Position numbers and translations under genes: made by a program
The notes under the pieces: generated by a model
Databases searched by the model: none
What the model saw: the letters and a program-made list of their open reading frames with translations, nothing else
Told to the model about the DNA's origin: nothing
NCBI GenBank assembly: GCA_963711835.1
Contig: CAVQFQ010000017.1
Coordinates: forward strand, 128,001-192,000
DNA length: 64,000 bases
Reading direction: 5' to 3'
DNA from: an uncultured delta proteobacterium
GTDB taxonomy: Bacteria; Desulfobacterota; RBG-13-43-22
Shown: piece after piece, positions 1 through 64,000 of the stretch
Layout of the letters: each line of letters opens with the position of its first letter
Numbering within the stretch: the stretch's first letter is position 1

Positions 1-801
1 GGCTTCATTTCTTCAATCCCGCCGAGCGGATGCAGCTCCTTGAGGTCATCTGCGCCAAGAAGACCTCCGATCAGACCCTGGCCACCAGCGTGGCCTTTGC
101 CCGGGCCATCAAGAAGATCCCCATCGTGGTCAACGACGGACCGGGATTCTATGTTTCACGCCAGCTGGGCGGACTCATGGGAGGAGCGGTCTTTCTGACT
201 GCCGACGGGGTGGACGGGGCTTCATTGAAGAGGCCATGGTCGATTTCGGCATGCCCATGGGCCCGGCGACCCTGTCCGATCTGACCGGCATCGACATCAA
301 TTACCATGTGAACAAGACCTTTGAAAAGAGGACTGGGAGAGCGTTACAAGGTCCACCCCCTCACCGAGGTGGTTTACCGGACCGGATGCTACGGACGCAA
401 GACAGGCGCCGGCTATTTCGACTACAGCGGCGAGAAGCCCGTGCCGAATCCCAAGGTGGCCGATGTGGTGGCCCAGTATCTCAAGGAAAACAACGTCGCC
501 CCCAAAAAAGTCACCAAGCAGGAGGTGGTGGACCTGATGCTGGCCAACGGCATCAACGAGGCCGCCTACATGATCCAGGAAGGGATCTGCGATCGTCCCC
601 AGGACATGGACCTGGCCATGATCTACGGCACCGGATTTCCGCCTTACCGCGGCGGTATCCTGCAGGTATGCCGACAAATGGGGACTCAAGACCGTTTACA
701 AAAAACTGCTGGAGCTGGAAAAGCAGTACGGCGTGGCCTTCAAGCCGGCCAACCTGATTAAGGCCATGGCAGAAACCGGACAAACTTTTTACAAGAACTG
801 A
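1..801 (+). CDS. 3-hydroxyacyl-CoA dehydrogenase / FadB-like multifunctional enzyme, C-terminal part (5' truncated, frameshifted)
   Basis: LHFFNPAERMQLLEV, VVNDGPGFYV, FGMPMGP..LSDLTGIDI, GRKTGAGYFDY, DLAMIYGTGFPPYRGG are spread over frames; indels near 220, 330 and 665; stop TGA 799-801. Confidence 0.85.
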
Positions 802-823
802 ATTCTTTTTTCGAGGAACCCTC

Positions 824-1537
824 TTGACGACGCTACTAAAATCGAAAATCCGGAAGGAACAAATTCTCGGGGCAGCCGAACGGGTCTTTGCCCAAAAGGG
901 GTATCAGGAGGCGACCATCTCGGATGTGGCCCGGCAGGCCAAGGTCTCCGAGGCCACTATTTACGAATATTTTCCCTCCAAAGAAGAGCTCCTTTTTTCC
1001 ATACCCGGAGAGACCGCTCGGAGAGGCAAAGAAAACCTGGAAAATATGCTCAGGTTTCTCCGAAGGGCAGCGGACAAGATACGGGCGGTCATCCATCACT
1101 ATCTTTTGTTCTATGAGACCCATCCCGATTATGCCTCGGTGTCCATGCTGATCCTTAAGCAGAATCGTAAGTTTCTTGAAATGGAGGCTTACCAGGACGT
1201 CAGGGAGCTATCCCGGCTCATCCTGAATGTGATTGAAGAAGGCATCCGCAGCAGCGAATTCAAGTCCGACACCAACCCCTATCTGGTGCGCGCTACTATT
1301 TTAGGGACCATTGAACACCTGGTGATTCGCCGGGTTCTCCTGGGAAAACCCGAGAAGCTGGCTGATTTAACCGATCAGTTAACCGAATTGATTATGGGGG
1401 GTATCGTGGCCCGCAGAGAAGAGAAGGTTTGGAACCTTCGGATCAGCCTGGGAGCCGAAGAAAACCCGGAAGGAACGGTCCTGCTGGCAGAGAAAAAAGC
1501 AAAATCTCCCAGGCCTCCAAAATCCCAAACAAAGTAA
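824..1537 (+). CDS. TetR/AcrR (FadR-like) transcriptional regulator
   Basis: N-terminal HTH ILGAAERVFAQKGYQEATISDVARQAKVSEATIYEYFPSKEEL. Confidence 0.9.
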   Translation: MTTLLKSKIRKEQILGAAERVFAQKGYQEATISDVARQAKVSEATIYEYFPSKEELLFSIPGETARRGKENLENMLRFLRRAADKIRAVIHHYLLFYETHPDYASVSMLILKQNRKFLEMEAYQDVRELSRLILNVIEEGIRSSEFKSDTNPYLVRATILGTIEHLVIRRVLLGKPEKLADLTDQLTELIMGGIVARREEKVWNLRISLGAEENPEGTVLLAEKKAKSPRPPKSQTK

Positions 1538-1579
1538 AACGAAATAAAAAAATTATTAGCCTATCAGGAGGAAATAAAC

Positions 1580-2791
1580 ATGAAAGAAGTCGTAATTGCA
1601 GGTTACTTGAGGACGGCGCAATCCCGGTCCAGGCCCAATGACCCGGCCCGGGATGTATTTTGCAAAATGAGAGGCGATGAAATGCTGGCCAAACTGATGC
1701 CGGAGATCATCAAAAGAACCGGCCTGGAGCCCAAGGAAATCGGGGACTTTATCGTGGGCTGCGCTACGGCCGTAGGGGAACAGTGGGCCTACGGCGGACG
1801 CAATCCCATCTTCCTGGCCAACTTCCCGGAAACCGTTCCGGCCAAATTTGTGGATCAGCAATGCGGCTCCTCCATGGCCGCCATTCATGTGGGCTTCATG
1901 GAAGTTGCCCAGGACATAGCCGATATCGTTCTGGTGGGCGGCTATGAACATATGACCCGGGTGCCCATGGGTATGGCCACCATTGACCGGGGGCATATCG
2001 TGCCCAATTATTCCCTTTACTTGGATCCCAACTTCCTGCACTGGGACATGATGACCTCCACCAATATGGGCCTGACGGCCGAGAAGCTCTTTGCCCAGTC
2101 GGGCTTTACCAAAGAAGACATGGATCGCTGGGGTGTCCGTTCCCATGCCCTGGCAGCCAAGGCCCAGAGCGAAGGCTTTCTTGCCGGAGAGATCCTGCCG
2201 ATCGAGGCCCCTCAGGACGACGGCACGGTCATGACCGTCGACAAGGACCAGGCCATCCGTTCCGATGTAACCTACGAAGGCATAGCCGAACTGAAGCCGG
2301 CCTTCAAAAAGGACGGCGTCATTACGGCCGGGAATTCCTCTCCCCTCAATGCCGCAGCCAGTTCCATGGTCCTTATGTCCAAGGAAACCGCCAAGAAAAA
2401 AGGGATCAAACCCCTGGCCACCATCCGATCCATCGGCTTCGCCGGGGTGGACCCCACCATCATGGGGGATGGACCGGTTCCGGCCAGCCTGATGGCCTTG
2501 GAGAAGGCCGCGCTGAAGGCCTCGGACATCGACTTCTGGGAGATCAATGAGGCCTTCTGCATCGTGGCCCTGAATTGCATCAAGAAGTTGGGGCTCGATC
2601 CGGAAAAGGTCAACGTCATGGGCGGCGGCACGGCCATCGGCCATGCCTTGGGAGCCACCGGTATCCGCCTGGTGGGGACCCTGGCCCGTACCCTGAATGC
2701 CAGGGGCGGGCGCTACGGCTGCGCCAACGCCTGCATCGGCGGCGGCCAGGGAGTGGCCACCATCATTGAAAAGGAAGCCTACGACCGGTAA
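1580..2791 (+). CDS. Acetyl-CoA C-acyltransferase (thiolase)
   Basis: QQCGSS, NEAF, GHALGATG and CIGGGQG thiolase motifs; AGGAGG RBS. Confidence 0.95.
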   Translation: MKEVVIAGYLRTAQSRSRPNDPARDVFCKMRGDEMLAKLMPEIIKRTGLEPKEIGDFIVGCATAVGEQWAYGGRNPIFLANFPETVPAKFVDQQCGSSMAAIHVGFMEVAQDIADIVLVGGYEHMTRVPMGMATIDRGHIVPNYSLYLDPNFLHWDMMTSTNMGLTAEKLFAQSGFTKEDMDRWGVRSHALAAKAQSEGFLAGEILPIEAPQDDGTVMTVDKDQAIRSDVTYEGIAELKPAFKKDGVITAGNSSPLNAAASSMVLMSKETAKKKGIKPLATIRSIGFAGVDPTIMGDGPVPASLMALEKAALKASDIDFWEINEAFCIVALNCIKKLGLDPEKVNVMGGGTAIGHALGATGIRLVGTLARTLNARGGRYGCANACIGGGQGVATIIEKEAYDR

Positions 2792-2821
2792 TCCGCCACA
2801 GCCCCAGTATATTTTATGATT

Positions 2822-2880
2822 AGCCACAGACACACTCAGACAAAGACAGACAATATTTTTGCCTGTGTGCGTCGGTGGCG
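2822..2880. repeat. Imperfect palindromic intergenic repeat (REP-like)
   Basis: gccacagacacac...gtgtgcgtcggtggc arms with internal (a)cagac repeats. Confidence 0.5.
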
Positions 2881-2912
2881 AAAATCATTTTTGAATTGTT
2901 CTGGTTAGGGAA

Positions 2913-4265
2913 TTGAAGAAAATATCTCAACCCAAGGTTGGGGACACCAAGTCCCTCGTTTCCATCGTCCGTTATGAAAAGCCCCTGGCTTCGGTCCGCC
3001 AGGCCGTGGACCTCTGCCGGGGGCTTTCGGACCTCCCCGCCAAGGCCAGGGTCTTCATCAAACCCAATATCGTCTTCTGGACCCGGTTCGTTCCTTTTCC
3101 GAAGTGGGGGGTGATCACCACCTCCCGCGTCGTGGAAGATGCCGTCATCCTCCTTAAAGAACGGGGCATTGACGACATCACCATCGGCGAAGGAACGGTC
3201 ACCAGCCGCCCCAAGGACTTCGAAACGCCGGCCCATGCCTTTGAAACCCTGGGGTACCCAACCCTTCAGAAGCGCTATGGGGTCAAATTCCTCAACGTCT
3301 TCGAGCGGCCTTTTAAAAAATGGGACCTGGGGGACGGGGCGGCGCTCCATTTCAACGCCGATTTTTTGGAAAGCGATTTCCTGATCAACCTGCCGGTTCT
3401 CAAGACCCATGCCCAGGCCGTGGTTTCCCTGGGCATAAAGAACCTAAAAGGGCTGATTGATATCCCTTCCCGTAAAAAATGTCACAACGCCTCTCCCGGC
3501 CGGGACTTGAATTTCTATGTCTCCCGGTTGGCCCGGTCTATCCCCCCTTCTCTAACGGTGGTGGACGGCATCTACAGCAATGAACAGGGTCCCGGCTTTG
3601 ATGGGAGGATTCATCGCAGCAATATCCTGATCGCCTCGAGCGATGTCCTCTCAGCCGATATGGTCGGAGCCAAGGTCCTGGGCTATGAACCTTCTCAGGT
3701 CCCTCATCTGGCGCAGGCGGCCGAGGAAAGAGGACGTCCTGTGGATCTTTCCGATATGGAAGTGGTCGGTGAAGAGCCGGCTGAAGTGGCTTTGCACCAC
3801 GAATACACCTTCCCCTATAACGAGGAAGGGACCTTGCCGCTGCCCATGGCCACCATGGGTATCCGGGGACTATCGTATAAAAAATACGATCTGACCATGT
3901 GCACCTACTGCTCGGGGCTGACCCGGATTGTTCTCATGGCCATAGCCCGGGCCTGGAAGGGGCGGCCCTGGGACGAGGTCGAAATCCTGACCGGCAAGGC
4001 CATGAAACCCACCCCGGGGATGAAGAAGACCATCTTAATGGGTCAATGTATGGTTCAGGCCAATAAAGACAACCCCGATATTCGGGAGATGATTCCGGTC
4101 AAGGGCTGCCCGCCTTCCAGAAAGGAATTGATCAAGGCCCTCTGGCAGGCCGGTATTGAGGTCGATCCCTCTTTCATCGAGCACCTGGAATTGGCTCCCG
4201 GCGCTTATATGAAGCGCTACCAGGGGAAGCCGGAATTTGACGAGGCGTTTTTTACCGTTTCTTAG
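2913..4265 (+). CDS. DUF362 domain Fe-S protein with C-terminal CxxC/GCPP extension
   Basis: VFIKPN, INLPVLKTH, SLGIKNLKG, VVDGI, SDVLSADMVGA; C-terminal CTYC and GCPP. Confidence 0.8.
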   Translation: MKKISQPKVGDTKSLVSIVRYEKPLASVRQAVDLCRGLSDLPAKARVFIKPNIVFWTRFVPFPKWGVITTSRVVEDAVILLKERGIDDITIGEGTVTSRPKDFETPAHAFETLGYPTLQKRYGVKFLNVFERPFKKWDLGDGAALHFNADFLESDFLINLPVLKTHAQAVVSLGIKNLKGLIDIPSRKKCHNASPGRDLNFYVSRLARSIPPSLTVVDGIYSNEQGPGFDGRIHRSNILIASSDVLSADMVGAKVLGYEPSQVPHLAQAAEERGRPVDLSDMEVVGEEPAEVALHHEYTFPYNEEGTLPLPMATMGIRGLSYKKYDLTMCTYCSGLTRIVLMAIARAWKGRPWDEVEILTGKAMKPTPGMKKTILMGQCMVQANKDNPDIREMIPVKGCPPSRKELIKALWQAGIEVDPSFIEHLELAPGAYMKRYQGKPEFDEAFFTVS

Positions 4266-5232
4266 CCGGACCCTTCTCGATGAGCAGGGGGATAAAGGTC
4301 TCCAGGTCTTCGATGATACAGACATCGGAAAAATCAAAAATAGCGGCCTGGGGATCCTTGTTGATGGCCACAATAAATCCGGAATCCCGCATGCCGGCCA
4401 GGTGCTGGTAGGCCCCGGAAATCCCGCAGGCCAGATAAAGTTTGGGAGAGACCGTGGCCCCGGTCAGCCCGATCTGCTGGGAATAGTTCAGCCAGCCCAG
4501 GTCGCAAAGGGGGCGGGATCCGGCCACAGCGGATCTTGGAAACAGGGCGGCCAGGCGGTGGATCAGGTGAAGATTATCGGCTTTGCCGATCCCTCTTCCG
4601 GCGGCTACGATCACCTCCGCCTCGGCCAGGCCGGCGTTTTGATCCCTGGAGGGCTTAAGGCCAAGCCATTCGGTCCGGGAGAAGGGAAGGTCTTTTTTGA
4701 TCACCCGAAGAACCCCCTGGCCCGGCCGATCCGTTTCAGATTCCTTGAAAACCCCGGGCTGAAAGGTGACCACCGCCCCTTCGGTTCGGGGCCTGATTTC
4801 GGCAATGATTTTTCCCCCATAAAGAGGGCGTTGAAATACAAGACCGTCCTTATCAACCCGGAGGCCGGTTACAGCGGTTATGCAGGCCAGGGCTAACCGC
4901 CGGGCCAGGCGAGGGGCATAATCCCAACCCTGGGAGGTATGGCCGGCGATAATGAATCCTGCCGGCTGATAAGAGAGCACCTCATGCAGGATGGCCGTGA
5001 AGGCTTCTCCCTGATAAGAAGCTAGCCCCGAAACCTGAATGGCCCAAACCTCCAGACCTGTTCTTTGAACCATTTCTTTTCCGAGGTCCTCAACCTCTTC
5101 CCCGATCAGGATGCACCGGACCGGGGCCCGGTTGCCTTGTTGGATCTGCCGGGCAACCTGAAGCCCTTCCCAGGTGACCGGTTTCAGCCGGCCCTGGCCG
5201 TGTTCGGCGATGACTATAATCGGTTTATCCAT
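4252..5232 (-). CDS. etfA: Electron transfer flavoprotein alpha subunit
   Basis: VAAGRGIG, QIGLTGATVSPKLYLACGISGAYQH, AINKDPQAAIF. Confidence 0.95.
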   Translation of the reverse strand: MDKPIIVIAEHGQGRLKPVTWEGLQVARQIQQGNRAPVRCILIGEEVEDLGKEMVQRTGLEVWAIQVSGLASYQGEAFTAILHEVLSYQPAGFIIAGHTSQGWDYAPRLARRLALACITAVTGLRVDKDGLVFQRPLYGGKIIAEIRPRTEGAVVTFQPGVFKESETDRPGQGVLRVIKKDLPFSRTEWLGLKPSRDQNAGLAEAEVIVAAGRGIGKADNLHLIHRLAALFPRSAVAGSRPLCDLGWLNYSQQIGLTGATVSPKLYLACGISGAYQHLAGMRDSGFIVAINKDPQAAIFDFSDVCIIEDLETFIPLLIEKGPAKKR

Positions 5233-5250
5233 GAGCAGATGAGCAGACCA

Positions 5251-6030
5251 TCAGTTCAAAAGGGACTTGTCCCGCAGGATGGTTAAAAGGGCCGCAGCCT
5301 TTTCCAAAGGGCTCCCTGAAAGGACCAACCCGGGACGGGACCTTTGGGGAAACGAAAAACCGAGGGTCTCCTGAAGGGGCGGGTCCTGTTTTAAGCTGCC
5401 GGCCGGGATGATTTCCAGTTCCTGTTTTTTTGCCCGGAGGACATTGGAAAGGGAGGGATAACGCGGTTTATTGATGCCGCTTTGGATACTGAGAACGGCC
5501 GGCCAGGCCAATTTTAACTGTTCCCGGAGGCCTCCCTCAATTTCCCGTTCCACATGGACGGCCTTGCCCTCCATGGAGAGGGCCAGGGAAATCACGGACG
5601 TAGCCAAGGAGAGGGAGAGAAATTCCGCCAGCAGAGGGCCCACCTGACCTTCCATATCATCCTCGGCCATAACGCCCACAAGGATCAGGTCATAAGGATG
5701 CCGGCTCCCGTACCAGGCAATCCAGGAGGCGACTTGAAAAGGGCTGAGGACCGATTCTTCCGCGCTGAGGATGTGAATGCCCTGATCGGCCCCCATCCCC
5801 AGGCAGCGCCTGACCACCGTCTCGGATCGCCGAGGTCCGACGCTGATGACGTCGACGGAGCTTTGGGGAATGGCCGCCTTGAGAACAAGGGCCTCTTCAA
5901 CGGCAAATTCATCAAAGTAATTCATTTTAAAGAGAGGCGAAGGAACGGTGACCAGCTTGGATCCGGAGGGATCAATCTGTAGGGTCCCTTCGGGATCGAG
6001 GACCTCTTTGACGCAAACCAGGATCTTCAT
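5251..6030 (-). CDS. etfB: Electron transfer flavoprotein beta subunit
   Basis: MKILVCVKEV, MNYFDEFAVEEAL, GQVGPLLAE, INKPRYPSL. Confidence 0.95.
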   Translation of the reverse strand: MKILVCVKEVLDPEGTLQIDPSGSKLVTVPSPLFKMNYFDEFAVEEALVLKAAIPQSSVDVISVGPRRSETVVRRCLGMGADQGIHILSAEESVLSPFQVASWIAWYGSRHPYDLILVGVMAEDDMEGQVGPLLAEFLSLSLATSVISLALSMEGKAVHVEREIEGGLREQLKLAWPAVLSIQSGINKPRYPSLSNVLRAKKQELEIIPAGSLKQDPPLQETLGFSFPQRSRPGLVLSGSPLEKAAALLTILRDKSLLN

Positions 6031-6066
6031 TTTTGATAAGGGCGCTACGTTTAGAATACAGGGCGA

Positions 6067-6371
6067 TTAAATACTAAGCAAAGATCTTTGCAATTTTTTC
6101 TAAAGTCCTGAATAAATGGTGTAGGGGGGCCCTATTTTTTAAGTTGTCCAAAGGGTGACTAAGAGCCCCTAATCCGGCCCGAATAACTAAGTTTATGTTA
6201 GAGCAGGGCATTCACCAACGCCTATTTCCAGCCTGGGTGTAGGCCTGCTGATGAAATAGGGTTCGCATTTTGGCCCGGCAAAGAAGCTTATGGCTTTGGG
6301 GTGGACAACTCAAAAAATAGGACCCCCCTACACCTGATATTTGAAAATTAGATATAAATTCCCAGAATTAA
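6067..6371. repeat. Non-coding element copy 1: core 6118-6334 bounded by 33-bp inverted repeats, inside TTAA-bounded flanks
   Basis: ggtgtaggggggccctattttttaagttgtcca (6118-6150) vs tggacaactcaaaaaataggacccccctacacc (6302-6334), 31/33; homologous to 9560-9862 and 43971-44241. Confidence 0.9.
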
Positions 6372-6463
6372 GAGTATTACAATCTATCAAATGTAAGGAA
6401 GAAAGAGTTCTTAATCAAGGAAAAAAATGATATAGTAAGCAACCTCTTTTTTGGACACCTCCA

Positions 6464-7171
6464 ATGGGCGATCTTTACGTTATACGACATGCGCAGGCCT
6501 CTTTCGGGAAGCCCGATTACGACCAGCTCTCCAGGCTCGGGTTTCGCCAGGCTTCCCTCCTGGAAGGGTATTTGTCCCATCTGGGGGTTGGGTTTGAAGT
6601 AGTCTTTTCCGGGGCTATGAAGCGCCACTTAGACACCGCCCAGCCCCTCCTGGCCTGCCTGGGACCGGATACCGACCCGGAAGCCTTGACCGTTCTATCC
6701 GAGTTCAACGAGTATGATTCGTCTTCCCTGATGCAGATCCAATTGCCCCATCTGACCCGGGAAGACCCTTCTCTGGAAAAGGACCTGGCCAATATTTACA
6801 CCGATCCCAAGGCCGTTTATCGCCTCTTAAACCGGGCCATCCTGCGCTGGATATCCGACCCGGACGTCGGCTCAGGCATTGAGACCTGGACTGAATTCAC
6901 CCAAAGGGTTCGGAAAGGCATCAATCGGGTTATCGAGGAAGCCGGGAAGGGCAAGACCATCGCCCTGGTAACCTCCGGCGGGCCGATTTCAGCCCTGCTT
7001 CAACTGGCCCTTTCCCTGTCCGACCAGGAAACCATCCATTTGGCCTGGCAACTTCGAAACGCCTCGGTTTCCATCTTTAAGTACAACCGGAAGCGCTTAA
7101 CCCTGGATTCCTTCAATTCCGTGGCCCATCTGGAAAAAGAGAAGGATCCGACTTTGATAACTTACCGCTAA
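6464..7171 (+). CDS. Histidine phosphatase (phosphoglycerate mutase-like) family protein
   Basis: LYVIRHAQASFG, FNEYD, LVTSGGPI, LRNASVS. Confidence 0.9.
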   Translation: MGDLYVIRHAQASFGKPDYDQLSRLGFRQASLLEGYLSHLGVGFEVVFSGAMKRHLDTAQPLLACLGPDTDPEALTVLSEFNEYDSSSLMQIQLPHLTREDPSLEKDLANIYTDPKAVYRLLNRAILRWISDPDVGSGIETWTEFTQRVRKGINRVIEEAGKGKTIALVTSGGPISALLQLALSLSDQETIHLAWQLRNASVSIFKYNRKRLTLDSFNSVAHLEKEKDPTLITYR

Positions 7172-7208
7172 AGACACCTATTTTTCAGTAACCGGAAAGG
7201 AGTACCCA

Positions 7209-8414
7209 ATGGATTTTGAAATATCGGACAAGATGAAAGCCGTTTTGGAGATGATGAACGAGTTCCTGGAAAAGGAGGTCATTCCTCTGGAGCCGGAATA
7301 CCTGAACCGATCCTTCGTGGGTATGCTCCCCGAACTGGAGGAAAAAAGAAGGATCGTCAAGCAGATGGAGCTCTGGGCCCCCCAGCATCCCAAGGAATAC
7401 GGGGGCATGGGTCTGGATATTATTGAATTCGGTCTGGTATCTGAGGTCCTGGGCCAATCCCCTCTCGGACACTTCGTCTTCGGGGCCCAGGCCCCGGATG
7501 CCGGCAATATCGAGATCCTGCACCTCCACGGCACGGAGGAGCAAAAAAAGACCTATTTGAAACCCCTGGTGGCAGGGGAAATCCGGAGCTGTTTTTCCAT
7601 GACCGAAGTGGAACTGGCCGGCTCCAACCCGGTGCTGCTGGCCACAACCGCGGTGAAGGACGGTGATGATTACGTCATCAACGGCCACAAGTGGTACACT
7701 TCCAGCGCCGACGGCGCCGCCTTTGCCATCGTCATGGCCGTCACCAATCCCGAGGCCTCCCCCTACTTGCGGGCCAGCATGATTATTGTCCCTACGGACA
7801 GGCCGGGTTTTAATCTGGTCCGCAACATCCCGGTCATGGGCCATCAGGGTTCCGGTTGGGCCAGCCACGGCGAGATCCTCTACCAGAACTGCCGGGTCCC
7901 CCAAAAAAACCTTCTCGGCCCCGAGGGCGCCGGCTTTGTCATTGCCCAGGAACGGTTGGGCCCCGGCCGGATCCATCACTGCATGCGCTGGATCGGCATC
8001 TGCAATCGGGCCTTTGCCCTGATGTGCTCCCGGGCCCTGAACCGCGAGATCGCCCCGGGCAAGACCCTGGCCACCCGCCAGATCATCCAGGCCTGGATCG
8101 CCGAAGGCGCGGCCGAAATTCAGGCCGCCCGCCTCATGGTCCTCCATGCCGCCTGGAAGATGCACCATCTGGGTCAGAAAGAGGCCCGGGAAGAGATTTC
8201 CCTGATCAAATTTTACACGGCCGGAGTCATGCAAAAAGTGGTGGACCGGGCCATCCAGGTCCACGGCGGTCTGGGCATGTCGGACGACACTGTCCTGGCC
8301 TTTTTCTTCCGCCATGAGAGGGCGTCCCGGATCTATGACGGGGTGGATGAAGTCCACAAGGTGACGGTGGCCCGGAGGATTTTAAGGGAATACGAGGGCA
8401 AGAAAGTTCGCTGA
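7209..8414 (+). CDS. Acyl-CoA dehydrogenase, ACAD10/11 (LvaC-like) subgroup
   Basis: APDAGNIEIL, SCFSMTE, INGHKWYTS, AQERLGPGRIHHCMR, IQVHGGLG, RIYDGVDEVH. Confidence 0.9.
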   Translation: MDFEISDKMKAVLEMMNEFLEKEVIPLEPEYLNRSFVGMLPELEEKRRIVKQMELWAPQHPKEYGGMGLDIIEFGLVSEVLGQSPLGHFVFGAQAPDAGNIEILHLHGTEEQKKTYLKPLVAGEIRSCFSMTEVELAGSNPVLLATTAVKDGDDYVINGHKWYTSSADGAAFAIVMAVTNPEASPYLRASMIIVPTDRPGFNLVRNIPVMGHQGSGWASHGEILYQNCRVPQKNLLGPEGAGFVIAQERLGPGRIHHCMRWIGICNRAFALMCSRALNREIAPGKTLATRQIIQAWIAEGAAEIQAARLMVLHAAWKMHHLGQKEAREEISLIKFYTAGVMQKVVDRAIQVHGGLGMSDDTVLAFFFRHERASRIYDGVDEVHKVTVARRILREYEGKKVR

Positions 8415-8422
8415 GGTGCCGG

Positions 8423-9490
8423 ATGGATTTTAAAGATACAGCCACGACCATACGGGCAGGGGAGGAACTGGATATCCCCAAGCTGGAGGCCTTCCTAAAA
8501 GAGGCCCTCCCTGGGCTGGAAGGCCCTCTGGTCATTAGGCAATTTCCCAAGGGCTATTCCAACTTGACCTACCTGCTCCATTTCGACAACCGCGAAGTGG
8601 TGCTGCGCCGGCCCCCTATCGGGACCAAAGCCAAGACCGCCCATGACATGAAGCGGGAATACCGGATCCTCACGGCCCTGCGGCCGGTATTCCCCTATTG
8701 TCCGGAACCCCTGGTTTATACTGAAGATGAAGCCGTCATGGGCTGTCCCTTCTACCTCATGGAGCGCCTGAACGGCATCATCCTGCGCAAAGAACTGCCC
8801 CCGGACCTGGTGTTCACCCCGGATCAGGCCCGGCGGCTTTTTGAAAGATTCCTGGATGTGCTGGTGGAACTTCATTCCATCGACTATAAAAAAATCGGCC
8901 TGGAGAATTTCGGCAAGCCGGAAGGGTATGTGCGCCGGCAGGTCGAGGGCTGGAGCAATCGCTACCGGGCGGCCCGGACCCCGGACGCCCCGGATTTTGA
9001 AACCGTCATGGCCTGGATCGCCGAAAAGATGCCCCCTGATACGGACCGGCCGACCATCGTCCATAACGATTACCGTCTGGACAACATGGTCCTGGATGAA
9101 AAGGACCCTTTCAAAATCATCGGGGTCCTGGACTGGGAAATGGCCACTATCGGAGACCCTCTCATGGATCTGGGCAATACCCTGGCCTATTGGGTCGAAA
9201 AGGACGATCCGCCGGAGAGTCATCTGCTGCGGAACATGCCTACCCACATTGAGGGGGCCCTGACGCGGAAGGAAGTGGTGGCGCGCTATGCCCAAAAAAC
9301 CGGCCGATCCCTGACTCAGGTTGACTTTTACCACTGCTTCGGGATCTTTCGGTTGGCCGTTATCGCTCAGCAGATCTACTACCGCTTTTACCACGGCCAG
9401 ACCAAGGACGCGCGTTTTCAGGCTTTAATCCACGGGGTTCGGATCCTGGAACAGGCCGCCCTCAGGATCCTGGAACAAGCCCAACCCTGA
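8423..9490 (+). CDS. APH-family phosphotransferase, ACAD10/11 kinase (LvaA-like)
   Basis: QFPKGYSNLTY, VLRRPP, AHDMKREY, IVHNDYRLDN, VLDWEMATIGDPLMDLG. Confidence 0.9.
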   Translation: MDFKDTATTIRAGEELDIPKLEAFLKEALPGLEGPLVIRQFPKGYSNLTYLLHFDNREVVLRRPPIGTKAKTAHDMKREYRILTALRPVFPYCPEPLVYTEDEAVMGCPFYLMERLNGIILRKELPPDLVFTPDQARRLFERFLDVLVELHSIDYKKIGLENFGKPEGYVRRQVEGWSNRYRAARTPDAPDFETVMAWIAEKMPPDTDRPTIVHNDYRLDNMVLDEKDPFKIIGVLDWEMATIGDPLMDLGNTLAYWVEKDDPPESHLLRNMPTHIEGALTRKEVVARYAQKTGRSLTQVDFYHCFGIFRLAVIAQQIYYRFYHGQTKDARFQALIHGVRILEQAALRILEQAQP

Positions 9491-9559
9491 ACCCTTGTTT
9501 TTGAAAACCTAAAGGAGAACTGAAATTTCTTGACCCTTGACAGGGACAGGAAAATCAGG

Positions 9560-9862
9560 TTAAAACCCAAGCAAAGATATCCGAAATTTTTTCCCAAGTC
9601 TTGAAGGAATGGTGTTGGGGGGTCCTATTTTTTAAGTTGTCCACCCCAAAGCCAGGAGCTTCTTTGCCGGGTCAAAATCGGATAGTGTTTTGGCAGCAGG
9701 CCTACACCCAAGCTGGAAATGGGCTGGGGTGTAGGCCCTGCTCTCAAATGATCTTAGCTATTCGGGCCGGATTGGGGGCTCTTAGTCACCTTTTGGACAA
9801 CTTAAAAAATAGGACCCCCCAACACCGGATATTGGAACGTTAGAGATATATTCTCAGATTAA
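9560..9862. repeat. Non-coding element copy 2: core 9611-9826 with perfect 33-bp inverted repeats; interior inverted relative to copy 1
   Basis: ggtgttggggggtcctattttttaagttgtcca (9611-9643) / tggacaacttaaaaaataggaccccccaacacc (9794-9826); interior matches the reverse complement of 6151-6301, flanks match copy 1 directly. Confidence 0.9.
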
Positions 9863-9930
9863 AAAATGTAAAAATCTGATTGGGTTGGATTATGTCCGAT
9901 CTTAATCACGATTCTATAAGGAGGATTTTT

Positions 9931-10395
9931 ATGGAGAAAAATGTCTGTTATACCTTTGATCAGGCCTTAAAGCTGGCCATCAAACGTGAAAAGGCCTCTC
10001 TTAAACTTTATAATGACTGGTCTTCCAAGGCCAAGGACCCGGCAGCCAAAAAGTTTTTTAAGGACCTGGCCCTGGAGGAACTGGACCATGTGCACCTCCT
10101 GGAACGGGCCCTTTATGAAGGAAAGGCCGAGGGCTTGGGAGACAAAGAGGTCCAGACCATGAAGTTGAGCGACTATTTTATCGATATCGAACTGGCCGGC
10201 GATCTCTCCCTCCAGGATGCCATGATTTTTGCCTTAAAGGATGAAAAACAGTCCGCCGAATTTTACAAAAACATGGCCGGCATGTGCGGCGGCAGCCCCA
10301 TGCAGAGTCTTTTTAACCGCCTGGAGAAAGAGGAACTGAGGCATATTCAAACATTGGAAGGCGATTACGAAAAGGCCTTCATGCAGTGGATGTAA
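9931..10395 (+). CDS. Ferritin-like / rubrerythrin family protein (no rubredoxin domain)
   Basis: AIKREKAS..LY, LALEELDH, ALKDEKQS..FY, EKEELRH di-iron pattern; AGGAGG RBS before ATG 9931. Confidence 0.85.
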   Translation: MEKNVCYTFDQALKLAIKREKASLKLYNDWSSKAKDPAAKKFFKDLALEELDHVHLLERALYEGKAEGLGDKEVQTMKLSDYFIDIELAGDLSLQDAMIFALKDEKQSAEFYKNMAGMCGGSPMQSLFNRLEKEELRHIQTLEGDYEKAFMQWM

Positions 10396-10422
10396 TCCGG
10401 TCAAGCGAAAGCCAACCGAAAA

Positions 10423-10446
10423 GAGAATCCGCCTTATGGGATTCTC
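10423..10446 (+). terminator. Possible intrinsic terminator hairpin
   Basis: gagaatcc-N8-ggattctc shortly after the stop codon; weak U-tract. Confidence 0.35.
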
Positions 10447-10648
10447 CTTAAGACCTCCTGCTAACGCTTGTGGCCTGAATGCGCTTTTAGCACAGTAAAG
10501 GTTTTATTCGGCGGCTCCTCACCGACCCATAAAAAATCCCCTTCGTGGTCTTTCCGTCTCCTCCCTGACTACAAACTATTTTATGCTCCCCTGAATAACC
10601 ATCCGTTAATCCAAAAAACGCATCCCAGATTCTGCCCCCAATTTTTTC

Positions 10649-10695
10649 TTGACAAGTTTTACTGACCTTCTTAAAATGTGAATATTCATTCACAT
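10649..10695 (+). promoter_or_regulatory. sigma70 promoter with overlapping palindromic TetR-type operator
   Basis: TTGACA 10649-10654, 17 bp spacer, TAAAAT 10672-10677; palindrome ATGTGAAT-attc-ATTCACAT 10676-10695. Confidence 0.8.
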
Positions 10696-10700
10696 AATAG

Positions 10701-11381
10701 ATGAAAATTAAAAAGATAAAAACCGAAATACGAAAAAGTCAGATTGCCGCCGCAGCGCTCAAACTGATATCCGATCAGGGTTTAACCGGCCTGAAGATGA
10801 CAGCCGTTGCCCAAAAGGTTGGACTGGTCCCTTCGGCCCTCTACCGCCATTTTAAAAGCAAAGCCCAAATTCTGGACACCATTTTTGACTTTATCGAGCA
10901 AACACTGATCGGAAACGTTGACCGGGTACGCCGGGGAAGCTTAAACCCCGTTGAACAGCTTTCAAACTTACTGAAACGCCATATTCAATTTATCAGAAAA
11001 AATCGATCCTTGCCCCGCCTGGTCTTTTCAGATGATGTCTATCAAAACCATCCTGAAAGGAGAATGCGGGTCAATCAGATTATCACCGGCTACCTCAAAA
11101 AAGTGGCCGAGATAATAAGCCAAGGTCAAAAAGATGGAAAAATTAGACCGGAATTGGACCCGGATACGCTTTCAATCATGTTCCTGGGACTGATTCAGCC
11201 GGCGGTCATCCTTTGGGATTTAAGCCAGGGGAGGTTTGATCTGAAGAACCAGGCTGAAGAGGCCTGGCAGGTATTCCTTTCCGCCATTTTAGTGCGGGAT
11301 CCAAACCAGGCGACAATGAACAAACCCTTCCCTAAAAGAGAAGACAAGAAAGGAGAAAATAGCCATGAAGAAAAAAGTTAA
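10701..11381 (+). CDS. TetR/AcrR family regulator
   Basis: QIAAAALKLISDQG...VAQKVGLVPSALYRHFKSK HTH. Confidence 0.9.
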   Translation: MKIKKIKTEIRKSQIAAAALKLISDQGLTGLKMTAVAQKVGLVPSALYRHFKSKAQILDTIFDFIEQTLIGNVDRVRRGSLNPVEQLSNLLKRHIQFIRKNRSLPRLVFSDDVYQNHPERRMRVNQIITGYLKKVAEIISQGQKDGKIRPELDPDTLSIMFLGLIQPAVILWDLSQGRFDLKNQAEEAWQVFLSAILVRDPNQATMNKPFPKREDKKGENSHEEKS

Positions 11382-12027
11382 GTTTTCAAATCTGATTTTA
11401 GGGGCGATGGTAAGTTTAAGTCTGTTCCTGTACTTGCCGGGAATGGCTTCGGCCCATTGTGACACGATGGCCGGGCCGGTTATTCAGGATGCCAAAATGG
11501 CCCTGGAAAAAGGCGACATCACACCGGTGCTTAAATGGGTCAAGAAGGACCAGGAGAAAGGAGTTCGAGAGGCCTTCAAAAGGGCCCTGGCGGCCAAAAC
11601 CAAAGCGCCGGCGGTAAAAGAAAAAACCGAAAGGCATTTTTTTGAAACCCTGGTCAGGATTCACCGGGCTGGAGAGGGCGCGCCCTTTACCGGACTCAAA
11701 CCCGGAGAAGCCATTGAACCGATTGTTGCCGCTGCGGACAAATCCCTGGAAACAGGAACCGTCGACGAATTAGTCAAGCAGGTCAATGACGAAGTGGCGG
11801 CCGGAATTCGTAAACGTTTTGAAGAGGTGATCGACAAGAAAAAACATGTTGATGAGGGTGTTGATGCCGGCCGGGAATATGTGGCGGCTTATGTTGAGTT
11901 TACTCACTATGTGGAAGGGCTTTATCAGAAGGCCGTGGGAGAGGCAGGCCCATCATCACGGAGAGATGAAAGGGCATAACCACGGAGGAACCAGAAGGAA
12001 AGCCCTGCTCCTCTTCATAAGCACTAA
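11365..12027 (+). CDS. Secreted protein (DUF6448-like) with N-terminal HCD motif and His-rich tail (tail frameshifted)
   Basis: Signal peptide ...ASA|HCDTMAGPV, FFETLVRIHRAGEGAPFTGLKP; shifted frames continue AHHHGEMKGHNHG and PAPLHKH* to 12027. Confidence 0.65.
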
Positions 12028-12070
12028 AAGGGTTTATGATCAGGAAAGATGATTAGTTCGTAAACTGGAG

Positions 12071-12119
12071 GCCTGGGATCTTTTTTAAAGGATGTCCACC
12101 AATGAAAAAGATCCCAGGC
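12071..12119. repeat. 15-bp inverted repeat hairpin (possible bidirectional terminator)
   Basis: gcctgggatcttttt ... aaaaagatcccaggc. Confidence 0.6.
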
Positions 12120-12263
12120 ACTTCTTGACCCGGATTTTACCTCTTTACCTGTCCCTCAAAGTGATGGAGCGGTGGTTGGAAAAGGCCCCCAATGCAAAAT
12201 TATCGGATTCTCTGATAGCAAATCCATCAAACAAAGGTTTCACAGAATTAAGGAGGTCTATCC

Positions 12264-13385
12264 ATGAACCGGACTCTATAAACATCGTCTTCAAAAGTGC
12301 AGCCAGTTAATGAAGGCCGTCAACCTGGATGTCCTGCTGCTGACCAAGCCCTCAAATATGTTCTATCTTACCGGCGACGGGCGCCTCTGCGCTTACGCCA
12401 TGGTCACCCAGGAAGGGAAGGTGGCCCTGGGCGTACCCCAAACCGACCTTGAAGACGTTAAGCAGTTGGCCCACTTTCGACCATCTCAACGGCTTTGAAA
12501 ACGAGGTGGGGATGATCCATTCCATTGCCCATTACTTTGAGCGATTCCAGATACAGAAAGGGTCAGGTGGGGATGGAATTTACTTTCCTGACTCAGTCCA
12601 TGATGGGCATGCTGACCCATCCCCATGCCAAACCCAAGGATATTCTGGTCAAGGATGCCACGGCGATTCTCTCCGAACTGCGCCTGGTCAAGGAAGCGGA
12701 AGAGATTGAACGGATTCGTGAGGCATCACGGGTAGCTTCTGTCGGGATGAAAGCCGCTGTGGAGGCTGTTAAACCGGGACTCACGGAAAGCCAGATAGCC
12801 GCCGAGGCCGAATATGCCCTGCGCCAGGCCGGTGCCGAAGATTTTTGGAAGACCTATGTTTCTTCCGGTCCCCGGACCAGTGTCGCCCACGGGGTGCCCA
12901 CCTCGCGAAAATTGGAAACCGGGGATCTGGTCATGATTGATATTCATCCTTTGGTCAACGGCTATAGCTCCGACATCTGCCGGACCGTTTCGGTGGGAAA
13001 ACCGACTGCCGAACAACAAACCGCCTATGACCTGTATATCAAGGCCCTGCTGGCCACCATTGCTAAGGTCAAGGCCGGGGCAGACATGGTCGATCTGGAA
13101 GAGACCATGCATGGGATCCTCAAGGAAGCCGGCCACGGCCCGCATATCTTCGGACCACTCATCCATGGGATAGGCATCAATTTTGAAGAATCGCCTTTGC
13201 CGCCCAGCCATGCCTTCTTCCACGGCGAGAAGGCGCCCCCGCCCCTTCCTTCCGGGGTGGTCATAGCCGTTGGAAACTGTGGATTGTATACCGGTCCTTG
13301 GGGGGTTCGGGTGGAAGATACGATAGCGGTTGGAGCTGAGGGCCCATTGCGGTTGACCGATTTCCCTTACTCCCTGACGATATAG
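12264..13385 (+). CDS. M24 family (Xaa-Pro peptidase/creatinase-like) protein, several frameshifts
   Basis: AGGAGG + ATG 12264; LDVLLLTKPSNMFYLTG; LRLVKEAEEIERIREA; MIDIH, YSSDICRT, IHGIG, GVRVEDT; indels near 12275, 12478 and 12555. Confidence 0.85.
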
Positions 13386-13402
13386 AAAAGAAAGGAATTG
13401 CT

Positions 13403-13597
13403 ATGAGCCGTAGGGTGACCATCAACGAGGAAGAGTGTATCGGCTGTGGAACTTGTTCGGAGCTTTGTCCGGAAGTCTTTCAGATGAACGAAGAAAAAGA
13501 AAAGGCCGAGGTGATCAAACCGGAAGGCGGGGCGTTCGATTGCATTACCGAAGCTATGGAGGGTTGTCCGGTTTCTTGTATTCACTGGGAGGAATAA
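13403..13597 (+). CDS. Monocluster [4Fe-4S]/[3Fe-4S] ferredoxin (copy 1)
   Basis: CIGCGTCSELCPEVF...CPVSCIHWEE. Confidence 0.95.
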   Translation: MSRRVTINEEECIGCGTCSELCPEVFQMNEEKEKAEVIKPEGGAFDCITEAMEGCPVSCIHWEE

Positions 13598-13613
13598 AAA
13601 GGAGGTATAGGTC

Positions 13614-13910
13614 ATGTTTACAGTTATTATTAATTTTCCGGCTATTAAAGAAGGTAAGGATACAGAGTTTCGGGAGTGGTTTGAGTGGTCAAATACAGAG
13701 TTTGTAAATCATAAAGGCTTTATCCAACGGTTGCTTCTAAAGCCTGTGCAGGGTGTAGGGAACTATGTTGCCATAGTAGAGCACGAGAGCCGTGAAACTT
13801 TCATGGCCATGCATAATAGCCCTGCTCATGAAGAAGCCGGCAGGCGTGTCGCATTGCTACTTGACGGCCATCCGACCCCTCTGTTTTATGAGGTTGTTAC
13901 CGGGAGATAA
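13614..13910 (+). CDS. Antibiotic biosynthesis monooxygenase (ABM) family protein
   Basis: IKEGKDTEFREWF, KGFIQRLLL, ESRETFMAMHNSPAH pattern; AGGAGG RBS. Confidence 0.7.
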   Translation: MFTVIINFPAIKEGKDTEFREWFEWSNTEFVNHKGFIQRLLLKPVQGVGNYVAIVEHESRETFMAMHNSPAHEEAGRRVALLLDGHPTPLFYEVVTGR

Positions 13911-13961
13911 GCTTATAATTATAACTGTTTGTGAACTTTTGCTTTTTGAAAGGAGTATTTC

Positions 13962-14399
13962 GTGTCGGCGAAGCAAAACAAAGCCCTTGTTAGTCAATTC
14001 TTGAAAGGATTGGATGAGAGCTTGAGTAGTATGGATGAAGTCTGCGCCTCCCAGTTTGTAGCCCATATTCCAGGGGGCAGCCAACCAATAGACCGGGAGG
14101 GTTTTAGGCAATTTGTCTCCTTATTTTATCTCGCCTTTCCTGACCTGTGTCATACGGTAGAGGATCAACTTGCCGAAGGAGACAAGGTAGTGAGCCGCCT
14201 GACCGTGCAAGGCACCCATCAAGGACTTTTTCAGGGTATGGCCCCCACCGGAAAGCGAGTGAAGTTTACCGATATCATGATAAGCCGCATTGAGGACGGA
14301 AAAATAATGGAATTATGGGCTCAATTTGATGCGTTGGGATTATTGCAACAGATCGGTCTTTTATCCACAATGGAGTCAGGGGTTACCTCAACCCTATAA
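13962..14399 (+). CDS. SnoaL-like ester cyclase
   Basis: AFPDL.HTVEDQLAEGDKVVSRLTVQGTHQG.F.G.APTGKRV. Confidence 0.9.
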   Translation: MSAKQNKALVSQFLKGLDESLSSMDEVCASQFVAHIPGGSQPIDREGFRQFVSLFYLAFPDLCHTVEDQLAEGDKVVSRLTVQGTHQGLFQGMAPTGKRVKFTDIMISRIEDGKIMELWAQFDALGLLQQIGLLSTMESGVTSTL

Positions 14400-14423
14400 C
14401 ATTTCAAAAAGGAGGGCAGGCTA

Positions 14424-14672
14424 ATGCACGACAGAAAAGAATTATGTGATACCATTAGGTCCCTGTATCCTGAAATAGGTGAATGCGGTCTTGAAGTCAA
14501 GGCGAACTTTGACGAGACCAAGAAAGTCTGAGTGGTGGACTTAAAAAAGGAGGGTCACCAGCTTAAGACCTTTCTTGAACCGTTGGATGCCGATGCCTGC
14601 ATGGAAGGCAAATAGTGTGTGAGTCTGGGCCTTCAAATTGCCCAGTTAGCGGCCAATATTAAATCAGTCTGA
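14424..14672 (+). pseudogene. Small Cys-containing hypothetical protein with two in-frame stops
   Basis: AAGGAGG RBS; MHDRKELCDTIRSLYPEIGECGLEVKANFDETKKV*VVDLKKEGHQLKTFLEPLDADACMEGK*CVSLGLQIAQLAANIKSV*; TGA 14529-14531, TAG 14613-14615. Confidence 0.7.
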
Positions 14673-14708
14673 CAATTGATCTCGTCATCCATTAGAGAAG
14701 AGAGCCGC

Positions 14709-14897
14709 ATGAAAGTTTATCTTGTGGAAGAGGAATGTATCGGCTGTGAAAGCTGTTCGGAGCTCTGCCCGGAGGTTTTTCAGATGAACGAGGAAAAAGA
14801 AAAGGCTGAGGTGATCATGCCCGAAGGGGGACCGACGGAATGCATTAACGAGGCCATTGAAACCTGTCCAGTCTCCTGCATCCATTGGGAGGAATAA
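14709..14897 (+). CDS. Monocluster ferredoxin (copy 2)
   Basis: MKVYLVEEECIGCESCSELCPEVF...CPVSCIHWEE; close paralogue of 13403-13597. Confidence 0.95.
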   Translation: MKVYLVEEECIGCESCSELCPEVFQMNEEKEKAEVIMPEGGPTECINEAIETCPVSCIHWEE

Positions 14898-14962
14898 CTT
14901 TAAGGGAGGAGGATTAGATCCTGATAGTAAATGCCAATATCTGGTAAGGAGGTAAAACCATC

Positions 14963-16165
14963 TTGGAAACGACAACAAATCGAAAAGTCTATCTCGATTA
15001 TATAGCTGGGGCGCCGGTACTGCCCGAAGTGGTAGAGGCCATGCTTCCCTATTTTAAGGATATCTACGGCAATCCGCAATCCATTCATGTCTGGGGTGAT
15101 CGGAGTCGCGAGGCCATGGATATTGCCCGCGATCAGGTGGCCGGGCTTATCAATGGACACCCCGATGAAATTATCTTTACCGGCAGTGGTACTGAATCCA
15201 ATAATCTGGCCATAAAAGGATTAGCTCAAGGGCAGACCGCTAAAGGGAAACACATTGTGGTTTCGGCTATTGAGCATTTTTCAGTACTTAATACCCTCCA
15301 CAGGATGGAAAAAGACGGATATGAATTTAGCTTAGTGCCGGTTGATCAATATGGTTTAATTAATCCCGATGACGTGCTTAATAATATCAGGAAAGATACC
15401 ATCCTGGTATCGATCATGCACTCCAATGGAGAGGTCGGCACTATTCAACCGATTAAGGAGATCGCTAAAAAAGTGAAAGAGGCCGGAGTTGTTTTCCATA
15501 CCGATGCCGTTGCCAGCACCGGAAATATACCGGTCGATGTCCAAGAACTCAAAGTCGATGCCCTGAGCCTGGCCGGAAATCAGTTTTATGGCCCCAAGGG
15601 TTCAGGCGCCTTATGGCTGCGTAAAGGGGTCCGCTTGATTCCCCTGATGGACGGGGGTATACAGGAAAACGGTCGCAGACCGGGGACGGAGGATGTGCCT
15701 GCCTTCGTCGGTTTGGGCATGGCTGCCGAGATCGCTAAAAGGGATATGACTTCACGCGCGGCCCGGTTTTCCAAACTTCGTGACCGCTTGATTAAAGGAA
15801 TGATGGAGAAAATCGACCACGTGATCCTTACCGGTCATCCCAGCCGGCGCCTTCCTCATCATGCCAGTTTCTGCGTTGAATTCATTGAAGGCGAAGCCAT
15901 GCTGTTGTTCATGAACCTGGATGGCATTGCCGTCTCCAGCGGCTCAGCCTGTACATCCAAGGCCCTTAAGGCTTCCCACGTCCTCATTGCCATGGGATTG
16001 CCCCCTGAAATCGCCCAGGGGTCCCTGTTGCTGACCCTCGGTTTGGAAACCCAAGAAGAAGATATCGATTATGTGCTGGAAAAATTTTCGCCCATAGTGG
16101 CCCGGCTGCGACAGATGTCCCCGTTATATGCCAAATTCTTAAAAGAGCAGAGGAGGGGGAAATGA
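14963..16165 (+). CDS. iscS: Cysteine desulfurase, NifS/IscS (group I)
   Basis: VYLDY, YGNPQSIH, FTGSGTESNN, FHTDAV, SSGSACTS; the PLP-Lys region reads AGNQFYGPKG. Confidence 0.9.
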   Translation: METTTNRKVYLDYIAGAPVLPEVVEAMLPYFKDIYGNPQSIHVWGDRSREAMDIARDQVAGLINGHPDEIIFTGSGTESNNLAIKGLAQGQTAKGKHIVVSAIEHFSVLNTLHRMEKDGYEFSLVPVDQYGLINPDDVLNNIRKDTILVSIMHSNGEVGTIQPIKEIAKKVKEAGVVFHTDAVASTGNIPVDVQELKVDALSLAGNQFYGPKGSGALWLRKGVRLIPLMDGGIQENGRRPGTEDVPAFVGLGMAAEIAKRDMTSRAARFSKLRDRLIKGMMEKIDHVILTGHPSRRLPHHASFCVEFIEGEAMLLFMNLDGIAVSSGSACTSKALKASHVLIAMGLPPEIAQGSLLLTLGLETQEEDIDYVLEKFSPIVARLRQMSPLYAKFLKEQRRGK

Positions 16166-16644
16166 CAGAAAAGGAGCAAATGACCATTATCGTTTTCAGT
16201 GATGAGATGGACAAAGCCTTGGCCGCTTTCAACCTGGCTATCGGCGGGGCAACCTCCGGCATGGAAGTAACCCTGTTCTTTACTTTCTGGGGACTTAATC
16301 TGATCAAAAAGAACGAAGGCCGCATTAAAAGCAAAGGGATCATGAGGAAAATGCTCAATTCCATGAACCGTGGAGGTGCCAAGAGGTTGCCGTTATCCAA
16401 ATTCCACATGCTGGGCCTGGGAAAATGGATGATGCAGAAACTGATGAAGGATATCAAGTTCCCCCAGGTGGAAGAGCAGATTAAGATAGCCAAAGAGTTC
16501 GGTGTAAAGTTTATTGCCTGCACCACCTCCATGGGGATGATGGGTATCGGCCATGACGCCTTTATCCCGGAGGTCGATAATTTTGCCGGCGTAGCCACCT
16601 ATTTGGCTGTTGCCAGGGCCAGCAAGGTCAATCTATTTATATAG
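16162..16644 (+). CDS. DsrE2/DsrE-DsrF-DrsH-like sulfur carrier
   Basis: MDKALAAFNLAIGG, EVTLFFTFWGL, KFIACTTSMGMMG, AGVATYL. Confidence 0.85.
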   Translation: MTEKEQMTIIVFSDEMDKALAAFNLAIGGATSGMEVTLFFTFWGLNLIKKNEGRIKSKGIMRKMLNSMNRGGAKRLPLSKFHMLGLGKWMMQKLMKDIKFPQVEEQIKIAKEFGVKFIACTTSMGMMGIGHDAFIPEVDNFAGVATYLAVARASKVNLFI

Positions 16645-16654
16645 GGGAGAAATA

Positions 16655-16885
16655 ATGAAAGCCGATGAAACACTGGATTGTGTGGGGCTTTACTGCCCCA
16701 TGCCCATAGTGGAGACAGCCCGGAAAATTAAAAAGTTAAAAACGGGACAAGTTCTGGAAATTCTGGCCGACGATGAAGGTATCAAGCAGGATATGCCGAA
16801 CTGGTGCAAGCAAACAGGCCATGAGTTTCTTGGCCTAGAAGAGGAAAAAGGTCAGTACCGTGCCTTTGTAAAGAAGACCGGGTAA
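16655..16885 (+). CDS. tusA: TusA-family sulfurtransferase
   Basis: LDCVGLYCPMPIV, LEILADDEG..QDMPNWC..TGHE. Confidence 0.9.
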   Translation: MKADETLDCVGLYCPMPIVETARKIKKLKTGQVLEILADDEGIKQDMPNWCKQTGHEFLGLEEEKGQYRAFVKKTG

Positions 16886-16927
16886 ATAAGGTTTCAAATT
16901 CCTGGTTTTTTGTCTGGATCTGGACTC

Positions 16928-17131
16928 TCATCTGGTCGCATTGCGGGAGAGCTTCCACAACCAAAGACTCAGGCCGCCGGCAATGACTATGGCAAGCGCG
17001 CTCGGCCAAAGTGGCATCTGGTGTCCCGCGATAAGCACCTCGGCTCGTGTCAACAAGCGCAACAACTGCGCTAAGCACATCAGTCCGAAAATGGTGCCTG
17101 CGACTCGCAATCCCAGGATTTGTGATTTCAT
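16928..17131 (-). CDS. Small two-TM membrane protein
   Basis: GAAAGGA RBS; two hydrophobic segments VAGTIFGLMCLAQLLRLL and WPSALAIVIAGGLSLWLW. Confidence 0.65.
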   Translation of the reverse strand: MKSQILGLRVAGTIFGLMCLAQLLRLLTRAEVLIAGHQMPLWPSALAIVIAGGLSLWLWKLSRNATR

Positions 17132-17290
17132 GTTCGTGTCCTTTCGGTTGCTTCAATTGAATGTTATACAACCAGAAAGATATTAACATATGATCATAAA
17201 GGGTTCACTCATTAAAAGGCACTTGTTAAGAGAAAAAGGATTTCTGGTTTTTTGTATTGACAGCGAGAAGAACCTTAGTGATTTTTACTT

Positions 17291-17364
17291 AAGGGGAACC
17301 GACGGAATGCATTAACGAGGCCATTGAAACCTGTCCAGTGTCCTGCATCCATTGGGGAGAATAA
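17291..17364 (+). pseudogene. 3' fragment of ferredoxin (direct repeat of 14824-14897)
   Basis: 70/74 nt identical to the 3' end of ferredoxin copy 2, including the stop codon. Confidence 0.9.
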
Positions 17365-17406
17365 TCCGAAAAGAGAAGAGGATAATAACGTAAAAGGACC
17401 TCAGCC

Positions 17407-18390
17407 ATGAAAAAGAAATTAATAATTCTTGTTATACTGGTGATCGCGGTGGGTATTGGCATTTATATTTATAAGAATCGCCGGACCCCGGAGTCGAATA
17501 GTATCCGGGTCTCAGGAAATATCGAGATTACCGATGTGGAGGCGAGCTTCAAGATACCGGGCCGGGTGGAGGAACGAATGGTCTCCGAAGGGGAAGCGGT
17601 TCAGGCCGGACAGGTGGTGGCCCGCATAGACAGCCAAGATCTGGCCCGGGAGACCGCCCAGCGCCGGGCCCAGGTGGCAGCCGCCCAGGCCGCCCTGGCT
17701 GAACTAAGAGCCGGCTCCCGTCCGGAAGAGATCGCCCAGGCCGAAGCGGTCCTGGAAAGGACTCGAGCCGATGGAGCCCGGGCCAGGCTGGAATTCGAGA
17801 GGCAGAAAAAACTCTACGAGAGGGAAGTCATTTCCACCCGGGAATTCGATCAGGCCAGGACGGCCTTTGATGCCGCAGAAGCCAGAAGCAGGGAAACCAG
17901 GGAATCTTTGGCCCTGGTTCGCCAGGGCCCCAGGAAGGAAAAAATTGATCAGGCCGGTGCGGCCTTGGACCAGGCCAGACAAGCCCTGGCCCTGGCCGAA
18001 ACCCGAATGGGCTATGCCACCCTTTACTCTCCAACTTCGGGCGTCGTCCTTTCCGAGAATGTTGAAGCAGGCGAGTTTGTTTCCCCCGGAACACCGGTCC
18101 TGACGATCGGCGACTTGAAGAGGGTCTTTCTAAGGGCCTACATCAACGAAACCGACTTGGGCCGGGTCAAAACAGGCCAGACCGTTCGCATCAGGACCGA
18201 TACCTTTCCCGGCAAAACCTACGAGGGCCGAATTTCTTTCATGGCTTCGCAGGCCGAATTTACCCCAAAAAACATCCAGACCCAGAAAGAACGGGTCAAG
18301 CTGGTTTATCGCATTAAGGTGGATATTCCCAATCCCAATCTGGAGCTTAAACCCGGCATGCCGGCCGATGGGGAAATACTGCTGAGATAA
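17407..18390 (+). CDS. HlyD/YbhG-type membrane fusion protein
   Basis: N-terminal TM, VSGNIEITDV..SFKIPGRV, coiled coil, AEFTPKNIQTQKERVKLVYRIK, LKPGMPAD. Confidence 0.92.
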   Translation: MKKKLIILVILVIAVGIGIYIYKNRRTPESNSIRVSGNIEITDVEASFKIPGRVEERMVSEGEAVQAGQVVARIDSQDLARETAQRRAQVAAAQAALAELRAGSRPEEIAQAEAVLERTRADGARARLEFERQKKLYEREVISTREFDQARTAFDAAEARSRETRESLALVRQGPRKEKIDQAGAALDQARQALALAETRMGYATLYSPTSGVVLSENVEAGEFVSPGTPVLTIGDLKRVFLRAYINETDLGRVKTGQTVRIRTDTFPGKTYEGRISFMASQAEFTPKNIQTQKERVKLVYRIKVDIPNPNLELKPGMPADGEILLR

Positions 18391-18465
18391 AAAACGATAC
18401 TGGATGCTGGATACTGGAAAACTGATGCCAGGTAATAGATGCCGGATACCGGAATCCTGTTCAAA

Positions 18466-18590
18466 AAATTCGAAATCCGAAACAAATTCAAATGATCAAA
18501 TTTAAAAATCGAAACGTTTTTGTTTTGATCATTTAGGTTTTGGACCTTCGTACTTGTTTCGGATTTCGTGCTTCGTATTTCGAATTTATA
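18466..18590. repeat. Heptad-periodic palindromic intergenic repeat (copy A)
   Basis: aaattcgaaatccgaaaca...tgtttcggatttcgtgcttcgtatttcgaattt; close copy at 40363-40471; preceded by (gatrctg)3 at 18396-18417. Confidence 0.8.
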
Positions 18591-18633
18591 GGTCCTCATG
18601 TTCAAAGGCTAACGAGATAAATTCTCAGATTAA

Positions 18634-19579
18634 ATGGATGCTATTCGAACTGAAAAGCTGTCGAAGACCTTCAACGGCCTGATGGCTGTTAATGAACTGT
18701 CCCTTTCGGTTTCCGAAGGGGAGATCTTCGGCCTGGTGGGGCCGGACGGGGCGGGCAAATCAACGACCATGAGGCTGTTGACTTCGATCCTGGATCCTAC
18801 CTCGGGTGAGGCCTGGGTGGCCGGTCTGCCTATCGTTAAAAAGGCTGAGGCCATAAAGGAAGCCATCGGTTACATGAGCCAGCGCTTCGGCCTCTACCCT
18901 GATCTGACGGTGATGGAGAACATTCAATTTTATGCCGATATCTATGGAGTGCCCCGAAAGGGCCGGGAAGAAAAGATCGACCGCCTGTTAGGTTTCAGCA
19001 ATCTGGCTCCTTTTAAAAAAAGGCAGGCCGGTAACCTCTCCGGAGGGATGAAGCAAAAATTGGGTCTGGCCTGTGCCCTGATCCATACCCCCCAGGTCCT
19101 GTTTCTGGATGAGCCCACCAACGGCGTTGATCCGGTTTCCCGCCGGGATTTCTGGCGCATCCTCTACCAACTGCTTAAGGAAAAAGTCACTATCTTCGTC
19201 TCGACCGCCTATTTGGATGAGGCTGAACGGTGCAACCGGATAGCCCTTATCCATAAAGGGAAGGTTTTAGCCTTGGGTACGCCTGAGGAAATAAAAAAAA
19301 TGATGCCGGGGACTATCCTGGAGATCCGGGCCAACCAACCCCGAAAGGCCACGGCCTTATTACGGGAACACTATAAGGCCGATTCGGTAGGCTTGTTCGG
19401 GGACCGGGTTCATCTGATTACCCAAGATCCGGAAAAAGATACCGAAGAGGTTTGAAAAAATAATTGCCGGGGCCGGCCTGCTCTGTCAGGGTGTCCGGAC
19501 CATCGCGCCTTCCCTCGAGGATGTTTTCATCTCCGTGGTCGCAGAAGACAAAGGGCAGCCAAGCCATGGGCCCCAATAA
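18634..19579 (+). CDS. ABC transporter ATP-binding subunit (YbhF N-half-like); frameshift near 19452
   Basis: GPDGAGKS, LSGGMKQKL, LFLDEPT; shifted frame ends IAPSLEDVFISVV...*. Confidence 0.9.
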
Positions 19580-20540
19580 CAACGGTCCGGCCGTGGTAGT
19601 TAAAGATCTGGAACGGCGCTTCGGCAATTTCGTTGCGGTAAACCGGGTCAGTTTTGAGGTGGAACGGGGAGAAATTTTCGGCTTCCTGGGCCCTAACGGG
19701 GCCGGTAAATCCACCACCATCCGTATGCTCTGCGGCATCCTGGCCCCCAGCGGCGGATCGGGGACCGTAGCCGGGTTTGACATTGTAAAAGAAGCGGAAA
19801 AGATCAAGGCCCATATCGGCTATATGAGCCAGAAATTTTCTCTTTATGAGGATCTCACGGTTGAAGAAAACATCAACTTTTACGGCGGCATTTATAATAT
19901 TCCCGAGGCCAAAAAAGAGGAAAGAAAAGAATGGGTCCTTCAGATGGCCGGCCTCAAAGAACATCGCCTGGCCCGCACGGCCCTGCTTTCCGGAGGCTGG
20001 AAGCAACGCCTGGCCCTGGGCTGCGCCATTCTCCATGAACCGCCCATTATTTTCCTGGATGAGCCCACCTCGGGGGTGGACCCCATCAGCCGCCGTCGGT
20101 TCTGGGACCTGATCTACGACCTCTCCGGGAAGGGGGTGACCGTTTTCGTCACCACGCATTATATGGATGAAGCCGAATACTGCGACCGCATCGGCCTGAT
20201 TTACCGGGGAGAGCTGATCGCCCTGGGGACCCCGGAAGTTCTCAAGACGGAATGGATGCAGGAGGAGGTCCTGGAATGTCTATGTGATCGGCCCCAGGAA
20301 GCCATGGACGTCATCGAAGCTATTCCAGAGGTGAAAGAAGTGGCCCTTTTCGGCACGGCTCTCCATATTGTCGTGGAGGATGCCGCTCTGGCCGCAGGCG
20401 CCATACAGAAGCGATTGACCGGGCAGGGATTTCTGGTAAGCCGGATAGAGAAAATTGTCCCTTCCCTGGAGGATGTTTTTGTTTCTCTGATCGAAGCCCG
20501 AGATCGGGCTGAACAGCCCCAGCAGGAGGTGCGCAGGTGA
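19566..20540 (+). CDS. ABC transporter ATP-binding subunit (YbhF C-half-like)
   Basis: GPNGAGKS, LSGGWKQRL, IFLDEPT, TTHYMDEAE, PSLEDVF. Confidence 0.92.
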   Translation: MGPNNNGPAVVVKDLERRFGNFVAVNRVSFEVERGEIFGFLGPNGAGKSTTIRMLCGILAPSGGSGTVAGFDIVKEAEKIKAHIGYMSQKFSLYEDLTVEENINFYGGIYNIPEAKKEERKEWVLQMAGLKEHRLARTALLSGGWKQRLALGCAILHEPPIIFLDEPTSGVDPISRRRFWDLIYDLSGKGVTVFVTTHYMDEAEYCDRIGLIYRGELIALGTPEVLKTEWMQEEVLECLCDRPQEAMDVIEAIPEVKEVALFGTALHIVVEDAALAAGAIQKRLTGQGFLVSRIEKIVPSLEDVFVSLIEARDRAEQPQQEVRR

Positions 20541-21670
20541 GGCTGATGCGCATCTGGGCCATGGCCCGCAAGGAATTCATCCACATCTTCCGAGATCCCA
20601 GAAGTCTTGGCATGGGCATCGCCATTCCGATGATCATGCTGATTCTTTTTGGATATGCCTTAACCCTGGATGTGGATAAAGTGCCGCTGGTCATCTGGGA
20701 CCAGAATCGTTCCCAAACCAGCCGCGAGTTTGTCAGTCATTTTTTAGGGTCTCGCTATTTTTCCCTCCAGGGCCATGTGGATAATTATCGGGAATTGGAA
20801 AGAGCCATTGATTCCCGCCGGGCCCTGCTTTCTCTGGTCATTCCTCCTGATTTTGCGGGAAGGATTTCCTCGGGACGGAAGGCCACGGTTCAATTAATTG
20901 CGGATGGCAGTGATTCCAATACCGCGACCATCGCCATCGGTTATGCCGAAGGGATTGTCGCGGCCTTCTCCCAGGATATTTTTCTCCGGGAATTCAGAAG
21001 GCAGGGAGGGGGCTCCTTTTCCAGACCCGTCGATTTGAGGCCCCGGGTCTGGTTCAATGCCGACCTGGAATCCAGGAATTATATTATTCCCGGCCTCATC
21101 GCCGTCATCATGATGGTCATCGCCGCCCTGCTGACCTCGCTCACCGTAGCCAGGGAGTGGGAGCAGGGGACCATGGAGCAGTTGATCTCGACCCCGGTCA
21201 AGGCTCCGGAGTTGATCATCGGGAAACTGATCCCTTATTTTTCCATCGGGATGTTTGATGTGCTCCTGGCGGTTTTGATGGGGGAGTTTCTCTTCCAGGT
21301 TCCTTTGCGGGGCAACGCGGCCCTGATCTTCGGCCAGGCGGCTATTTTCCTGGTCGGCACCCTGTCTTTGGGTATGCTCATCAGTATTGTCACCAGAAAC
21401 CAGTTGCTGGCCAGCCAGCTGGCCCTGGTCCTGACCTTTCTGCCGGCCTTTCTGCTCTCCGGCTTCGCCTATCCTATCCGGAGTATGCCCCTGGCCCTTC
21501 AATACATTACCTATCTCATCCCGGCCAAGTATTTTGTGACCCTCCTGAAAGGCATCTACTTAAAAGGGGTCGGCCCCAAGGTATTGTTTGTGGAAGGCAT
21601 CTTCCTGGCTATTTTCGGTCTGGTCATGTTTGCCCTGGCCAATAAAAAATTTAAAAAGAAGTTGATCTGA
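20537..21670 (+). CDS. ABC-2 permease (YbhS-like)
   Basis: ARKEFIHIFRDPR, DGSDSNTA, AREWEQGTMEQL. Confidence 0.92.
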   Translation: MRLMRIWAMARKEFIHIFRDPRSLGMGIAIPMIMLILFGYALTLDVDKVPLVIWDQNRSQTSREFVSHFLGSRYFSLQGHVDNYRELERAIDSRRALLSLVIPPDFAGRISSGRKATVQLIADGSDSNTATIAIGYAEGIVAAFSQDIFLREFRRQGGGSFSRPVDLRPRVWFNADLESRNYIIPGLIAVIMMVIAALLTSLTVAREWEQGTMEQLISTPVKAPELIIGKLIPYFSIGMFDVLLAVLMGEFLFQVPLRGNAALIFGQAAIFLVGTLSLGMLISIVTRNQLLASQLALVLTFLPAFLLSGFAYPIRSMPLALQYITYLIPAKYFVTLLKGIYLKGVGPKVLFVEGIFLAIFGLVMFALANKKFKKKLI

Positions 21671-21672
21671 TC

Positions 21673-22803
21673 ATGCTGGAACGCCTCAAGCAGATATTGA
21701 TCAAGGAATTCATCCAGATCCTTCGGGATCCCCGAGTCAGGGGCGTGGTTTTTGCCATGCCGGTTATTCAAATGGTCCTCTTCGGGTATGCGGTGACCAC
21801 CGATGTCAAGCATGTGGCCACGGCCGTTTATGACCTGGACCAGAGCGTTGCCAGCCGGGAGATCGTGGCCCGTTTTGTCCGATCGGGGTATTTCGACATT
21901 GTTTCCCATGTGACCCGGGAAGAAGAGGTGCAGGCTCTGCTGGACCGCGGACAGGTCCAGGCCCTGCTGCGCCTGAACAAAGGACTGGAAGAAAACCTGA
22001 AAGGCGGGAGGCCGGCGGCCATCCAGCTTATCGTGGATGGGACCGATTCCAATACCGCCGCTATTGTCTTAAATTATAGCGGCAAAATTGCGGCCGAATA
22101 TTCTCAGGAAATTTTAATAGACCGTTGGGCTCGCCTGCGTGGCCTTAATCAGAAACCGGGGCGGGTGGAGTTGGAGTCCCGAGCCTGGTTTAATGAAAAC
22201 CTGGAGAGTCGAAATTTTTATGTGCCCGGCGTCATCGCTTTGCTGGTCATGCTCATCACCCTGATGTTAACCAGCATGGCCGTGGTCCGGGAAAAGGAGA
22301 TCGGGACCATGGAGCAGATCATGGTCACTCCCATTACTCCGAAGGAATTTATTTTAGGGAAGACCATTCCTTTCGCCCTGATCAGTTTCATTGATGTGAT
22401 CTTGATCACCCTCGTGGGGGTATTCTGGTTCGAGGTCCCTATCCGGGGAAGTCTGTTGTTGCTCCTCTTGGCCACCGGGCTTTATGTCATGACCACCCTG
22501 GCGGTAGGACTTTTCATTTCCACGGTCAGCCGCACCCAGCAGCAGGCCATGATGAGCGCCTTCTTTTTTAACTTTCCGGCCGTGCTGCTCTCGGGATTCG
22601 TCTTCCCCATCGCCAATATGCCCGAAGTGATCCAGTGGCTCACCTACCTCAATCCCCTGCGGTATTTCCTGATCATCATTCGCGGGGTTTTCCTTAAAGG
22701 GGTGGGATTCATGATTCTCTGGCCGCACATGGCGGCCCTGACGGTAATGGGCCTGCTGACCTTGTGGCTGGCCTCGCGAAGGTTTCAAAAAACCATGACC
22801 TAA
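21673..22803 (+). CDS. ABC-2 permease (YbhR-like)
   Basis: IKEFIQILRDPR, VREKEIGTMEQ, LSGFVFPIANMP. Confidence 0.92.
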   Translation: MLERLKQILIKEFIQILRDPRVRGVVFAMPVIQMVLFGYAVTTDVKHVATAVYDLDQSVASREIVARFVRSGYFDIVSHVTREEEVQALLDRGQVQALLRLNKGLEENLKGGRPAAIQLIVDGTDSNTAAIVLNYSGKIAAEYSQEILIDRWARLRGLNQKPGRVELESRAWFNENLESRNFYVPGVIALLVMLITLMLTSMAVVREKEIGTMEQIMVTPITPKEFILGKTIPFALISFIDVILITLVGVFWFEVPIRGSLLLLLLATGLYVMTTLAVGLFISTVSRTQQQAMMSAFFFNFPAVLLSGFVFPIANMPEVIQWLTYLNPLRYFLIIIRGVFLKGVGFMILWPHMAALTVMGLLTLWLASRRFQKTMT

Positions 22804-22931
22804 CAGGTTGATGAAAAACGCCCATCTGCTGTGTTGCCCTCGTCCCTCGTCATACCGGCGTACTTATATGTACGCCTCATTCCTCGGAAGTTCGGGCGCC
22901 TTGCATCTGAGCATTTTTGATCAACCTGTTA
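22801..22931. mobile_element. MITE-like element with IS5/IS1182-type ends
   Basis: taacaggttgatgaaaaacgc ... gcatttttgatcaacctgtta terminal IR, flanked by CTAA/TTAA; internal ggcgtac-N-gtacgcc hairpin; no ORF. Confidence 0.7.
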
Positions 22932-22970
22932 ACTCAGGTTTGGATTAAATCACCAAATATGGAGGCGGGT

Positions 22971-24324
22971 ATGAAAGCCTTTTTGAGAAAAATGAGTTTT
23001 GGGCTGGTGGGGACGGTTTGGTCCATCGCTTTATGGAGCGGTCCGGGTTGGGCTCAGTCCAACCAGCCACCCCTTCCCCATAGACCTTTATCGCTTAACG
23101 GATTGTGTCCACTTGGCTCTGGAGCAAAACCCTCTGCAGCGGGCCGCCATCATGGGGTTTGCGGCCGCCAAAGAGGCGGTCGGAGAGGCCAAGGCCCCCT
23201 ATTATCCTGAGCTGGGGCTGCAGGCCGGATATCGCCGCTGGCAGACCCATGCCTTTCTGCCCGGTTATATCCGCATCCCCCCCGGCTCGCCGACGGTCCT
23301 GGGACCTACCGACGACTGGCTGGCCGGCATCCGTTCCCGCTATACCCTGTTTGACAGCGGCGAGCGGCGGGCCCAACTGGATACGGTTCTGGCCAGGCAG
23401 GGGGTGGCCGAAGAGGAGAAAGCCCGAGTCACCCAGGATATTATTCTTCTGGTTCACCAGGGTTTCTATGGGGTTTTGGCCGCCCGGGAGACCCGGCAAG
23501 TGGCCGAGAAAAATCTGGAGCGGGCCAAGGACCACCTGCGTTTAACCAGGGAGCGCAAGGCCGCCGGGGCCGTTCCCCTGGCCGATGTCCTTCGGGCCCA
23601 GGTGGAGATGTCCAATGCCGAGCTGGGCCTGGTCCGGGCGGAAAACCTGATCCGGGTTTCCAAAGGCAATCTAAACACCGCCATGGGCCTGCCGGTGGAA
23701 ACAAACCTGGAGGTGGAGGTCCGGAAAGGGGAGGTCATTTCACCTGAAAAGACGGATCTTGATCAGGCTATGGACGAGGCCGGGCGAAACCGACCGGAGG
23801 TCCGGGCGGTGGTTCAACGGATCAAGGCCTCCCAGGGATCGGTGGCCCTGGCCAAGAGCGCCTTCGGTCCGAAATTAAAGGCCGAGGGGAGTTACGGCTG
23901 GCGGGATTCTGAATTCCGGCCCGAGGATGAGGATTGGGCCGTCGGCCTGACCATCGAATGGCCGCTTTTTACCGGATTTTTTCGAAAGCACCGTTTGGAC
24001 CGGTTCAAGGCCGAGCTTTTCAAAGAGGAGGCCGAGGCAAAACACCTGTTGCACAAAGTCCGGCAGGAGGTCTGGACCGCCCATTCCCGTTTTCGGGAAG
24101 CCTTTGAGGCGATTCAGGCCAGCATCCCCCTGGTTGCCAATGCCGAGGAAAGCCTGCGCATGTCTAAAGAGCGCTACGAAGTGGGGGCCGGGACGGTTAC
24201 GGATTTACTCGATGCCCAAACCGCTCTGGCCCGGGCCCAGGCCTCCCGGGTGGAAGCGGAATGGGATTATTTTATCGCCCTGGCCCAGTTTCAACGGGCC
24301 GTCGGCCGTTTGGGGATTGAATAA
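22971..24324 (+). CDS. TolC-family outer membrane efflux protein; frameshift near 23095
   Basis: GGAGG + ATG 22971, signal peptide; ALEQNP, YYPELGL, ERYEVGAGTVTDLLDAQ. Confidence 0.9.
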
Positions 24325-24394
24325 AAAATTATTTACTTTTTAATGAAGAAAGTGTATATAACTTAGTTTATTTCACAACTTTTAGTCGGGAGGG

Positions 24395-24646
24395 ATGCCG
24401 ATGGCCAGGGTTACCGTTGAAGACTGTTTGGAAAAAATACCCAACCGCTTTGCCTTAATTCATTTGGCTTTTCAAAGGGTTAAAATGGTTAGAGCCGGGG
24501 ATCCGCCCCGGGTGCAATCTAAGAACAAAGAGGTGGTCCAGGCCTTACGGGAGATTGCGGCCGGGAAAGTTACCCTGCCCCCGGGTCTTGACCTGGCCTT
24601 TCTGAAGGATGAGGGCGCAGAGATTGGGAAAGCCATCCCCGCTTAG
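24395..24646 (+). CDS. rpoZ: RNA polymerase omega subunit
   Basis: [20 protein letters not shown]...[16 protein letters not shown]. Confidence 0.95.
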
Positions 24647-25199
24647 GAAAAAAACTTCCCGACCCCCCTCCCTGGCCGAAGCCTGGACCCATCTGGACCC
24701 CCAGGGAAAAGCCCGCATGGTGGACGTTACTTTAAAAAAAATCACCCGGCGGGAGGCCTGGGCCACCGGGTCGATTCGGCTGAGAGCGGAAACCTTGGAG
24801 GGAATTCAAAAAAACGAAATAAAGAAAGGGGATGTCCTGAACGTGGCCAGAGTGGCGGCCATCTTGGCGGCCAAAAAGACCTCTGAACTCATTCCCTTGT
24901 GTCACCCCTTAAAGATCACCGAGGTGGAGATCAGCTTTTCTCTGGAAAAGGATCCCCCCCGGATATGCCTCCTAAGCAGGGTGCAGGCGGCCGACCGGAC
25001 CGGTGTGGAGATGGAGGCCCTGACCGCAGTGGCCGCAGCGGCTTTGACCATTTACGATATGTGCAAGGCCATAGACCGGGAGATGCTGATCACCGATATC
25101 GGTTTATTAAAGAAAACCGGGGGTAAAAGCGGGACGTATCTCAGGAAAGGTTCCATCCCTCCTGAAAAGGGTGGAGAGCATTTAGGAGAGAGGCCATGA
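24609..25199 (+). CDS. moaC: Cyclic pyranopterin monophosphate synthase
   Basis: [45 protein letters not shown]; start uncertain. Confidence 0.95.
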
Positions 25200-25558
25200 A
25201 TGCCAAAAAGATAGCCTATTTTAAAAAACTTTTAAATGAGCAGAGGCGGTCTTTGATTTTAGAGGCGCAAAAGACCGTCAGTGGTATGACGGATTTCAAA
25301 GAAACCTTTCCGGATCCGACCGACCGGGCTACGCTGGAATCGGATCGCAATTTTATGCTTAGGATTCGGGGGCGAGAAAGGAGACTCCTCCTGAAGATAG
25401 AGGAAGCCCTGGAACGAATTGAAGACGGCAGTTTCGGGAGCTGTGAAAAATGCGGGGAGGATATCTCGGAAGAACGCTTAAAGGCCCGCCCGGTCACCAC
25501 CCACTGCATTGAGTGTAAAAAAAAGGAAGAGGCCTTGGAAAAAGCCAGAGGGGATTAG
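25196..25558 (+). CDS. dksA: RNA polymerase-binding protein DksA
   Basis: DPTDRA, CEKCGEDI..RLKARP...CIEC. Confidence 0.95.
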   Translation: MNAKKIAYFKKLLNEQRRSLILEAQKTVSGMTDFKETFPDPTDRATLESDRNFMLRIRGRERRLLLKIEEALERIEDGSFGSCEKCGEDISEERLKARPVTTHCIECKKKEEALEKARGD

Positions 25559-25631
25559 AAGGATCTCATCCCCCAAACACCCTCCAGCCTGGCCGTTCCT
25601 TACCTCCGAGCCGGTGCAGGGCCTTTAAGAC

Positions 25632-27029
25632 ATGTTTAAAAAGAGACTCCAATTATTTCAATCCCTTCTTGTTTTGAATGATGCCTTAACCCTTACGGCC
25701 TGCTGGATTGGAGCCTACTATCTCCGTTTTTTCACCTCCCTGGTCCCTGTTACCAAAGGCGTTCCCTTACTGGAAGACTATCTCTCCCTGCTTTTATTTG
25801 TCCTGGTTATTTGGATCGGGACCTTTCATTTAAACGGCCTTTACCACCGTTTTTATAGCCGCCGGAAAGAAATCTGGACCTTATTTAAAGCCACCTTCGT
25901 GGCCTTAATGATTCTGGTCTTTATTACCTTTTTCTTTAAGAGAACCGAATTTTCACGGCTGGTTTTCCTTTATTTCGGCCTCATAAGTTTTCTGGTCATC
26001 GCCCTGGGCCGTACCTTTTTAAAGGGCTATTTCATCTCTCTCCAGAGAAGACACCTTAGCCTGGATCGGGTCTTGATTGTTGGGACCCGGGAATTGGCTC
26101 AGAAGGTGGCCGAGACCATCCAGGTCCATCCGGAATTAGGGCTGACGGTCATCGGCCTGTTAAGCCGGGGGGCCCAAAAAACCGGAACCAGGGTCCAGGG
26201 GATTGAGGTCTTGGGCCTTTATGAAGATATCGACCGGGTGATCCGCGATCACCAGGTCAACCTGGTTATTTTTGCCATGTCGTTGACGGCCCAGCCGAAA
26301 TTGGAAGACCTTCTAAGCCGGATCCGAGATGAAATGGTCGATATAAAAATAGTCCCTGATGTCTACCGGTTTATCAGTTTGCGGGGAGGGGTTGAGGAAT
26401 TTGAAGGCCTGCCTTTTATCAACCTTCGGGAATCCCCTATGGTAGGGCTGAATCGGGTTCTAAAAAGAACGGTGGATATCGTTTTGGCCGCCCTGGGTTT
26501 GATCTTCTTTTTCCCTCTCTTCATTCTAATCGCCCTGGCCGTTAAGCTGTCCTCGCCCGGTCCGGTTTTTTATCGGCAGGTCCGGATGGGTCTGGATGGA
26601 CGTATTTTTGAAATGTTGAAATTCCGCTCCATGGTGGTTCAGGCCGAAGAAGGGACCGGACCGGTCTGGGCCCAGAAGGGAGATTCCAGGCGGACCGGGG
26701 TCGGCCGAACGATCCGCCGCCTGAGTCTGGATGAATTGCCGCAATTATTGAATGTCCTCAGGGGAGAGATGAGCCTGGTCGGGCCCCGCCCCGAACGGCC
26801 GGAACTGATCGATCGCTTCAAGGCCAAAATCCCCAACTACATGCTGCGACACAAGATGAAGGCCGGCATGACCGGCTGGGCCCAAATTCATGGCTGGCGG
26901 GGCAATACCTCTCTCGAAAAACGTATTGAATTTGATCTCTATTATATTGAAAACTGGTCGATGTTCCTGGATTACAAGATCCTCCTCAAAACCCTCTGGA
27001 AAGGGGTATTCAGCCGGGAGGCCTATTAA
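25632..27029 (+). CDS. Undecaprenyl-phosphate glucose phosphotransferase (WcaJ/WbaP-like)
   Basis: N-terminal TMs, KRTVDI, KFRSM, SLDELPQL.NVL.GEMSLVGPRPE, GMTGWAQ. Confidence 0.93.
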   Translation: MFKKRLQLFQSLLVLNDALTLTACWIGAYYLRFFTSLVPVTKGVPLLEDYLSLLLFVLVIWIGTFHLNGLYHRFYSRRKEIWTLFKATFVALMILVFITFFFKRTEFSRLVFLYFGLISFLVIALGRTFLKGYFISLQRRHLSLDRVLIVGTRELAQKVAETIQVHPELGLTVIGLLSRGAQKTGTRVQGIEVLGLYEDIDRVIRDHQVNLVIFAMSLTAQPKLEDLLSRIRDEMVDIKIVPDVYRFISLRGGVEEFEGLPFINLRESPMVGLNRVLKRTVDIVLAALGLIFFFPLFILIALAVKLSSPGPVFYRQVRMGLDGRIFEMLKFRSMVVQAEEGTGPVWAQKGDSRRTGVGRTIRRLSLDELPQLLNVLRGEMSLVGPRPERPELIDRFKAKIPNYMLRHKMKAGMTGWAQIHGWRGNTSLEKRIEFDLYYIENWSMFLDYKILLKTLWKGVFSREAY

Positions 27030-27075
27030 TGAGCTGACCGCTCATGGCTCGCAGCTGACAGCAGATGAAACCGTT

Positions 27076-27864
27076 ATGGTTAAACTGATTTGGCAACATA
27101 TTGAGGAACTGCTTCGTTACCGCAGTCTGATCGGGAGCCTGGTAACCCGGGAATTAAAGGCCCGTTACCGGGGGTCCCTGCTCGGTTTTCTCTGGACCTT
27201 TCTCAATCCCCTTTTGCTCCTGGGGGTCTATGCCCTGGTTTTCAATGTGTATCTCAGAATCCAGATGGAACATTATGCCGGATTCATGTTTGTCGGACTC
27301 TTGCCCTGGATCTGGTTTGCCTCCGCCCTGCAGGAAGGTTCGATCTCCATAACGGCCGGGGGCAGTCTGGTGACCAAGGTCCTCTTCCCCAGCCAGGTTC
27401 TTCCCGTGGTTAAAATTTTTTCCAATCTCTTAAATTATCTTTTAAGTCTGCCCATCCTCTTTATCTTTCTTTGGGTCATGGGGGTCTTTCAGGGCTGGAC
27501 CCTGCTTTGGCTGCCTTTGATCATCGTGATCCATCTGCTTTTTATAACCGGCCTGGTCACCATGGTTGCCACCATCAATGTTTTTTTCAGGGATATCCAG
27601 TACATCCTGGCCAATCTATTGACCCTCTGGTTTTTTCTAACCCCGATTCTGTATCCCCTTTCCCAGGTTCCCGGGCCTTTTCAAAAATGGGTCCTGCTGA
27701 ATCCCACGACCCTGATCACCCTGGCCTATCAGGATATTTTTTTTTACCGCCGGGTCCCGAATCTCTGGTATCTTCTTAGCCTCTTTATCCTTTCTCTCGT
27801 GCTGCTGGGGATAGGCATCATCCTTTTTGAATCCTATAAGGACACCTTCGCTGAGAAAATCTAA
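27076..27864 (+). CDS. wzm: Polysaccharide ABC transporter permease
   Basis: RELKARYRGSLLGFLWTFLNPL, FFRDIQY, FFLTPILYP; start inferred. Confidence 0.9.
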   Translation: MVKLIWQHIEELLRYRSLIGSLVTRELKARYRGSLLGFLWTFLNPLLLLGVYALVFNVYLRIQMEHYAGFMFVGLLPWIWFASALQEGSISITAGGSLVTKVLFPSQVLPVVKIFSNLLNYLLSLPILFIFLWVMGVFQGWTLLWLPLIIVIHLLFITGLVTMVATINVFFRDIQYILANLLTLWFFLTPILYPLSQVPGPFQKWVLLNPTTLITLAYQDIFFYRRVPNLWYLLSLFILSLVLLGIGIILFESYKDTFAEKI

Positions 27865-27870
27865 TCACCC

Positions 27871-29115
27871 ATGACACCGGCCATGGCCCTGAAGGGGGTC
27901 TCAAAAAAATTTAAGAAAACCTCGCTGACCCGGGACTATACCAGCCTGAAAACTTTTTTACTGGCCCCTTTTTCCATTAGGAAAAAACCGAAAAACGAAC
28001 CCCTGGTGGTCTTCCAGGGCCTGGACCTGGAAATTCCCAAGGGGATCAGTCTTGGGATCATCGGCCGGAACGGCTCGGGTAAAAGCACCCTGCTGAAATT
28101 GATGGCCGGAATCTATAAGCCGGATTCAGGGACCATTCAGGTGAACGGCCGGGTCTCCTCATTGATTGAATTAGGGGCGGGTTTTCATCCGGAATTCAGC
28201 GGCCGCGAAAATGTCTTCATCAACGGGACGGTCCTCGGATTGAGCCGGAAGGAGATTGAAAAGCGTTTCGACCGGATCGTCCGCTTCGCCGAACTGGAAT
28301 CGTTTATCGACGCCCCGGTGCGGACCTATTCTTCCGGGATGTATGTCCGGTTGGGCTTTTCGGTGGCCGTCAATGTGGACCCCGATATCCTGCTGGTGGA
28401 CGAGGTCCTGGCCGTAGGAGACGAATCCTTTGCCCATAAATGTCTGGATAAAATGCTGGCTTTTAAAAAGGCGGGAAAGACCATCCTGCTGGTTACCCAT
28501 GACCTGCCCACGGTGGAAGGTTTCTGCGACCAGGCCATCTGGTTGGAGGAAGGCTGTATCCAGGCCCAGGGAGATCCCCGGAAGGTTATTGATGCCTATC
28601 GCCAAAAAGTGGCCCTGAGGGAGATGTCCCAATTTCAGCAGGAGGAAGCTCCGCAGCGGTGTCCTTTGCCGGAAGAACGATTGCTTTCCAAGAACCGCTG
28701 GGGAAACGGCGACCTTGAAGTCAGCCGGGTTCGCCTGCTGGACGGCCTTGGCCAGGAAAGGCAGGTTTTTCAGGACGGAGAAGATTTTTTGGTCGAGATT
28801 CATTATCAGGTGAACCGTTCCACCGACGATGTGGTCTTCGGAGTGGGTGTTTTCAACCGGGAAGGGACCTGTTGTTACGGCACCAATACCCTCTTGGATA
28901 AGGTCGCCTTACCGCGGCTGACGGCCAGCGGCCGAATCAGCTTTAAAATCGAGGGGCCTCATCTCATAGAGGGAAGTTATTATCTGGATGTGGCCATCCA
29001 TGCCCGGGACGGACATGCCTATGACTATCAGAGTCGCTGTTATTCTTTTGCCGTCCAGTCGCCTTTCCAGGATAAGGGCGTTTACCGCCTTCCGCACCGC
29101 TGGATTATAGAGTAG
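27871..29115 (+). CDS. wzt: Polysaccharide ABC transporter ATPase with C-terminal carbohydrate-binding domain
   Basis: GRNGSGKST, YSSGMYVRLGF, LLVDEVLAVGD; C-terminal RWGNG...GSYYLDVAI extension. Confidence 0.92.
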   Translation: MTPAMALKGVSKKFKKTSLTRDYTSLKTFLLAPFSIRKKPKNEPLVVFQGLDLEIPKGISLGIIGRNGSGKSTLLKLMAGIYKPDSGTIQVNGRVSSLIELGAGFHPEFSGRENVFINGTVLGLSRKEIEKRFDRIVRFAELESFIDAPVRTYSSGMYVRLGFSVAVNVDPDILLVDEVLAVGDESFAHKCLDKMLAFKKAGKTILLVTHDLPTVEGFCDQAIWLEEGCIQAQGDPRKVIDAYRQKVALREMSQFQQEEAPQRCPLPEERLLSKNRWGNGDLEVSRVRLLDGLGQERQVFQDGEDFLVEIHYQVNRSTDDVVFGVGVFNREGTCCYGTNTLLDKVALPRLTASGRISFKIEGPHLIEGSYYLDVAIHARDGHAYDYQSRCYSFAVQSPFQDKGVYRLPHRWIIE

Positions 29116-29200
29116 AAGGCCAAGGACCGTTAAGGCTAAAAAGAAAACAAGCCCTCTTTATTAACCTCATGCTGATTTATTGATTGGAAAGCAGGATCGT

Positions 29201-30478
29201 ATGGAACCAGAGGATAAAGCCGCCTCAGGAGTCGATGTAAATCGGATCATGGACCGCCTGCGGTCGCAGATTCAGGAGAAGATGACCACCGGCCAGTATC
29301 AGCCGGAGGACCTGGAACGGGTGGAGCGGATGACCCTCCAGGTGGAATCCTCCGAATCCTTCGACCAGGAGGGGGATATCCTTTATCAGTTGTCTCAGAT
29401 GAATTACCTGTGCGACACCGGGCGGCCTCCGGAACTCTCCTCCCATCGAAAAACGATCGGCCCTGTGGTGCTGGCGATAAAAAAAGCGGTCCGCACCTTG
29501 TCCGACCCCTATGTTCAGATGATCCTGAAACGCCAGGTGACTTTTAATGTGGAACTGGTTCGTTTGTTGAATCAGATGGTCTTGGATTATCGCTATCGTC
29601 TCTCTAACCAGGAAAGGCAGATCGGGCGGTTGGAAAAACTGGCGGAGCACATGAGCCGGACCCTGGAGGAGTTACCCCAGGAACTGCGGGTCCAAAAAAA
29701 TGTCTTTGAGGAGGTCTTATCTGAACTTAAGGCCATGAAAGACGGTTCCTTTAAGGACAGCGCCTCGTTGGAGGAACTCAAATCCCAGGTTCGTGATCCG
29801 GAATATGTACGTTTCGAGCAGGCGCATCGGGGGGATGAAGAAGAGATCAAATGGAAGCAAAAGCAGTACCTGCCCTACTTCAAAGAGAAAGGAAAGGTCC
29901 TGGATCTGGGCTGCGGCCGCGGGGAATTCCTGGAACTGTTGAAAGAAGCCGGGGTGCCGGCCGCGGGCGTGGAGCTCAATCGGGATATGGTCGCTCATTG
30001 TCTTCGGAAAGGCCTGGATGTGGTCCAGGGCGATGGGCTGGTTTTTTTGAGAGAGTTGGCGGATAACAGCCTGGGAGGCATTTTCCTGGCTCAGGTCATT
30101 GAACATTTGGATCCGGAAACCCTGCGGGATTTGGTCAGGCTGAGTTTCGCCAAACTGACTCCCGGCGGGGTCTTGCTGGCCGAAACGATCAACCCCCAAT
30201 GTTTAACCACCTTTAGCGGCGCTTTTTATCTGGATCTTTCCCACCGGAATCCGATCCATCCCGAAGCGGCCCGCTTCCTCTGGGAAGCCCTGGGTTTCCG
30301 ACAGGTGGCCGTCCTTTATGTCTCTCCCTATCCCGAGGAAATGAAATTAAAAGAGATGATCCGGCGGGAGGATGACTCCTATGAAGACGAACTGGCCCGG
30401 GTCTTGAACGAAGACGTCCGGCGGCTGAATGCCCTGATGTACGGCTACCAGGATTATGCCGTGCTCGGGTATAAATAA
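29201..30478 (+). CDS. Class I SAM methyltransferase with N-terminal coiled coil
   Basis: FEQAHRG, VLDLGCGRGEFL, QVIEHL, ETINP, GYQDYAV. Confidence 0.88.
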   Translation: MEPEDKAASGVDVNRIMDRLRSQIQEKMTTGQYQPEDLERVERMTLQVESSESFDQEGDILYQLSQMNYLCDTGRPPELSSHRKTIGPVVLAIKKAVRTLSDPYVQMILKRQVTFNVELVRLLNQMVLDYRYRLSNQERQIGRLEKLAEHMSRTLEELPQELRVQKNVFEEVLSELKAMKDGSFKDSASLEELKSQVRDPEYVRFEQAHRGDEEEIKWKQKQYLPYFKEKGKVLDLGCGRGEFLELLKEAGVPAAGVELNRDMVAHCLRKGLDVVQGDGLVFLRELADNSLGGIFLAQVIEHLDPETLRDLVRLSFAKLTPGGVLLAETINPQCLTTFSGAFYLDLSHRNPIHPEAARFLWEALGFRQVAVLYVSPYPEEMKLKEMIRREDDSYEDELARVLNEDVRRLNALMYGYQDYAVLGYK

Positions 30479-30480
30479 TT

Positions 30481-30566
30481 ACGAATATCGAATAAGGAAG
30501 TTAGAATCATGAAGTCATGAAGTTTATAACCTCTTCACACTTCGCTATTCGGTGTTCGATATTCGA
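30481..30566. repeat. Heptad-periodic palindromic intergenic repeat
   Basis: cgaatatcgaata...tattcggtgttcgatattcg arms. Confidence 0.6.
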
Positions 30567-30602
30567 CAGGTTACTTTGTATAAAAAGATCGTTGGATAAA
30601 AA

Positions 30603-32918
30603 ATGAAAGTCGTCTTTGTCTGTCCCTGGTACGGTCCCGACATCCCGGGAGGGGCTGAAGCGGAAGCCCGCCGGACCGCGGAAAATCTCCGGCAGCGGGG
30701 GGAAGCGGTGGAGGTCTGGACGACCTGCCTCAAGGACTTTGAAGGGGATTGGGCCTTTAATTATTACCCGGCCGGAGACGACCAGGTCAACGGCGTTCCG
30801 GTTAAACGGTTTCCGGTTGGCCCGAGAAACGGGGAACTCTTCGCTACCCTTAACCGGCAGGTTTTATCCGGGGCCCGGCTTTCCCGGGAAGAAGAAAAGC
30901 TGTTCTTTGAGCACATGATCCAGAGCCCGGCCTTGATTCACCAGATTCAGCATCAGGGCCATAACCGTCTTTTCTTCTTTATCCCCTATCTGTTCAGTAC
31001 CACCTTTTTCGGGGCCGGCATCCATCCCGACCGTTCCTTTATTATCCCCTGCCTGCATGATGAAGGCTATGCCCGGCTGACCGGTTTGGGGGAGGTTTTT
31101 CACCGGGTGCGGGGTCTGATATTTCATACCCGGGTGGAGATGGCCTTAGGCCAGGAACTCTTTTCCCTGGCCAGGAACCAGACCCATCTTTTCGGCGAGG
31201 GGATTGATACCGACCTGGACTATGATCCGGAAAGGTTCCGTTCCAAGCATCAACTTAAAGACCCCTTTGTCCTTTATGCCGGCCGTCGGGATGGGGGGAA
31301 AAACACCCCCTTGCTGATGCAGTACTTCGCTTGGTTCAAGCAAAGACATCCTTCGGATCTAAAACTGGTCTTAATCGGAAACCTGCCGGTCCGGATCCCC
31401 CCGGGATGCCCGGATATCCTGGACTACGGCTTTGTACCCAAACAGGATAAATATGATGCCTACGGGGCGGCCGCCCTATTCTGCCAGCCTTCGGTACTGG
31501 AAAGCTTTTCCATTGTTATCATGGAATCCTGGCTTTGCGGCCGGCCCATCCTGGTCAATGCTCAATGTCCGGTAACCGTGGAGCATTGCCGGGAGAGCCA
31601 GGGAGGATTGTATTTCGGGAATTATCCGGAGTTTGAGGAAGCCCTTCTCGAACTGCTCCATAACCGGACCCTGGCCCAAACCCTAGCCCGAAACGGAAAG
31701 GCCTATGTCCTCTCCCGTTTCCATTGGGATCAAATCAGCCGGAAATATAGGGATCTGATCCAACAGGCCCGGGAAGCGCTGGAAGGAACTTCAGGACCGA
31801 AAGAAGAGGAAAAGCCCGTGAAACCCATTCCCAAAACTTCAAAGAAAGCCCTGCACCAGATGCTGCCTGATTTTAGCTACGGGGATGCCATCGGGAATGA
31901 TGTCTTGAATATTCAAAAGGTGCTTCGGGGCTGGGGCCATCCTTCGGACATTTACGCTCATCATGTCCATGCCAAGCTGGCCGGGACCGCCCGTCCTTAT
32001 GGGGAATATCTGAAGGCCGGCGGACCTGATCAGGCCTTGCTCTTCCATTTTTCCATCGGCTCCGAGCTGTCTGAATTCGTCAAAAGGCTCCCGGACCGGA
32101 AGATCCTCATCTACCACAACATCACCCCGCCTCATTTTTTTAAGGGATTCAATGCCGAGGTGGAAAGAAGATGCGCCTGGGGCTATGAGGAATTGAAGAA
32201 AATGGCCCCTCATTTCGAACTGGCCTTAGGGGTTTCCGATTTTAACCGCCGGGAACTGGAAGGGCTGGGCTTTCGAAAGACCGGCGTCCTGCCCATTTTA
32301 TTGGATTTCAACCAGTATTATCTTTCCCCGGAAGAAGGTCTAAAGCAGAGACTCCAGGACGGGACCATCAATATCCTGCACGTGGGCCGCCTCGTCCCCC
32401 AGAAAAAGATTGAAGACCTGATCAGGGTTTTTTATCTCTTTCAAAAAAGACATCATCCTCGGAGCCGCCTGCTGCTGGTAGGCACGGACAGCGGTTTAAA
32501 AAATTACAGTTCGGCCCTCAAGAGGATGGTCCGGGAGTTGGGACTGACTGAAAAGGTCCATTTCGAAGGGTTCGCCACCTTCCGGGGCTTGATCACCTAT
32601 TATGCCAACGCCCATCTTTATCTTTGCCTGAGCGAACACGAAGGCTTTTGCGTGCCTCTGCTGGAAAGCATGTTTTTCGGGCTGCCCATTATCGCCTACC
32701 TGACCGGCGGGGTCCCGGAAACCCTGGGAGGAAGCGGGATAGGGATCAGCGAAAAAAAATGGGATGAGATTGCCGAGGGGATGGCTTTAATCATAGAGGA
32801 TCGGGGATTGCGGGAAAAAATCATCGTTGCCCAGAAGGAACAGCTTAAGCGCTTTTCCTGGGATAAGACCGCCGCCCGTTTAAAAACCCTGCTGCACCCT
32901 TTTCTGGAGGGGTCATGA
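30603..32918 (+). CDS. Two-domain GT4 glycosyltransferase
   Basis: PGGAE, YAGRRDGGKN, ESFSIVIMES; second domain HVGRLVPQKK, SEHEGFCVPLLES. Confidence 0.92.
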   Translation: MKVVFVCPWYGPDIPGGAEAEARRTAENLRQRGEAVEVWTTCLKDFEGDWAFNYYPAGDDQVNGVPVKRFPVGPRNGELFATLNRQVLSGARLSREEEKLFFEHMIQSPALIHQIQHQGHNRLFFFIPYLFSTTFFGAGIHPDRSFIIPCLHDEGYARLTGLGEVFHRVRGLIFHTRVEMALGQELFSLARNQTHLFGEGIDTDLDYDPERFRSKHQLKDPFVLYAGRRDGGKNTPLLMQYFAWFKQRHPSDLKLVLIGNLPVRIPPGCPDILDYGFVPKQDKYDAYGAAALFCQPSVLESFSIVIMESWLCGRPILVNAQCPVTVEHCRESQGGLYFGNYPEFEEALLELLHNRTLAQTLARNGKAYVLSRFHWDQISRKYRDLIQQAREALEGTSGPKEEEKPVKPIPKTSKKALHQMLPDFSYGDAIGNDVLNIQKVLRGWGHPSDIYAHHVHAKLAGTARPYGEYLKAGGPDQALLFHFSIGSELSEFVKRLPDRKILIYHNITPPHFFKGFNAEVERRCAWGYEELKKMAPHFELALGVSDFNRRELEGLGFRKTGVLPILLDFNQYYLSPEEGLKQRLQDGTINILHVGRLVPQKKIEDLIRVFYLFQKRHHPRSRLLLVGTDSGLKNYSSALKRMVRELGLTEKVHFEGFATFRGLITYYANAHLYLCLSEHEGFCVPLLESMFFGLPIIAYLTGGVPETLGGSGIGISEKKWDEIAEGMALIIEDRGLREKIIVAQKEQLKRFSWDKTAARLKTLLHPFLEGS

Positions 32919-33382
32919 ATTCCAATAAGGGTCTGAATGAAAAGCTTAAGGTCTCTTATATCAAGACCAGCCTGACCACCTCGGGCCATACGGGCAATCA
33001 ATTTATCCGCTTTGCCCTGGTCGGCAGCAGCGGCGTCCTGGTAAACCTGGCCATTTATACCGGGGCCATCTACCTGCTCGATATTTATTATCTTCTGGCC
33101 GCCAGCCTGTCCTTCATCATTGCCATGACCAACAATTTCGTCTTAAACCTTCGCTGGACCTTCAAGACTCATAACCAGGGCCTGAGATCCATCGGCCGTC
33201 AATACCTGCGCTATTTTCTGGTTACCCTGAACAGCTATGTCATCAATATCGTCATCCTCTGGATCCTGGTGGATTACTGGTACTGGCACAAGGTCCTTTC
33301 CCAGTTGATCGCCATTTTGATCACCACCTTGACCAATTTTTTGGGCAGCAAACTCTGGGCCTTTAAGTCCAAGGCCTCTTAA
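32915..33382 (+). CDS. GtrA family flippase-like protein
   Basis: QFIRFALVG..G.LVNL, NNFVLN.RWTF, NFLGSKLWAF. Confidence 0.88.
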   Translation: MNSNKGLNEKLKVSYIKTSLTTSGHTGNQFIRFALVGSSGVLVNLAIYTGAIYLLDIYYLLAASLSFIIAMTNNFVLNLRWTFKTHNQGLRSIGRQYLRYFLVTLNSYVINIVILWILVDYWYWHKVLSQLIAILITTLTNFLGSKLWAFKSKAS

Positions 33383-33400
33383 GGAGAGACCGACCGTACT

Positions 33401-34765
33401 ATGAAGCCCGAAAAAACCATTTACTTCTGCCAGTCTTGCGGGGCGCAGAGCCCCAAGTGGCAGGGGCGCTGCCCGGATTGCGGCACCTGGAACAGTTTTA
33501 TCGAAGAGAAGGTCTTCCCCGAAGCCAGGTCCCATCGCTGGGAAGAGGGGTTTTCCCAGATGGAACCCCCTCAACCCCTGAATGAGGTCACTACCGCCCG
33601 GGAACAGCGCAGCCTGATCGGCATTGATGAACTGGACCGGGTTCTGGGCGGCGGGGTGGTGCCGGCCTCGGCTGTTCTCGTCGGCGGGGATCCGGGGATC
33701 GGCAAATCAACCCTGGTCCTTCAGGCCCTGGATCGCCTGGGCCAGGGGGAGGGTCAGGCCCTGTACGTCTCCGGAGAAGAATCGAGCTATCAGATCAAGA
33801 TGCGGGCCGAAAGGCTGGGGATCGGCCAAAGCCGGATCCTCATTTTAGCCGAAACCTCTCTGGAAAGAATTTTAGCCGTCCTGAAAGAAGGCCGGCCCCA
33901 GTTCGTGGCCATTGATTCCATTCAGACCATTTTTTCCGGTGATATCTCCTCGGCCCCGGGAAGTGTCTCCCAGGTCCGGGAAGCCGCGGCCCGCTTAATG
34001 GTCTGGGCCAAGAAAAGCGGTTCCTCTTTGTTCCTGATCGGTCATGTGACCAAGGAGGGAATCATCGCCGGTCCGCGGGTCCTGGAGCACATGGTGGATA
34101 CGGTCCTTTATTTTGAAGGGGAAAGGGGCCATGCCTTCCGGATCCTCCGGGCCGTCAAGAACCGCTTCGGGTCCACCAACGAAATCGGGGTCTTCGAAAT
34201 GAAGGACAGCGGGCTGGAAGAGGTGAAGGATCCTTCCCAGCTTTTCCTGGCCGAGCGGCCTTTGAACGTGGCCGGTTCGGTCGTGGTTCCCAGTTTGGAA
34301 GGCTCCCGGCCCATCCTGGTGGAGCTTCAGGCCCTGGTCAGCCAGACCACTTTCGGGGTCCCCAGGCGAACCGCCATGGGCGTGGACACCAACCGGGTTT
34401 CCCTGCTGGTGGCCGTGCTCGAAAAAAAGGTGGGCTTGAATCTGTTGACCCAGGACATCTTCCTGAATGTAGCCGGAGGGATCCATATCGAGGAGCCGGC
34501 CGTGGATTTGGGCATCGTGGCCTGCCTGGCCGGCAGTTTCCTGGACCGCCCTATCCCGCCGACAACGGTCTTATTCGGCGAGGTAGGCCTGACCGGAGAA
34601 GTACGGGGGGTCAGTCAGGCCTTGTTGCGGGTTAAAGAGGCCCAGAAGTTAGGCTTTACCCGCTGCCTCCTGCCGCGCAACAATCTGGAACAGCTTTCCG
34701 GATTCTCGGCCATGGAATTGATCGGCATCAAGACCCTCCAGGAGGGCCTGGGGATCCTTTTCTGA
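33401..34765 (+). CDS. radA: DNA repair protein RadA/Sms
   Basis: CQSCG...W.GRCPDC, GDPGIGKSTL, IDSIQT, KNRFG. Confidence 0.97.
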   Translation: MKPEKTIYFCQSCGAQSPKWQGRCPDCGTWNSFIEEKVFPEARSHRWEEGFSQMEPPQPLNEVTTAREQRSLIGIDELDRVLGGGVVPASAVLVGGDPGIGKSTLVLQALDRLGQGEGQALYVSGEESSYQIKMRAERLGIGQSRILILAETSLERILAVLKEGRPQFVAIDSIQTIFSGDISSAPGSVSQVREAAARLMVWAKKSGSSLFLIGHVTKEGIIAGPRVLEHMVDTVLYFEGERGHAFRILRAVKNRFGSTNEIGVFEMKDSGLEEVKDPSQLFLAERPLNVAGSVVVPSLEGSRPILVELQALVSQTTFGVPRRTAMGVDTNRVSLLVAVLEKKVGLNLLTQDIFLNVAGGIHIEEPAVDLGIVACLAGSFLDRPIPPTTVLFGEVGLTGEVRGVSQALLRVKEAQKLGFTRCLLPRNNLEQLSGFSAMELIGIKTLQEGLGILF

Positions 34766-34867
34766 GACTGGGATGGTCAAGTCTGGTTGAGGGCTGAGGG
34801 GCGCCCGCTTTTGGCGGGCTTGAGGCTTGAGGAAAAAATGCCTCCGACCTCTGGCCTCCGGCGGCCT

Positions 34868-36289
34868 TTACGGTGCCAGGAGAAAGGCCTTGAACCCTTT
34901 ATAGGTCATATACAGGTCGGCCTTGCTGACCAGCTCAAAGGGGGAGTGCATGGAAAGGACCGGCGTGCCGCAATCTATGATTTCCAGCCCCAGGGCAGCC
35001 AGAAATTTGGCGATGGTTCCTCCCCCGCCCTCATCAACCTTGCCCAATTCACCGGTCTGCCAGACCACGCCCTTCTGATTCAAAACATTTCGAATCCAAT
35101 AGACATATTCGGCATGGGCATCGCTCGAACCGTATTTGCCGCCCGATCCGGTGAACTTGGTCAGGCACAGGCCGTAGCCCATTCTGGGGGCGTTCCGCTT
35201 CTCATGGACTTCCTGATAATCCGGGTCCAGGGCCCCGGCCACATCGGCTGATAAGGCCTTGGTAGCGCTCAGGGTTTCATAGAGGACCTCCTGGGAAAAA
35301 GCTTCGCCTTTCAAGGCAAAGAGGCGGGACAAAAAGGCTTCCAGGATCTGGGTCCGGGCGCTGGTGTTGCCTTCGCTGCCGATTTCCTCCTTGTCGAAAA
35401 ATACTAACAGGATGGTTCGTTCAGGATCCTCGGTTTCCAGGGCGGCCTGCAGGCCGGCATAGGCGCAGACCCGGTCATCCTGGCCGTAGGCGCCTATGAT
35501 ACTCCGGTCAAAGCCTATGTCCCGGGCCGGTTCGGACGGGACCAGCTCCAGTTCGGCGCTGATCAGATCTTCCTCCAGCAGGCCGTATTGGGTATGAAGG
35601 TGGTCGAGGACAGCCAGTTTAAAACGCTCTTTGGTCTCTTCCGGACCCAGGGGCAGGCTGCCGATCAGGATATTTAATTTTTCGCCTTCAATGGCCTCGG
35701 AGAGCTTTTTTTCCATCTGGACTTTTCGGGCCAAATGAGGCAGGAGGTCGGCTACTGAAAAGACCGGATCTTTCGGGTTCTCCCCAACGGCCAGATTAAT
35801 TTTTTTTCCGTCGGCCGTCAAAACGGTCCCATGAAGGGCCAGAGGCCGGGCCAGCCACTGGTATTTTTTGATCCCGCCGTAATAATGGGTCTTGAAAAAA
35901 GCCAGATCCACCTCCTCATAAAGCGGATTTTGTTTCAGGTCCAGCCGGGGGGCATCGATGTGGGAGGCAATGATCCGGATTCCCGATTTTAACGGTTCTT
36001 TGCCGACAATAGCCAGGACCAGGACTTTTTCTTTAAATACCTGGTAAACCTTCCGGCGCTTTCGGCCCTGCTCCAGGGGGGCAAAACCGGCCTGTTTTAT
36101 TCTCCGGGTAATTTCAATAATGGTTTCCCTTTCGGTTTTGGAGGCATTGAGAAAGGCCTTGTAATCTTCGGCCAGCTCCCAGAGCCGTTTTGATTCGTTG
36201 GCCTCCAGGGCATCCCAGACCAGCCGTTTCTTAAAGGTTAATTTTTTCCCTAACGTCTCGGCCTCTTTTTTAGACCACTTGGTTTTCAT
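34868..36289 (-). CDS. M18 family aminopeptidase
   Basis: SHIDAPRLDLK, HYYGGIKKYQW, GQDDRVC, DKEEIGS, SADV, SMHSPFE. Confidence 0.93.
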   Translation of the reverse strand: MKTKWSKKEAETLGKKLTFKKRLVWDALEANESKRLWELAEDYKAFLNASKTERETIIEITRRIKQAGFAPLEQGRKRRKVYQVFKEKVLVLAIVGKEPLKSGIRIIASHIDAPRLDLKQNPLYEEVDLAFFKTHYYGGIKKYQWLARPLALHGTVLTADGKKINLAVGENPKDPVFSVADLLPHLARKVQMEKKLSEAIEGEKLNILIGSLPLGPEETKERFKLAVLDHLHTQYGLLEEDLISAELELVPSEPARDIGFDRSIIGAYGQDDRVCAYAGLQAALETEDPERTILLVFFDKEEIGSEGNTSARTQILEAFLSRLFALKGEAFSQEVLYETLSATKALSADVAGALDPDYQEVHEKRNAPRMGYGLCLTKFTGSGGKYGSSDAHAEYVYWIRNVLNQKGVVWQTGELGKVDEGGGGTIAKFLAALGLEIIDCGTPVLSMHSPFELVSKADLYMTYKGFKAFLLAP

Positions 36290-36692
36290 TTATTTCCTCC
36301 GGTTATCTGAATGTCAAAACAAAGCCTGCGGATCAGTCATTTTATGCCCATGAAGCTATTTTTAATACATAATTCTTGCTCTGGCAAGATCCTTTCCCGA
36401 GAACCCGGGTGCGGCTTCTTGCACTTGGCCGGGAAGGCTATCCTTTATGGTTAGGGGGGAAACGATACTTCCCACAATAGTCCAGGTAGTAGCGCAGTCA
36501 TTTTTTATACACCCCATGGCAAACTATTTGGAGTTGCCTTATTTCGCAAATATTCTTCAAATTGGGTCTGTAACGCAGAGGGGATGGCCAGCATGAAGAA
36601 AGGGGATAAGTTGGACCAGGTCACGACCCCAAACGGACTTGACACGTTATTTCCTGTTGGCTATACTTCGGATATCCACGGGAGGTGTCAAC

Positions 36693-36940
36693 ATGGTGAC
36701 GAAAATTCAAAAGTGGGGAAACAGCCAAGGGTTACGGCTCGCCAAGCAGGTGCTTGAAGACGCGCACATTTCGGTGGGTGACGACGTCGACGTTACCACA
36801 CGAGACGGCCTGATTGTCATTGCACCGGCAAGACGCATTCGCGGTAAGCGGAGCCTGCAAGAACTGGTGTCACGCATACCCAAGGGCTACAAACCGAAGA
36901 AATGGATTGGGGTGAGCCAGTGGGCAGAGAGGTCTGGTAA
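36693..36940 (+). CDS. mazE: AbrB/MazE antitoxin; frameshift near 36892
   Basis: KIQKWGNSQGLRL; shifted frame ends EEMDWGEPVGREVW*. Confidence 0.9.
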
Positions 36941-37277
36941 ATGAAAGCGTACATTCCGAAAAAGGGGGACTTCATCGCCGTTACCTTCGACCCCCAGTCC
37001 GGTCATGAGCAAAAAGGGACGCCGTCCTGCCCTCGTCGTAAGCAACACCCTGTTCAACGACCAAACCGGTCTTGCCATGGTCTGTCCTCTGACTACCACT
37101 GATCGAGGTTATCCTTTTCATGTGGCGGTCACCGACAACCCGGACGTGAAGGGATTCGTGATGGTCGAGCAGGTCAAGTCCATTGATTACCGTGCGCGTC
37201 AGGCCAAGCCCATCGGAAAGGCTTCGGACGATCTGCTTGACGAAGTCTTGTCGATACTTGATGCCTGTATCTATTGA
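36941..37277 (+). CDS. mazF: PemK/MazF toxin; frameshift in the A-run near 37012
   Basis: MKAYIPKKGD...FDPQSGHEQ(K)GRRPALVVSN, VCPLTT, EQVKSID. Confidence 0.9.
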
Positions 37278-37396
37278 AAGCTGTAAAATTGGGGAAAGAG
37301 GACGCTGGTAAATAACTAAAATAATTCTGCCGCACAGTTAGACAAGGCAGCCGGGTTTGGCTGGGCACCCTCCGGCAGGCACCCGGCAGGCACCGT

Positions 37397-38497
37397 AAAG
37401 CGGGACGCTCTTTAATAATTTAATTGACATTGTAGCCTGATGATATTAATAAAGAAATATGCCTAGAACAGCACGACTTGATGCTCCCGGCGTTCTGCAC
37501 CATGTCATAATTCGGGGAATAGAACGCAGGAGGATATTCCGTAACGATAAAGATCGTGAGGATTTTATTGAACGGCTTGAGACTCAATGTACTGAAGCGC
37601 AGACAACCTGTTATGCGTGGGCGTTCATGTCTAATCACGCCCATTTTCTTTTTCGTACTGGAACGGCGCCATTGTCCAAACTCATGAGCCGTCTGCTTAC
37701 GGGGTATGTTATCGGTTTTAACCGCCGACACAAACGCCGTGGTCAATTATTTCAGAACCGGTACAAATCTATAATCTGTCAGGAAGATGCGTACCTTAAA
37801 GAATTGGTCCGGTATATTCATTTGAATCCTATTCGTGCGGGAATAATTACTGGTTTGGAGGAATTAAAAAGCTATGACTATTGCGGTCATAGTGCTCTAA
37901 TCGGCACAAAGAAAAGGGAATGGCAAGACACGGATTATGTGCTCGCCTATTTCGGGAAAAGGAAAACTCAAGCGCGGAAAGATTATGAATCATACGTTAA
38001 TGAAGGACATCAACAAGGTCGAAGGAGAGAATTAACCGGAGGGGGACTGATCCGGAGTCTTGGCGGCTGGACCGAGGTAAAAAGAGAACGTTTGAAGGGG
38101 CGGGATCATGTTATGAGCGACGAACGAATCTTGGGTGATTCGGATTTTGTCGACTTAATCATCTCACAATCCGAGGAACAATTCGAACGGAGACATAAAC
38201 TAAAACGGCAAGGGTTTGATCTGGATCGTATTGCTGAGAGAGTGGCTGAAGTCTTAAACATGGACAGGGATGAAGTCTTATCAAAGGGGCGGCAGAACAG
38301 AAAAGTAAAAGCAAGAAGTATTCTGTGTTTTTGGGCTGCAAGGGAATTAGGCATGTCCCTTACAGCGCTAGCCAGGATTTTAGGAATGAGTATTGCTGGA
38401 GTGGGGTTTGCCGTGGAAAGGGGAGAGCTCATAGCCAAAAATGGCAATTTTAATCTGATAAACTGACTTATTAAGTTACTAAAGAGCGTCCCGCTTT
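37397..38497 (+). mobile_element. Inverted-repeat-bounded unit carrying a RAYT-like transposase
   Basis: aaagcgggacgctctttaataatttaat (37397-37424) vs the reverse complement of 38470-38497, 26/28; lower GC than flanks. Confidence 0.75.
37459..38466 (+). CDS. HUH Y1 transposase (REP-associated tyrosine transposase-like) with C-terminal HTH
   Basis: MPRTARLDAPG.LHHVIIRG, AWAFMSNHAHFL (HUH), GQLFQNRYKS, LVRYIHLNP (catalytic Tyr). Confidence 0.9.
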   Translation: MPRTARLDAPGVLHHVIIRGIERRRIFRNDKDREDFIERLETQCTEAQTTCYAWAFMSNHAHFLFRTGTAPLSKLMSRLLTGYVIGFNRRHKRRGQLFQNRYKSIICQEDAYLKELVRYIHLNPIRAGIITGLEELKSYDYCGHSALIGTKKREWQDTDYVLAYFGKRKTQARKDYESYVNEGHQQGRRRELTGGGLIRSLGGWTEVKRERLKGRDHVMSDERILGDSDFVDLIISQSEEQFERRHKLKRQGFDLDRIAERVAEVLNMDRDEVLSKGRQNRKVKARSILCFWAARELGMSLTALARILGMSIAGVGFAVERGELIAKNGNFNLIN

Positions 38498-38594
38498 CCC
38501 GGCTGGAGTTTATCCCGCATTTGAAGCGGGACCGGGGTGACAACTCTGTAAAATAGAGCAATTCGTAAAGAAAAGTCCGATTAACGGATAAGTG

Positions 38595-39512
38595 TCAGGA
38601 AGTCTTTCTAAAGAGGTTTTGTAGTGCCCCTTCCAACTCCGGGAACTGGAATTGGAAGCCCAGGGAGAAGAGCCGGCGGGGCAGGACCTTTTGTCCCTGC
38701 AGCAGGACGTTGCCGAATTCGCCCATGATCAGCTTGAGCACAAAGCCGGGCACGGACGGCATAAAGGCGGGCTTCCCCAATACCCTGGCCAGGATCTTGG
38801 TCAGATCCTGATTTCGGACCGGATTTGGGGCGGTGCAGTTATAAGGTCCCGAGGCTTCTTTCTGCCCGATCAGGAAAAGCAGGCTGCGGCTCAGATCCTG
38901 CTGATGAATCCAGGAGAACCACTGCCTTCCGCTGCCCAGGGGACTGCCCAGGCCTTTTTTGAAGAGGGGGATCATCTGGTCCAAGGCCCCTCCCTTATCA
39001 CCCAGGACAATCCCGAAGCGGCAGCGAACAACCCGGACGCCAAAGGCTTCAGCCTTGAGGGCCTCGGCTTCCCAATCCCGGCACAAGACCGCCAGAAAGT
39101 CATTACCCGGCGGGTCTTCCTCGGTCAGTTCCTCATCGCCATGAAAGCCGTAGTAGCCGATGGCCGAAGTGCTTATCAAGACCCTCTCCCCTTCTTTTCC
39201 ACTGCCGATGGCTTCGACTAAGTTCCGGGTGGTCAGCAGGCGGCTGTCGCGCATCGCCTTTTTTTGTTCAACGGTCCAGCGGCTGAAGATGGAGGCCCCG
39301 GCCAGATTGATGAAGACGTCGTGCTCCGGCGTCTGTTGCTGCCAGGGGCCGGGCCGGGTAGGGTCCCCTTCCAGGAAGGAGGCCCCCGGGGGCAGGGAAC
39401 GGCCCGGCTTGATAGCCCGGGTAAGCAAGGTTACCTGATGGCCCTGCTCGGTCAGATTTCGGGTAAGATGGGTGCCTACAAAGCCGGTCCCGCCGGTGAT
39501 AAAGATTTTCAT
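38595..39512 (-). CDS. TIGR01777/YfcH-family NAD-dependent epimerase-like protein
   Basis: ITGGTGFVG, INLAGA, SAIGYYG, GSGRQWFSWIH, GQKVLP. Confidence 0.93.
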   Translation of the reverse strand: MKIFITGGTGFVGTHLTRNLTEQGHQVTLLTRAIKPGRSLPPGASFLEGDPTRPGPWQQQTPEHDVFINLAGASIFSRWTVEQKKAMRDSRLLTTRNLVEAIGSGKEGERVLISTSAIGYYGFHGDEELTEEDPPGNDFLAVLCRDWEAEALKAEAFGVRVVRCRFGIVLGDKGGALDQMIPLFKKGLGSPLGSGRQWFSWIHQQDLSRSLLFLIGQKEASGPYNCTAPNPVRNQDLTKILARVLGKPAFMPSVPGFVLKLIMGEFGNVLLQGQKVLPRRLFSLGFQFQFPELEGALQNLFRKTS

Positions 39513-39642
39513 GGTCAAAATTTTAATCACTTTCTGGAAGAATGCAATCTTTTTAACCGGCTTCCCTTAAACAAAAATATGACTTGACTGGTTATGATAA
39601 TTTGACCATAATAGTCATAAAATAGAAAAGGAAAAAGAACCC

Positions 39643-39932
39643 ATGAAAAGTGCAGCCATATCGGAATTAAAGGCCCGCCTGAGTGACTATTTAAATCAAG
39701 TCAAAAGCGGTACGGAGGTTTTGGTCACCGACAGGGGAAAACCGGTGGCTCGAATCATTCCGGTTTCCGGAAAAAAACGCCCCAGAAGTTCACTCGATAA
39801 GATGGAAAAACAGGGATTAGTCAAACTGGGCTCCGGCAAACTTCCAAGGGATTTCTGGGCCAGGTGAGACCTAAAGATCCCCAAGGGCTGGTATTGAAGG
39901 CCCTGCTTGAAGAACGGGAAACAGGACGATGA
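39643..39932 (+). CDS. Phd/YefM family antitoxin; frameshift near 39863
   Basis: ISELKARLSDYL..VKSG.EVLVTDRGKPVARIIP; shifted frame ends VLKALLEERETGR*, overlapping the toxin ATG. Confidence 0.88.
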
Positions 39933-40360
39933 AATTCTGGGATTCTTCAGCGATCATTCCGCTATGCCTGAATGAATCCAATTCCGAAACAGTAATGAGA
40001 CTTGATTAAGGGCGATGAAGACATGATCGTTTGGTGGGCTACCCGCATAGAATGCCTATCTGCTTTGGCACGACGGCGCCGGGAAGGGGTCCTGCTGTTG
40101 AAGCAGAAGTCGCAGCCAAGACCGTACTATCCGGTTAATTGAGAGCATGGTCTGAGGTTCTCCCGAGCGAACAGGTACGACAAAGGGCGGAAAGACTACT
40201 ATCCGTCCATCCCCTCAGGGCCGCTGACGCCTTACAACTCGCAGCGGCTTTGGTCTGGGCGGAAGAGATGCCCCAGGGCCTCGGGCTGGTCTGTCTGGAT
40301 CAAAATCTGCGGGAAGCAGCCCATAAAGAGGGCTTTGAGGTCCTTCCATTTCTGTCTTGA
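39929..40360 (+). pseudogene. vapC: VapC PIN-domain toxin, several frameshifts
   Basis: MKFWDSSAIIPL, IVWWATRIECLSALAR, HPLRAADALQLAAAL, VCLDQNLREAA spread over frames. Confidence 0.85.
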
Positions 40361-40362
40361 TT

Positions 40363-40471
40363 CAAATTCGAATGATCGAATTTCGAAATCCGAAACGTTT
40401 TTGTTTTGATCATTTGGATTTTGAATCTTCGGGCTTGTTTCGGATTTCGTGCTTCGAATTTCGGATTTATA
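40363..40471. repeat. Heptad-periodic palindromic intergenic repeat (copy B)
   Basis: Aligns with 18483-18590 (shared gaaacgtttttgttttgatcattt and cttgtttcggatttcgtgcttcg). Confidence 0.8.
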
Positions 40472-40474
40472 GAC

Positions 40475-41212
40475 CTATTGTAATATCTCTCCCCGAACGC
40501 CGATAACTTTTTCCGTTAGAGGGATTTTTTTACCCGAGGCTTCCAGTGCTTTTCTGACCAGCCAGGGCAGGCCGGAGCAGCAGGGCACTTCCATGACCAC
40601 CGTGGTAATGCTTTTGAGACCGGCGGTTTTGAAGATCTCGGTGAACTTTTCAATATATTCCCTTACGTCGTCGAACTTCGGGCAGCCCATCATGACCACC
40701 TTGCCCTTGAGAAAATCCTGATGAAAATCGGGATAAGCCAGGGGGGTGCAGTCGGCTACTACCACCAGGTCGGCGCCTTTTAGAAAAGGGGCGGTCGGCG
40801 GCACCAGTTTGATCTGGACCGGCCAATGGGTCAGGGCTGAAGTCTGCTTGATTGGGGCCTGGCCGGCAGCGGCCCCGGTGGCCGGACCGGGTTGGATAAA
40901 ACTCTGAAGTTGCGAGGAGGGGCAGCCGGGAAAGGAAGGCATCTCAAGCGGTTTTTCTTCCGAAGGTCTATCCTTCAGATATTCTTCTACGGCCTGCTCG
41001 TCGAAGTCGTCGGCATCCCGTTCAATGATATGCAGGGCGTCATTGGGACACTCACCAAGACAGGCCCCCAAACCGTCGCAGTATTTCTCGGCTGCCAACC
41101 GAGCCTTGCCGTCGATCACCTGGATGGCCCCCTCGGCACAGGACGGGACACACAGACCGCAGCCGTCGCAGCGTTCCGGATCAATTTCAATAATCTTGCG
41201 TTTGACTTTCAT
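40475..41212 (-). CDS. 4Fe-4S dicluster protein associated with hcp
   Basis: CDGCGLCVPSCAEGAI, CDGLGACLGECP, WPVQIKL, GCPKFDD, MEVPCCSGL. Confidence 0.9.
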   Translation of the reverse strand: MKVKRKIIEIDPERCDGCGLCVPSCAEGAIQVIDGKARLAAEKYCDGLGACLGECPNDALHIIERDADDFDEQAVEEYLKDRPSEEKPLEMPSFPGCPSSQLQSFIQPGPATGAAAGQAPIKQTSALTHWPVQIKLVPPTAPFLKGADLVVVADCTPLAYPDFHQDFLKGKVVMMGCPKFDDVREYIEKFTEIFKTAGLKSITTVVMEVPCCSGLPWLVRKALEASGKKIPLTEKVIGVRGEILQ

Positions 41213-41277
41213 AAAGACTCCTAACAGGCATAGCGCATAGGGCAAAGGGCAGAGAGGCCCTATGCCCTTTGCATTTT

Positions 41278-42012
41278 TTAAGTTGTTTTCAGCAAAACTG
41301 CTCTGGCCAATTCCCGGCCGCTGTCCGTTAAAAAGGATTTATCAATGATGGCGGCCAACCTCTCCGGGCTCGAGGTCCGTTCTTTCTGATTTTCCTCCAG
41401 GTTGACGATCAAGTCGGCGTCGTAAAGGGCCTTGAAGTTGGTCGTCTCTTCGGCCCTGGGATGATGGTGATGGCCGACAATGTCGCAAACCTCTTCTATC
41501 AGCGGCTCCCGGGCCTTTAACTTGCCGAGGATATCTCGGGCAATAGGCGGGCCTTCCTCTTCCTGGTATTTGGCGGCCGTGCTCTGATATTTCTTTTCAG
41601 CTTCCTTAATGCCGATATCGTGCAGATAGGCGGCCGGCAGGATGACCGCCAGGTTGCCCTTTTCTTTCTTGCCGATTTCTTCCGCATACCGGGCCACCCG
41701 GGTGGCATGCCCGATGCGTTTAAAGTCCGTTCCGAAATAGCGTTTCATTTCTATGGCCACCCGGTCTTTAAGCAGATCTTCTTTCTGGGCCATCAACTCC
41801 GGGGGCAGGTCTCCCAGACATTGCTCGGCATACTGGCAGTAGGAGGCACAGCCGAAATCCATTTTGGGATTCAGGATGCGCTGGCCGCAGGATTTGCAGC
41901 GCCGGGTGGTGTCATCCTTGAAAAATTCCAGCTCCTGGCCGCAGTGAGGACATTGGGTCTCAAAAATAGAGCCGGGCTTCCAGTAACGGCTGTCTTGTCC
42001 GGGGCATTTCAT
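41278..42012 (-). CDS. HD-domain phosphohydrolase with Cys-rich N-terminus
   Basis: MKCPGQD, CPHC, CKSC, CASYC..C; GHATRV, LHDIG, GHHH, LYDAD. Confidence 0.88.
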   Translation of the reverse strand: MKCPGQDSRYWKPGSIFETQCPHCGQELEFFKDDTTRRCKSCGQRILNPKMDFGCASYCQYAEQCLGDLPPELMAQKEDLLKDRVAIEMKRYFGTDFKRIGHATRVARYAEEIGKKEKGNLAVILPAAYLHDIGIKEAEKKYQSTAAKYQEEEGPPIARDILGKLKAREPLIEEVCDIVGHHHHPRAEETTNFKALYDADLIVNLEENQKERTSSPERLAAIIDKSFLTDSGRELARAVLLKTT

Positions 42013-42084
42013 TTTGTTGCTTCTTTCTGATTAAGCAATAAGAAAAGTTTCTTCAGTAAAAGAGTTTCTCAAATTCCGAGAGCA

Positions 42085-42165
42085 AGGATTAAGGGGTCAA
42101 GGGTCCAAGGGGCCGGTTGGAAGGTCCTTCACTTGGACCCTCGAACCCTCGGGTCCTTGAATCCT
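42085..42165. repeat. 8-bp-periodic palindromic intergenic repeat
   Basis: aggattaaggggtcaagggtccaag...cttggaccctcgaaccctcgggtccttgaatcct; related copy at 52697-52780. Confidence 0.65.
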
Positions 42166-42173
42166 GTTTTGCT

Positions 42174-43801
42174 CTACCCCAAGATGGCTTTCAGGTCCGC
42201 CTCCGGGGTGCTGATGGGCATGATGTTGAAATTCTTCACCAGGACATCCAGCACATTGGGGGTGATGAAGGCCGGCAGGGAAGGCCCTAAGCGGATATTC
42301 TTGATGCCCAGATAGAACAGGGTCAGCAGGATGGCCACGGCCTTTTGCTCGTACCAGGACAGGATCATCGACAGGGGCAGATCATTCACCCCGACATTAA
42401 AGGCCTTGGACAGGGCCACGGCGATCTGGATGGCCGAGTAGGCATCGTTGCACTGGCCCACGTCCAGCAGGCGGGGGATGCCTCCGATATCGCCGAGGTC
42501 CTTATCAAAAAAGCGGAACTTGCCGCAGGCCAGGGTCAGGATGACGGTGTCCTTTGGGGCCATCTCGGCAAACTGGGTGTAATAGTTTCTCCCCGGTTTG
42601 GCGCCGTCACAGCCGGCGACCAGGAAGAAGTGACGGATGGCCTTGTTTTTAACGGCCTCGATGACCTTATCGGCCACGCCCATGACGGCATTTCTTCCAA
42701 AGCCGCAGGTGACCGATTTCCCGTTGCTGTTCTCGGTGAAACCGGGCAGGGACAGGGCTTTTTCGATCACCGGGGTAAAATTCTTATCGGCAATATGGGT
42801 GACCCCGGGCCAGCCGACCAGACCGGTGGTAAAGATATTGCCCTGGTAGGATTCCTTGGGCTTTTGAATGCAGTTGGTGGTCATGAGGATGGCCCCGGGA
42901 AATTGGGCGAATTCCCGGGTCTGATTCTGCCAGGCCGTCCCGTAATGTCCGTAAAAATGGGCATATTTTTTTAACCCCGGGTAGGCGTGGGTGGGAAGCA
43001 TTTCCCCGTGGGTATAAACAAAAATTCCCTTGCCTTCGGTCTGTTTGAGGATCTCTTCCAGATCCTTCAAATCATGGCCTGAAACCAAAATGGCCTTGCC
43101 TTTCTTGGCCCCGAGGGGAACTTTAGTAGGTACCGGATGGCCGTAGGTGCCGGTATTGGCCGCATCCAGAAGTTCCATGGCCCTTAAGTTGATCTCACCG
43201 CACTTCAATACCAGCCCGACCCAGTCATTCAAGGTTAAGGTTTTATTTAAGGGCGCAGCCAGTCCTTCGTGGATAAAGGCATAGACCTTTTCGTCTTCCT
43301 GTCCCAGGATCCGGGCATGATCGGCATAGGCCGCTACCCCTTTAATCCCGAAGGTAACGGTCCATTGCAGGCCATGGATATCGCGGTCGGTGGTGGTATC
43401 GGACTGAATCCCCACTCCCTCTCCCTGCTTGACCAGTTCTTCCTGAGTGGCCGCCGGCTGCAGCCTGGCCGGTCCGTCCGAAAAATCCCCTTTTCCTCCG
43501 GCGGCCTTTACCTTGGCCTTGAGATCCTCACGAAGCGCGACCGTTCGTTTGATCAGGGTAATCAACCGCTCCGGATCAAAATCCACATTGGTGAGGGTGG
43601 AAAAAGTGGCCTCGCAGGTAAAGACATTAACGGCCCGGTCGCTGAGACCGACTTTCCTTCCTTCCACGGCTACCAGGGAAAGACCCCTGAGGGCATAAAT
43701 CAGAAGGTCCTGAAGGGCCGCCACCTCGGGCTGCTTGCCGCAGACACCCACTCGGTACAGCCGGTTCCTTTTGCTGTTTGTTCACATTGATAACAAAACA
43801 T
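42174..43801 (-). CDS. hcp: Hybrid cluster protein (hydroxylamine/NO reductase); frameshift near 43752
   Basis: MFCYQCEQTAKGTGCT / GVCGK, SGHDL, YTHGEMLP, TTNC, GCDG, LACGK, GQCNDAYSA, SWYEQKA. Confidence 0.97.
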
Positions 43802-43859
43802 ACCATCTTCTCCTTTCGGTTTTCGGATAATTTCTCATTTGGCTTAAATCGATGGCTTA

Positions 43860-43902
43860 ACTATAAGCATTGGATTTCGGAAAGCCATTGACTTAAGTCA
43901 AT
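43860..43902 (-). promoter_or_regulatory. FNR/Dnr/HcpR-type binding site and -10 box of the hcp promoter
   Basis: Perfect palindrome ATTGAC-TTAA-GTCAAT 43887-43902; TATAGT on the minus strand at 43865-43860 places the site near -41.5. Confidence 0.8.
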
Positions 43903-43931
43903 AAAAGATTTTTTTTCTAAAAATAGAGTTT

Positions 43932-44296
43932 GTCCCAAAGTTACGTGATTTTTAAGCCATCCATTCATAGAGGGCTTCAGGGGTCTTGATTTCAAGGTTG
44001 TCCGAAAGGGTATCCGTAGCCCCAAACTGGGATCCACTCCGCAGGAGTGGGACTGAGCATTGTTTTGGATGCGAAGAACCCGGCCAGAATTTCTAAGTTG
44101 GTTGGGAGCCGGGCATTCACCTAAGACGATAAATCGCCTTGGTGTTGGCCTGTTTCAAAATCCCATTATAAACTTCCTGCCCGGGTTCAGGCTGTTGGCG
44201 TTTTGGCGGACAATCCTTGAAATCAAGACCCCTGAAGCCCTTTGGTAATATTTAAGAGGCTACCCCTTCGGTTTGAGAATTACGTAACTTTGGGAC
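43932..44296. repeat. Non-coding element copy 3: nested inverted repeats (outer MITE-like 27 bp, inner 34-35 bp) around a structured core
   Basis: Outer gtcccaaagttacgt.. 43932-43958 / 44270-44296 (23/27); inner 43971-44004 / 44207-44241 (one bulge); core shares ccggcc.gaat..ctaagtt, gagc.gggcattcacc and ggtgt.ggcctg with copy 1. Confidence 0.85.
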
Positions 44297-44338
44297 TATC
44301 CTAAAAAATAGGTTCTTCTCCCGACAACCCGGGAGAAA

Positions 44339-45379
44339 TTATGTTAGAGGCTTCTCTTCTCGAAGGTGAACAATACGCTGGGGGAAAGGAATTTCGATAT
44401 CTTCGTCCTTAAAGCGCTTAAAGATTCTTTTTCGCAATTCATGCTGGACGGAAAATTGATCGGAAACATCCTGAATCTGGCAAATAAGGGTGAAATCCAG
44501 CCAACTTTCCCCAAAACCCGGTGCAAATCTGACTTCGGCCTGGGTTTCTTCGATCAGCCCCGTGACCTCTCCGGCGGCCTTGGCGCATTCATCCAAAAGG
44601 ATCCTTTCGATTTTCTCCGGATCGGAATCATAACCGACATGAATAGGTATCGAGATGGCCATCTTTTTTTCCGGCAAATGGTAATTGATTACGACGCTTT
44701 GGGAAAGTTTGCTGTTGGGAATGACCACTATGGTGTTGGCCGGCATCTTGATCCGGGTGGTCCTCCAGGTGATGTCCATGACCTGGCCTTCCTGCCCGGA
44801 TTCGAGGCGGATAAAATCGCCGATGCGGATGGACTTTTCCAACAGGATATGGATTCCGGCAAAGAGATTGGACAGGGTATCCTGAAGAGCCAGGGCCACG
44901 GCCAGTCCGCCGACGCCCAAAGCGGTTAGAAGGGGGGCGATGGAAACGCCCAAAGCCGTCAGGATAATTAAAAAACCGATAATAAAAACAGACCCTTTGA
45001 GGATACTGTAGGCCAGGCCGGTAGCGGGTATGGGGAGCTGGGTTTTATGGATATAATTTTTGTACAGTCCCCCCACCAGGTTGGCCAGGGCGATGGTGAG
45101 AGTTAATATGATTATGCAATAAATGGTTTTGTTGAAGTAAGGAAGGTAATGGTCCGGAAGGTCCGATATCCCGACTCCCAAAAAGAGGCCAATGGATAGA
45201 CACCCATAAAGGGAAGGGGTCCTAAAAACGGCGATAAACAGGTCATCGAAAGTGTTTTGGGTGCGTTGGGCCCAGCGGTGGAGGAGATGGAAAAGGATTT
45301 TGCGAAGAATCAGGAGGACTATGATGGAACCCAGGATCACCAGGCTGGGGGTGATCAGATAGGGAAGGGCTTGGACCAT
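44339..45379 (-). CDS. MscS family mechanosensitive channel
   Basis: LGVGGLAVALALQDTLSNLFAG, IRIGDFI, G.V.DITWRTT, IPNSKL, IEIPFPQR. Confidence 0.93.
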   Translation of the reverse strand: MVQALPYLITPSLVILGSIIVLLILRKILFHLLHRWAQRTQNTFDDLFIAVFRTPSLYGCLSIGLFLGVGISDLPDHYLPYFNKTIYCIIILTLTIALANLVGGLYKNYIHKTQLPIPATGLAYSILKGSVFIIGFLIILTALGVSIAPLLTALGVGGLAVALALQDTLSNLFAGIHILLEKSIRIGDFIRLESGQEGQVMDITWRTTRIKMPANTIVVIPNSKLSQSVVINYHLPEKKMAISIPIHVGYDSDPEKIERILLDECAKAAGEVTGLIEETQAEVRFAPGFGESWLDFTLICQIQDVSDQFSVQHELRKRIFKRFKDEDIEIPFPQRIVHLREEKPLT

Positions 45380-45764
45380 GGATCCTCCTCGGTGTCAGGT
45401 TCCAGGAGTTCTCGATAAAGCCGAGGTAAACCCTCCTGAGAGCCTCTTATGGTAGCATGATTTATGGCTTCAGGTCTAATAAGAAAATGCAGAAGTTTTT
45501 AACGCCCGAAGGGCCTGACGGGAGCATGGCGGCAGGTCGCCGCTCGGCTGAGCTCGCCGCATGCCGCCATGCTGTCTGTACTACTAATGTGCAATTTCTT
45601 TAAATTTTGTTTTTATATTTCAAAACCAGATCGATGTTATTTGTATTTTTTATCCAAATGAGGTAAATACTACATTAGTTTTCGGGTAAAAAAATACAAA
45701 TAATTTCAACGGCTCCCTGCCTCCGGGGCGGTTTATTTTCAGATTTCAAAAAGGGGATAACCCT

Positions 45765-46988
45765 ATGCCATCCACCAGAATAAAGATGCTTTCAGTCCTG
45801 TGGGGCTGTATCTTTTTTATATTAGTCAGTCTCCTGCCGGGTTCTTCCCGGGCGGATAAGAAGGTGGTGAAATTAGGATTTGTGGCGGATATTACCGGAC
45901 CGGGCTTTTTAATCGCCCTGGCCCAGAAAAATGCCCTTCAACTCGGCCAGGAGGAGATCAATTCCACCGGCGGCCTGCTGGGGCGCAAGGTGGAGATGAT
46001 CATTCAGGACTCCCAGTTAAAACCGGAGTTGGCGGCGGCCCTGGCCCGGGAGATGATTCTCCGGGATAAGGTCGATTTTATGATCGGACCGACCAGTCCT
46101 TCCGTGGCCCTGGCGGTGTCCATGGTCTGCAGGGAATATAAAAAATTAATCTGCTTTCACAGTGCCGGCAATGAAAACCTTACGGTCGAACAGGGGCACC
46201 GGTATTTATATCAGGTGATACCGAACACCTATATGGAAGGGCAGGCCGCAGCCACTTTTCTCTTTAAAAAAGGCTTTAAAAAGATCGCCATCATAGGACC
46301 GGACGTTGACTACGGGCACATGGTGGCGGCGGCCTTTAAAAAACGCCTGGCTGATCTTAGTCCCTCGGTCCAGGTCGTCAAGGAGCTTTGGCCCAGAATC
46401 GGGGAACCAGGCTATGTCGGTTCGATCCATACCTTATTATCCGGCGGTCAGGATGCCGTATTCTCCCTTCTCTGGGGCGGCGATCTGGCCAACTTTATCC
46501 GCCAGGCCAAACCGCTCGGCTTTTTCCAAAGGGTTCCCTTTCTCGGAATGATTGATTACGACCTCCTGAAAGGGTTGGGCGTGGAAATGATCCCTAACCT
46601 CTACGGGTTTGACCGGGCTCCTTTTTACGCCCTAAGCAACCCTCAGATGAAGGCCTTTGTGGAAAAGTATAAAACCCGGACCGGGGAATACCCCTCGGCC
46701 TGGGCTATTATGGCCTACGACGGACTGATGGCCCTCAGAAAGGCCGTTGAAAAAGCCAAGTCCCTGGATACCGAAAAAGTCATCGATGCCCTGGAGGGGC
46801 TGCAATGGGATTCCCTGCGGGGGCCCCTGACCATCCGGCCTTTTGATCATCTGGCCGGCGCCGGTACCTATTTCGGGATAACGGTTAAGGACCCCAAATA
46901 CTCTTTTTATATCATGCGGGAGGTGGTCTATTTCCCGGGAAACGACCTCTGGCATCTGGTAGAGGAGATCAAGAGCCTGAGAAAATAA
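45765..46988 (+). CDS. LivJ/LivK-type periplasmic substrate-binding protein (orphan)
   Basis: Signal peptide, VKLGFVADITG, EEINSTGGLLGRKVE...DSQLKP, AYDG. Confidence 0.88.
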   Translation: MPSTRIKMLSVLWGCIFFILVSLLPGSSRADKKVVKLGFVADITGPGFLIALAQKNALQLGQEEINSTGGLLGRKVEMIIQDSQLKPELAAALAREMILRDKVDFMIGPTSPSVALAVSMVCREYKKLICFHSAGNENLTVEQGHRYLYQVIPNTYMEGQAAATFLFKKGFKKIAIIGPDVDYGHMVAAAFKKRLADLSPSVQVVKELWPRIGEPGYVGSIHTLLSGGQDAVFSLLWGGDLANFIRQAKPLGFFQRVPFLGMIDYDLLKGLGVEMIPNLYGFDRAPFYALSNPQMKAFVEKYKTRTGEYPSAWAIMAYDGLMALRKAVEKAKSLDTEKVIDALEGLQWDSLRGPLTIRPFDHLAGAGTYFGITVKDPKYSFYIMREVVYFPGNDLWHLVEEIKSLRK

Positions 46989-46997
46989 GGAGGGGGG

Positions 46998-48416
46998 ATG
47001 ACCCAACTTAAAAAACTCATCGACCGGATCATCAACCGGGTGAATATCAACTTGAGGGAACCGGCTTTTGATGTGGGTCCTTACCTGCGCCACCTGATTC
47101 CTTATAATAAGTTCGTCAAGTTCTATGCCTTTTACGGCCTTAGCGCCCATCACCCGCTCCTGTTTCGTTTCAGCCAATCCAGCCTGGCCGGAAGCTATTT
47201 CCTGGGCAAATGTATTGTGGACTATTCCGTCCTTTATAAAAGCGATATCCGGGGGGATGAATTGAAAAGCCGGGGGGATGTCTATCGCTATCAAAACCTG
47301 GATATCCCCCTGCACGACAATGAAGTCATTCATATCAAGGACAGTTTTTTAATAAAGACCCTGGTCCATAACTTTTCCCATGACCCGGAAAATCTGGAGG
47401 AATTCCTGATCCAGAACACCGCCGCCCTTCATTATGCCAACATTCACGGGGCCACCGTGGAAGGGTGCTTTCTGGGTCCGTTCAGCACCATTGATCTGAC
47501 CACCGTCCATGACTGTGTTATCGGGACCTATGCCTATGTGCAGGTGGGGGAACTGGCCCATCATCTGGTGGAGCCGGGAAGGATCTGGGTGCGAAGCGGG
47601 GAGCGCTTTGATTTTCAGTATCAATTCCCCCAGGAGGTCTTAGACCGCTATATCCTCTGCCGACCCGGCAAATTAATACGGGGGCGGTTCATAGATTTTA
47701 TCAACAGTAAAAAACAGGATTTTCAAAAGGTTTTTGAGGTCCATCCCCGGCCTTCCATTCCGGTGCCCTCCGGAGCGGTTTTAAATCATTATGCCGTGGT
47801 CAAAGGCGAGACCCGGCTTCACGAAAACGTGCTGGTGGCCCAGAGGGCTTATCTGGAAAACGCCTGGTTGGGCCCGGGGGCCAATGCCCAGGAGAATTGC
47901 TATATCCTTAATTCCCGCCTGGAGGGCTTCAACGTGACGGCCCACGGTGGAAAGATTTTTCATGCCCGTTTGGGGAAAAAGGTCTTTGTCGGGTTCAACG
48001 CCTGTCTTTCCGGCAGTTCCGATAAACCGCTGGCCATTGGGGACGGCAGCATCATCATGCCGCATACCATCATTGATCTGGAAGAACCGGTCACGATCCC
48101 ATCCGGACAGTTAGTCTGGGGGTTTATCCGGAACCGGCAGGACCTGAAAGACCACAGCCTTTCCCTGGAGGCATTTTCCAGGATCCGGGGCGAATTTCAG
48201 CAAGGGGCCATGCAGTTTAAAGGCCTGGGGGAGGAATTCGTCCAGGCCTTTGTTCGTCGCATCGAACATATCCTTGAGGCCAACGGGGCCTACTTTGACG
48301 GAAAGAAAAACCGGGGTCACGCCCAGAAAAATCAGGATATATCCTTTAATACCATCCAGCCTTACACGAGGGGCGCCCTGAAAGGGCTGTATCCCACCAT
48401 AGAAATACGACCTTAA
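46998..48416 (+). CDS. Hexapeptide-repeat (left-handed beta-helix) transferase / gamma-carbonic-anhydrase-like protein
   Basis: NIHGATVEGCFLGPFSTIDLTTVHDCVIG and AHGGKIFHARLGKKVFVGFNA..IGDGSIIMPH repeats. Confidence 0.65.
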   Translation: MTQLKKLIDRIINRVNINLREPAFDVGPYLRHLIPYNKFVKFYAFYGLSAHHPLLFRFSQSSLAGSYFLGKCIVDYSVLYKSDIRGDELKSRGDVYRYQNLDIPLHDNEVIHIKDSFLIKTLVHNFSHDPENLEEFLIQNTAALHYANIHGATVEGCFLGPFSTIDLTTVHDCVIGTYAYVQVGELAHHLVEPGRIWVRSGERFDFQYQFPQEVLDRYILCRPGKLIRGRFIDFINSKKQDFQKVFEVHPRPSIPVPSGAVLNHYAVVKGETRLHENVLVAQRAYLENAWLGPGANAQENCYILNSRLEGFNVTAHGGKIFHARLGKKVFVGFNACLSGSSDKPLAIGDGSIIMPHTIIDLEEPVTIPSGQLVWGFIRNRQDLKDHSLSLEAFSRIRGEFQQGAMQFKGLGEEFVQAFVRRIEHILEANGAYFDGKKNRGHAQKNQDISFNTIQPYTRGALKGLYPTIEIRP

Positions 48417-48778
48417 TCAAAATAGGTTCCGTCCGGAAATCACAGATATCCTGGATGGAGCGTTCAGCTTTCAGCAGACAGCAGTCAGCTTAATCGATAA
48501 TTTCTAAAGTTTTTTGCTGAAGGCTATTAGCCTTCATCCGAAAAACGCCTTTTCCCGATGCAAAGAATTAATTTTTAGACAAATAGCTCCGAAATAGGTG
48601 GACCAGGTTATAAAGTGTCATTCATTTTGTACAACTCTGTAACCTTATTAACGACCGTCGCCTTAACCGGTTATTTTTTTTGATTCCTTCATGTTATTTT
48701 TTTATTGCTTGAAGGGCAAAACTTTGTTACAGAATTCACTTAATTTCCAAAATCCTCAAAATTAAGGAGGGAATTAAA

Positions 48779-49285
48779 ATGCCACATGAAAAAAAAGTGG
48801 GGGAGTTGATGATCCCTTTAACGGATTATCCTCATATTCCGTACTGGTTTACGATCAAACAGGCCATTGCCATCGTTAAGAAGTCGGCCCTGGGGCTTGA
48901 GGGGAAATTAGAACCCAACACCCTGCTCATTTTTGATGAGAAATATCAATTGATGGGATCGTTAACTATGAAGGATCTGATCAGGGGCATTGAAAAAAAA
49001 TTCATCCGTTCCAACGGCTTCATGTCCAAGGAATGGGACACCCCCGTCTTTTTTGAGGGGTTGTTCACCGAGGGCGTCAAGGAAGAGGCCCAGAAGCCGG
49101 TCAGCGAGATCATGTCTCCCGTTAAAGATACCATGCAAGCAGGAGAATCAATTATTAAGGCCATTTATATTATGATGGAACAAGACCAAAATCTACTCCC
49201 AGTGTTGGATCAGGGCACCGTAGTCGGGGTCATCCGGTTGAATGAAATATTCAATGAACTCGCCAAACTGGTTCTGGGTGATTAG
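48779..49285 (+). CDS. CBS domain protein
   Basis: KVGELMIP, KPVSEIMSP, LLPVLDQGTVVGVIRLNEI. Confidence 0.88.
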   Translation: MPHEKKVGELMIPLTDYPHIPYWFTIKQAIAIVKKSALGLEGKLEPNTLLIFDEKYQLMGSLTMKDLIRGIEKKFIRSNGFMSKEWDTPVFFEGLFTEGVKEEAQKPVSEIMSPVKDTMQAGESIIKAIYIMMEQDQNLLPVLDQGTVVGVIRLNEIFNELAKLVLGD

Positions 49286-49293
49286 AGGAGGAA

Positions 49294-50820
49294 ATGATGG
49301 CTGAAGCGAAAAAGAAACCAATTGTCTCTGAAGGACTTCCCGAGATCCCCGATAAAATCCATCTCGCCCCCATTTATAAGCGGATTGACTGGAAAAGAAT
49401 ACTTTTTATTTTGTTAGGGTTAGGCCTTTTTTTCTGGCTTTACCTGATTCCTCCCTTGCCGGATGCTGTAGACCCGACCGGCAAACACTTTGCCCTTTCC
49501 CAACCAGGGAAGGCTGCCCTCGGTCTTTTTCTGCTGGCCGGAATCTGGTGGGTTTTTGAGGTGATCCCGATCGGGGTGACCAGTATTGCCATCGGGGTGG
49601 TCCAGGCCATCTTTAGCATTCGAACTGCCAAGGATGCCTTCAGGGATTTTATGGACCCTTCGGTTATGTTTATCTTCGGTTCTCTCTTGATTGGTCTGGC
49701 CTTCACCAAATCCGGTCTGACCCGAAGACTGGCTTATAAAATGCTGGCCATCGTCGGCGAAAACACCAAGATGATCCTGCTGGGGACCATGGTTATTGTG
49801 GCTGCCTTGGCTCATTTTATGGCCCATACGGCCGCGGCGGCTACGGTCTTTCCAATCCTGATGGCTATCTACGCCCTCTATGGGGAAGGAGACCGGCCGA
49901 CTAAATTCGGTAAGGCCCTTTTTATCGGGATGGCCTACAGTGCCGGAGCGGGGAGTATTGCCACCATGCTGGGCTCGGCCAGAGCCCCGGCTGGGGTGGG
50001 GATGTTTAAAGAGTTTACCGGACAGGATATTACTTTTTTCGAGCTTTCCAAATACTTGATTCCATTAAGCTGGTTAATGGTTATTTTGGTCTGGCTATTG
50101 CTGATCACTTTTTTTAAACCCGAAAAGCCGAGAATCGAAGGATTAAAGAAAAAGGCCGAGGATCTTTATAGACAATTGGGACCTATGGGCGTTAAGGAAA
50201 AATTTGTTATTTTTCTGGTAATCGGGGTGGTCATCACCATGACCCTCCAGTCTTTTCTTCCTGCCATGAAATACCTGGATCGATCGGCCATAATCCTGGT
50301 CGCCGGTCTTTTATTTTTCCTTTCCAAACTGGTTACCGTCAAAGAACTGGAAGAAATCCCCTGGAATATTGTTTTGCTCTTCAGCGGGGCCATGAGCATC
50401 GGCTTCTGTCTATGGCAGGTGGGCACAGCCCAGTGGCTGGCCGTCCATTGGCTCAACATGTTTAAGGAGTCGCATTGGCTGGTCTTTGTCATGAGCATCG
50501 CCACCTTTGTCCTGATCATGACCAATTTTATTATGAATGTGGCGGCCATCGCCATCTCATTGCCGGTGGCCCTGGTCATTGCCAAATACCTGGGGGTCAG
50601 CCCGGAGGTGGTCTTTTTTGCCTCTTTGGTTACTGCGGGCATGCCCTTCATCCTCCTGATCGGCGCTGCCCCCAATGCCATGTCCTATGAATCGAAGCAA
50701 TTTACTACCGGAGAATTTTTCTGGGCCGGCATACCCGCCAGCATTGTTTTGTTAATCATATTGGCTATCACCATTCTGACGATCTGGCCGATTTTGGGGA
50801 TGCCGATATTGGTTAAATAG
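49294..50820 (+). CDS. SLC13/DASS family anion:Na+ symporter
   Basis: WWVFEVIPIGVT, KSGLTRRLA, AYSAGAGS.AT.LGS, IPWN, TNFIMNVA, AAPNA. Confidence 0.9.
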   Translation: MMAEAKKKPIVSEGLPEIPDKIHLAPIYKRIDWKRILFILLGLGLFFWLYLIPPLPDAVDPTGKHFALSQPGKAALGLFLLAGIWWVFEVIPIGVTSIAIGVVQAIFSIRTAKDAFRDFMDPSVMFIFGSLLIGLAFTKSGLTRRLAYKMLAIVGENTKMILLGTMVIVAALAHFMAHTAAAATVFPILMAIYALYGEGDRPTKFGKALFIGMAYSAGAGSIATMLGSARAPAGVGMFKEFTGQDITFFELSKYLIPLSWLMVILVWLLLITFFKPEKPRIEGLKKKAEDLYRQLGPMGVKEKFVIFLVIGVVITMTLQSFLPAMKYLDRSAIILVAGLLFFLSKLVTVKELEEIPWNIVLLFSGAMSIGFCLWQVGTAQWLAVHWLNMFKESHWLVFVMSIATFVLIMTNFIMNVAAIAISLPVALVIAKYLGVSPEVVFFASLVTAGMPFILLIGAAPNAMSYESKQFTTGEFFWAGIPASIVLLIILAITILTIWPILGMPILVK

Positions 50821-50953
50821 GAGAGCAGTCGGCTTTAGCGATCAAGGTGCAACGGTCAAGGGAAAACCTCAAATAAACGATAGCTCTTTTTGGCTTATCC
50901 TCTGACTGCTTTCAGGCTAACTCTATCTGAATTTCCAAAAGGAGATGTCAGAC

Positions 50954-52690
50954 ATGAGAAAAATTGCGATACTATCACATTCTATCTTCTGCTATTGATT
51001 TCAATATTACCGAAAATTGTTTTAGGAGCTGTGGCGGGAAAGCCCTCCGGACCTTCCGATATCCTGATCGTCTCCGGGACCATCGCCAATGCCCAGGGGA
51101 AAGGGGTCAAGGAGGTGGGGGTTCATTTCTTTCTCAATGGTCAAAAAATTGAGTTAAAGGATGAGATTGCCACCTCTAGGGAGGGAAATTATAAAGTGGA
51201 AATCGCCTTGCCTACCGGAAGCCTGCCGGGCGCAAAGGTAGAAATGCAGGCCGATAAGCCTTCTTATCAGGAGTCTCAACAGATTGCCTTAGCCTCCATT
51301 GTGAAAGAGAAAACGGATGCCCAGGGAAATACCTATTATCTGGCTCATCAAAATGTGACCATAAAAAGGGCCGTTTCCCCGGCCTTTTGGATCGCCACCC
51401 TGGTGCTGATCCTGGTTTATGCCCTGATTGCCTTCGAGGTCATGCACCGGACCCTGGCCGCCCTGCTGGGAGCGGCCCTGCTCATGTTCATCACCTATAC
51501 GGTAGGGACGTTTAACTCCGATTACACCATCCTGAAATTTGAAGACGCCATGCACGCCATGGACATGAACGTCATCTTTTTGCTGATGGCCATGATGATC
51601 ATCGTCGGGGTCATGAAAAAGACCGGGGTCTTCCAGTGGCTGGCCTACAAGTCCTTCCAGGTGGCCCGGGGCAATGTTTTCGCCCTGGCGGCTGTGCTGA
51701 TGTTCGTCACCGCCTTCGTTTCGGCCTTCCTGGACAACGTGACCACCATGCTGCTGATCATCCCGGTGACCATTGAGATCGCCGTGACCTTAAAAATCAA
51801 CCCTGTCCACCTACTGTTGCCCGAGGCCTTCGCCTCCAACGTGGGAGGCACAGCCACCCTGATCGGGGACCCGCCCAACATCATGATCGGCTCCTATGCC
51901 AAGCTCAGTTTCGTGGATTTCGTCCAGAACCTGACCATCATCTGTCTGATCTGCCTGGTGGTCATTATTATCTATTTCCTCTACTGGTACAAGAAGGGGT
52001 ATCTAAAGGCCGAAGTCGGAGATATTCCCAAAATGATTAATCACTTGCGGCAGGAATACAAGATCACCAACGGCAGACTCCTTGTCTACTGCGCTATCAT
52101 GCTGGCGGTTACTATTTTTCTGTTTATCATCCACGGGGCCCTGCACATGGAACCCAGCGTCGCTGCCCTGATCGGGGCCGCCCTTCTGCTGGTTATCACC
52201 CGGGTGGATATCGTCGAGATGCTGGAACACGAGATCGAGTGGCCGACCCTGATCTTTTTCATGATGCTCTTCATCGTGGTGGCCGGGGCCGAAGAGACGG
52301 GGCTGATCCAGATCATCGCCGATTGGGTCAAGGACGTCTCCGGCGGTTCCCTGGTGGTCGGCCATCCTGATGATCCTCTGGGTCTCGGCCCTGGCTTCGG
52401 CAATTATTGATAACATACCTTTCACGGCCACCATGCTGCCCATCGTGGCCTATTTGACCCAGGTCATTCCCGGGGCCCAGAGCGGGGTGCTCTGGTGGGC
52501 CTTGTCTTTGGGGGCCTGTCTGGGCGGTAACGGGACCATGATCGGGGCCAGCGCTAACGTAGTCACCGTGGGCATGGCCGAACGGGCCGGCTATCCTATT
52601 TCCTTCATGTATTATCTGAAGGCCGCCTTTATCCCGATGATCATCACGATCATCTTGTGTTCATTCTGGTTGCTGCTGGTGGAAATGTAG
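50954..52690 (+). CDS. ArsB/NhaD (P-protein-like) ion transporter with extracytoplasmic N-terminal domain; frameshifts near 50980 and 52360
   Basis: SAFLDNVTT, ASNVGGTATLIGDPPNIMIG, SAIIDNIPF, GGNGTMIGASANV; AAGGAG RBS before ATG 50954. Confidence 0.88.
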
Positions 52691-52696
52691 AAAAGA

Positions 52697-52780
52697 AGGG
52701 TTCAGGAGTTCAGGGGTTCGAGGGTCAAAAGATTTTTGTCCTTGCATTCTTTCACTTGAATCCCTGGCCCCTTGAATCCT
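52697..52780. repeat. 8-bp-periodic palindromic intergenic repeat
   Basis: agggttcaggagttcaggggttcgaggg...ttcacttgaatccctggccccttgaatcct. Confidence 0.65.
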
Positions 52781-52809
52781 TAAATTTAAAAACACTTCAA
52801 GGAGTGACT

Positions 52810-53250
52810 ATGGCCTATAAAAGTATCGTCTGCGGAGTGACCGGATCCGAGTCTTCTCAAAAAGCGGCCTTGGAAGCGGCCCGACTGGCCAAAGAAAATC
52901 AGGCCGCCCTGACCTATGTCTATGCGGTGGATGTCAAGTTCCTGAAAGGCTTAACTATTCAGCTCACTTCGGATTTCGCGGAAAAGACCCTGGAGCACCT
53001 GGGCGGCCACATCCTGGAAAGGGCCGAAGAATCGGCGGCCGCCCAGGGGGTGACGCCCCGAAAAGTTATCCGGTCCGGCGCCGTCCTGGAAGTCTTAAAG
53101 CAGGTCATCCAGGAGGAAAAAGCCGATCTGCTGATGCTGGGGCATGAAGACCGTTCCTTTTTTGAAAAAATCCTTTTCGGGGGAGAGGTGGAAGACCACG
53201 TGCAGGAGTTGATCAAACAGACCGGGGTTTCCGTCCAGGTAGTCAAATAA
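52810..53250 (+). CDS. Universal stress protein
   Basis: YKSIVCGVTGSESSQKA, ADLLMLG, LFGG. Confidence 0.9.
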   Translation: MAYKSIVCGVTGSESSQKAALEAARLAKENQAALTYVYAVDVKFLKGLTIQLTSDFAEKTLEHLGGHILERAEESAAAQGVTPRKVIRSGAVLEVLKQVIQEEKADLLMLGHEDRSFFEKILFGGEVEDHVQELIKQTGVSVQVVK

Positions 53251-53520
53251 TCCTCCTTATCAATTCGGTGCCCCGCCGGTCTTGGAAGAGAAACCGCGAT
53301 GCGATCGGGTTTCAGATTTCTTCTCTCTTCTTACTCTTTTTCCTCCAATGTGTTATTATCCTAAATTAACGGTCTTGAAACCACTGAACAAGCCTCTTCC
53401 CCTCTATGCGCCTGCCTGTGCCGGCACGGCAGATAGGGGGAAGGGGGTACGAGTTCAGAGATATCGTCCCTGGATTTCAAATCGGGTCTTGAAAAAAGCG
53501 GGGATCTGAAAGGGTTTTGG

Positions 53521-55770
53521 ATGGTTATCCCTTCTAAAAAATTTATTCTGGGGATCGGCTTCTTCACCGTGGTTCTCCTTTTGGCCGGGGTGGTGGTGGG
53601 ATTCTATTCCCTGAAATATATGAAGGAAATCGTCAGTGACCAGTTTAATCAGCAGCAGCTCGAACTGGCCCAGCATGCGGCCCGCCAACTGGAAAACCAG
53701 TTTTTAAACCTCACCCAGGATCTGGCCACCTTGAACCAGTCCCCTTCGGTCCAATATCTGGAGAAATACTCCTGGGCCAACCGGATTGAAATAACCCTCT
53801 CCACCATGCGGGATACCGGGGTCCTGGAAATCGGCCGGGTGGATGAAGATGGGAAAAAACGATTCGCGGTAACGAACAAAGACGAGGTTCGAGTCACCCG
53901 GGAAGATTTTTCTCAAACCGAAATTTTTAAGTGGGCCCGAGACCTAAAAAACAGAAATCAGATATTTTTCCGACCGGCTAACGAGGGAGAAGAATTCCCC
54001 CAAAGACAGATCGCCAAAGTGTTTATGCCCACCTACCTGGAATCGGCGGATGACGCCCATCCCGTTCCCAGTCACCAGTTTGCCGGGTACATCTACCTGC
54101 TCCTGGATCGACACTACCTGGTCACCCGGATGATTAAGGACATTCGCTCCGGGAAAACCGGATATGCCTGGGCCATTGACAACCGGGGGAATTTCATTAC
54201 CCATCCCGTGGAAGAGTTCATAGGGAAAAACGCCTTTGAGATCAGGGAAAAGCGGGGGCCTAAAATATCCTTTGATCAGATCAACCGTATCCAAAAGGAA
54301 AAGATGCTCCAGGGGGAGTCCGGTACCTCCTGGTATGTTTCCGGATGGCATCGCGGGGTCCAGGGCAACATCAAAAAACTGATCGCCTACGCCCCGGTTC
54401 GGCTCATGGGACCGACCCAGCCCCCCAACTGGGCCGTGGCCGTAGTCGCCCCGACCACCGAAGTGGATGAAGTCTTCCATACCCCCTATGTCTGGCAGTT
54501 CGTCATGCAGGGCATCATCATTTTCGCCATCTTGTTGGGGGGGCTGGTGATCCTGGGTCTGGAATGGCGCTATACCCGCACCTTGGAGGAAGAGATCAAA
54601 GCCAAGACCGCCGATCTCATTCGTTCCGAAAAGCGGTATAAGGGACTGGTCGAAAGCGCTCAAGACCTTATTTTTTCCGTGGATCGCTCGGGGCATTTTT
54701 TGTCTCTCAACCGCTACGGGGTTTATTTTTTAAGCGGTCACCTCCTGGATGGGGAAAACCGGGCAGGCGGACCGAACGCCCACTACGCGGAAACGGCCGA
54801 GAATTTTTTAGGAAAATCCATCTTCGACTATTTCGGGTCCAAGAGCGCCTTCAATCCCAATCTGATCGATGCGGTCTGGAATACGGGCCGGCCCCGGATT
54901 TTTGAACAGACCATACGGATTGATTCCCAGGAATGTTGGCTGAGCACCCAACTGATCGCCCTTAAAGATGAAGAAGGCCAGGTCCTGGGCATTCTGGGAA
55001 TTTCCCGGGATATTACCGAAAAGAAAAAAATCGAGCAGCAAATGATTAACACCGAGAAGCTGGCGTCGCTGGGGCTGATGTCCGCCGGGGTGGCCCATGA
55101 GATCAATAATCCTCTCGGGGTCATTCTGGGTTACTGCGACTACATGCTGGAGAAACTGCCTCCGGAAGATAAATTTCACCAGATCCTGAAAAAAATCGAG
55201 CGGCAGGGGGAACACTGTAAAAAGATCGTGGAAAACCTGCTCAGTTTTTCCCGCTATTCGGATCACACCGAGGATGTGAGCGATGTCAACGCCAACCTGG
55301 AGACGGTCCTGAACGTGGTCCAGAATAACCTGCTGATCAAGAAGGTTCAACTGATCAAGGATCTGGAACCCGGCCTGCCCAAGGTCAAGATCGATCCCAT
55401 TCAACTGCAGCAGGTTATCCTGAATTTGATCAACAATGCCGTGGCCGCCATGCCTCAGGGCGGAATCCTCACCGTAGCCACCGAGTGCACCGGCGGGTTG
55501 GAACGGGTGAAAATCCTGGTCCTCGACACCGGGACCGGCATTCGGGAGGAGCATCGCCAACGGATCTTCGATCCTTTTTTTACCACTAAAAAGGTGGGCG
55601 AGGGGACCGGATTAGGGCTGACGGTGAGTTACGGAATCATTACCCATTACCAGGGAACCATCACCATGGAAACCAAAACCGAGGATGAAGACCCGCAGCA
55701 CCACGGTACCCGATTTACGGTCACTCTTCCGGTTTACCATTCCAAGAGGGGTGTCCCGGAAAAAGGCTGA
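53521..55770 (+). CDS. Sensor histidine kinase (Cache + PAS + HisKA + HATPase)
   Basis: Two TMs, GKTGYAWAID..G.FITHP, PAS, AGVAHEINNPL, NLINNA, DTGTGI, FDPFFTTK, GTGLGL. Confidence 0.95.
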   Translation: MVIPSKKFILGIGFFTVVLLLAGVVVGFYSLKYMKEIVSDQFNQQQLELAQHAARQLENQFLNLTQDLATLNQSPSVQYLEKYSWANRIEITLSTMRDTGVLEIGRVDEDGKKRFAVTNKDEVRVTREDFSQTEIFKWARDLKNRNQIFFRPANEGEEFPQRQIAKVFMPTYLESADDAHPVPSHQFAGYIYLLLDRHYLVTRMIKDIRSGKTGYAWAIDNRGNFITHPVEEFIGKNAFEIREKRGPKISFDQINRIQKEKMLQGESGTSWYVSGWHRGVQGNIKKLIAYAPVRLMGPTQPPNWAVAVVAPTTEVDEVFHTPYVWQFVMQGIIIFAILLGGLVILGLEWRYTRTLEEEIKAKTADLIRSEKRYKGLVESAQDLIFSVDRSGHFLSLNRYGVYFLSGHLLDGENRAGGPNAHYAETAENFLGKSIFDYFGSKSAFNPNLIDAVWNTGRPRIFEQTIRIDSQECWLSTQLIALKDEEGQVLGILGISRDITEKKKIEQQMINTEKLASLGLMSAGVAHEINNPLGVILGYCDYMLEKLPPEDKFHQILKKIERQGEHCKKIVENLLSFSRYSDHTEDVSDVNANLETVLNVVQNNLLIKKVQLIKDLEPGLPKVKIDPIQLQQVILNLINNAVAAMPQGGILTVATECTGGLERVKILVLDTGTGIREEHRQRIFDPFFTTKKVGEGTGLGLTVSYGIITHYQGTITMETKTEDEDPQHHGTRFTVTLPVYHSKRGVPEKG

Positions 55771-55775
55771 GATTC

Positions 55776-56207
55776 ATGGCGGAGAATATTCTTATTGTAG
55801 ATGATGAGTTGGACATGCTGGAGTTGTTGGAATTGATTATCACCGACCGGACCGATTATCGGGTGATAACCACCTCCGAACCCCAAAAGGCCACCCAACT
55901 ACTGAGAGAACAGCCTATTGATCTGGTCATCACCGACCTGCGGATGCCTGAAATGGACGGCCTGGAATTGATCGACAAGATCAAACAATGGGATGATCAA
56001 ATCCCTTTCATCATCATTACCGCTTATGGAACGATGGAATCGGCCATGGAGGCCCTGCGCCAGGGCGCCCTGGATTATATTACCAAACCCTTTCGCCGGG
56101 AACAGATACTCCTGACCGTTGAAAAGGCCATGAAATGGCGCCGTCTTCTAAAAGAAAACCAGGCCCTCAAAGCCGAGCTGGAGGCCCTCAAGAAGACCCA
56201 TGCGTAA
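55776..56207 (+). CDS. Single-domain response regulator
   Basis: ILIVDDE, LVITDLRMP, ITAYG, YITKPF. Confidence 0.95.
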   Translation: MAENILIVDDELDMLELLELIITDRTDYRVITTSEPQKATQLLREQPIDLVITDLRMPEMDGLELIDKIKQWDDQIPFIIITAYGTMESAMEALRQGALDYITKPFRREQILLTVEKAMKWRRLLKENQALKAELEALKKTHA

Positions 56208-58761
56208 CTTTCTGGATATTTTTAAGAAAAAAGAAGCGCCCCTTGAAGGCGGGGCGACTCCGTCGGTTCAACTCCGCCAGAAGTTCGGGGCCTTTAAAAA
56301 TTTATTAGCCGAAAATCAGAAGATCCTGGAAATTATTACCGACCTGGAAGAAAAATATGCCGGGGAGTATCTCTTCGACCGGCAGTACCTGCGGGCCCGG
56401 GTTAAGGAATTAAGCGAGCGGGTTTATAGCCTGATCCGGGAATTAAATGAACTTTCCGAGTCCCCTTATACCCAACTCTACCCGGTTTATGAGCAGATTC
56501 ATCAGACTTTAAGTGATCTTCTGGCCCAAAGGCGGGCCATTCCGGCCGACCCTTTTGTCCTTCCCTTAAAGGACATCAGTCTCGAAAAAGAGGGGAGCGT
56601 AGGAGGGAAGATGGCCAACCTGGGGGAAATCGCCAACCGTCTGAACCTCCCCGTGCCTCCAGGGTTTGCCATCACCGCCCAGGCCTATAAAACCTTTATC
56701 CTCCACAACCAACTCCAGGAAGCCCTATCCAGCCGTTTGGACCGGCTGGATATCAATCAGTTAGGGGATCTGGTTATCGTCAGCCGTGAAATACAACAAC
56801 TGGTTCTGGAAAAAGAAGTCCCCTCCCAGCTCCTGGAGGCCTTTAAAAAAGGATACGAGGATTGGATTCGGGAGCCGGGCCGGGAAGTCCCGGTGGCGAT
56901 CCGGAGCAGCGCCTTGGGGGAAGACGGCCGCTTGTCCTTTGCCGGTCAATACAGCACGGCTCTAAACGTTTCCCCCGATCAGATCGCCTTGAAATACAAG
57001 GAGATCATCGCCAGCAAGTTTACTCCCCGGGCCATTTTTTATTTTTTGGGCAAGGGCTTCCGCGAAGAGGATATCGCCATGGGGGTTGGTTGTCTGGCCA
57101 TGATCCGGGCCAGGGCGGGAGGAGTATTATATACCGTCGATCCCTTGCAGCCCCATAAGAAGGAGGCGGTTATTCATGCGGCTTGGGGATTGGGCAAAGC
57201 CGTGGTGGATGGGTCGGTCACGCCCGATGTCTATCTGATCTCCAAGGAAGGGGATTTTGCCCTCCGGGAGTCGCGGATCGCCTATAAAGAGAAGATGTTT
57301 GTCATGGGGGACCAGGATGCTATCCGGGAAGTACCGGTGGCCCCGGAAAAAAGAGAGATAGCCTGCCTCTCGGAGACCGTTCTTCGGGATCTGGTCCGGA
57401 TTGCTCTGGCGGTTGAAAACCATTATCACCATCCTCAGGATGTGGAATGGGCCCTGGATGAACAAAACCGGCTTTATATCCTGCAGTCCAGGCCGCTGAA
57501 GGTTTTTGACCGCCGTTATGCCCAGGATCGGGTGGAGGAAACGGTGGATCCGGACCTCCACCCGGTGCTTTTAAATACCGGCGTGATGGGGGCCCCGGGT
57601 GTAGGGGCCGGACCTGTTTTTTTGATCCGTCAGGAGGAAGACCTGATTGATTTTCCTTTGGGCGCTGTCCTGGCGGCCCGGATGCCTTCTCCGAAATTTG
57701 TGACCGTCATGAACCGGGCCCGGGGGATTGTGACCGACCTGGGCGGTGCAGCCAGCCACATGGCCTCGCTGGCCCGGGAATTCCGGGTTCCAACGATTTT
57801 GAATACCCAGGAGGCCACCCGGGTGTTGAAAACCGGTCAGGTGGTGACGGTCGATGCCCATAATCGAAAGGTTTATCAGGGCCGGGTGGAAAAAATCCTC
57901 CGGCAGGAGGAAGAGAAAATAAATATTTTTGAGGAGACCTCCTTATTTGTCCTCTTTAAACAGATTTTGGACCAGGTCGTTCCCTTGAATCTGATCGATC
58001 CCACGGATCCGGGCTTTCTGCCCAAAAACTGCCGAACCTTCCATGACATTACCCGCTTTGTCCATCAGAAGGGCACGCAGGAGATGTTCTCCTTGAGTTC
58101 GGCTTCCTCGATTTCCGGAGGGAAGGCCTTAAAAATTGAAACAAGCCTGCCCTTGGAGATTTATCTGGTGGACCTGGGAAATTGTATCAGCCAACCGGCC
58201 GGAGGTTCCAAGGTCAAGGTGGAAGCCATCCATTCCTGGCCCTTGCAAGCCCTTTGGAAGGGGATCGCTTCCATGAAATGGCCCGGCCCCAAGCCGCTGG
58301 ATGTCAAGGGCTTTGCTTCCGTGGTGGCCCAGACCGCCACCGCCGGGGGTGAGGCGGAAAAAATTTATTCCGATAAGAGCTTTGTCCTGGTTTCGGAAGA
58401 CTATATGAACTTCAATGTCCGTTTGGGCTACCATCTTTCCACGATCGAGGCCTTTGGAGATTCCGGCGAGACTGAAAATTATATCAAGTTTATTTTTAAA
58501 GGGGGCGGGGCTACGGTGGACCGCCGGGACCGCCGGGCCCGCTTGATTGCCACCATCCTGGAGAAATTAGGCTTTCAGGTCAACCGGAAAACGGACTTGG
58601 TGGATGCCGGCCTGTTTCATTATACCCGGGAAGCCATGGAAGGCATCCTGACCAACCTGGGGAAACTGACCCTTTATACCAAGCAACTGGATATGGTTAT
58701 GTATAACGAGGCCATCGTGGACTGGTCCATTGAAGAATTTTTTAAGGAACATTTATCTTAG
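56200..58761 (+). CDS. PEP synthase/PPDK-like protein (ATP-grasp + phospho-His swivel, non-canonical C-terminus)
   Basis: VGGKMANLGE, VPPGFAIT, VAIRSSA.GED...SFAGQY, GLGKAVVDG, PQDVEWA, LQSRPL, GGAASHMASLARE. Confidence 0.88.
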   Translation: MRNFLDIFKKKEAPLEGGATPSVQLRQKFGAFKNLLAENQKILEIITDLEEKYAGEYLFDRQYLRARVKELSERVYSLIRELNELSESPYTQLYPVYEQIHQTLSDLLAQRRAIPADPFVLPLKDISLEKEGSVGGKMANLGEIANRLNLPVPPGFAITAQAYKTFILHNQLQEALSSRLDRLDINQLGDLVIVSREIQQLVLEKEVPSQLLEAFKKGYEDWIREPGREVPVAIRSSALGEDGRLSFAGQYSTALNVSPDQIALKYKEIIASKFTPRAIFYFLGKGFREEDIAMGVGCLAMIRARAGGVLYTVDPLQPHKKEAVIHAAWGLGKAVVDGSVTPDVYLISKEGDFALRESRIAYKEKMFVMGDQDAIREVPVAPEKREIACLSETVLRDLVRIALAVENHYHHPQDVEWALDEQNRLYILQSRPLKVFDRRYAQDRVEETVDPDLHPVLLNTGVMGAPGVGAGPVFLIRQEEDLIDFPLGAVLAARMPSPKFVTVMNRARGIVTDLGGAASHMASLAREFRVPTILNTQEATRVLKTGQVVTVDAHNRKVYQGRVEKILRQEEEKINIFEETSLFVLFKQILDQVVPLNLIDPTDPGFLPKNCRTFHDITRFVHQKGTQEMFSLSSASSISGGKALKIETSLPLEIYLVDLGNCISQPAGGSKVKVEAIHSWPLQALWKGIASMKWPGPKPLDVKGFASVVAQTATAGGEAEKIYSDKSFVLVSEDYMNFNVRLGYHLSTIEAFGDSGETENYIKFIFKGGGATVDRRDRRARLIATILEKLGFQVNRKTDLVDAGLFHYTREAMEGILTNLGKLTLYTKQLDMVMYNEAIVDWSIEEFFKEHLS

Positions 58762-58770
58762 GAGAGAAAG

Positions 58771-59193
58771 ATGGCGGAGAAAATCCTGATTGTAGATGAT
58801 GAGCTGGACATGCTGGAGCTCCTGGAAATGATTATTAGGGATAAGACTCCCTATCAGGTGGTGACCACCAATAATCCCCTGGAAGTCTCCCCTTTGCTGA
58901 CCGACCGATCCTTTGATCTCTTAATCACCGATTTGCGTATGCCGGCCATGGGAGGCCTGGAGCTGATCCGGGAAGTGAAAATCGTCCATCCCTATTTGCC
59001 GGTGATCGTGATCACGGCCTACGGCTCTTCCGAATCGGCTGCAGAGGCGGTTGCTGCCGGGGCCTATGATTACATCACCAAGCCCTTCCGGAAAGAACAT
59101 ATCCTGATTACCATTAACCGGGCTTTGGAATGGCGGGCCATGAAAAAAGAGCTCGAATCCCTGAAAGAAGGGGGGGGCCGGTCCCGGCCCTGA
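58771..59193 (+). CDS. Single-domain response regulator
   Basis: ILIVDDE, LLITDLRMP, ITAYG, YITKPF. Confidence 0.95.
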   Translation: MAEKILIVDDELDMLELLEMIIRDKTPYQVVTTNNPLEVSPLLTDRSFDLLITDLRMPAMGGLELIREVKIVHPYLPVIVITAYGSSESAAEAVAAGAYDYITKPFRKEHILITINRALEWRAMKKELESLKEGGGRSRP

Positions 59194-59205
59194 AAGCGGA
59201 CGACC

Positions 59206-59802
59206 ATGCCTGAACGTATCCTGATTGTGGATGATGAACCGGATATGCTGGTCTTGTTACGGATGATCCTGATGGAACGGACGTCTTATGAACCCATCAC
59301 CACCCCCAATCCCCTGGAAGTGGAACAGATCCTCCGGGAAAAAAACCCGGCCTTGATTATTGCCGATTACCGCATGCCGGGACTGAACGGCTTGGAATTG
59401 CTGGACCGGGTTAAGAAACAGGCCCCCCGGCTCCCCTTTATCCTGATTACGGCTTATGGAAACGCCGAACTGGCGGCCGAGGCCCTTAAAAAAGGGGCCT
59501 TTGATTTTATCGACAAACCTTTCCGGCAGGAAAAAATCCTGAAGGCCATCGAAGGCGCCCTTACCTCGGCCGGGGCCTCAGGGGAGGTCTCCCCGAGGGA
59601 GAAAAGTTTCTGGGAAGAGGAATTTTTCCGGGTCCCTTATGCCCAGGCCCGGGAGCGCTTGCTGGCCTGGTTCCCGAAGGAGTATGCCCGCCGGATCCTG
59701 GAAAAGAATGCCGGAGACCGGAGCAAAACCGCTCAAGAAGCCGGTTGGAGCGAGGAGGAGTTGTCGAGGATCTTAGGCGACCCATCGGACCGGACGGCTT
59801 AA
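59206..59802 (+). CDS. Response regulator with Fis-type HTH tail, no AAA+ domain
   Basis: REC (VDDE, ADYRMP, DKPF) followed by a tail resembling the C-terminus of 61017-62417. Confidence 0.85.
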   Translation: MPERILIVDDEPDMLVLLRMILMERTSYEPITTPNPLEVEQILREKNPALIIADYRMPGLNGLELLDRVKKQAPRLPFILITAYGNAELAAEALKKGAFDFIDKPFRQEKILKAIEGALTSAGASGEVSPREKSFWEEEFFRVPYAQARERLLAWFPKEYARRILEKNAGDRSKTAQEAGWSEEELSRILGDPSDRTA

Positions 59803-59949
59803 AAAGCCGGTAACCTTGGAAACAGCTTAAATAAAACAAGTGTACCTTTGAGGATTCACATTACCCGATCCCCGTTTCCCGCCCCTTTCCTCGATATCTT
59901 TAACCCTTCGATTTAAAAGAAAGAAATGAAAATAGCGGTTTCGGGGCCT

Positions 59950-59966
59950 TTGGCACATAATTTGAT
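59950..59966 (+). promoter_or_regulatory. Putative sigma54 -24/-12 promoter
   Basis: TTGGCAC-ataat-TTGAT (GA instead of GC at -12). Confidence 0.55.
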
Positions 59967-60036
59967 AAATTAATAGAGAACGGACCTTCCCCTGAATCGC
60001 CTCAGATCCGAATCCAATGCCTTGAAAGGTGTTACC

Positions 60037-61002
60037 ATGGGCATCTCGTTTAAAATGGAAAAGATCCATTCCCTTTTCTGGAGGATCTATCTGTTGGTGG
60101 TGTTGACGGCCCCGGCTTTTTTTGCCCTGGGTTTTTTCCAGCCATACCGGCAGGATCCCTTGGGGATCTATTTGTTTGCCGGGATCTATGCTTTATTTTT
60201 ATTATTTATTTTTTTGTACCTGGAGTCGGTTTTTTCCAAAGAAAATATCGATAAAATGGCAGAGTTGAGTTCCATCGCCGATGATATCCAGGCCGAGAAG
60301 CTGGCCTCCCTGGAGACCCTGACGGCCGGCATCGCCCATGAAATCAACAATCCCCTGGGGATCATTTTGGGATTCAGCAGCCTCATGCTGGAAAAGACCG
60401 ATCCGGAAAGCCAGATCCATAAGGACCTTACCATAATCGAAAGACAGGGGCTCCAGTGCAAAAAGGTGGTGGATGATCTGATGAATTTCACCCGGGGGAA
60501 GGGCTCCAGTGAAGGGAATGTGAACCTCAATTCGGTTATCGAACATTTGCTGGCCGTCGTCGGACCCGGGCTCCGATCCCGGAAGATTTCCTGGGAGTGT
60601 CTCCTGGAACCCAAGCTGCCCCTGGGACCGGGGAATATCCAGCGCTGGCAACAGGTACTGCTCAACCTGATCAACAACGCCAAGGCCGCCATGCCCAAGG
60701 GCGGGAAGATAAAAATCTGGACCAGGTGGGAGGAGAACCTGGAAACGATCGAGCTCGGTTTCCAGGATACCGGAAGCGGCATCCCCAAGGAGGATCTGGC
60801 CCAGGTCTTTGATCCTTTTTTTTCCACCAAAAAGGGAGGCAAGGGAATAGGGTTGGGGCTGTCCATTATCTATGGTATAATAAAAACCTTTGATGGAACC
60901 ATCGCTTGCCAGAGCCGGACCGAGTCGGATGCAAAAGAGCTTCACGGCAGCACCTTCATCATGAGTGTGCCTTTAATTAAAACCGGAAGGACGCCGGATT
61001 AA
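60037..61002 (+). CDS. Membrane histidine kinase with minimal sensor
   Basis: Two adjacent TMs, AGIAHEINNPL, NLINNA, DTGSGI, FDPFFSTK, GIGLGL. Confidence 0.93.
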   Translation: MGISFKMEKIHSLFWRIYLLVVLTAPAFFALGFFQPYRQDPLGIYLFAGIYALFLLFIFLYLESVFSKENIDKMAELSSIADDIQAEKLASLETLTAGIAHEINNPLGIILGFSSLMLEKTDPESQIHKDLTIIERQGLQCKKVVDDLMNFTRGKGSSEGNVNLNSVIEHLLAVVGPGLRSRKISWECLLEPKLPLGPGNIQRWQQVLLNLINNAKAAMPKGGKIKIWTRWEENLETIELGFQDTGSGIPKEDLAQVFDPFFSTKKGGKGIGLGLSIIYGIIKTFDGTIACQSRTESDAKELHGSTFIMSVPLIKTGRTPD

Positions 61003-61016
61003 AAGGGGAAAGACGT

Positions 61017-62417
61017 ATGGGTGAGAGGATTTTAATCGTTGACGATGAAATAGATATGCTCGAGCTGCTGAAGCGGATCATCGAAGATAAGACCCCCTAT
61101 CGTGTCGTTACCACCCCGGACCCCCTGGATGTCCCCTTATTATTGGAAGAGAATAGTTTTGATCTGGTCATTACCGACCTGCGCATGCCGGGAGAAACCG
61201 GCCTGGATCTCCTGGAAAAGATCCGGACAAAACACGACAAGATCCCGATCATCATGATCACCGCCTATGGAACCGTTGAAACGGCCGTAGAGGCCATGCA
61301 GAAAGGGGCCTTCAGCTATATCACCAAGCCCTTTAAAAAAGAGGAAATTCTGGTCACGATTGAAAAGGCCCTGGATTACCATCACCTTAAGGAGGAAAAT
61401 CTTAGTTTAAGAAAAGAGCTGGAAAAGGAGATCAAATACCCCTTTATCATCGGCAGCAGCCCGGTTATGGAAAGGGTCTACCAGCGGATCACCCAGGTAG
61501 CAAAAACCTCGGCTACCATCCTGATCACCGGGGATTCCGGAACCGGAAAGGAACTGGCCGCTAAAACCCTTCATTATCACAGCCTGCGAAACAATAAGAA
61601 TTTCGTAGCCGTCAACTGCTCGGCTATCCCTGAAACCTTAATTGAAAGCGAATTGTTCGGCCATATCAAGGGGGCCTTTACCGGGGCCATCCGGGATAAG
61701 AAGGGATTGGTCGAAGAGGCCGAAGGCGGGACTTTTTTCCTCGATGAAATCGGGGACCTCAATGTAATTATGCAAACCAAACTGCTCCGCCTTTTGCAGG
61801 AAGGGGAATTCAAGCCCGTAGGCAGTTCCAAAACCCTGACGGCCGATATCCGGTTCATCGCCGCCACCAACCAGGATCTCCTGGAAAAGGTAAGGAAAAA
61901 AGAATTTCGGGAGGATTTATACTACCGTTTGAATGTGATTCAATTGCGCCTGCCGGCCTTACGGGAGCGCAAAGAGGACATTCCCCTTTTGGCCGAGCAT
62001 TTTCTGGAAAAATTTAACCGCCTGAATCAAAAAGAGATCAAAGGCATCTCGCGGGAGGCCTCGGAAATGTTGCTCTCCCGGGAATGGCCGGGAAATATCC
62101 GGGAATTGGAAAATGTGATCGAGCGGGGGGTTATTCTGAGCCGGGGCGATACCCTCCAGATCCAGGATCTCTTCCCGGCCGATCATCCGGCCGGAATCCC
62201 TATGGATATGAGCGAGGACTTGTTCCAGGCGCCTTTTAAAGAGGCCAAGGATCGGTTGATCGCCAACTTCAATGCCGAGTATATACGCCGGGTCCTGGCC
62301 AAATACGGGGGCAATGTTTCCCTGGCGGCTAAGGAATGCGGACTGAAAAGGCCCTACCTGCACCGGTTGATGCGGGAGAATGACATCCAGGCCAAAAGCT
62401 TTCGCAACTCCGAGTAA
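61017..62417 (+). CDS. NtrC-family sigma54 response regulator
   Basis: REC, GDSGTGKEL, ESELFGH.KGAFTGA, FLDEIG, WPGNIRELEN, Fis HTH. Confidence 0.96.
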   Translation: MGERILIVDDEIDMLELLKRIIEDKTPYRVVTTPDPLDVPLLLEENSFDLVITDLRMPGETGLDLLEKIRTKHDKIPIIMITAYGTVETAVEAMQKGAFSYITKPFKKEEILVTIEKALDYHHLKEENLSLRKELEKEIKYPFIIGSSPVMERVYQRITQVAKTSATILITGDSGTGKELAAKTLHYHSLRNNKNFVAVNCSAIPETLIESELFGHIKGAFTGAIRDKKGLVEEAEGGTFFLDEIGDLNVIMQTKLLRLLQEGEFKPVGSSKTLTADIRFIAATNQDLLEKVRKKEFREDLYYRLNVIQLRLPALRERKEDIPLLAEHFLEKFNRLNQKEIKGISREASEMLLSREWPGNIRELENVIERGVILSRGDTLQIQDLFPADHPAGIPMDMSEDLFQAPFKEAKDRLIANFNAEYIRRVLAKYGGNVSLAAKECGLKRPYLHRLMRENDIQAKSFRNSE

Positions 62418-62648
62418 TCCTCGAAGTTGCATAAAAAGGGAAGAGATGAAGTGGAACTAAATTCGTCCGGGATGATGCTTTGGTTAAAGGCAACACAGTC
62501 TCTATGAGGAAGAGGATGAAAAGGGTATGTACTTTTTTAATGACAGTAACTGTAACCAACAGAGTTCACTAATGGGAGGACCCGGAACCTGTCTGGTAAA
62601 AAATCTTGATAAATTAACCAATTAAACGGCCGGCGGGCGTGTATTTTT

Positions 62649-62665
62649 TTGGCATAATTCTTGAT
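62649..62665 (+). promoter_or_regulatory. Putative sigma54 -24/-12 promoter of tauE-like operon
   Basis: TTGGCAT-aattc-TTGAT about 60-75 nt upstream of the start. Confidence 0.6.
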
Positions 62666-62724
62666 GTTTTAAGGAAGGTTTTAAGTCCAGATTAATAACA
62701 AGGTCAGGGATGAGAGGAGGATCT

Positions 62725-63984
62725 ATGAATGTCGGCAGGGAAGTCTTCGAGTTTTTAAAGGCCGGGGCCGTGGCCCATGCCAAATGGGACTATGAAGTCT
62801 CCATGAATATCCTGCATAACAGGAAAAAATTGATCATTTTGCTTTGTATGCTCCTGCCCATTTTTGCAGTGGCCCTTTGCGAAGGGGCCAATATCCTGGG
62901 CGGCAAGACCGCTTATGCCCCGGCCCATTATACCACGACGATCTTTCTGGTTTCCATTGCCATCGGGCTCAGTGCCGGATTGATCACCGGCTGTATCGGG
63001 GCCGGGGGGGGCTTTATTATCACCCCGGCTTTAATGGCCGCCGGGGTCAAAGGCATCCTGGCCGTAGGGACGGACCTCTTCCATATCTTCGCCAAGGCGA
63101 TCATGGGCACGGCGGTTCATAAAAAACTGGGCAATGTTTCGGTCAAGCTGGCCGTTGCCTTTTTAGTCGGCTCCGGGGTAGGGACGTTTATCGGCGGCTA
63201 CATCAACAAGACCCTCTATAACATCGATCCTCTTTTGAGCGATACCTTCATCAGCGTCGTTTACGCCATCCTCCTGGGATTCCTGGGATTTTATGCCTTG
63301 TTTGATTTCATAAAATCGTCCAGAAGCAGTAGTGCCGCTCCTTCGTCCGGAGGGGGTCATGACGCCCACGGGGGGCCCTCAGGAGTAACCGGGGTGGCGA
63401 TTAAAATACAGAACCTGAAAATTCCCCCCATGATCGGGTTTGATGAAGATCTGGGAGGCCGAAAGATTTCAGGGGTGATCGTGGCCCTGGGAGGGGTCAT
63501 CGTCGGCATGCTGGCGGCCCTGATGGGTGTCGGAGGGGGCTTTGTCACCTTCCCCATGTTCGTTTATATCTTCGGTGTTTCCTCCATGACTACGGTCGGG
63601 ACCGACATCCTCCAGATTATCTTCACGGCCGGATTGGCGGCTATCGCCCAGTATGCCATCTATGGCTATGTATTCTATTCCCTGGCCATGGGCATGCTGA
63701 TCGGATCTTTGATCGGCATTCAAGTGGGCGCCCTGACCACCAAGGTGGTCAAGGGCATCCATATCCGGGGATTCTATGCCGTTTCCATACTGGCCGGTTT
63801 CATCAACCGGGCCGCTACCCTACCCAAGAAGTTATCCGAAATGGAAATAATCAATATTCCCAAATCCGTCAGCGGACCCATTGATTTTGTCGGGGCCATC
63901 ATTTTCTGGATTGTGGTGGGCTTTTTCGGCCTCTGGGTCCTGAGCAAGTTTTTTGGAAATTTAAAGGCATTGAGGGAGGGATAA
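62725..63984 (+). CDS. TauE/SafE (TSUP) sulfite/organosulfur exporter family
   Basis: GLITGCIGAGGGFIITPAL, AVGTDL, ALMGVGGGF...P, TVGTD; GGAGG RBS. Confidence 0.9.
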   Translation: MNVGREVFEFLKAGAVAHAKWDYEVSMNILHNRKKLIILLCMLLPIFAVALCEGANILGGKTAYAPAHYTTTIFLVSIAIGLSAGLITGCIGAGGGFIITPALMAAGVKGILAVGTDLFHIFAKAIMGTAVHKKLGNVSVKLAVAFLVGSGVGTFIGGYINKTLYNIDPLLSDTFISVVYAILLGFLGFYALFDFIKSSRSSSAAPSSGGGHDAHGGPSGVTGVAIKIQNLKIPPMIGFDEDLGGRKISGVIVALGGVIVGMLAALMGVGGGFVTFPMFVYIFGVSSMTTVGTDILQIIFTAGLAAIAQYAIYGYVFYSLAMGMLIGSLIGIQVGALTTKVVKGIHIRGFYAVSILAGFINRAATLPKKLSEMEIINIPKSVSGPIDFVGAIIFWIVVGFFGLWVLSKFFGNLKALREG

Positions 63985-64000
63985 AGCCATGGTGATCGCA

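Follow-up and report, generated by a model that had tools for sequence, protein, structure and literature searches.

The window, a 64,000-nucleotide stretch of a draft genome assembly, contained two copies of a hairpin element, E1 upstream of a histidine-phosphatase gene and E2 upstream of a rubrerythrin-family open reading frame (ORF). In each copy, two unlike ends enclosed a pair of inverted repeat (IR) arms and a hairpin-rich core. The feature coordinates are listed in Table 1.

Table 1. Features of the hairpin elements in the window
Feature	Positions	Strand	Remarks
E1 (copy 1)	6074..6385	+	312 bp, non-autonomous; CT at each end
E1 left end, CTAAnCAAAGAT..TTGAAATTTT, plus spacer	6074..6117	+	20/24 identity to L134 left end
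E1 IR arm 1	6118..6150	+	31/33 vs arm 2
E1 hairpin-rich invertible core	6151..6301	+	orientation F
E1 IR arm 2	6302..6334	-	31/33 vs arm 1
E1 right end, ..GATAAATTC.CAGA..AAT-CT	6335..6385	+	histidine-phosphatase gene starts 79 bp on
Empty AAAnn-CTA target	9509..9511	+	filled by another family copy in 97%-identical locus L027
E2 (copy 2)	9567..9877	+	311 bp, non-autonomous; missing from L027 and X6 contig
E2 IR arm 1	9611..9643	+	33/33 vs arm 2
E2 invertible core	9644..9793	-	orientation R
E2 IR arm 2	9794..9826	-	33/33 vs arm 1
E2 right end	9827..9877	+	15 bp ahead of rubrerythrin-family ORF (called from first ATG)
Third core-family copy	43926..44301	.	S2 shell, terminal inverted repeats

Anatomy and spread of the core family

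The initial annotation described two elements of about 305 bp with TTAA at each end, and with a core that was inverted between co-linear flanks. Both elements exist, but there were far more copies: 129 core ends were counted in the genome, and a third core lay in the window, in a shell whose subfamily (S2) showed 8-bp target duplications. The TTAA termini were contradicted by the left-end profile and by empty sites. Specifically, the conserved part of the left ends followed an AAAnn target and began at CTAA (C 47, T 41, A 44, and A 48 among 51 ends), and the empty sites fixed the ends at CT(A), at 6074-6385 and 9567-9877. The two ends of the E1/E2 type of shell (S1) were unlike and had CT(A) alone in common; the terminal inverted repeats and target duplication typical of a classical DDE TIR MITE were absent from the S1 unit ends.

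The described inversion was borne out. The flanks of the two copies matched in the same orientation (left, 39/51 and ungapped; right, 37/51), and a direct alignment of E1 with E2 gave matches confined to the flanks and arms. In reverse complement, 9604-9833 aligned to 6111-6341 over its full length, and this alignment, together with the arm pairs in Table 1, indicated that the core was inverted through its IRs. The sister of the E1 core, at another host locus (C18), was 96.7% identical to it and lay in orientation R. Both copies folded far better than shuffled sequences (z of -5.8 and -9.4). No Rfam family matched at gathering score; Plant_SRP scored highest, with 28.5 of 105 bits.

The host assembly, a draft with 89% completeness and 6.4% contamination, contained about 129 core copies, which sat in five kinds of shell. 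For the 109 copies that could be assigned, the F/R orientation counts were 8/12 in S1, 32/10 in S2, 24/3 in S3, 14/3 in S4, and 3/0 in S5. The genome-wide tally agreed with an IR-bounded core that can face either way between co-linear flanks; both orientations occurred, across loci, in four of the five shell kinds (S1 to S4) and under four different arm sequences, and the S3 and S4 shells were strongly skewed to one orientation. Core orientation was random on the core tree: nine changes were counted among 22 cores, compared with a shuffled mean of 7.5, and at least four of them were forced by starred branches. The arms were homogenised within each locus, differing at 3.3 positions within loci versus 6.7 between loci (0 of 10,000 permutations were as low), and locus-specific changes were common to both arms. 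Arm sequence varied with shell type, not with the core.

The core was lost altogether in 11 of 37 paired shells, and the coreless forms read GGGG-W-CCCC, the central base being T or A. A small inner hairpin loop was never inverted among the 22 aligned cores, so not every IR flips. When arm variants were used to map crossovers, the side was inconsistent, and we therefore claim no crossover point. S2 and S3 shells were ordinary TIR elements with 8-bp duplications; terminal inverted repeats with a target duplication were found in 26 of 36 S2 and 19 of 24 S3 shells, compared with a shuffled mean of 1.7. The S1-type left end was found at 72 loci in many phyla, mostly with unrelated hairpins behind it.

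The suggestion that the element was dispersed and mobile held up in related strains, where the E1 and E2 sites were found precisely empty and a family copy occupied a new position. Nine orthologous metagenome loci were identified and five were compared; only three of them (L024, L026, and L027) extended to a site. E2 was absent from L027, and a 2407-bp contig of run X6 skipped exactly 309 bp at E2. A contig of run X3 skipped 6074-6383 at E1, with a CTA that fits either side and a short side of 23 letters only. A joint matching the 9509..9511 insertion was present in run X1. CT was found at both element ends and in the empty site. The contigs from RNA runs X23 and X24 that covered the repeat were short and cannot serve as evidence of transcription.

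A candidate parent insertion sequence

The longer autonomous form anticipated in the initial annotation was found as 1.8-kb, ORF-bearing elements with matching ends. The clearest, L134, came from G019, a genome in the host's own family; it was 1850 bp long and had an intact 539-aa ORF, a left end matching the host consensus at 23 of 24 positions, and the right end GATAAATCCTTAGA-N7-TGTAAGAATCTA. A left end identical in type preceded members of the ORF family at L050 and L115, a near-identical one was present at L131, and similar right ends followed the ORF at L136, L146, L124, and L151. Genome G063 carried three 1790-bp copies, 99.8-100% identical and each bounded on either side by CTAG. Adjoining them was a gene-less derivative in which the same ends enclosed a hairpin. 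Five near-identical copies were found in G020. The ends were unrecognisable at several loci with the ORF (the G016 group, L127, L148, L152, L153, and L154). No ORF copy was found in the 89% complete host assembly, and the partner protein was therefore inferred from relatives. None of the host's Y1/TIRYT, IS110, tyrosine recombinase, or serine recombinase genes was seen with these ends, and neither were four-helix-bundle genes at three loci inspected by eye; viral contigs had no match to the left end, the right end, or the ORF. E1 and E2 are gene-less mobile elements, likely derivatives of a widespread, unannotated 1.8-kb insertion sequence, whose ~538-aa protein likely acts as a transposase in trans.

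The protein family comprised 1,311 proteins, and its profile matched 7,972 protein clusters at E<=0.001; the nearest ESM Atlas clusters were labelled 'hypothetical protein'. By way of this repeat, the ends, the target, and a candidate enzyme were identified for a large mobile-element family that consists of thousands of 'hypothetical' clusters without a family model. Pfam (19 family proteins scanned), NCBIfam, and PHROGs gave weak winged-helix matches only; the scanned proteins had no match to Y1/Y2 domains or PF02486 (Rep_trans), and a PDB sequence search gave nothing below E 0.18. Conserved residues fell in HxYFY, NGH, QxE, YxK, and RxE, with a near-invariant YxK-LRxE motif in which just five residues separated YxK from LRxE. 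Y328, R336, and E338 were invariant across the 27 most diverse alignment rows, and the family alignment had no conserved H-u-H triad. The tyrosine is a putative strand-transfer residue. In the predicted structure (mean pLDDT of 51, below 50 in the catalytic region), the C-terminal winged helix at residues 384-498 was the sole part with a structural match (Z 11.6, rmsd 2.3, 92 aligned residues). Searches of the openly accessible literature turned up neither an account of this protein family nor one of a MITE core that flips.

IS110-family elements have a CT core. Like them, the S1 elements had CT in the empty site as well as at either end, and had no terminal inverted repeats, but their partner was not a DEDD recombinase (PF01548 and PF02371 had no match among 19 family proteins) and their AAAnn-CT-A target was loose; the host's two IS110 matches had no such CT-shell ends. 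Rep_trans/MOB_T initiators and relaxases may nick at CT/AA, a site not found in the literature passages searched. The YxK and LRxE motifs and conserved acidic residues of the ~538-aa protein resembled motifs III (YxKxxE) and IV (W/LxRxE) of the Rep_trans series N', I, II, III, and IV, as given in sections of PMC5714925 and PMC6499999. However, in addition to the short YxK to LRxE gap and the lack of a PF02486 match, the profile match to a template of three Rep_trans sequences was non-significant (probability of 0.3%); in the best such match, LRxE was paired with motif IV. The known Rep_trans/MOB_T members function in plasmid or phage replication or ICE transfer (PMC5714925, PMC6499999) and are not known as the sole gene of an IS.

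IS91-type rolling-circle and IS200/IS605 derivatives, as described in parts of PMC5714925 and PMC6006769, have unlike ends, no unit TIR, a short fixed target, inner hairpins, and a partner protein with a conserved tyrosine, as do the elements here. Unlike those systems, the S1 elements had CT at both ends and exchangeable cargo hairpins, and their partner had no Y1_Tnp or other Pfam match except the weak winged helix and lacked a conserved H-u-H triad in the alignment. REPINs, TIRtrons/TIRYT repeats, and bacterial MITEs are likewise 100-400 bp intergenic hairpin repeats with many copies (PMC3733652, in part), and the S2 and S3 shells with their 8-bp duplications resembled TIR MITEs. In contrast to these repeats, S1 had asymmetric CT ends and a different protein family, and one invertible core was common to several unrelated shells.

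We tentatively propose that the 1.8-kb elements might form an undescribed, very large prokaryotic IS class, with a single 540-aa, non-HUH, non-DDE tyrosine strand-transferase (Rep_trans-like, rolling-circle) and an AAAnn-CT-A target. Its gene-less derivatives would be cross-phylum carriers of many palindromic repeats, and single-stranded passage would randomise hairpin orientation (flip-flop). If true, the chemistry would add to the DDE, DEDD, HUH, serine, and tyrosine set, and the carrier behaviour would offer one route for the spread of unrelated intergenic palindromes in sediment and groundwater bacteria. With defined ends and an intact element available, transposition could be tested directly.

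Origin of the core inversions

Invertons such as fimS, hin, and the Bacteroides CPS promoters are IR-bounded segments that lie near gene starts and occur either way round between fixed flanks. The cores described here shared these traits, and the initial annotation viewed the element as a dispersed phase-variable cassette placed in promoter regions. In such a switch, a trans-acting recombinase would flip the core in place at each locus and thereby control the neighbouring gene. Placement near gene starts was confirmed (18 of 33 elements lay within 120 bp), and random orientation on the core tree fits such flipping. In addition, contigs of runs X5 and X3, from other strains, had joints between unique E2 flank sequence and the other end of the core; however, these contigs had low depth (3.8 and 4.7) and spanned a perfect 33-bp repeat, so the joints may be graph artefacts. 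Unlike invertons, the family was mobile and dispersed in more than 100 copies, the core was often lost (the coreless shells above), and elements were missing at the same loci in related strains. The fixed right end faced the downstream gene in 26 of 33 cases, whatever the core orientation (p = 0.0013). A search that covered sigma-70-type sites found neither a promoter consensus nor a terminator inside the E1 and E2 cores. As the initial annotation stated, the window had no serine or tyrosine recombinase (no PF00239 or PF00589 match); the 89% complete host assembly had seven PF00589 matches, one of them a full-length tyrosine recombinase, which speaks for such a switch, and no PF00239 (serine recombinase) match, and no invertase linked to the core was found. 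With flips also occurring under four arm sequences, the switch idea is probably wrong, and in-place flipping by a recombinase appears quite unlikely.

It is also unlikely, to a slightly lesser degree, that the core is its own small mobile unit, inserted either way into the palindromic coreless site GGGG-W-CCCC by a TIRYT-type Y1 enzyme. The presence of the core in five shell kinds, the central T or A of the coreless forms, and 12 Y1 matches in the genome (several within TIRs starting GGGGTC or GGGGAC, and one in the window) would agree with this idea, as would GGGGTC in the arms, because TIRYT repeats share GGGG[AT][CG]A[CG] (PMC3733652, in part; PMC6006769, section 15). The arms, however, read GGGGTC and then YT, which covers only the first six of eight consensus positions, and their sequence followed shell type rather than the core. 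Independent insertion would leave the locus-specific changes common to both arms unexplained, and central deletion of an inverted dimer also gives such short forms (PMC6006769, section 12). An assembly artefact at the hairpin, for which the identical 33-bp E2 arms and the contaminated draft genome might speak, is highly improbable given both orientations at dozens of loci, many with imperfect, graph-resolvable arms, and in an independent assembly (L027).

The explanation that we favor, with a probability of roughly 0.7, combines gene-less IS derivatives moved by a trans-acting transposase with a hairpin flipped repeatedly by template switching rather than by a regulated invertase. In this model, the ~538-aa protein would bind the two unlike ends via its winged helix and nick at CT with the conserved tyrosine, and the unit would be transferred as a single strand, with one CT remaining at each of its ends. 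Rep_trans-like rolling-circle chemistry for this step has a little under an even chance of being correct. The 33-bp arms would pair when the element is single-stranded, and it is fairly probable that a double template switch then has one of three outcomes: inversion of the core, conversion of one arm to the sequence of its partner, or loss of the core between GGTCC and GGACC. The hairpin would be mere cargo, which unrelated shells carry as well. Template switching yields both arm homogenisation and spacer inversion, although the inversions reported in the relevant part of PMC8604942 were 2-5 bp in yeast genes, far below the 150 bp here. The strong skew of the S3 and S4 shells and the inner hairpin loop that never inverted also speak against this model. 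Template switching fits better than phase variation, and the hairpin flips are likely a by-product of DNA copying, not a gene switch. Inverton screens call for caution, as IR-bounded segments in both orientations can be present without a regulatory role. A GGGGTC..TTGTCC frame was common to all arm types and could be recognised by a dedicated enzyme, a point that counts against template switching.

The two window copies and their ends

The initial annotation had described a repeat whose core was flipped between inverted-repeat arms while its flanks stayed co-linear, and this observation was largely right. The flanks of copies 1 and 2 matched in the same orientation at 39/51 positions on the left and 37/51 on the right, the inverted repeats matched at 31/33 and 33/33 positions in the two copies, and the 150-bp cores aligned solely as reverse complements. 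The ends were corrected: instead of the proposed TTAA, the true left ends started with CTAA, which formed the first conserved letters in 51 strong left ends and was preceded by an AAAnn target, and in the end profile the right ends of the CT-ended shell closed with AAT-CT-A.

A contig assembled from run X3 lacked 6074-6383, with CTA fitting either side and a short side of only 23 letters. A contig from run X6 (2407 bp) lacked exactly 309 bp at copy 2, corresponding to the 311-bp element minus one CT. L027, a locus outside the host assembly, was 97% identical to the window over 2.7 kb and lacked copy 2, and a different family copy occupied a site that was empty in the window. Given these empty sites and the copy at a new site in related sequences, the CT-ended unit is mobile and inserts at AAAnn-CT-A.

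Coordinates of the repeat copies and neighboring features (window coordinates unless a locus, L, or a host contig, C, is named)
Feature	Coordinates	Description
Copy 1	6074-6385
Copy 2	9567-9877
Genes around copies 1 and 2		ETF gene, histidine phosphatase, acyl-CoA dehydrogenase, APH-family phosphotransferase, rubrerythrin-family gene
Site filled in L027	9509-9511	Empty in window
Other palindromic repeat	L026:3788-4001	95% identical orthologue; intergenic region that holds copy 1 in window
Three related short gene segments	13427-13597, 14727-14897, 17278-17364	Direct repeats D2/D3; putatively ferredoxin-like by label
Unrelated AT-rich hairpin repeat, one copy	18471-18591	Followed by CT-family right end near 18608; example of different cargo
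Unrelated AT-rich hairpin repeat, other copy	40379-40472
TIRYT-type element	37397-38497	28-bp terminal inverted repeats around the gene below
Y1_Tnp + Bac_DnaA_C gene	37459-38460
Family copy with GC palindromes (example)	C5:124389-124645
Family copy with GC palindromes (example)	C10:7020-7306
Family copy with GC palindromes (example)	C1:3-321
Variable hairpin	L134:1313-1500	Between left end and start codon of autonomous element; also in L151 and L135 group

Shells and core orientation in the host genome

The window covers positions 128001-192000 of contig C17 of the host genome (G000). A profile search of this genome found 129 A-ends and 93 B-ends of the core. Left and right ends located by a matrix scan numbered 70 and 54, whereas the reversed genome gave 6 and 1. 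Left and right ends formed 37 pairs; in 11 of them, the core was missing and a short palindrome remained. Some family copies occurred twice with identical flanks (contigs C17/C27, C1/C21, and C5/C24), and a few counts include duplicated assembly. Of 20 further genomes searched in the host's family, 12, all within one genus, had a match to copy 1; among 40 genomes from other families of its phylum, none did.

The core was found in five kinds of flanking shell. Shell assignment covered 109 of the 129 cores (20 were left out as truncated or ambiguous), and the two core orientations, F and R, numbered 8 and 12 in S1 (the CT-ended shell), 32 and 10 in S2, 24 and 3 in S3, 14 and 3 in S4, and 3 and 0 in S5. 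Target duplications of 8 bp with at most one mismatch were present in 26/36 S2 and 19/24 S3 copies (shuffled mean, 1.7), and CT-type ends were mostly absent from S2 to S5 (5/89 copies). S2 and S3 were TIR shells with the same core inside, S4 had TA-like ends, and 5/42 S2 copies sat nested within a CT-ended shell. GC palindromes of 14-16 bp (CCCGCC..GGCGGG, CCGCCGCGGCGG) replaced or interrupted core parts at fixed points in host copies and were also present in other repeats and behind IS110 genes.

Arms were compared in 22 S1 copies (21 from G000 plus L027) and differed at 3.3 positions within one locus versus 6.7 between loci (0/10,000 permutations). On the core tree, orientation required 9 changes (shuffled mean, 7.5; 481/500 shuffles were as low), well-supported branches forced at least 4 changes, and the sister core of copy 1, which was 96.7% identical, lay in the opposite orientation. 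Thus, repeated flipping outpaces sequence divergence, and it is seen with four different arm sequences. Arm homogenization and core loss accompanied the flips. Polymerase template switching between the arms is the likely source of core inversion and arm homogenization; in the available text of PMC8604942, such switching yields both homogenization and spacer inversion, with spacers of 2-5 bp shown. The orientation skew of S3 and S4, a small inner loop that was inverted in 0/22 cores, and a GGGGTC..TTGTCC frame common to all arms counted against a purely passive account of flipping. The contigs from runs X5 and X3 that linked the unique copy 2 flank to the opposite core end are possibly artifacts, being of low depth and spanning a 33-bp repeat without mismatches.

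The flip had been taken for a phase-variable promoter switch, in which a core flipped in place would control the neighboring gene. Such a functional switch is improbable, since neither core of copies 1 and 2 contained a sigma-70-type site and the fixed right end faced the gene. The sole sigma-70-type match, at chance level, was in copy 1 and lay within its fixed right end. By crude ORF calls, the right end of paired copies was directed toward a same-strand gene start in 26/33 cases (p = 0.0013), with either core orientation. Among recombinase profiles, PF00239 had no match in the host assembly and PF00589 had seven, including one full-length protein. What was found is a flipping passenger hairpin, carried by gene-less derivatives of a seemingly unannotated insertion-sequence family.

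The probable parent element and its putative enzyme

The exact 24-nt left end was present at 72 loci in genomes labeled Deltaproteobacteria, Nitrospinia, Bacteroidetes, Ignavibacteriales, Acidobacteria, Binatia, and Verrucomicrobiales and in one archaeon. A right end lay at most 520 bp downstream in 29 of the 58 left-end loci that had enough DNA (terminal motif, 27; opposite-strand control, 5). The cargo, or hairpin between the ends, folded at z < -2 in 22/27 loci tested, and cargos were mutually unrelated among the matches listed.

At loci L050 and L115, the left end led into the beginning of an ORF from a ~538-aa protein family. The longer autonomous copy that the initial annotation had suggested looking for was found in a genome of the host's family: L134 spanned 1850 bp and carried an intact ORF; its left end matched the host consensus at 23/24 positions, and its right end followed the host pattern with one base fewer. 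Similar right ends lay 3' of the ORF at L136, L146, L124, and L151. Genome G063 carried three 1790-bp copies, each bounded by CTAG, and a gene-less derivative with identical ends around a hairpin adjoined one of them; G020 carried five copies that started with CTAAC. Recognizable ends were not found at the ORF loci of the G016 group or at L127, L148, L152, L153, and L154. The three 1.74-kb copies in G016 (L138, L141, and L143) held a distant member (515 aa), and their ends were off the CT(A) pattern.

The ORF family included 1,311 proteins and, counted as clusters, 7,972 at E ≤ 0.001 and 940 at 1e-30; it was present in 5/21 genomes of the host's family and in 18 plasmid records; no copy was found in G000. 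Wider genome searches found it in 3/401 genomes of the host's phylum (1e-30) and 3/301 of another phylum (1e-60).

No Pfam, NCBIfam, or PHROG family covered the protein apart from a weak match to a predicted winged helix, which was confirmed by fold search (Z 11.6, rmsd 2.3, 92 aligned). Conserved residues included D20-R21, E113, Q251-x-E253, Y328-x-K330, and R336-x-E338. The YxK and LRxE motifs resembled motifs III and IV of Rep_trans, as given in the available text of PMC5714925 and PMC6499999. Profile comparison with Rep_trans was not significant. Judging from these residues, a putative tyrosine strand-transfer mechanism is the best inference, and a Rep_trans-like chemistry seems possible at slightly under even odds. 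The pT181-type origins are nicked at CT/AA. This nick was not found in the available portions of PMC6499999, PMC9371924, and PMC7563843.

The CT-ended unit behaves like a non-autonomous element derived from a TIR-less insertion sequence. At the protein or end level, it did not fit IS110, HUH elements, or DDE MITEs. No description of the family was found in the literature searched, which left ISfinder, most subscription papers, and supplements outside its scope, and a prior description is possible. If the enzyme proves to have a new transposase chemistry, the finding would gain in interest. The CT-ended repeats were also compared with TIRYT repeats, as presented in the available parts of PMC3733652 and PMC6006769; the host genome had 12 Y1 matches.

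Follow-up and report, generated by a model that had tools for sequence, protein, structure and literature searches.

The inverted-repeat cassette described here proved to be a non-autonomous DNA repeat that is nested in other elements and whose core flips; it is not a new RNA family. Its copies lie within the ends of outer elements, here called shells. Probably, this non-coding repeat has been moved in trans by the enzymes of its shells, while copying at the DNA level keeps its two arms matched and flips its core. The window is the whole stretch of DNA analysed, 64,000 nucleotides in length (G000:C17:128001-192000, where G000 is the genome of the window).

The unit in the window and its family in the genome

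Copy 1, a unit of 310 bp whose parts are listed in Table 1, is flanked by divergent etfB-like and histidine-phosphatase genes. The preliminary description had reported the arms accurately: the two arms are complementary at 31 of 33 positions in copy 1, at 33 of 33 in copy 2 (9611-9643/9794-9826) and at 27 of 27 in copy 3 (43971-43997/44215-44241), and the A/T difference between copies 1 and 2 is present in both arms. It had missed, however, that the unit runs 44-49 bp past the arms on each side. The letters CTA stand at 6074-6076 and again at 6384-6386, and copy 1 has these CTA junctions in place of an ISH6-type 17-bp repeat or an 8-bp duplication. In run X3, one empty-site contig has 6073 directly followed by 6384, and the three letters CTA at this joint could belong to either side; since the short side of this contig, 23 nt, is below the 30-nt caution, it is supporting only and weak alone. 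Between copies 1 and 2, the flanks repeat in the same direction (D9, D10), whereas the cores are mutually inverted (I1). The boundaries of copy 2 were carried over from copy 1, as its junction triplets are degenerate. The 8-bp duplication flanking copy 3 (43918-43925/44303-44310) is alike at seven of eight positions.

Table 1. Positions of the repeat units, of their parts and of a second cassette family (window positions unless a contig is named)
Feature	Position	Strand	Remarks
Whole mobile unit, copy 1, subfamily S1	6074..6383	+	shell end A, arm, core, arm, shell end B
Shell end A	6074..6117	+	left end of the Rep_trans-like element family; direct repeat D9
Left inner arm	6118..6150	+	33 bp, with the class-wide GGGTCYY-N10-12-TTKTCC motif
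Asymmetric core	6151..6301	+	either orientation within the shell
Conserved box 1	6174..6180	+	CCGGCCC, 30 bp from arm TTGTCC
Conserved box 2	6203..6209	+	GCAGGGC, 29 bp from box 1
Conserved box 3	6242..6248	-	GGCCTGC on +, mirror of box 2
Conserved box 4	6272..6278	-	GGCCCGG on +, mirror of box 1; 30 bp to box 3 and 30 bp to right-arm GGACAA
Right inner arm	6302..6334	-	33 bp
Shell end B	6335..6383	+	right end of the Rep_trans-like element family; direct repeat D10
Copy 2, S1	9567..9875	+	shell oriented like copy 1, core inverted
Copy 3, S3	43926..44302	+	17-bp outer terminal repeats, ~50-bp insert in core
Second cassette family	G000:C17:392992-393249, C9:3734-4000, near C17 44047, C4 480184, C22 10047		

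A profile search of the genome with the cassette gave 151 loci, 120 of them full-length, enclosed by at least five outer shells. By their flank markers, 103 of the 120 full-length cassettes were sorted to shells S1-S5, and 17 were left over. An outer inverted repeat or the S1 ends accompany 108 of the 120 copies, as compared with eight of 119 control flank pairs, and each of the remaining 12 showed at least one shell end when read. There is no cassette free of a shell, all 120 adjoining at least one shell end. The S1 shell, to which copies 1 and 2 belong, has asymmetric ends lacking the outer terminal inverted repeat that S2-S5 possess. Terminal repeats of 17 bp mark S3-S5, and an exact 8-bp duplication flanks 17 of 37 S3, nine of 23 S4 and two of three S5 copies (crossed-pair controls: 0.4%, 0% and 0%, respectively). 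Of 15 S2 copies, 12 are bordered by TTAA left and right, although this is a fixed word and the control reaches 75%.

The copies are intergenic, only eight of 120 overlapping an ORF by crude gene calls, and the family shows the features of a MITE in being short, non-coding, multi-copy and intergenic with defined junctions. All 201 arm-motif sites of the assembly fall in known copies, and no autonomous cassette end was found at the contig ends of this assembly. Collapsed shells that have lost the core keep differing pieces of the arms, suggesting deletion at microhomologies. S2-type shells also house a second family of cassettes, which have an inner inverted repeat of their own and apparently occur in both orientations (Table 1), and several other nested cassettes occur in ISH6 shells elsewhere. 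Nesting is thus general.

Several further features were noticed. A locus at G000:C25:45076-45300 is a chimera of an S2 end with an arm, an S3 end with an arm and part of a core, and an S1 end. In several cores, for example at G000:C17:91017-91178, C16:105815 and C27:3852, part of the sequence is replaced or interrupted, at positions that differ, by a small CCCGCC-n-GGCGGGACT hairpin. A two-gene DDE element with a 7-bp duplication sits in box 4 of one cassette (L001:1180-3370, G000:C10), and other S4 cores carry at the box 4 site a 12-bp hairpin that looks like its footprint. The DDE element within the copy at C10:53481-55975 was considered as a partner and rejected, as its ends are its own and it was inserted later. 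Identical cores with common flanks were seen on pairs of contigs (G000:C17:356209/C27:8472, C17:360811/C27:3845 and C1:45/C21:25607), which suggests duplicated or strain-mixed contigs; the contamination figure is 6.4%. The window also holds intergenic repeats at 18471-18591 and 40379-40472 (a periodic CGAAAT-type repeat), an inverted-repeat element at 22791-22941, a GGTTCAGG-type repeat at 42133-42173 and 52689-52729, and duplicated short coding-like segments (D2, D3; 13427-13597, 14727-14897 and 17278-17364), possibly small ferredoxin genes.

The shells and their candidate enzymes

A scan for the S1 left end gave 116 stretches from many phyla. This core was found at none of the 80 loci examined in other taxa, and many of these loci hold other small hairpin cargo. 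At one locus (L220), both S1 ends surround a 551-aa gene (element 869-2524), and a locus of a relative (L316, G019:C51) has both S1 ends with a gene 61% identical to that of L220. In genome G020, five copies of a 25%-identical homologue (L317, L322, L325, L327 and L328) have unrelated right flanks and all end in CTA; three further elements were found in G016 (L321, L324 and L326). The S1-type elements are multi-copy and insertion-type, 1.9-2.1 kb long and devoid of terminal repeats, with proteins of 515-550 aa. The S1 repeats, copies 1 and 2 among them, are the miniature, non-autonomous form of this Rep_trans-like element family. An S1-type gene was not found in this genome, which is 89% complete.

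Among 7999 candidates, 6375 were homologues of the S1 protein. It has no match in Pfam, NCBIfam or PHROG, and no viral locus was found for it. Its structural model (pLDDT 84; N-terminal part, 90), of a protein of 540 aa, comprises a TBP-like domain (TBP Z 8.5) together with a winged helix at the C-terminus. The model resembles RepSTK1 (4cij; VIA Z 7.4, rmsd 4.3, 177 aligned; Foldseek E 0.008-0.01) and RepDE (4cwc; Z 6.9, rmsd 5.4, 175 aligned), and it also resembles viral TBP-fold and inovirus proteins. Residues D20, E253, Y328, K330, R336 and E338 are invariant. At these middling structural scores, they may fit the Rep_trans-type site given in PMC13107129, in which Rep-Arvir likewise pairs a Rep_trans fold with a winged helix. 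The S1 protein, a candidate enzyme of this type, resembles the Rep_trans initiators (RepSTK1, RepDE) and Rep-Arvir in its TBP-like domain and winged helix and possibly in its invariant residues, whereas it differs from the initiators in residing in an insertion-type element, in having no family match and in its middling Z scores. A limited literature search found no description of the S1 enzyme as a transposase.

Scanning metagenomes for the S4/S5 repeat yielded 121 stretches, of which L090, L100 and L103 are elements of 1.63-1.65 kb with the repeat at both ends and 8-bp flanks, exact in two of the three. Their proteins of 457-460 aa score 457-490 bits against the ISH6 model NF041731 (cut-off 240). 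S3 may be tied to ISH6 by the likeness of its repeat and duplication; an autonomous element with the S3 ends was not found. No ISH6 gene was detected in any of the 21 class genomes with an ISH6 query protein. The repeats resemble bacterial MITEs in being short, non-coding and dispersed between genes, in sharing the 17-bp repeat of S4/S5 with complete ISH6 elements and in the AT-rich 8-bp duplication of S3-S5. They differ in that the same inner cassette also occupies the shells of unrelated systems, in that the cassette's inverted repeat is its own, longer and more nearly perfect, and in that an outer terminal repeat is missing from copies 1 and 2.

Other partners were rejected. IS6, considered for the 8-bp shells on account of a likeness, is represented by PF13610 in none of the 21 genomes, and IS1595 is present in nine of 21 but has different ends. 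Tn3-family elements carry a 38-bp repeat that starts with GGGG and ends in TAAG. TAAG is found at position 38 in only some S1 arms, and PF01526 was found in none of the 21 genomes. In the proposed mechanism, ISH6 and Rep_trans-like enzymes would mobilise the repeats in trans; neither gene was found in this assembly.

Conserved boxes and the way into the shells

The four GC boxes of the core (Table 1) are invariant at a spacing of about 30 bp, and the length of the cassette is also kept, across genera at about 52% identity. Invariance and phasing together suggest that the boxes are recognised as DNA sequence. Likenesses to Xer/dif, attC, IHF and DnaA-box sites, judged by eye, were dropped. By BLAST, the cassette was detected in 12 of 14 sister-genus genomes, and a sequence model detected it in 19 of 21 class genomes, in all four genera; the arm motif is enriched relative to its control in most class genomes. 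In a phylum sample of 146 genomes outside the family, there was one marginal match (E 0.0099). No cassette match was found in plasmid and phage collections, one match to a viral contig being chance coding DNA, and no description of this repeat was found in a limited literature search. Relatives carry the cassette in S1-, S2- and S4-type shells and in both orientations, and in the distant genera it resides in other shells.

Since the cassette, conserved throughout the class, has been met nowhere but within the ends of unrelated elements, it needs its own way in. Neutral nesting fails to explain one cassette in many unrelated shells, and it does not explain the conservation of the boxes either. 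We suppose that the boxes are binding sites for a protein, predicted to be the cassette's own putative transposase or recombinase, and that this putative enzyme may have placed the cassette into new shells once or rarely. A stronger version, which we consider rather unlikely, takes the cassette as a hitch-hiking mini-element: a module of fixed length, with a phased array of protein-binding sites, that repeatedly colonises the ends of unrelated insertion elements and improves their spread. If this were true, the colonised shells would be those of ISH6 (a DDE element), of an element with TTAA junctions and of a Rep_trans-like rolling-circle element not described before, as well as further shells of the sister genera; better spread would mean that most copies of such shells in the genome carry the cassette.

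A less probable explanation, for which we see small prospects as an account of the whole cassette, is that it is a REPIN-like dimer of TIRs, cut as a single-stranded panhandle by TIRYT, an HUH/Y1 enzyme of subclass 2.1, and pasted into other elements. As either strand could be pasted, both orientations and matched arms would result. In accordance with this explanation, at least seven long Y1 genes of the genome are accompanied by GGGG[AT]C repeats (relatives, 7-19 matches each), several of these repeats read GGGGTC-N12-TTGACA with the spacing of the arm word GGGGTC-N12-TTGTCC, and both types of end show tandem GGG[TA]C words. TIR dimers and families are described in PMC3733652, and the GGGGTC start, the 12-bp spacing to a TTG word and the paired arms are shared with TIRtrons as portrayed in PMC3733652 and PMC6006769. 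On the other hand, the arms read GGGGTCY and miss the A at position 7 of GGGGWSAS, the form given in PMC3733652, and the subfamilies have no common GTAG/CGTC foot. No cognate gene was found among the loci examined: the core model had no match at the Y1 genes examined (in relatives, 30 loci of 65 matches, five genomes), and the nearest Y1 gene is at least 3.7 kb from any full copy. The varying breakpoints of the flips (see below) and the confinement of every cassette to a shell also argue against it. The TIRYT explanation is nonetheless compatible with shell enzymes moving the whole unit, and it is the best lead for the cassette's own way into the shells. The window itself contains a TIRtron at 37397-38497, with a Y1 transposase gene at 37459-38466, a DnaA_C-like helix-turn-helix and 28-bp inverted repeats.

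Matched arms and inverted cores

The arms of 89 copies were compared (2213 cells), after exclusion of S5 and of any copy in which the anchors failed or more than five positions differed. Of the variants private to one copy, ten were shared by the two arms and 25 were confined to one; by an arithmetic estimate, about 0.1 would be expected in both arms by chance. That private changes are often found in both arms points to copying from arm to arm at the DNA level. As compared with permutations, concerted change is clear in S4 (19 vs a mean of 4.6, maximum 11) and borderline in S1 (14 vs 8.1, maximum 15), with no excess in S3 (11 vs 10.0) and S2 (2 vs 1.1). In three copies (C17:515011, C19:44292 and C4:304659), the sequence of one arm is found copied on the core side of the other, so that the arm extends into the core.

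The core occurs in both orientations in most shells (AB/BA: S1, 8/12; S2, 13/3; S3, 30/9; S4, 22/3; S5, 3/0), and the overall split among the 98 cores placed on a tree is 74 vs 24. About 20 changes of orientation are counted on this tree, of which at least seven are forced by well-supported branches; shuffled orientations gave a mean of 21.9 changes, with 85 of 500 shuffles as low, and the bootstrap has not settled. S3-type cores are also found in S4 shells. The orientation in S2-S4 is skewed 65:15 (p 1.4e-8), which suggests that flipping is recurrent but slow, whereas the S1 ratio of 8:12 fits 50:50 (p 0.50). In flipped copies, the asymmetric arm sites track the core in some cases and the shell in others, and the breakpoints vary. 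An opposite-strand joint was seen in run X2, but it lies within the shell, short of the unique flanks.

These patterns could be produced by template switching, or by recombination between the 33-bp arms, while the region is single-stranded. In PMC8604942 and PMC5941160, template switching homogenises arms and inverts spacers; the inverted spacers given in PMC8604942 are of 2-5 bp, so that the 150 bp considered here is an extrapolation. Recombination between the arms is an equal candidate. The Correia repeat enclosed elements of Neisseria are similar, being MITEs with long inverted repeats whose core can invert (PMC10969869, citing Elbeyioglu 2017). Their repeats, however, are the element's own ends, whereas the invertible part of the cassette is nested within second ends.

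The preliminary description had raised a new structured RNA or ssDNA family as a possibility, with a shape recalling 6S RNA or a substrate for HUH or retron-type enzymes. That the element is a structured non-coding RNA, a 6S-like rod or a retron-type template whose pairing is under selection, we now consider very improbable. The 33-bp arms and their co-change stood, but a conserved RNA rod with compensatory changes was not supported. Copy 1 as a whole folds at z -5.9 and its minimum-energy fold retains the closing stem, but the interior alone gives z +1.2; the proposed paired words are all in the sequence, yet this fold pairs the interior otherwise. The central bubble measures 21-22 nt per side rather than about 15, and the word ggtgt(a/t)gg, placed at the arm ends, is confined there to subfamily S1. 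In an alignment of 58 cores from this genome and nine relatives (A3), double changes occur at five of eight pairs of the closing stem. Of the proposed interior stems, 56% of the gagc/gctt cells are paired, and double changes are found at none of the six pairs of ccgg.cc/gg.ccgg and at one of seven in agcagggc/gcctgct; cacc/ggtg has them at four of four pairs, but each in one or two sequences, with five to nine sequences unpaired. Only the closing stem remains in the RNAalifold consensus. Addition of 11 cores from distant genera (52% identity to the near ones), which show a matched G-to-T change in both arms, leaves the closing stem and removes cacc/ggtg. Only two closing-stem pairs among the top mutual-information pairs belong to the proposed structure.

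Some observations do favour an RNA. On four of five measures, the full proposed structure exceeds all 500 column shuffles, although this excess rests on the closing stem and single sequences, and kinship alone can yield it. The interior z is mildly negative (mean -1.14; 14 of 58 below -2), but the reverse strand folds about equally (mean -1.05). Arm mismatches in S3 prefer G-U over A-C (43 vs 20), mostly from one A/G site, and this bias is absent in S1 (1:6), S2 (3:5) and S4 (11:10). The length of the cassette is conserved, and this assembly has no canonical 6S match, the 6S model RF00013 having found none over the whole genome (89% complete). Against an RNA, as the preliminary description had itself stated of Rfam, no motif was matched, either at gathering or at E-value thresholds; the orientation of the core is random to genes (37 vs 36 in tandem gaps), and there are 120 dispersed copies with transposon junctions. 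The likeness to 6S RNA is therefore in the drawn stem-bubble-stem of about 200 nt, and the differences are the missing match, the interior stems that are not conserved, the copy number and the absence of strand preference. The retron reading is likewise unsupported: the sole reverse transcriptase of the genome lies 14 kb from the nearest full copy and looks like a piece of a group II intron maturase. The RNA data comprised the contigs of one run, covering 9% of words. Of the two causes that had been offered for the pairing, selection and active homogenisation, the second is supported for the arms and the first is unsupported for a rod; MITE palindromy with arm-to-arm conversion, which had been named as the refuting outcome, is largely what we found.

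It is hardly credible that the copies are genome-wide phase-variable switches, in which one site-specific invertase flips the core and alters the expression of neighbouring genes, for although long perfect inverted repeats surround a 150-bp asymmetric segment found in both orientations, orientation is almost unlinked to descent, S1 fits an even ratio and the copies are intergenic, the skew of S2-S4 is unlike an equilibrated switch, the varying breakpoints are accompanied by conversion tracts, serine recombinases are absent from the assembly, tyrosine recombinase and IS110 genes lie at least 2.0 kb and 6.0 kb, respectively, from full copies, and the two core ends face gene starts almost equally often (66 vs 65, crude gene calls).

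Taken together, arm-to-arm copying in a repeat can mimic compensatory change, and the candidacy of this element as an RNA should be dropped. What the nested repeat offers in its place is an architecture in which a single conserved cassette occupies the ends of mechanistically unrelated mobile elements throughout a class. Its 120 copies are a natural record of flips, arm corrections and collapses for a spacer of 150 bp. Since copies 1 and 2 are non-autonomous, about 45 bp of one end and 50 bp of the other likely suffice for movement, and these two copies are ready substrates for testing the Rep_trans-like enzyme.

Follow-up and report, generated by a model that had tools for sequence, protein, structure and literature searches.

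Insertion sequences of the ISH6 family (p-MULT 2, Mutator-like) are characterized, in the parts of their description drawn upon here, by inverted repeats of 18-39 bp, direct repeats of 8-9 bp, an AT-rich target and a conserved terminal C (PMC3942029). The 377-bp element described below, found in the hcp-mscS spacer of an uncultured delta proteobacterium, resembles them in the length range of its inverted repeats, in ends that start with G, in its 8-bp duplication and in its AT-rich target, but it contains no transposase and carries a 215-bp foldback cargo. The ends of ISDesp5, an ISH6 member from an uncultured Desulfobacterium, start with GGTAGCG in two Table S1 rows of the same source (PMC3942029); they differ from the ends of the present element, referred to as shell A, and look closer to those of another shell, B.

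The Correia/NEMIS, RUP, ERIC and MaeMITE families of bacterial MITEs are short and non-coding, with terminal inverted repeats, a target duplication, many intergenic copies, stable predicted folding and a transposase acting in trans, and the present element is like them in these respects, the need for a transposase in trans being likely in its case (PMC3184786, PMC3733652). It differs from them in that one module is found in at least four shells, one of which is without terminal inverted repeats, and in both orientations. Neither a multi-shell module nor two orientations is described for those MITEs in the portions of both papers used here, and the words 'inversion' and 'passenger' are absent from PMC3184786.

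Nested repeats and inverted spacers have each been described elsewhere. REP elements lie within longer palindromes in A. variabilis (GTAG-15) and H. neapolitanus (CGTC-1), which in the sections of PMC3733652 considered here makes them appear the closest precedent seen for a 53-nt cassette of the present element, itself a small GC-rich hairpin in other palindromes. The cassette is unlike them in having no GTAG/CGTC tag, AA borders, mostly a GNA loop and no RAYT or Y1 gene found beside it. In yeast, template switching at inverted repeats with spacers of 2-5 bp was reported, in the part of the study relied on here, to cause arm homogenisation and spacer inversion (PMC8604942). The repeats analysed here are alike in arms that share changes, in inverted spacers and in recurrent independent events; those in yeast lie in genes, whereas here spacers of 150-200 bp belong to a bacterial mobile element for which we infer the mechanism. 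In the literature covered, which was mostly open-access and did not extend to ISfinder, no description of the family, the module or the cassette was found.

The element in the hcp-mscS spacer

The window is the whole stretch of 64,000 nucleotides that was analysed. It belongs to a source genome assembly of 3.9 Mb (G000) that is 89% complete, with 6.4% contamination and duplicated loci. The features of the element and its surroundings, together with two other copies of its module in the window (copies 1 and 2), are as follows.

43926..44302, no strand assigned: whole non-autonomous shell-A MITE, 377 bp
43918..43925, plus strand: target duplication, left 8-bp copy
44303..44310, plus strand: target duplication, right 8-bp copy, 7/8 identical to the left one
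43926..43958, plus strand: left terminal inverted repeat, its first 25 bp identical to one end of the ISH6 element of metagenome locus L015
44270..44302, minus strand: right terminal inverted repeat, with T as terminal base where most family ends have C
43971..44004, plus strand: left arm of the inner inverted repeat, 27 bp perfect plus TTGTCCG
44207..44241, minus strand: right arm of the inner inverted repeat, with a 1-nt bulge at 44214
44004..44207, plus strand: core of the shared hairpin module, 151 nt plus the 53-nt cassette, in the shell-A majority orientation
44026..44078, plus strand: 53-nt cassette, with AA before it and AA at its end; cassette-free copies have one AA
44034..44050, plus strand: cassette hairpin, 7-bp stem and C-GCA-G loop
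43888..43901, no strand assigned: FNR-like (HcpR-type) box upstream of hcp, a host feature outside the element
44315..44338, minus strand: terminator-like hairpin after the mscS-family gene, a host feature; the T-rich run beyond the hairpin is the insertion target
6117..6335, plus strand: copy 1, the same module in shell D, without terminal inverted repeats
9610..9827, minus strand: copy 2, the same module in shell D, in the opposite orientation relative to the shell

Only short open reading frames (36-62 aa) overlap the 377 bp. An outer inverted repeat of 27 bp had been placed at 43932 by the initial annotation; 23/27 positions do pair from there, but the element actually ends at 43926 and 44302, 6 bp beyond that repeat on either side. 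In the same way, the flanking target duplication that it proposed is present, though at 8 bp with 7/8 identical, the 9- and 10-mers given at the time having taken in one terminal element base per side. Its inner inverted repeat at 43971-44004 and 44207-44241 is recovered once a bulge and the pairs beyond it are included: 27/27 perfect pairs (43971-43997 with 44215-44241), the 1-nt bulge and then 7 more pairs (TTGTCCG/CGGACAA). The hairpin-bearing insert estimated at about 50 nt is exactly 53 nt long, and contigs that skip precisely these 53 nt were observed in 2/4 runs of one contig set and 2/3 runs of another. The whole unit is predicted to fold far better than its shuffles (z -11.4, 0/100 shuffles as good).

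The contigs used for the junctions and the empty site come from other samples, no sequencing run holding half of the locus words. In run X3, a 132-nt contig passes directly from 43917 to 44303 and leaves out 385 bases (377 + 8), so that the empty site expected in a relative is seen with one target copy left; this contig is a single one, of depth 2.1, from a relative with 7 differences in 86 nt. The match of a second contig, of depth 14.3, begins exactly at 44303, and a run X2 contig crosses the filled left junction. In the other direction, the site opposite metagenome locus L035 is cleanly empty in G000, and the element is also missing from G000 opposite L034 and L036.

The box TTGAC-N4-GTCAA is the only match in the window and lies 24 bp from the element, in agreement with the roughly 30 bp initially noted for an FNR-type box of hcp. 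It can be likened to the FNR-like HcpR signal as presented in the part of PMC545781 used here. It is conserved in 13/13 relatives examined, out of 20 searched, and the module is directly upstream of hcp in 0/13 of them, one having a partial match about 300 bp away. Because the box is kept where the element is absent, the closeness of the two looks incidental: the element, which is positioned between the mscS terminator-like hairpin and the box, would simply have entered an AT-rich target in a spacer. As a separate observation, the hcp start (ATG at about 43801, minus strand) is one base out of frame near 43750, and an extra base is present there in related contigs from two runs; the frame break at 43750-43801 is an assembly error or a strain frameshift.

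The window contains other short repeats and coding stretches. Two further small intergenic repeat or inverted-repeat families were observed, at 18471-18591 and 40379-40472 for one and at 22791-22941 for the other. Three related short coding stretches with a CPVSCIHWEE-type ending, which we take to be ferredoxin-like, are located at 13427-13597, 14727-14897 and 17278-17364, the third with a stop codon.

ISH6-type ends and candidate transposases

Shell-A ends are dispersed throughout the source genome, where 44 paired and 25 unpaired matches were found. One pair, 2372 bp long, is false; it is counted among the 44 and left out of the 43 used for the duplication analysis, in which an 8-bp duplication (at least 7/8 bases) was observed in 30/43 paired copies against a permuted mean of 1.6 and maximum of 8, and at no other length. 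The target is AT-rich, with a consensus of about NAAWWTTN, similar to the ISH6 target AANATNTT in another register, and G is the first base, read on the strand of the end itself, in 81/88 paired ends. Shell A is an ISH6-type MITE, short and non-coding with terminal inverted repeats, an 8-bp duplication, empty sites and many dispersed copies. The initial proposal that the outer inverted repeat is a transposing shell is upheld by the duplications and the empty sites.

Scanning metagenomes with the shell-A end motif returned 29 loci, three of which run on into a transposase gene. Two of them, L015 and L037, are complete; each has a 439-aa open reading frame scoring 434 and 425 bits, respectively, on the NCBIfam ISH6 model (NF041731; cut-off 240), and their ends share 25/25 and 24/25 bases with the left end of the element. 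Both are without the 215-bp foldback cargo, and their flanks have no orthologue in G000. The suggestion of IS5/IS1182-type ends was wrong, the ends being those of ISH6 (p-MULT 2, Mutator-like); an IS5/IS1182 origin was also rejected on the absence of the shell-A end from 30 DDE_Tnp_1 loci examined, of 167 family matches. A 16/19 match of the inner arm to the beginning of the ISH6 open reading frame (E=0.56) was treated as chance.

A transposase with matching ends had been anticipated, and it exists in the metagenome loci L015 and L037 but was not found in the own genome, where tblastn and further searches of the 89% complete assembly detected no ISH6 transposase. No such protein exceeded the family cut-off in 21 family genomes; the PF06782 search for an own-genome partner is a weak test, with no match in any control genome either. 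The shell-A end pattern was found in 0 of the GTDB genome contigs, no ISH6 protein was confirmed in viral contigs and plasmids gave no match to the element. Since no transposase is present inside the element and none was found in G000, it is regarded as an ISH6-dependent derivative and not as an insertion sequence. Promoter targeting of the p-MULT 3/4 kind (about 16 bp upstream of the -35 box) was considered and set aside, 113 A ends and 86 B ends giving no TTGAC peak at any distance.

Other transposable elements were seen in the same genome. A 335-aa Y1 transposase with a DnaA-type HTH is encoded at 37397-38497 in the window, with 28-bp inverted repeats on both sides, and about ten relatives with similar GGGGAC/GGGGTC ends are present in the genome. 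At C15:169709-171355 in G000 (L069), an IS110 element apparently lies in the right end of a Y1 element.

A hairpin module in several shells and two orientations

The initial annotation had reported a core in common with copies 1 and 2, which is confirmed by local scores of 50 and 35, where shuffled sequences average about 15 (0/1000 shuffles reach either score). The identity of 18/24 that it gave for the inner part of the arms is right for both arms of copy 2; for copy 1 it is 17/24 in both arms. In contrast, the view of the element as a third, diverged member gives way to a much larger family of about 130 core loci. A core profile search of the 3.9-Mb genome detected 132 loci, 104 of them with paired inner arms, and these were assigned to shells A (41), B (27), D (16), C (15) and B2 (3), two being mixed. 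The inner hairpin module is about 215 bp long and occurs in at least four distinct shells. Its presence was observed, with a 17-copy model, in 15/20 other family genomes (weakly in three) and in 0/146 sampled genomes of other families of the phylum. Across genomes at about 70% identity, the core keeps a length of 149-152 nt and several near-invariant motifs, TTGTCC/GGACAA being near-invariant between genomes; this conservation of motifs and length is inflated, because length and one of these motifs were among the criteria by which copies were chosen.

The flanks of copies 1 and 2 had been interpreted as decayed versions of the present shell. No alignment rose above chance (best 29/500 shuffles in 16 comparisons), and these flanks are in fact shell D, without terminal inverted repeats and conserved over 16 copies and in relatives. 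Shell A is distinct from the shell D flanks, and B and C differ too, so that the same module is carried by several different shells. In shell B, 8-bp duplications were likewise observed, in 26/32 pairs, and shell C is found in a TTA-rich context. A TTAG-containing direct repeat was observed at both ends of shell D (6050-6400 and 9540-9890; 16 paired copies in G000), and shells C and D are the forms observed in relatives. No duplication flanking the module within its shells was seen by eye. Among 102 loci with IS110, DDE_Tnp_1, Y1 or ISH6-like genes, no convincing partner appeared for shells B, C or D or for the cassette, and the two IS110 copies of G000 bear no resemblance by eye. C-type shells with two other hairpin cargos, unrelated to the module, were observed in G000 at C17:44045, C17:393247, C4:480182, C9:3998, C13:34219 and C4:87118.

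Orthologous sites also differ in their content, with loss in place of the module or of the element as a whole. For L029 and for L014, what separates the site from its G000 counterpart is the whole module, the G000 orthologue of L031 has just an 11-bp end remaining between two copies of the target duplication, and module-free shells of about 120 bp are joined at short direct repeats. At C22:75372-75672, G000 has a D-like element where a relative (L016/L033) has shell A, both with the module; this site is a hotspot or a replacement.

Inverted cores were observed in 18/87 oriented copies (A 9/37, B 3/22, C 2/15, D 4/13), a count from which the assembly duplicates C27:3884, C27:8513 and C1:85 and two mosaic cores were dropped and in which five shell-A orientations were set by eye. 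Among scorable metagenome loci, 5/18 were inverted. On the core tree, the inverted shell-A copies require 8 changes against 8.2 for shuffled labels, and only 2 orientation changes are forced by strongly supported branches. The two arms share deviations more often than permuted ones do (13 vs 4.7 in shell A and 20 vs 5.0 in shell B), counts that keep the assembly duplicates, one duplicated locus giving 2 of the 13; in shell A, 37 single-arm deviations are left. Arm matching is no better in inverted than in forward copies (p=0.21). The arm bulge moves with the core in 35/39 shell-A copies and stays in 4, terminal hexamers are swapped in some copies, mosaic cores exist and the central loop, on inspection, is reversed between shells A/B and C/D.

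The inner inverted repeat had been thought to provide inversion or folding. Both orientations and a strong predicted fold were found; a working switch was not, orientation being the same at 3/3 orthologous sites (a small sample), breakpoints being several and no serine recombinase being found. A two-tier element, with outer ends serving transposition and inner arms at which a dedicated site-specific recombinase would invert the core, perhaps as a switch, is improbable. In favour of such an enzyme are the two orientations found in each of the four shells as well as in independent metagenome contigs, the near-invariant TTGTCC/GGACAA, the crossover within the outer 27 bp in 35/39 shell-A copies and the 7 tyrosine-recombinase matches and 2 IS110 genes of the genome. 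Nevertheless, besides the agreement of orthologous sites, orientation is skewed by about 4:1, none of the joints listed across 6 contig runs changes strand, and arm sequence is free to differ between shells, yet stays complementary. The bulge interior, the outer ends and the central loop were also sites of exchange, no recombinase was found among the scanned neighbour genes of the element and no sigma-70-like promoter was found in the core. Template switching is preferred to an invertase on account of the scattered inversions, the like orientation at 3/3 orthologous sites and the spread of breakpoints over several nested stems; by inference, it may account for inverted cores, matched arms, mosaics and direct-repeat deletions alike, and a RecA-type exchange between arms is also possible. 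It is hardly credible that orientations and mosaics are assembly artefacts of hairpin-rich repeats: the contamination and duplicated loci of G000, deletion-type errors in one copy and the possibility that mosaics are polishing mixtures would fit, whereas independent JGI contigs also contain inverted cores, and at one locus the inversion is shared by G000 and L017/L023. A very low probability is likewise given to the module being a conserved structured RNA or regulatory DNA kept for the host and here tuning hcp or mscS, to which its conserved length and motifs, its occurrence in 15/20 family genomes, its strong predicted folding and the small share of locus words in two RNA runs might point. 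Against it, the window has no Rfam match, and 44 diverse C/D-type copies (70% mean identity) have their top complementary covariation between the outer arms and none along core stems. Core and central loop are moreover found in both orientations, the site is polymorphic, and the element sits between a terminator-like hairpin and a box that is conserved without it.

Altogether, the element is probably a gene-less 377-bp MITE with ISH6-type ends, likely served in trans by an ISH6-family DDE transposase, with a hairpin module that is likely passive cargo flipping occasionally by polymerase template switching. An ISH6-family DDE transposase, for which L015 and L037 provide candidates, would act in trans on the element ends, and the inner module would be carried passively between sites inside its shells. 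Replication through the long foldback would then invert cores, match the arms to each other, create mosaics and cause deletions where short direct repeats occur, and the 53-nt cassette would join later, separately in several copies. The length and motifs that the module keeps across genomes sit less easily with passive cargo.

The 53-nt cassette and the meaning of the nested repeats

The cassette is present in 11 distinct shell-A copies with a mean identity of 99.3%, compared with 88% for the flanking cores, a figure that takes in a second small insert of five copies. A single clade was rejected for the 10 carriers among 37 treed copies (AU p=7e-5; 7 changes), and over the upstream 20 nt carriers are no more alike than other copies (2.44 vs 2.63 differences); the duplicates C27:3884, C27:8513 and C1:85 and two mosaic cores were left out of both counts. 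At the orthologous insertion in metagenome contigs L017 and L023 the cassette is missing, both contigs ending inside the repeat with possibly chimeric interiors. At least 5 different host repeats contain related cassettes bordered by AA in the same way, 28/30 loci have a GNA loop, and cassette variants follow their host repeat family. In single-stranded DNA, a GNA loop with C-G as its closing pair is very stable. The cassette pattern was detected in 7/13 family genomes versus 2/387 others and in 0 viral contigs.

Judging from these comparisons of copies, the cassette is a later addition that seems to have been gained separately in several copies, with self-insertion and gene conversion about even. 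It is quite possible, though somewhat short of an even chance, that it is a very small mobile element in its own right, whose insertion target is an AA within hairpins of other repeats, and an HUH/Y1 or IS110-type mover would fit its missing terminal inverted repeats. PATE-like HUH derivatives are small GC-rich hairpins inside other palindromic repeats, also without terminal inverted repeats. The higher identity of the cassette than of its surroundings, the non-monophyly of its carriers, its absence at the orthologous insertion, upstream flanks that do not co-vary with it and identical borders in different host repeats all argue for self-mobility. On the other hand, no mover was found beside it: cassette ends were absent beside Y1, IS110 and ISH6 genes in 30, 30 and 12 loci, 1/30 DDE loci has a cassette, and no Y1 transposase was flanked by the cassette hairpin in 30 loci examined of 210 family Y1 matches. 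In addition, variants track the host family, as amplification or conversion would give, no cassette was found in shells B, C and D of G000, and L017 and L023 could be chimeras. With the same, slightly less than even, probability, the cassette entered shell A once and was then spread by ectopic gene conversion between copies, which would also shuffle other family-wide variants. Such variants do toggle at orthologous copies (L024 vs C27, L013 vs C5), and a cassette variant specific to each host family is consistent with this; but there is no co-conversion within the upstream 20 nt, and conversion cannot account for the same cassette type and borders in unrelated repeats. A system of three levels, in which unrelated shells share one movable 215-bp foldback module and the GNA-loop cassette is a self-mobile hyperparasite inserting precisely at AA in the hairpins of other MITEs, is a tentative and rather unlikely proposal.

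Further small palindromic cassettes were observed within the module or replacing parts of it, some of them stacked, for example at C4:288138 and C5:178452 in G000 and in L115, L121, L149, L150 and L153. The repeat at 22791-22941 of the window resembles a host repeat of the 53-nt cassette in relatives, and L177, from a genome of another family, holds a cassette-like unit in tandem repeats.

As a MITE the element is ordinary; what it adds is a candidate transposase and a documented empty site for a bacterial MITE of the ISH6 type, and with both in hand its mobilisation is directly testable. The approximately 130 related hairpins in one genome offer a natural record of foldback mutagenesis, through inversion, arm matching and collapse, at the scale of 150-200 bp. 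Were the cassette to enter other repeats on its own, it would rank as an unusually small mobile element, and a precisely targeted one.
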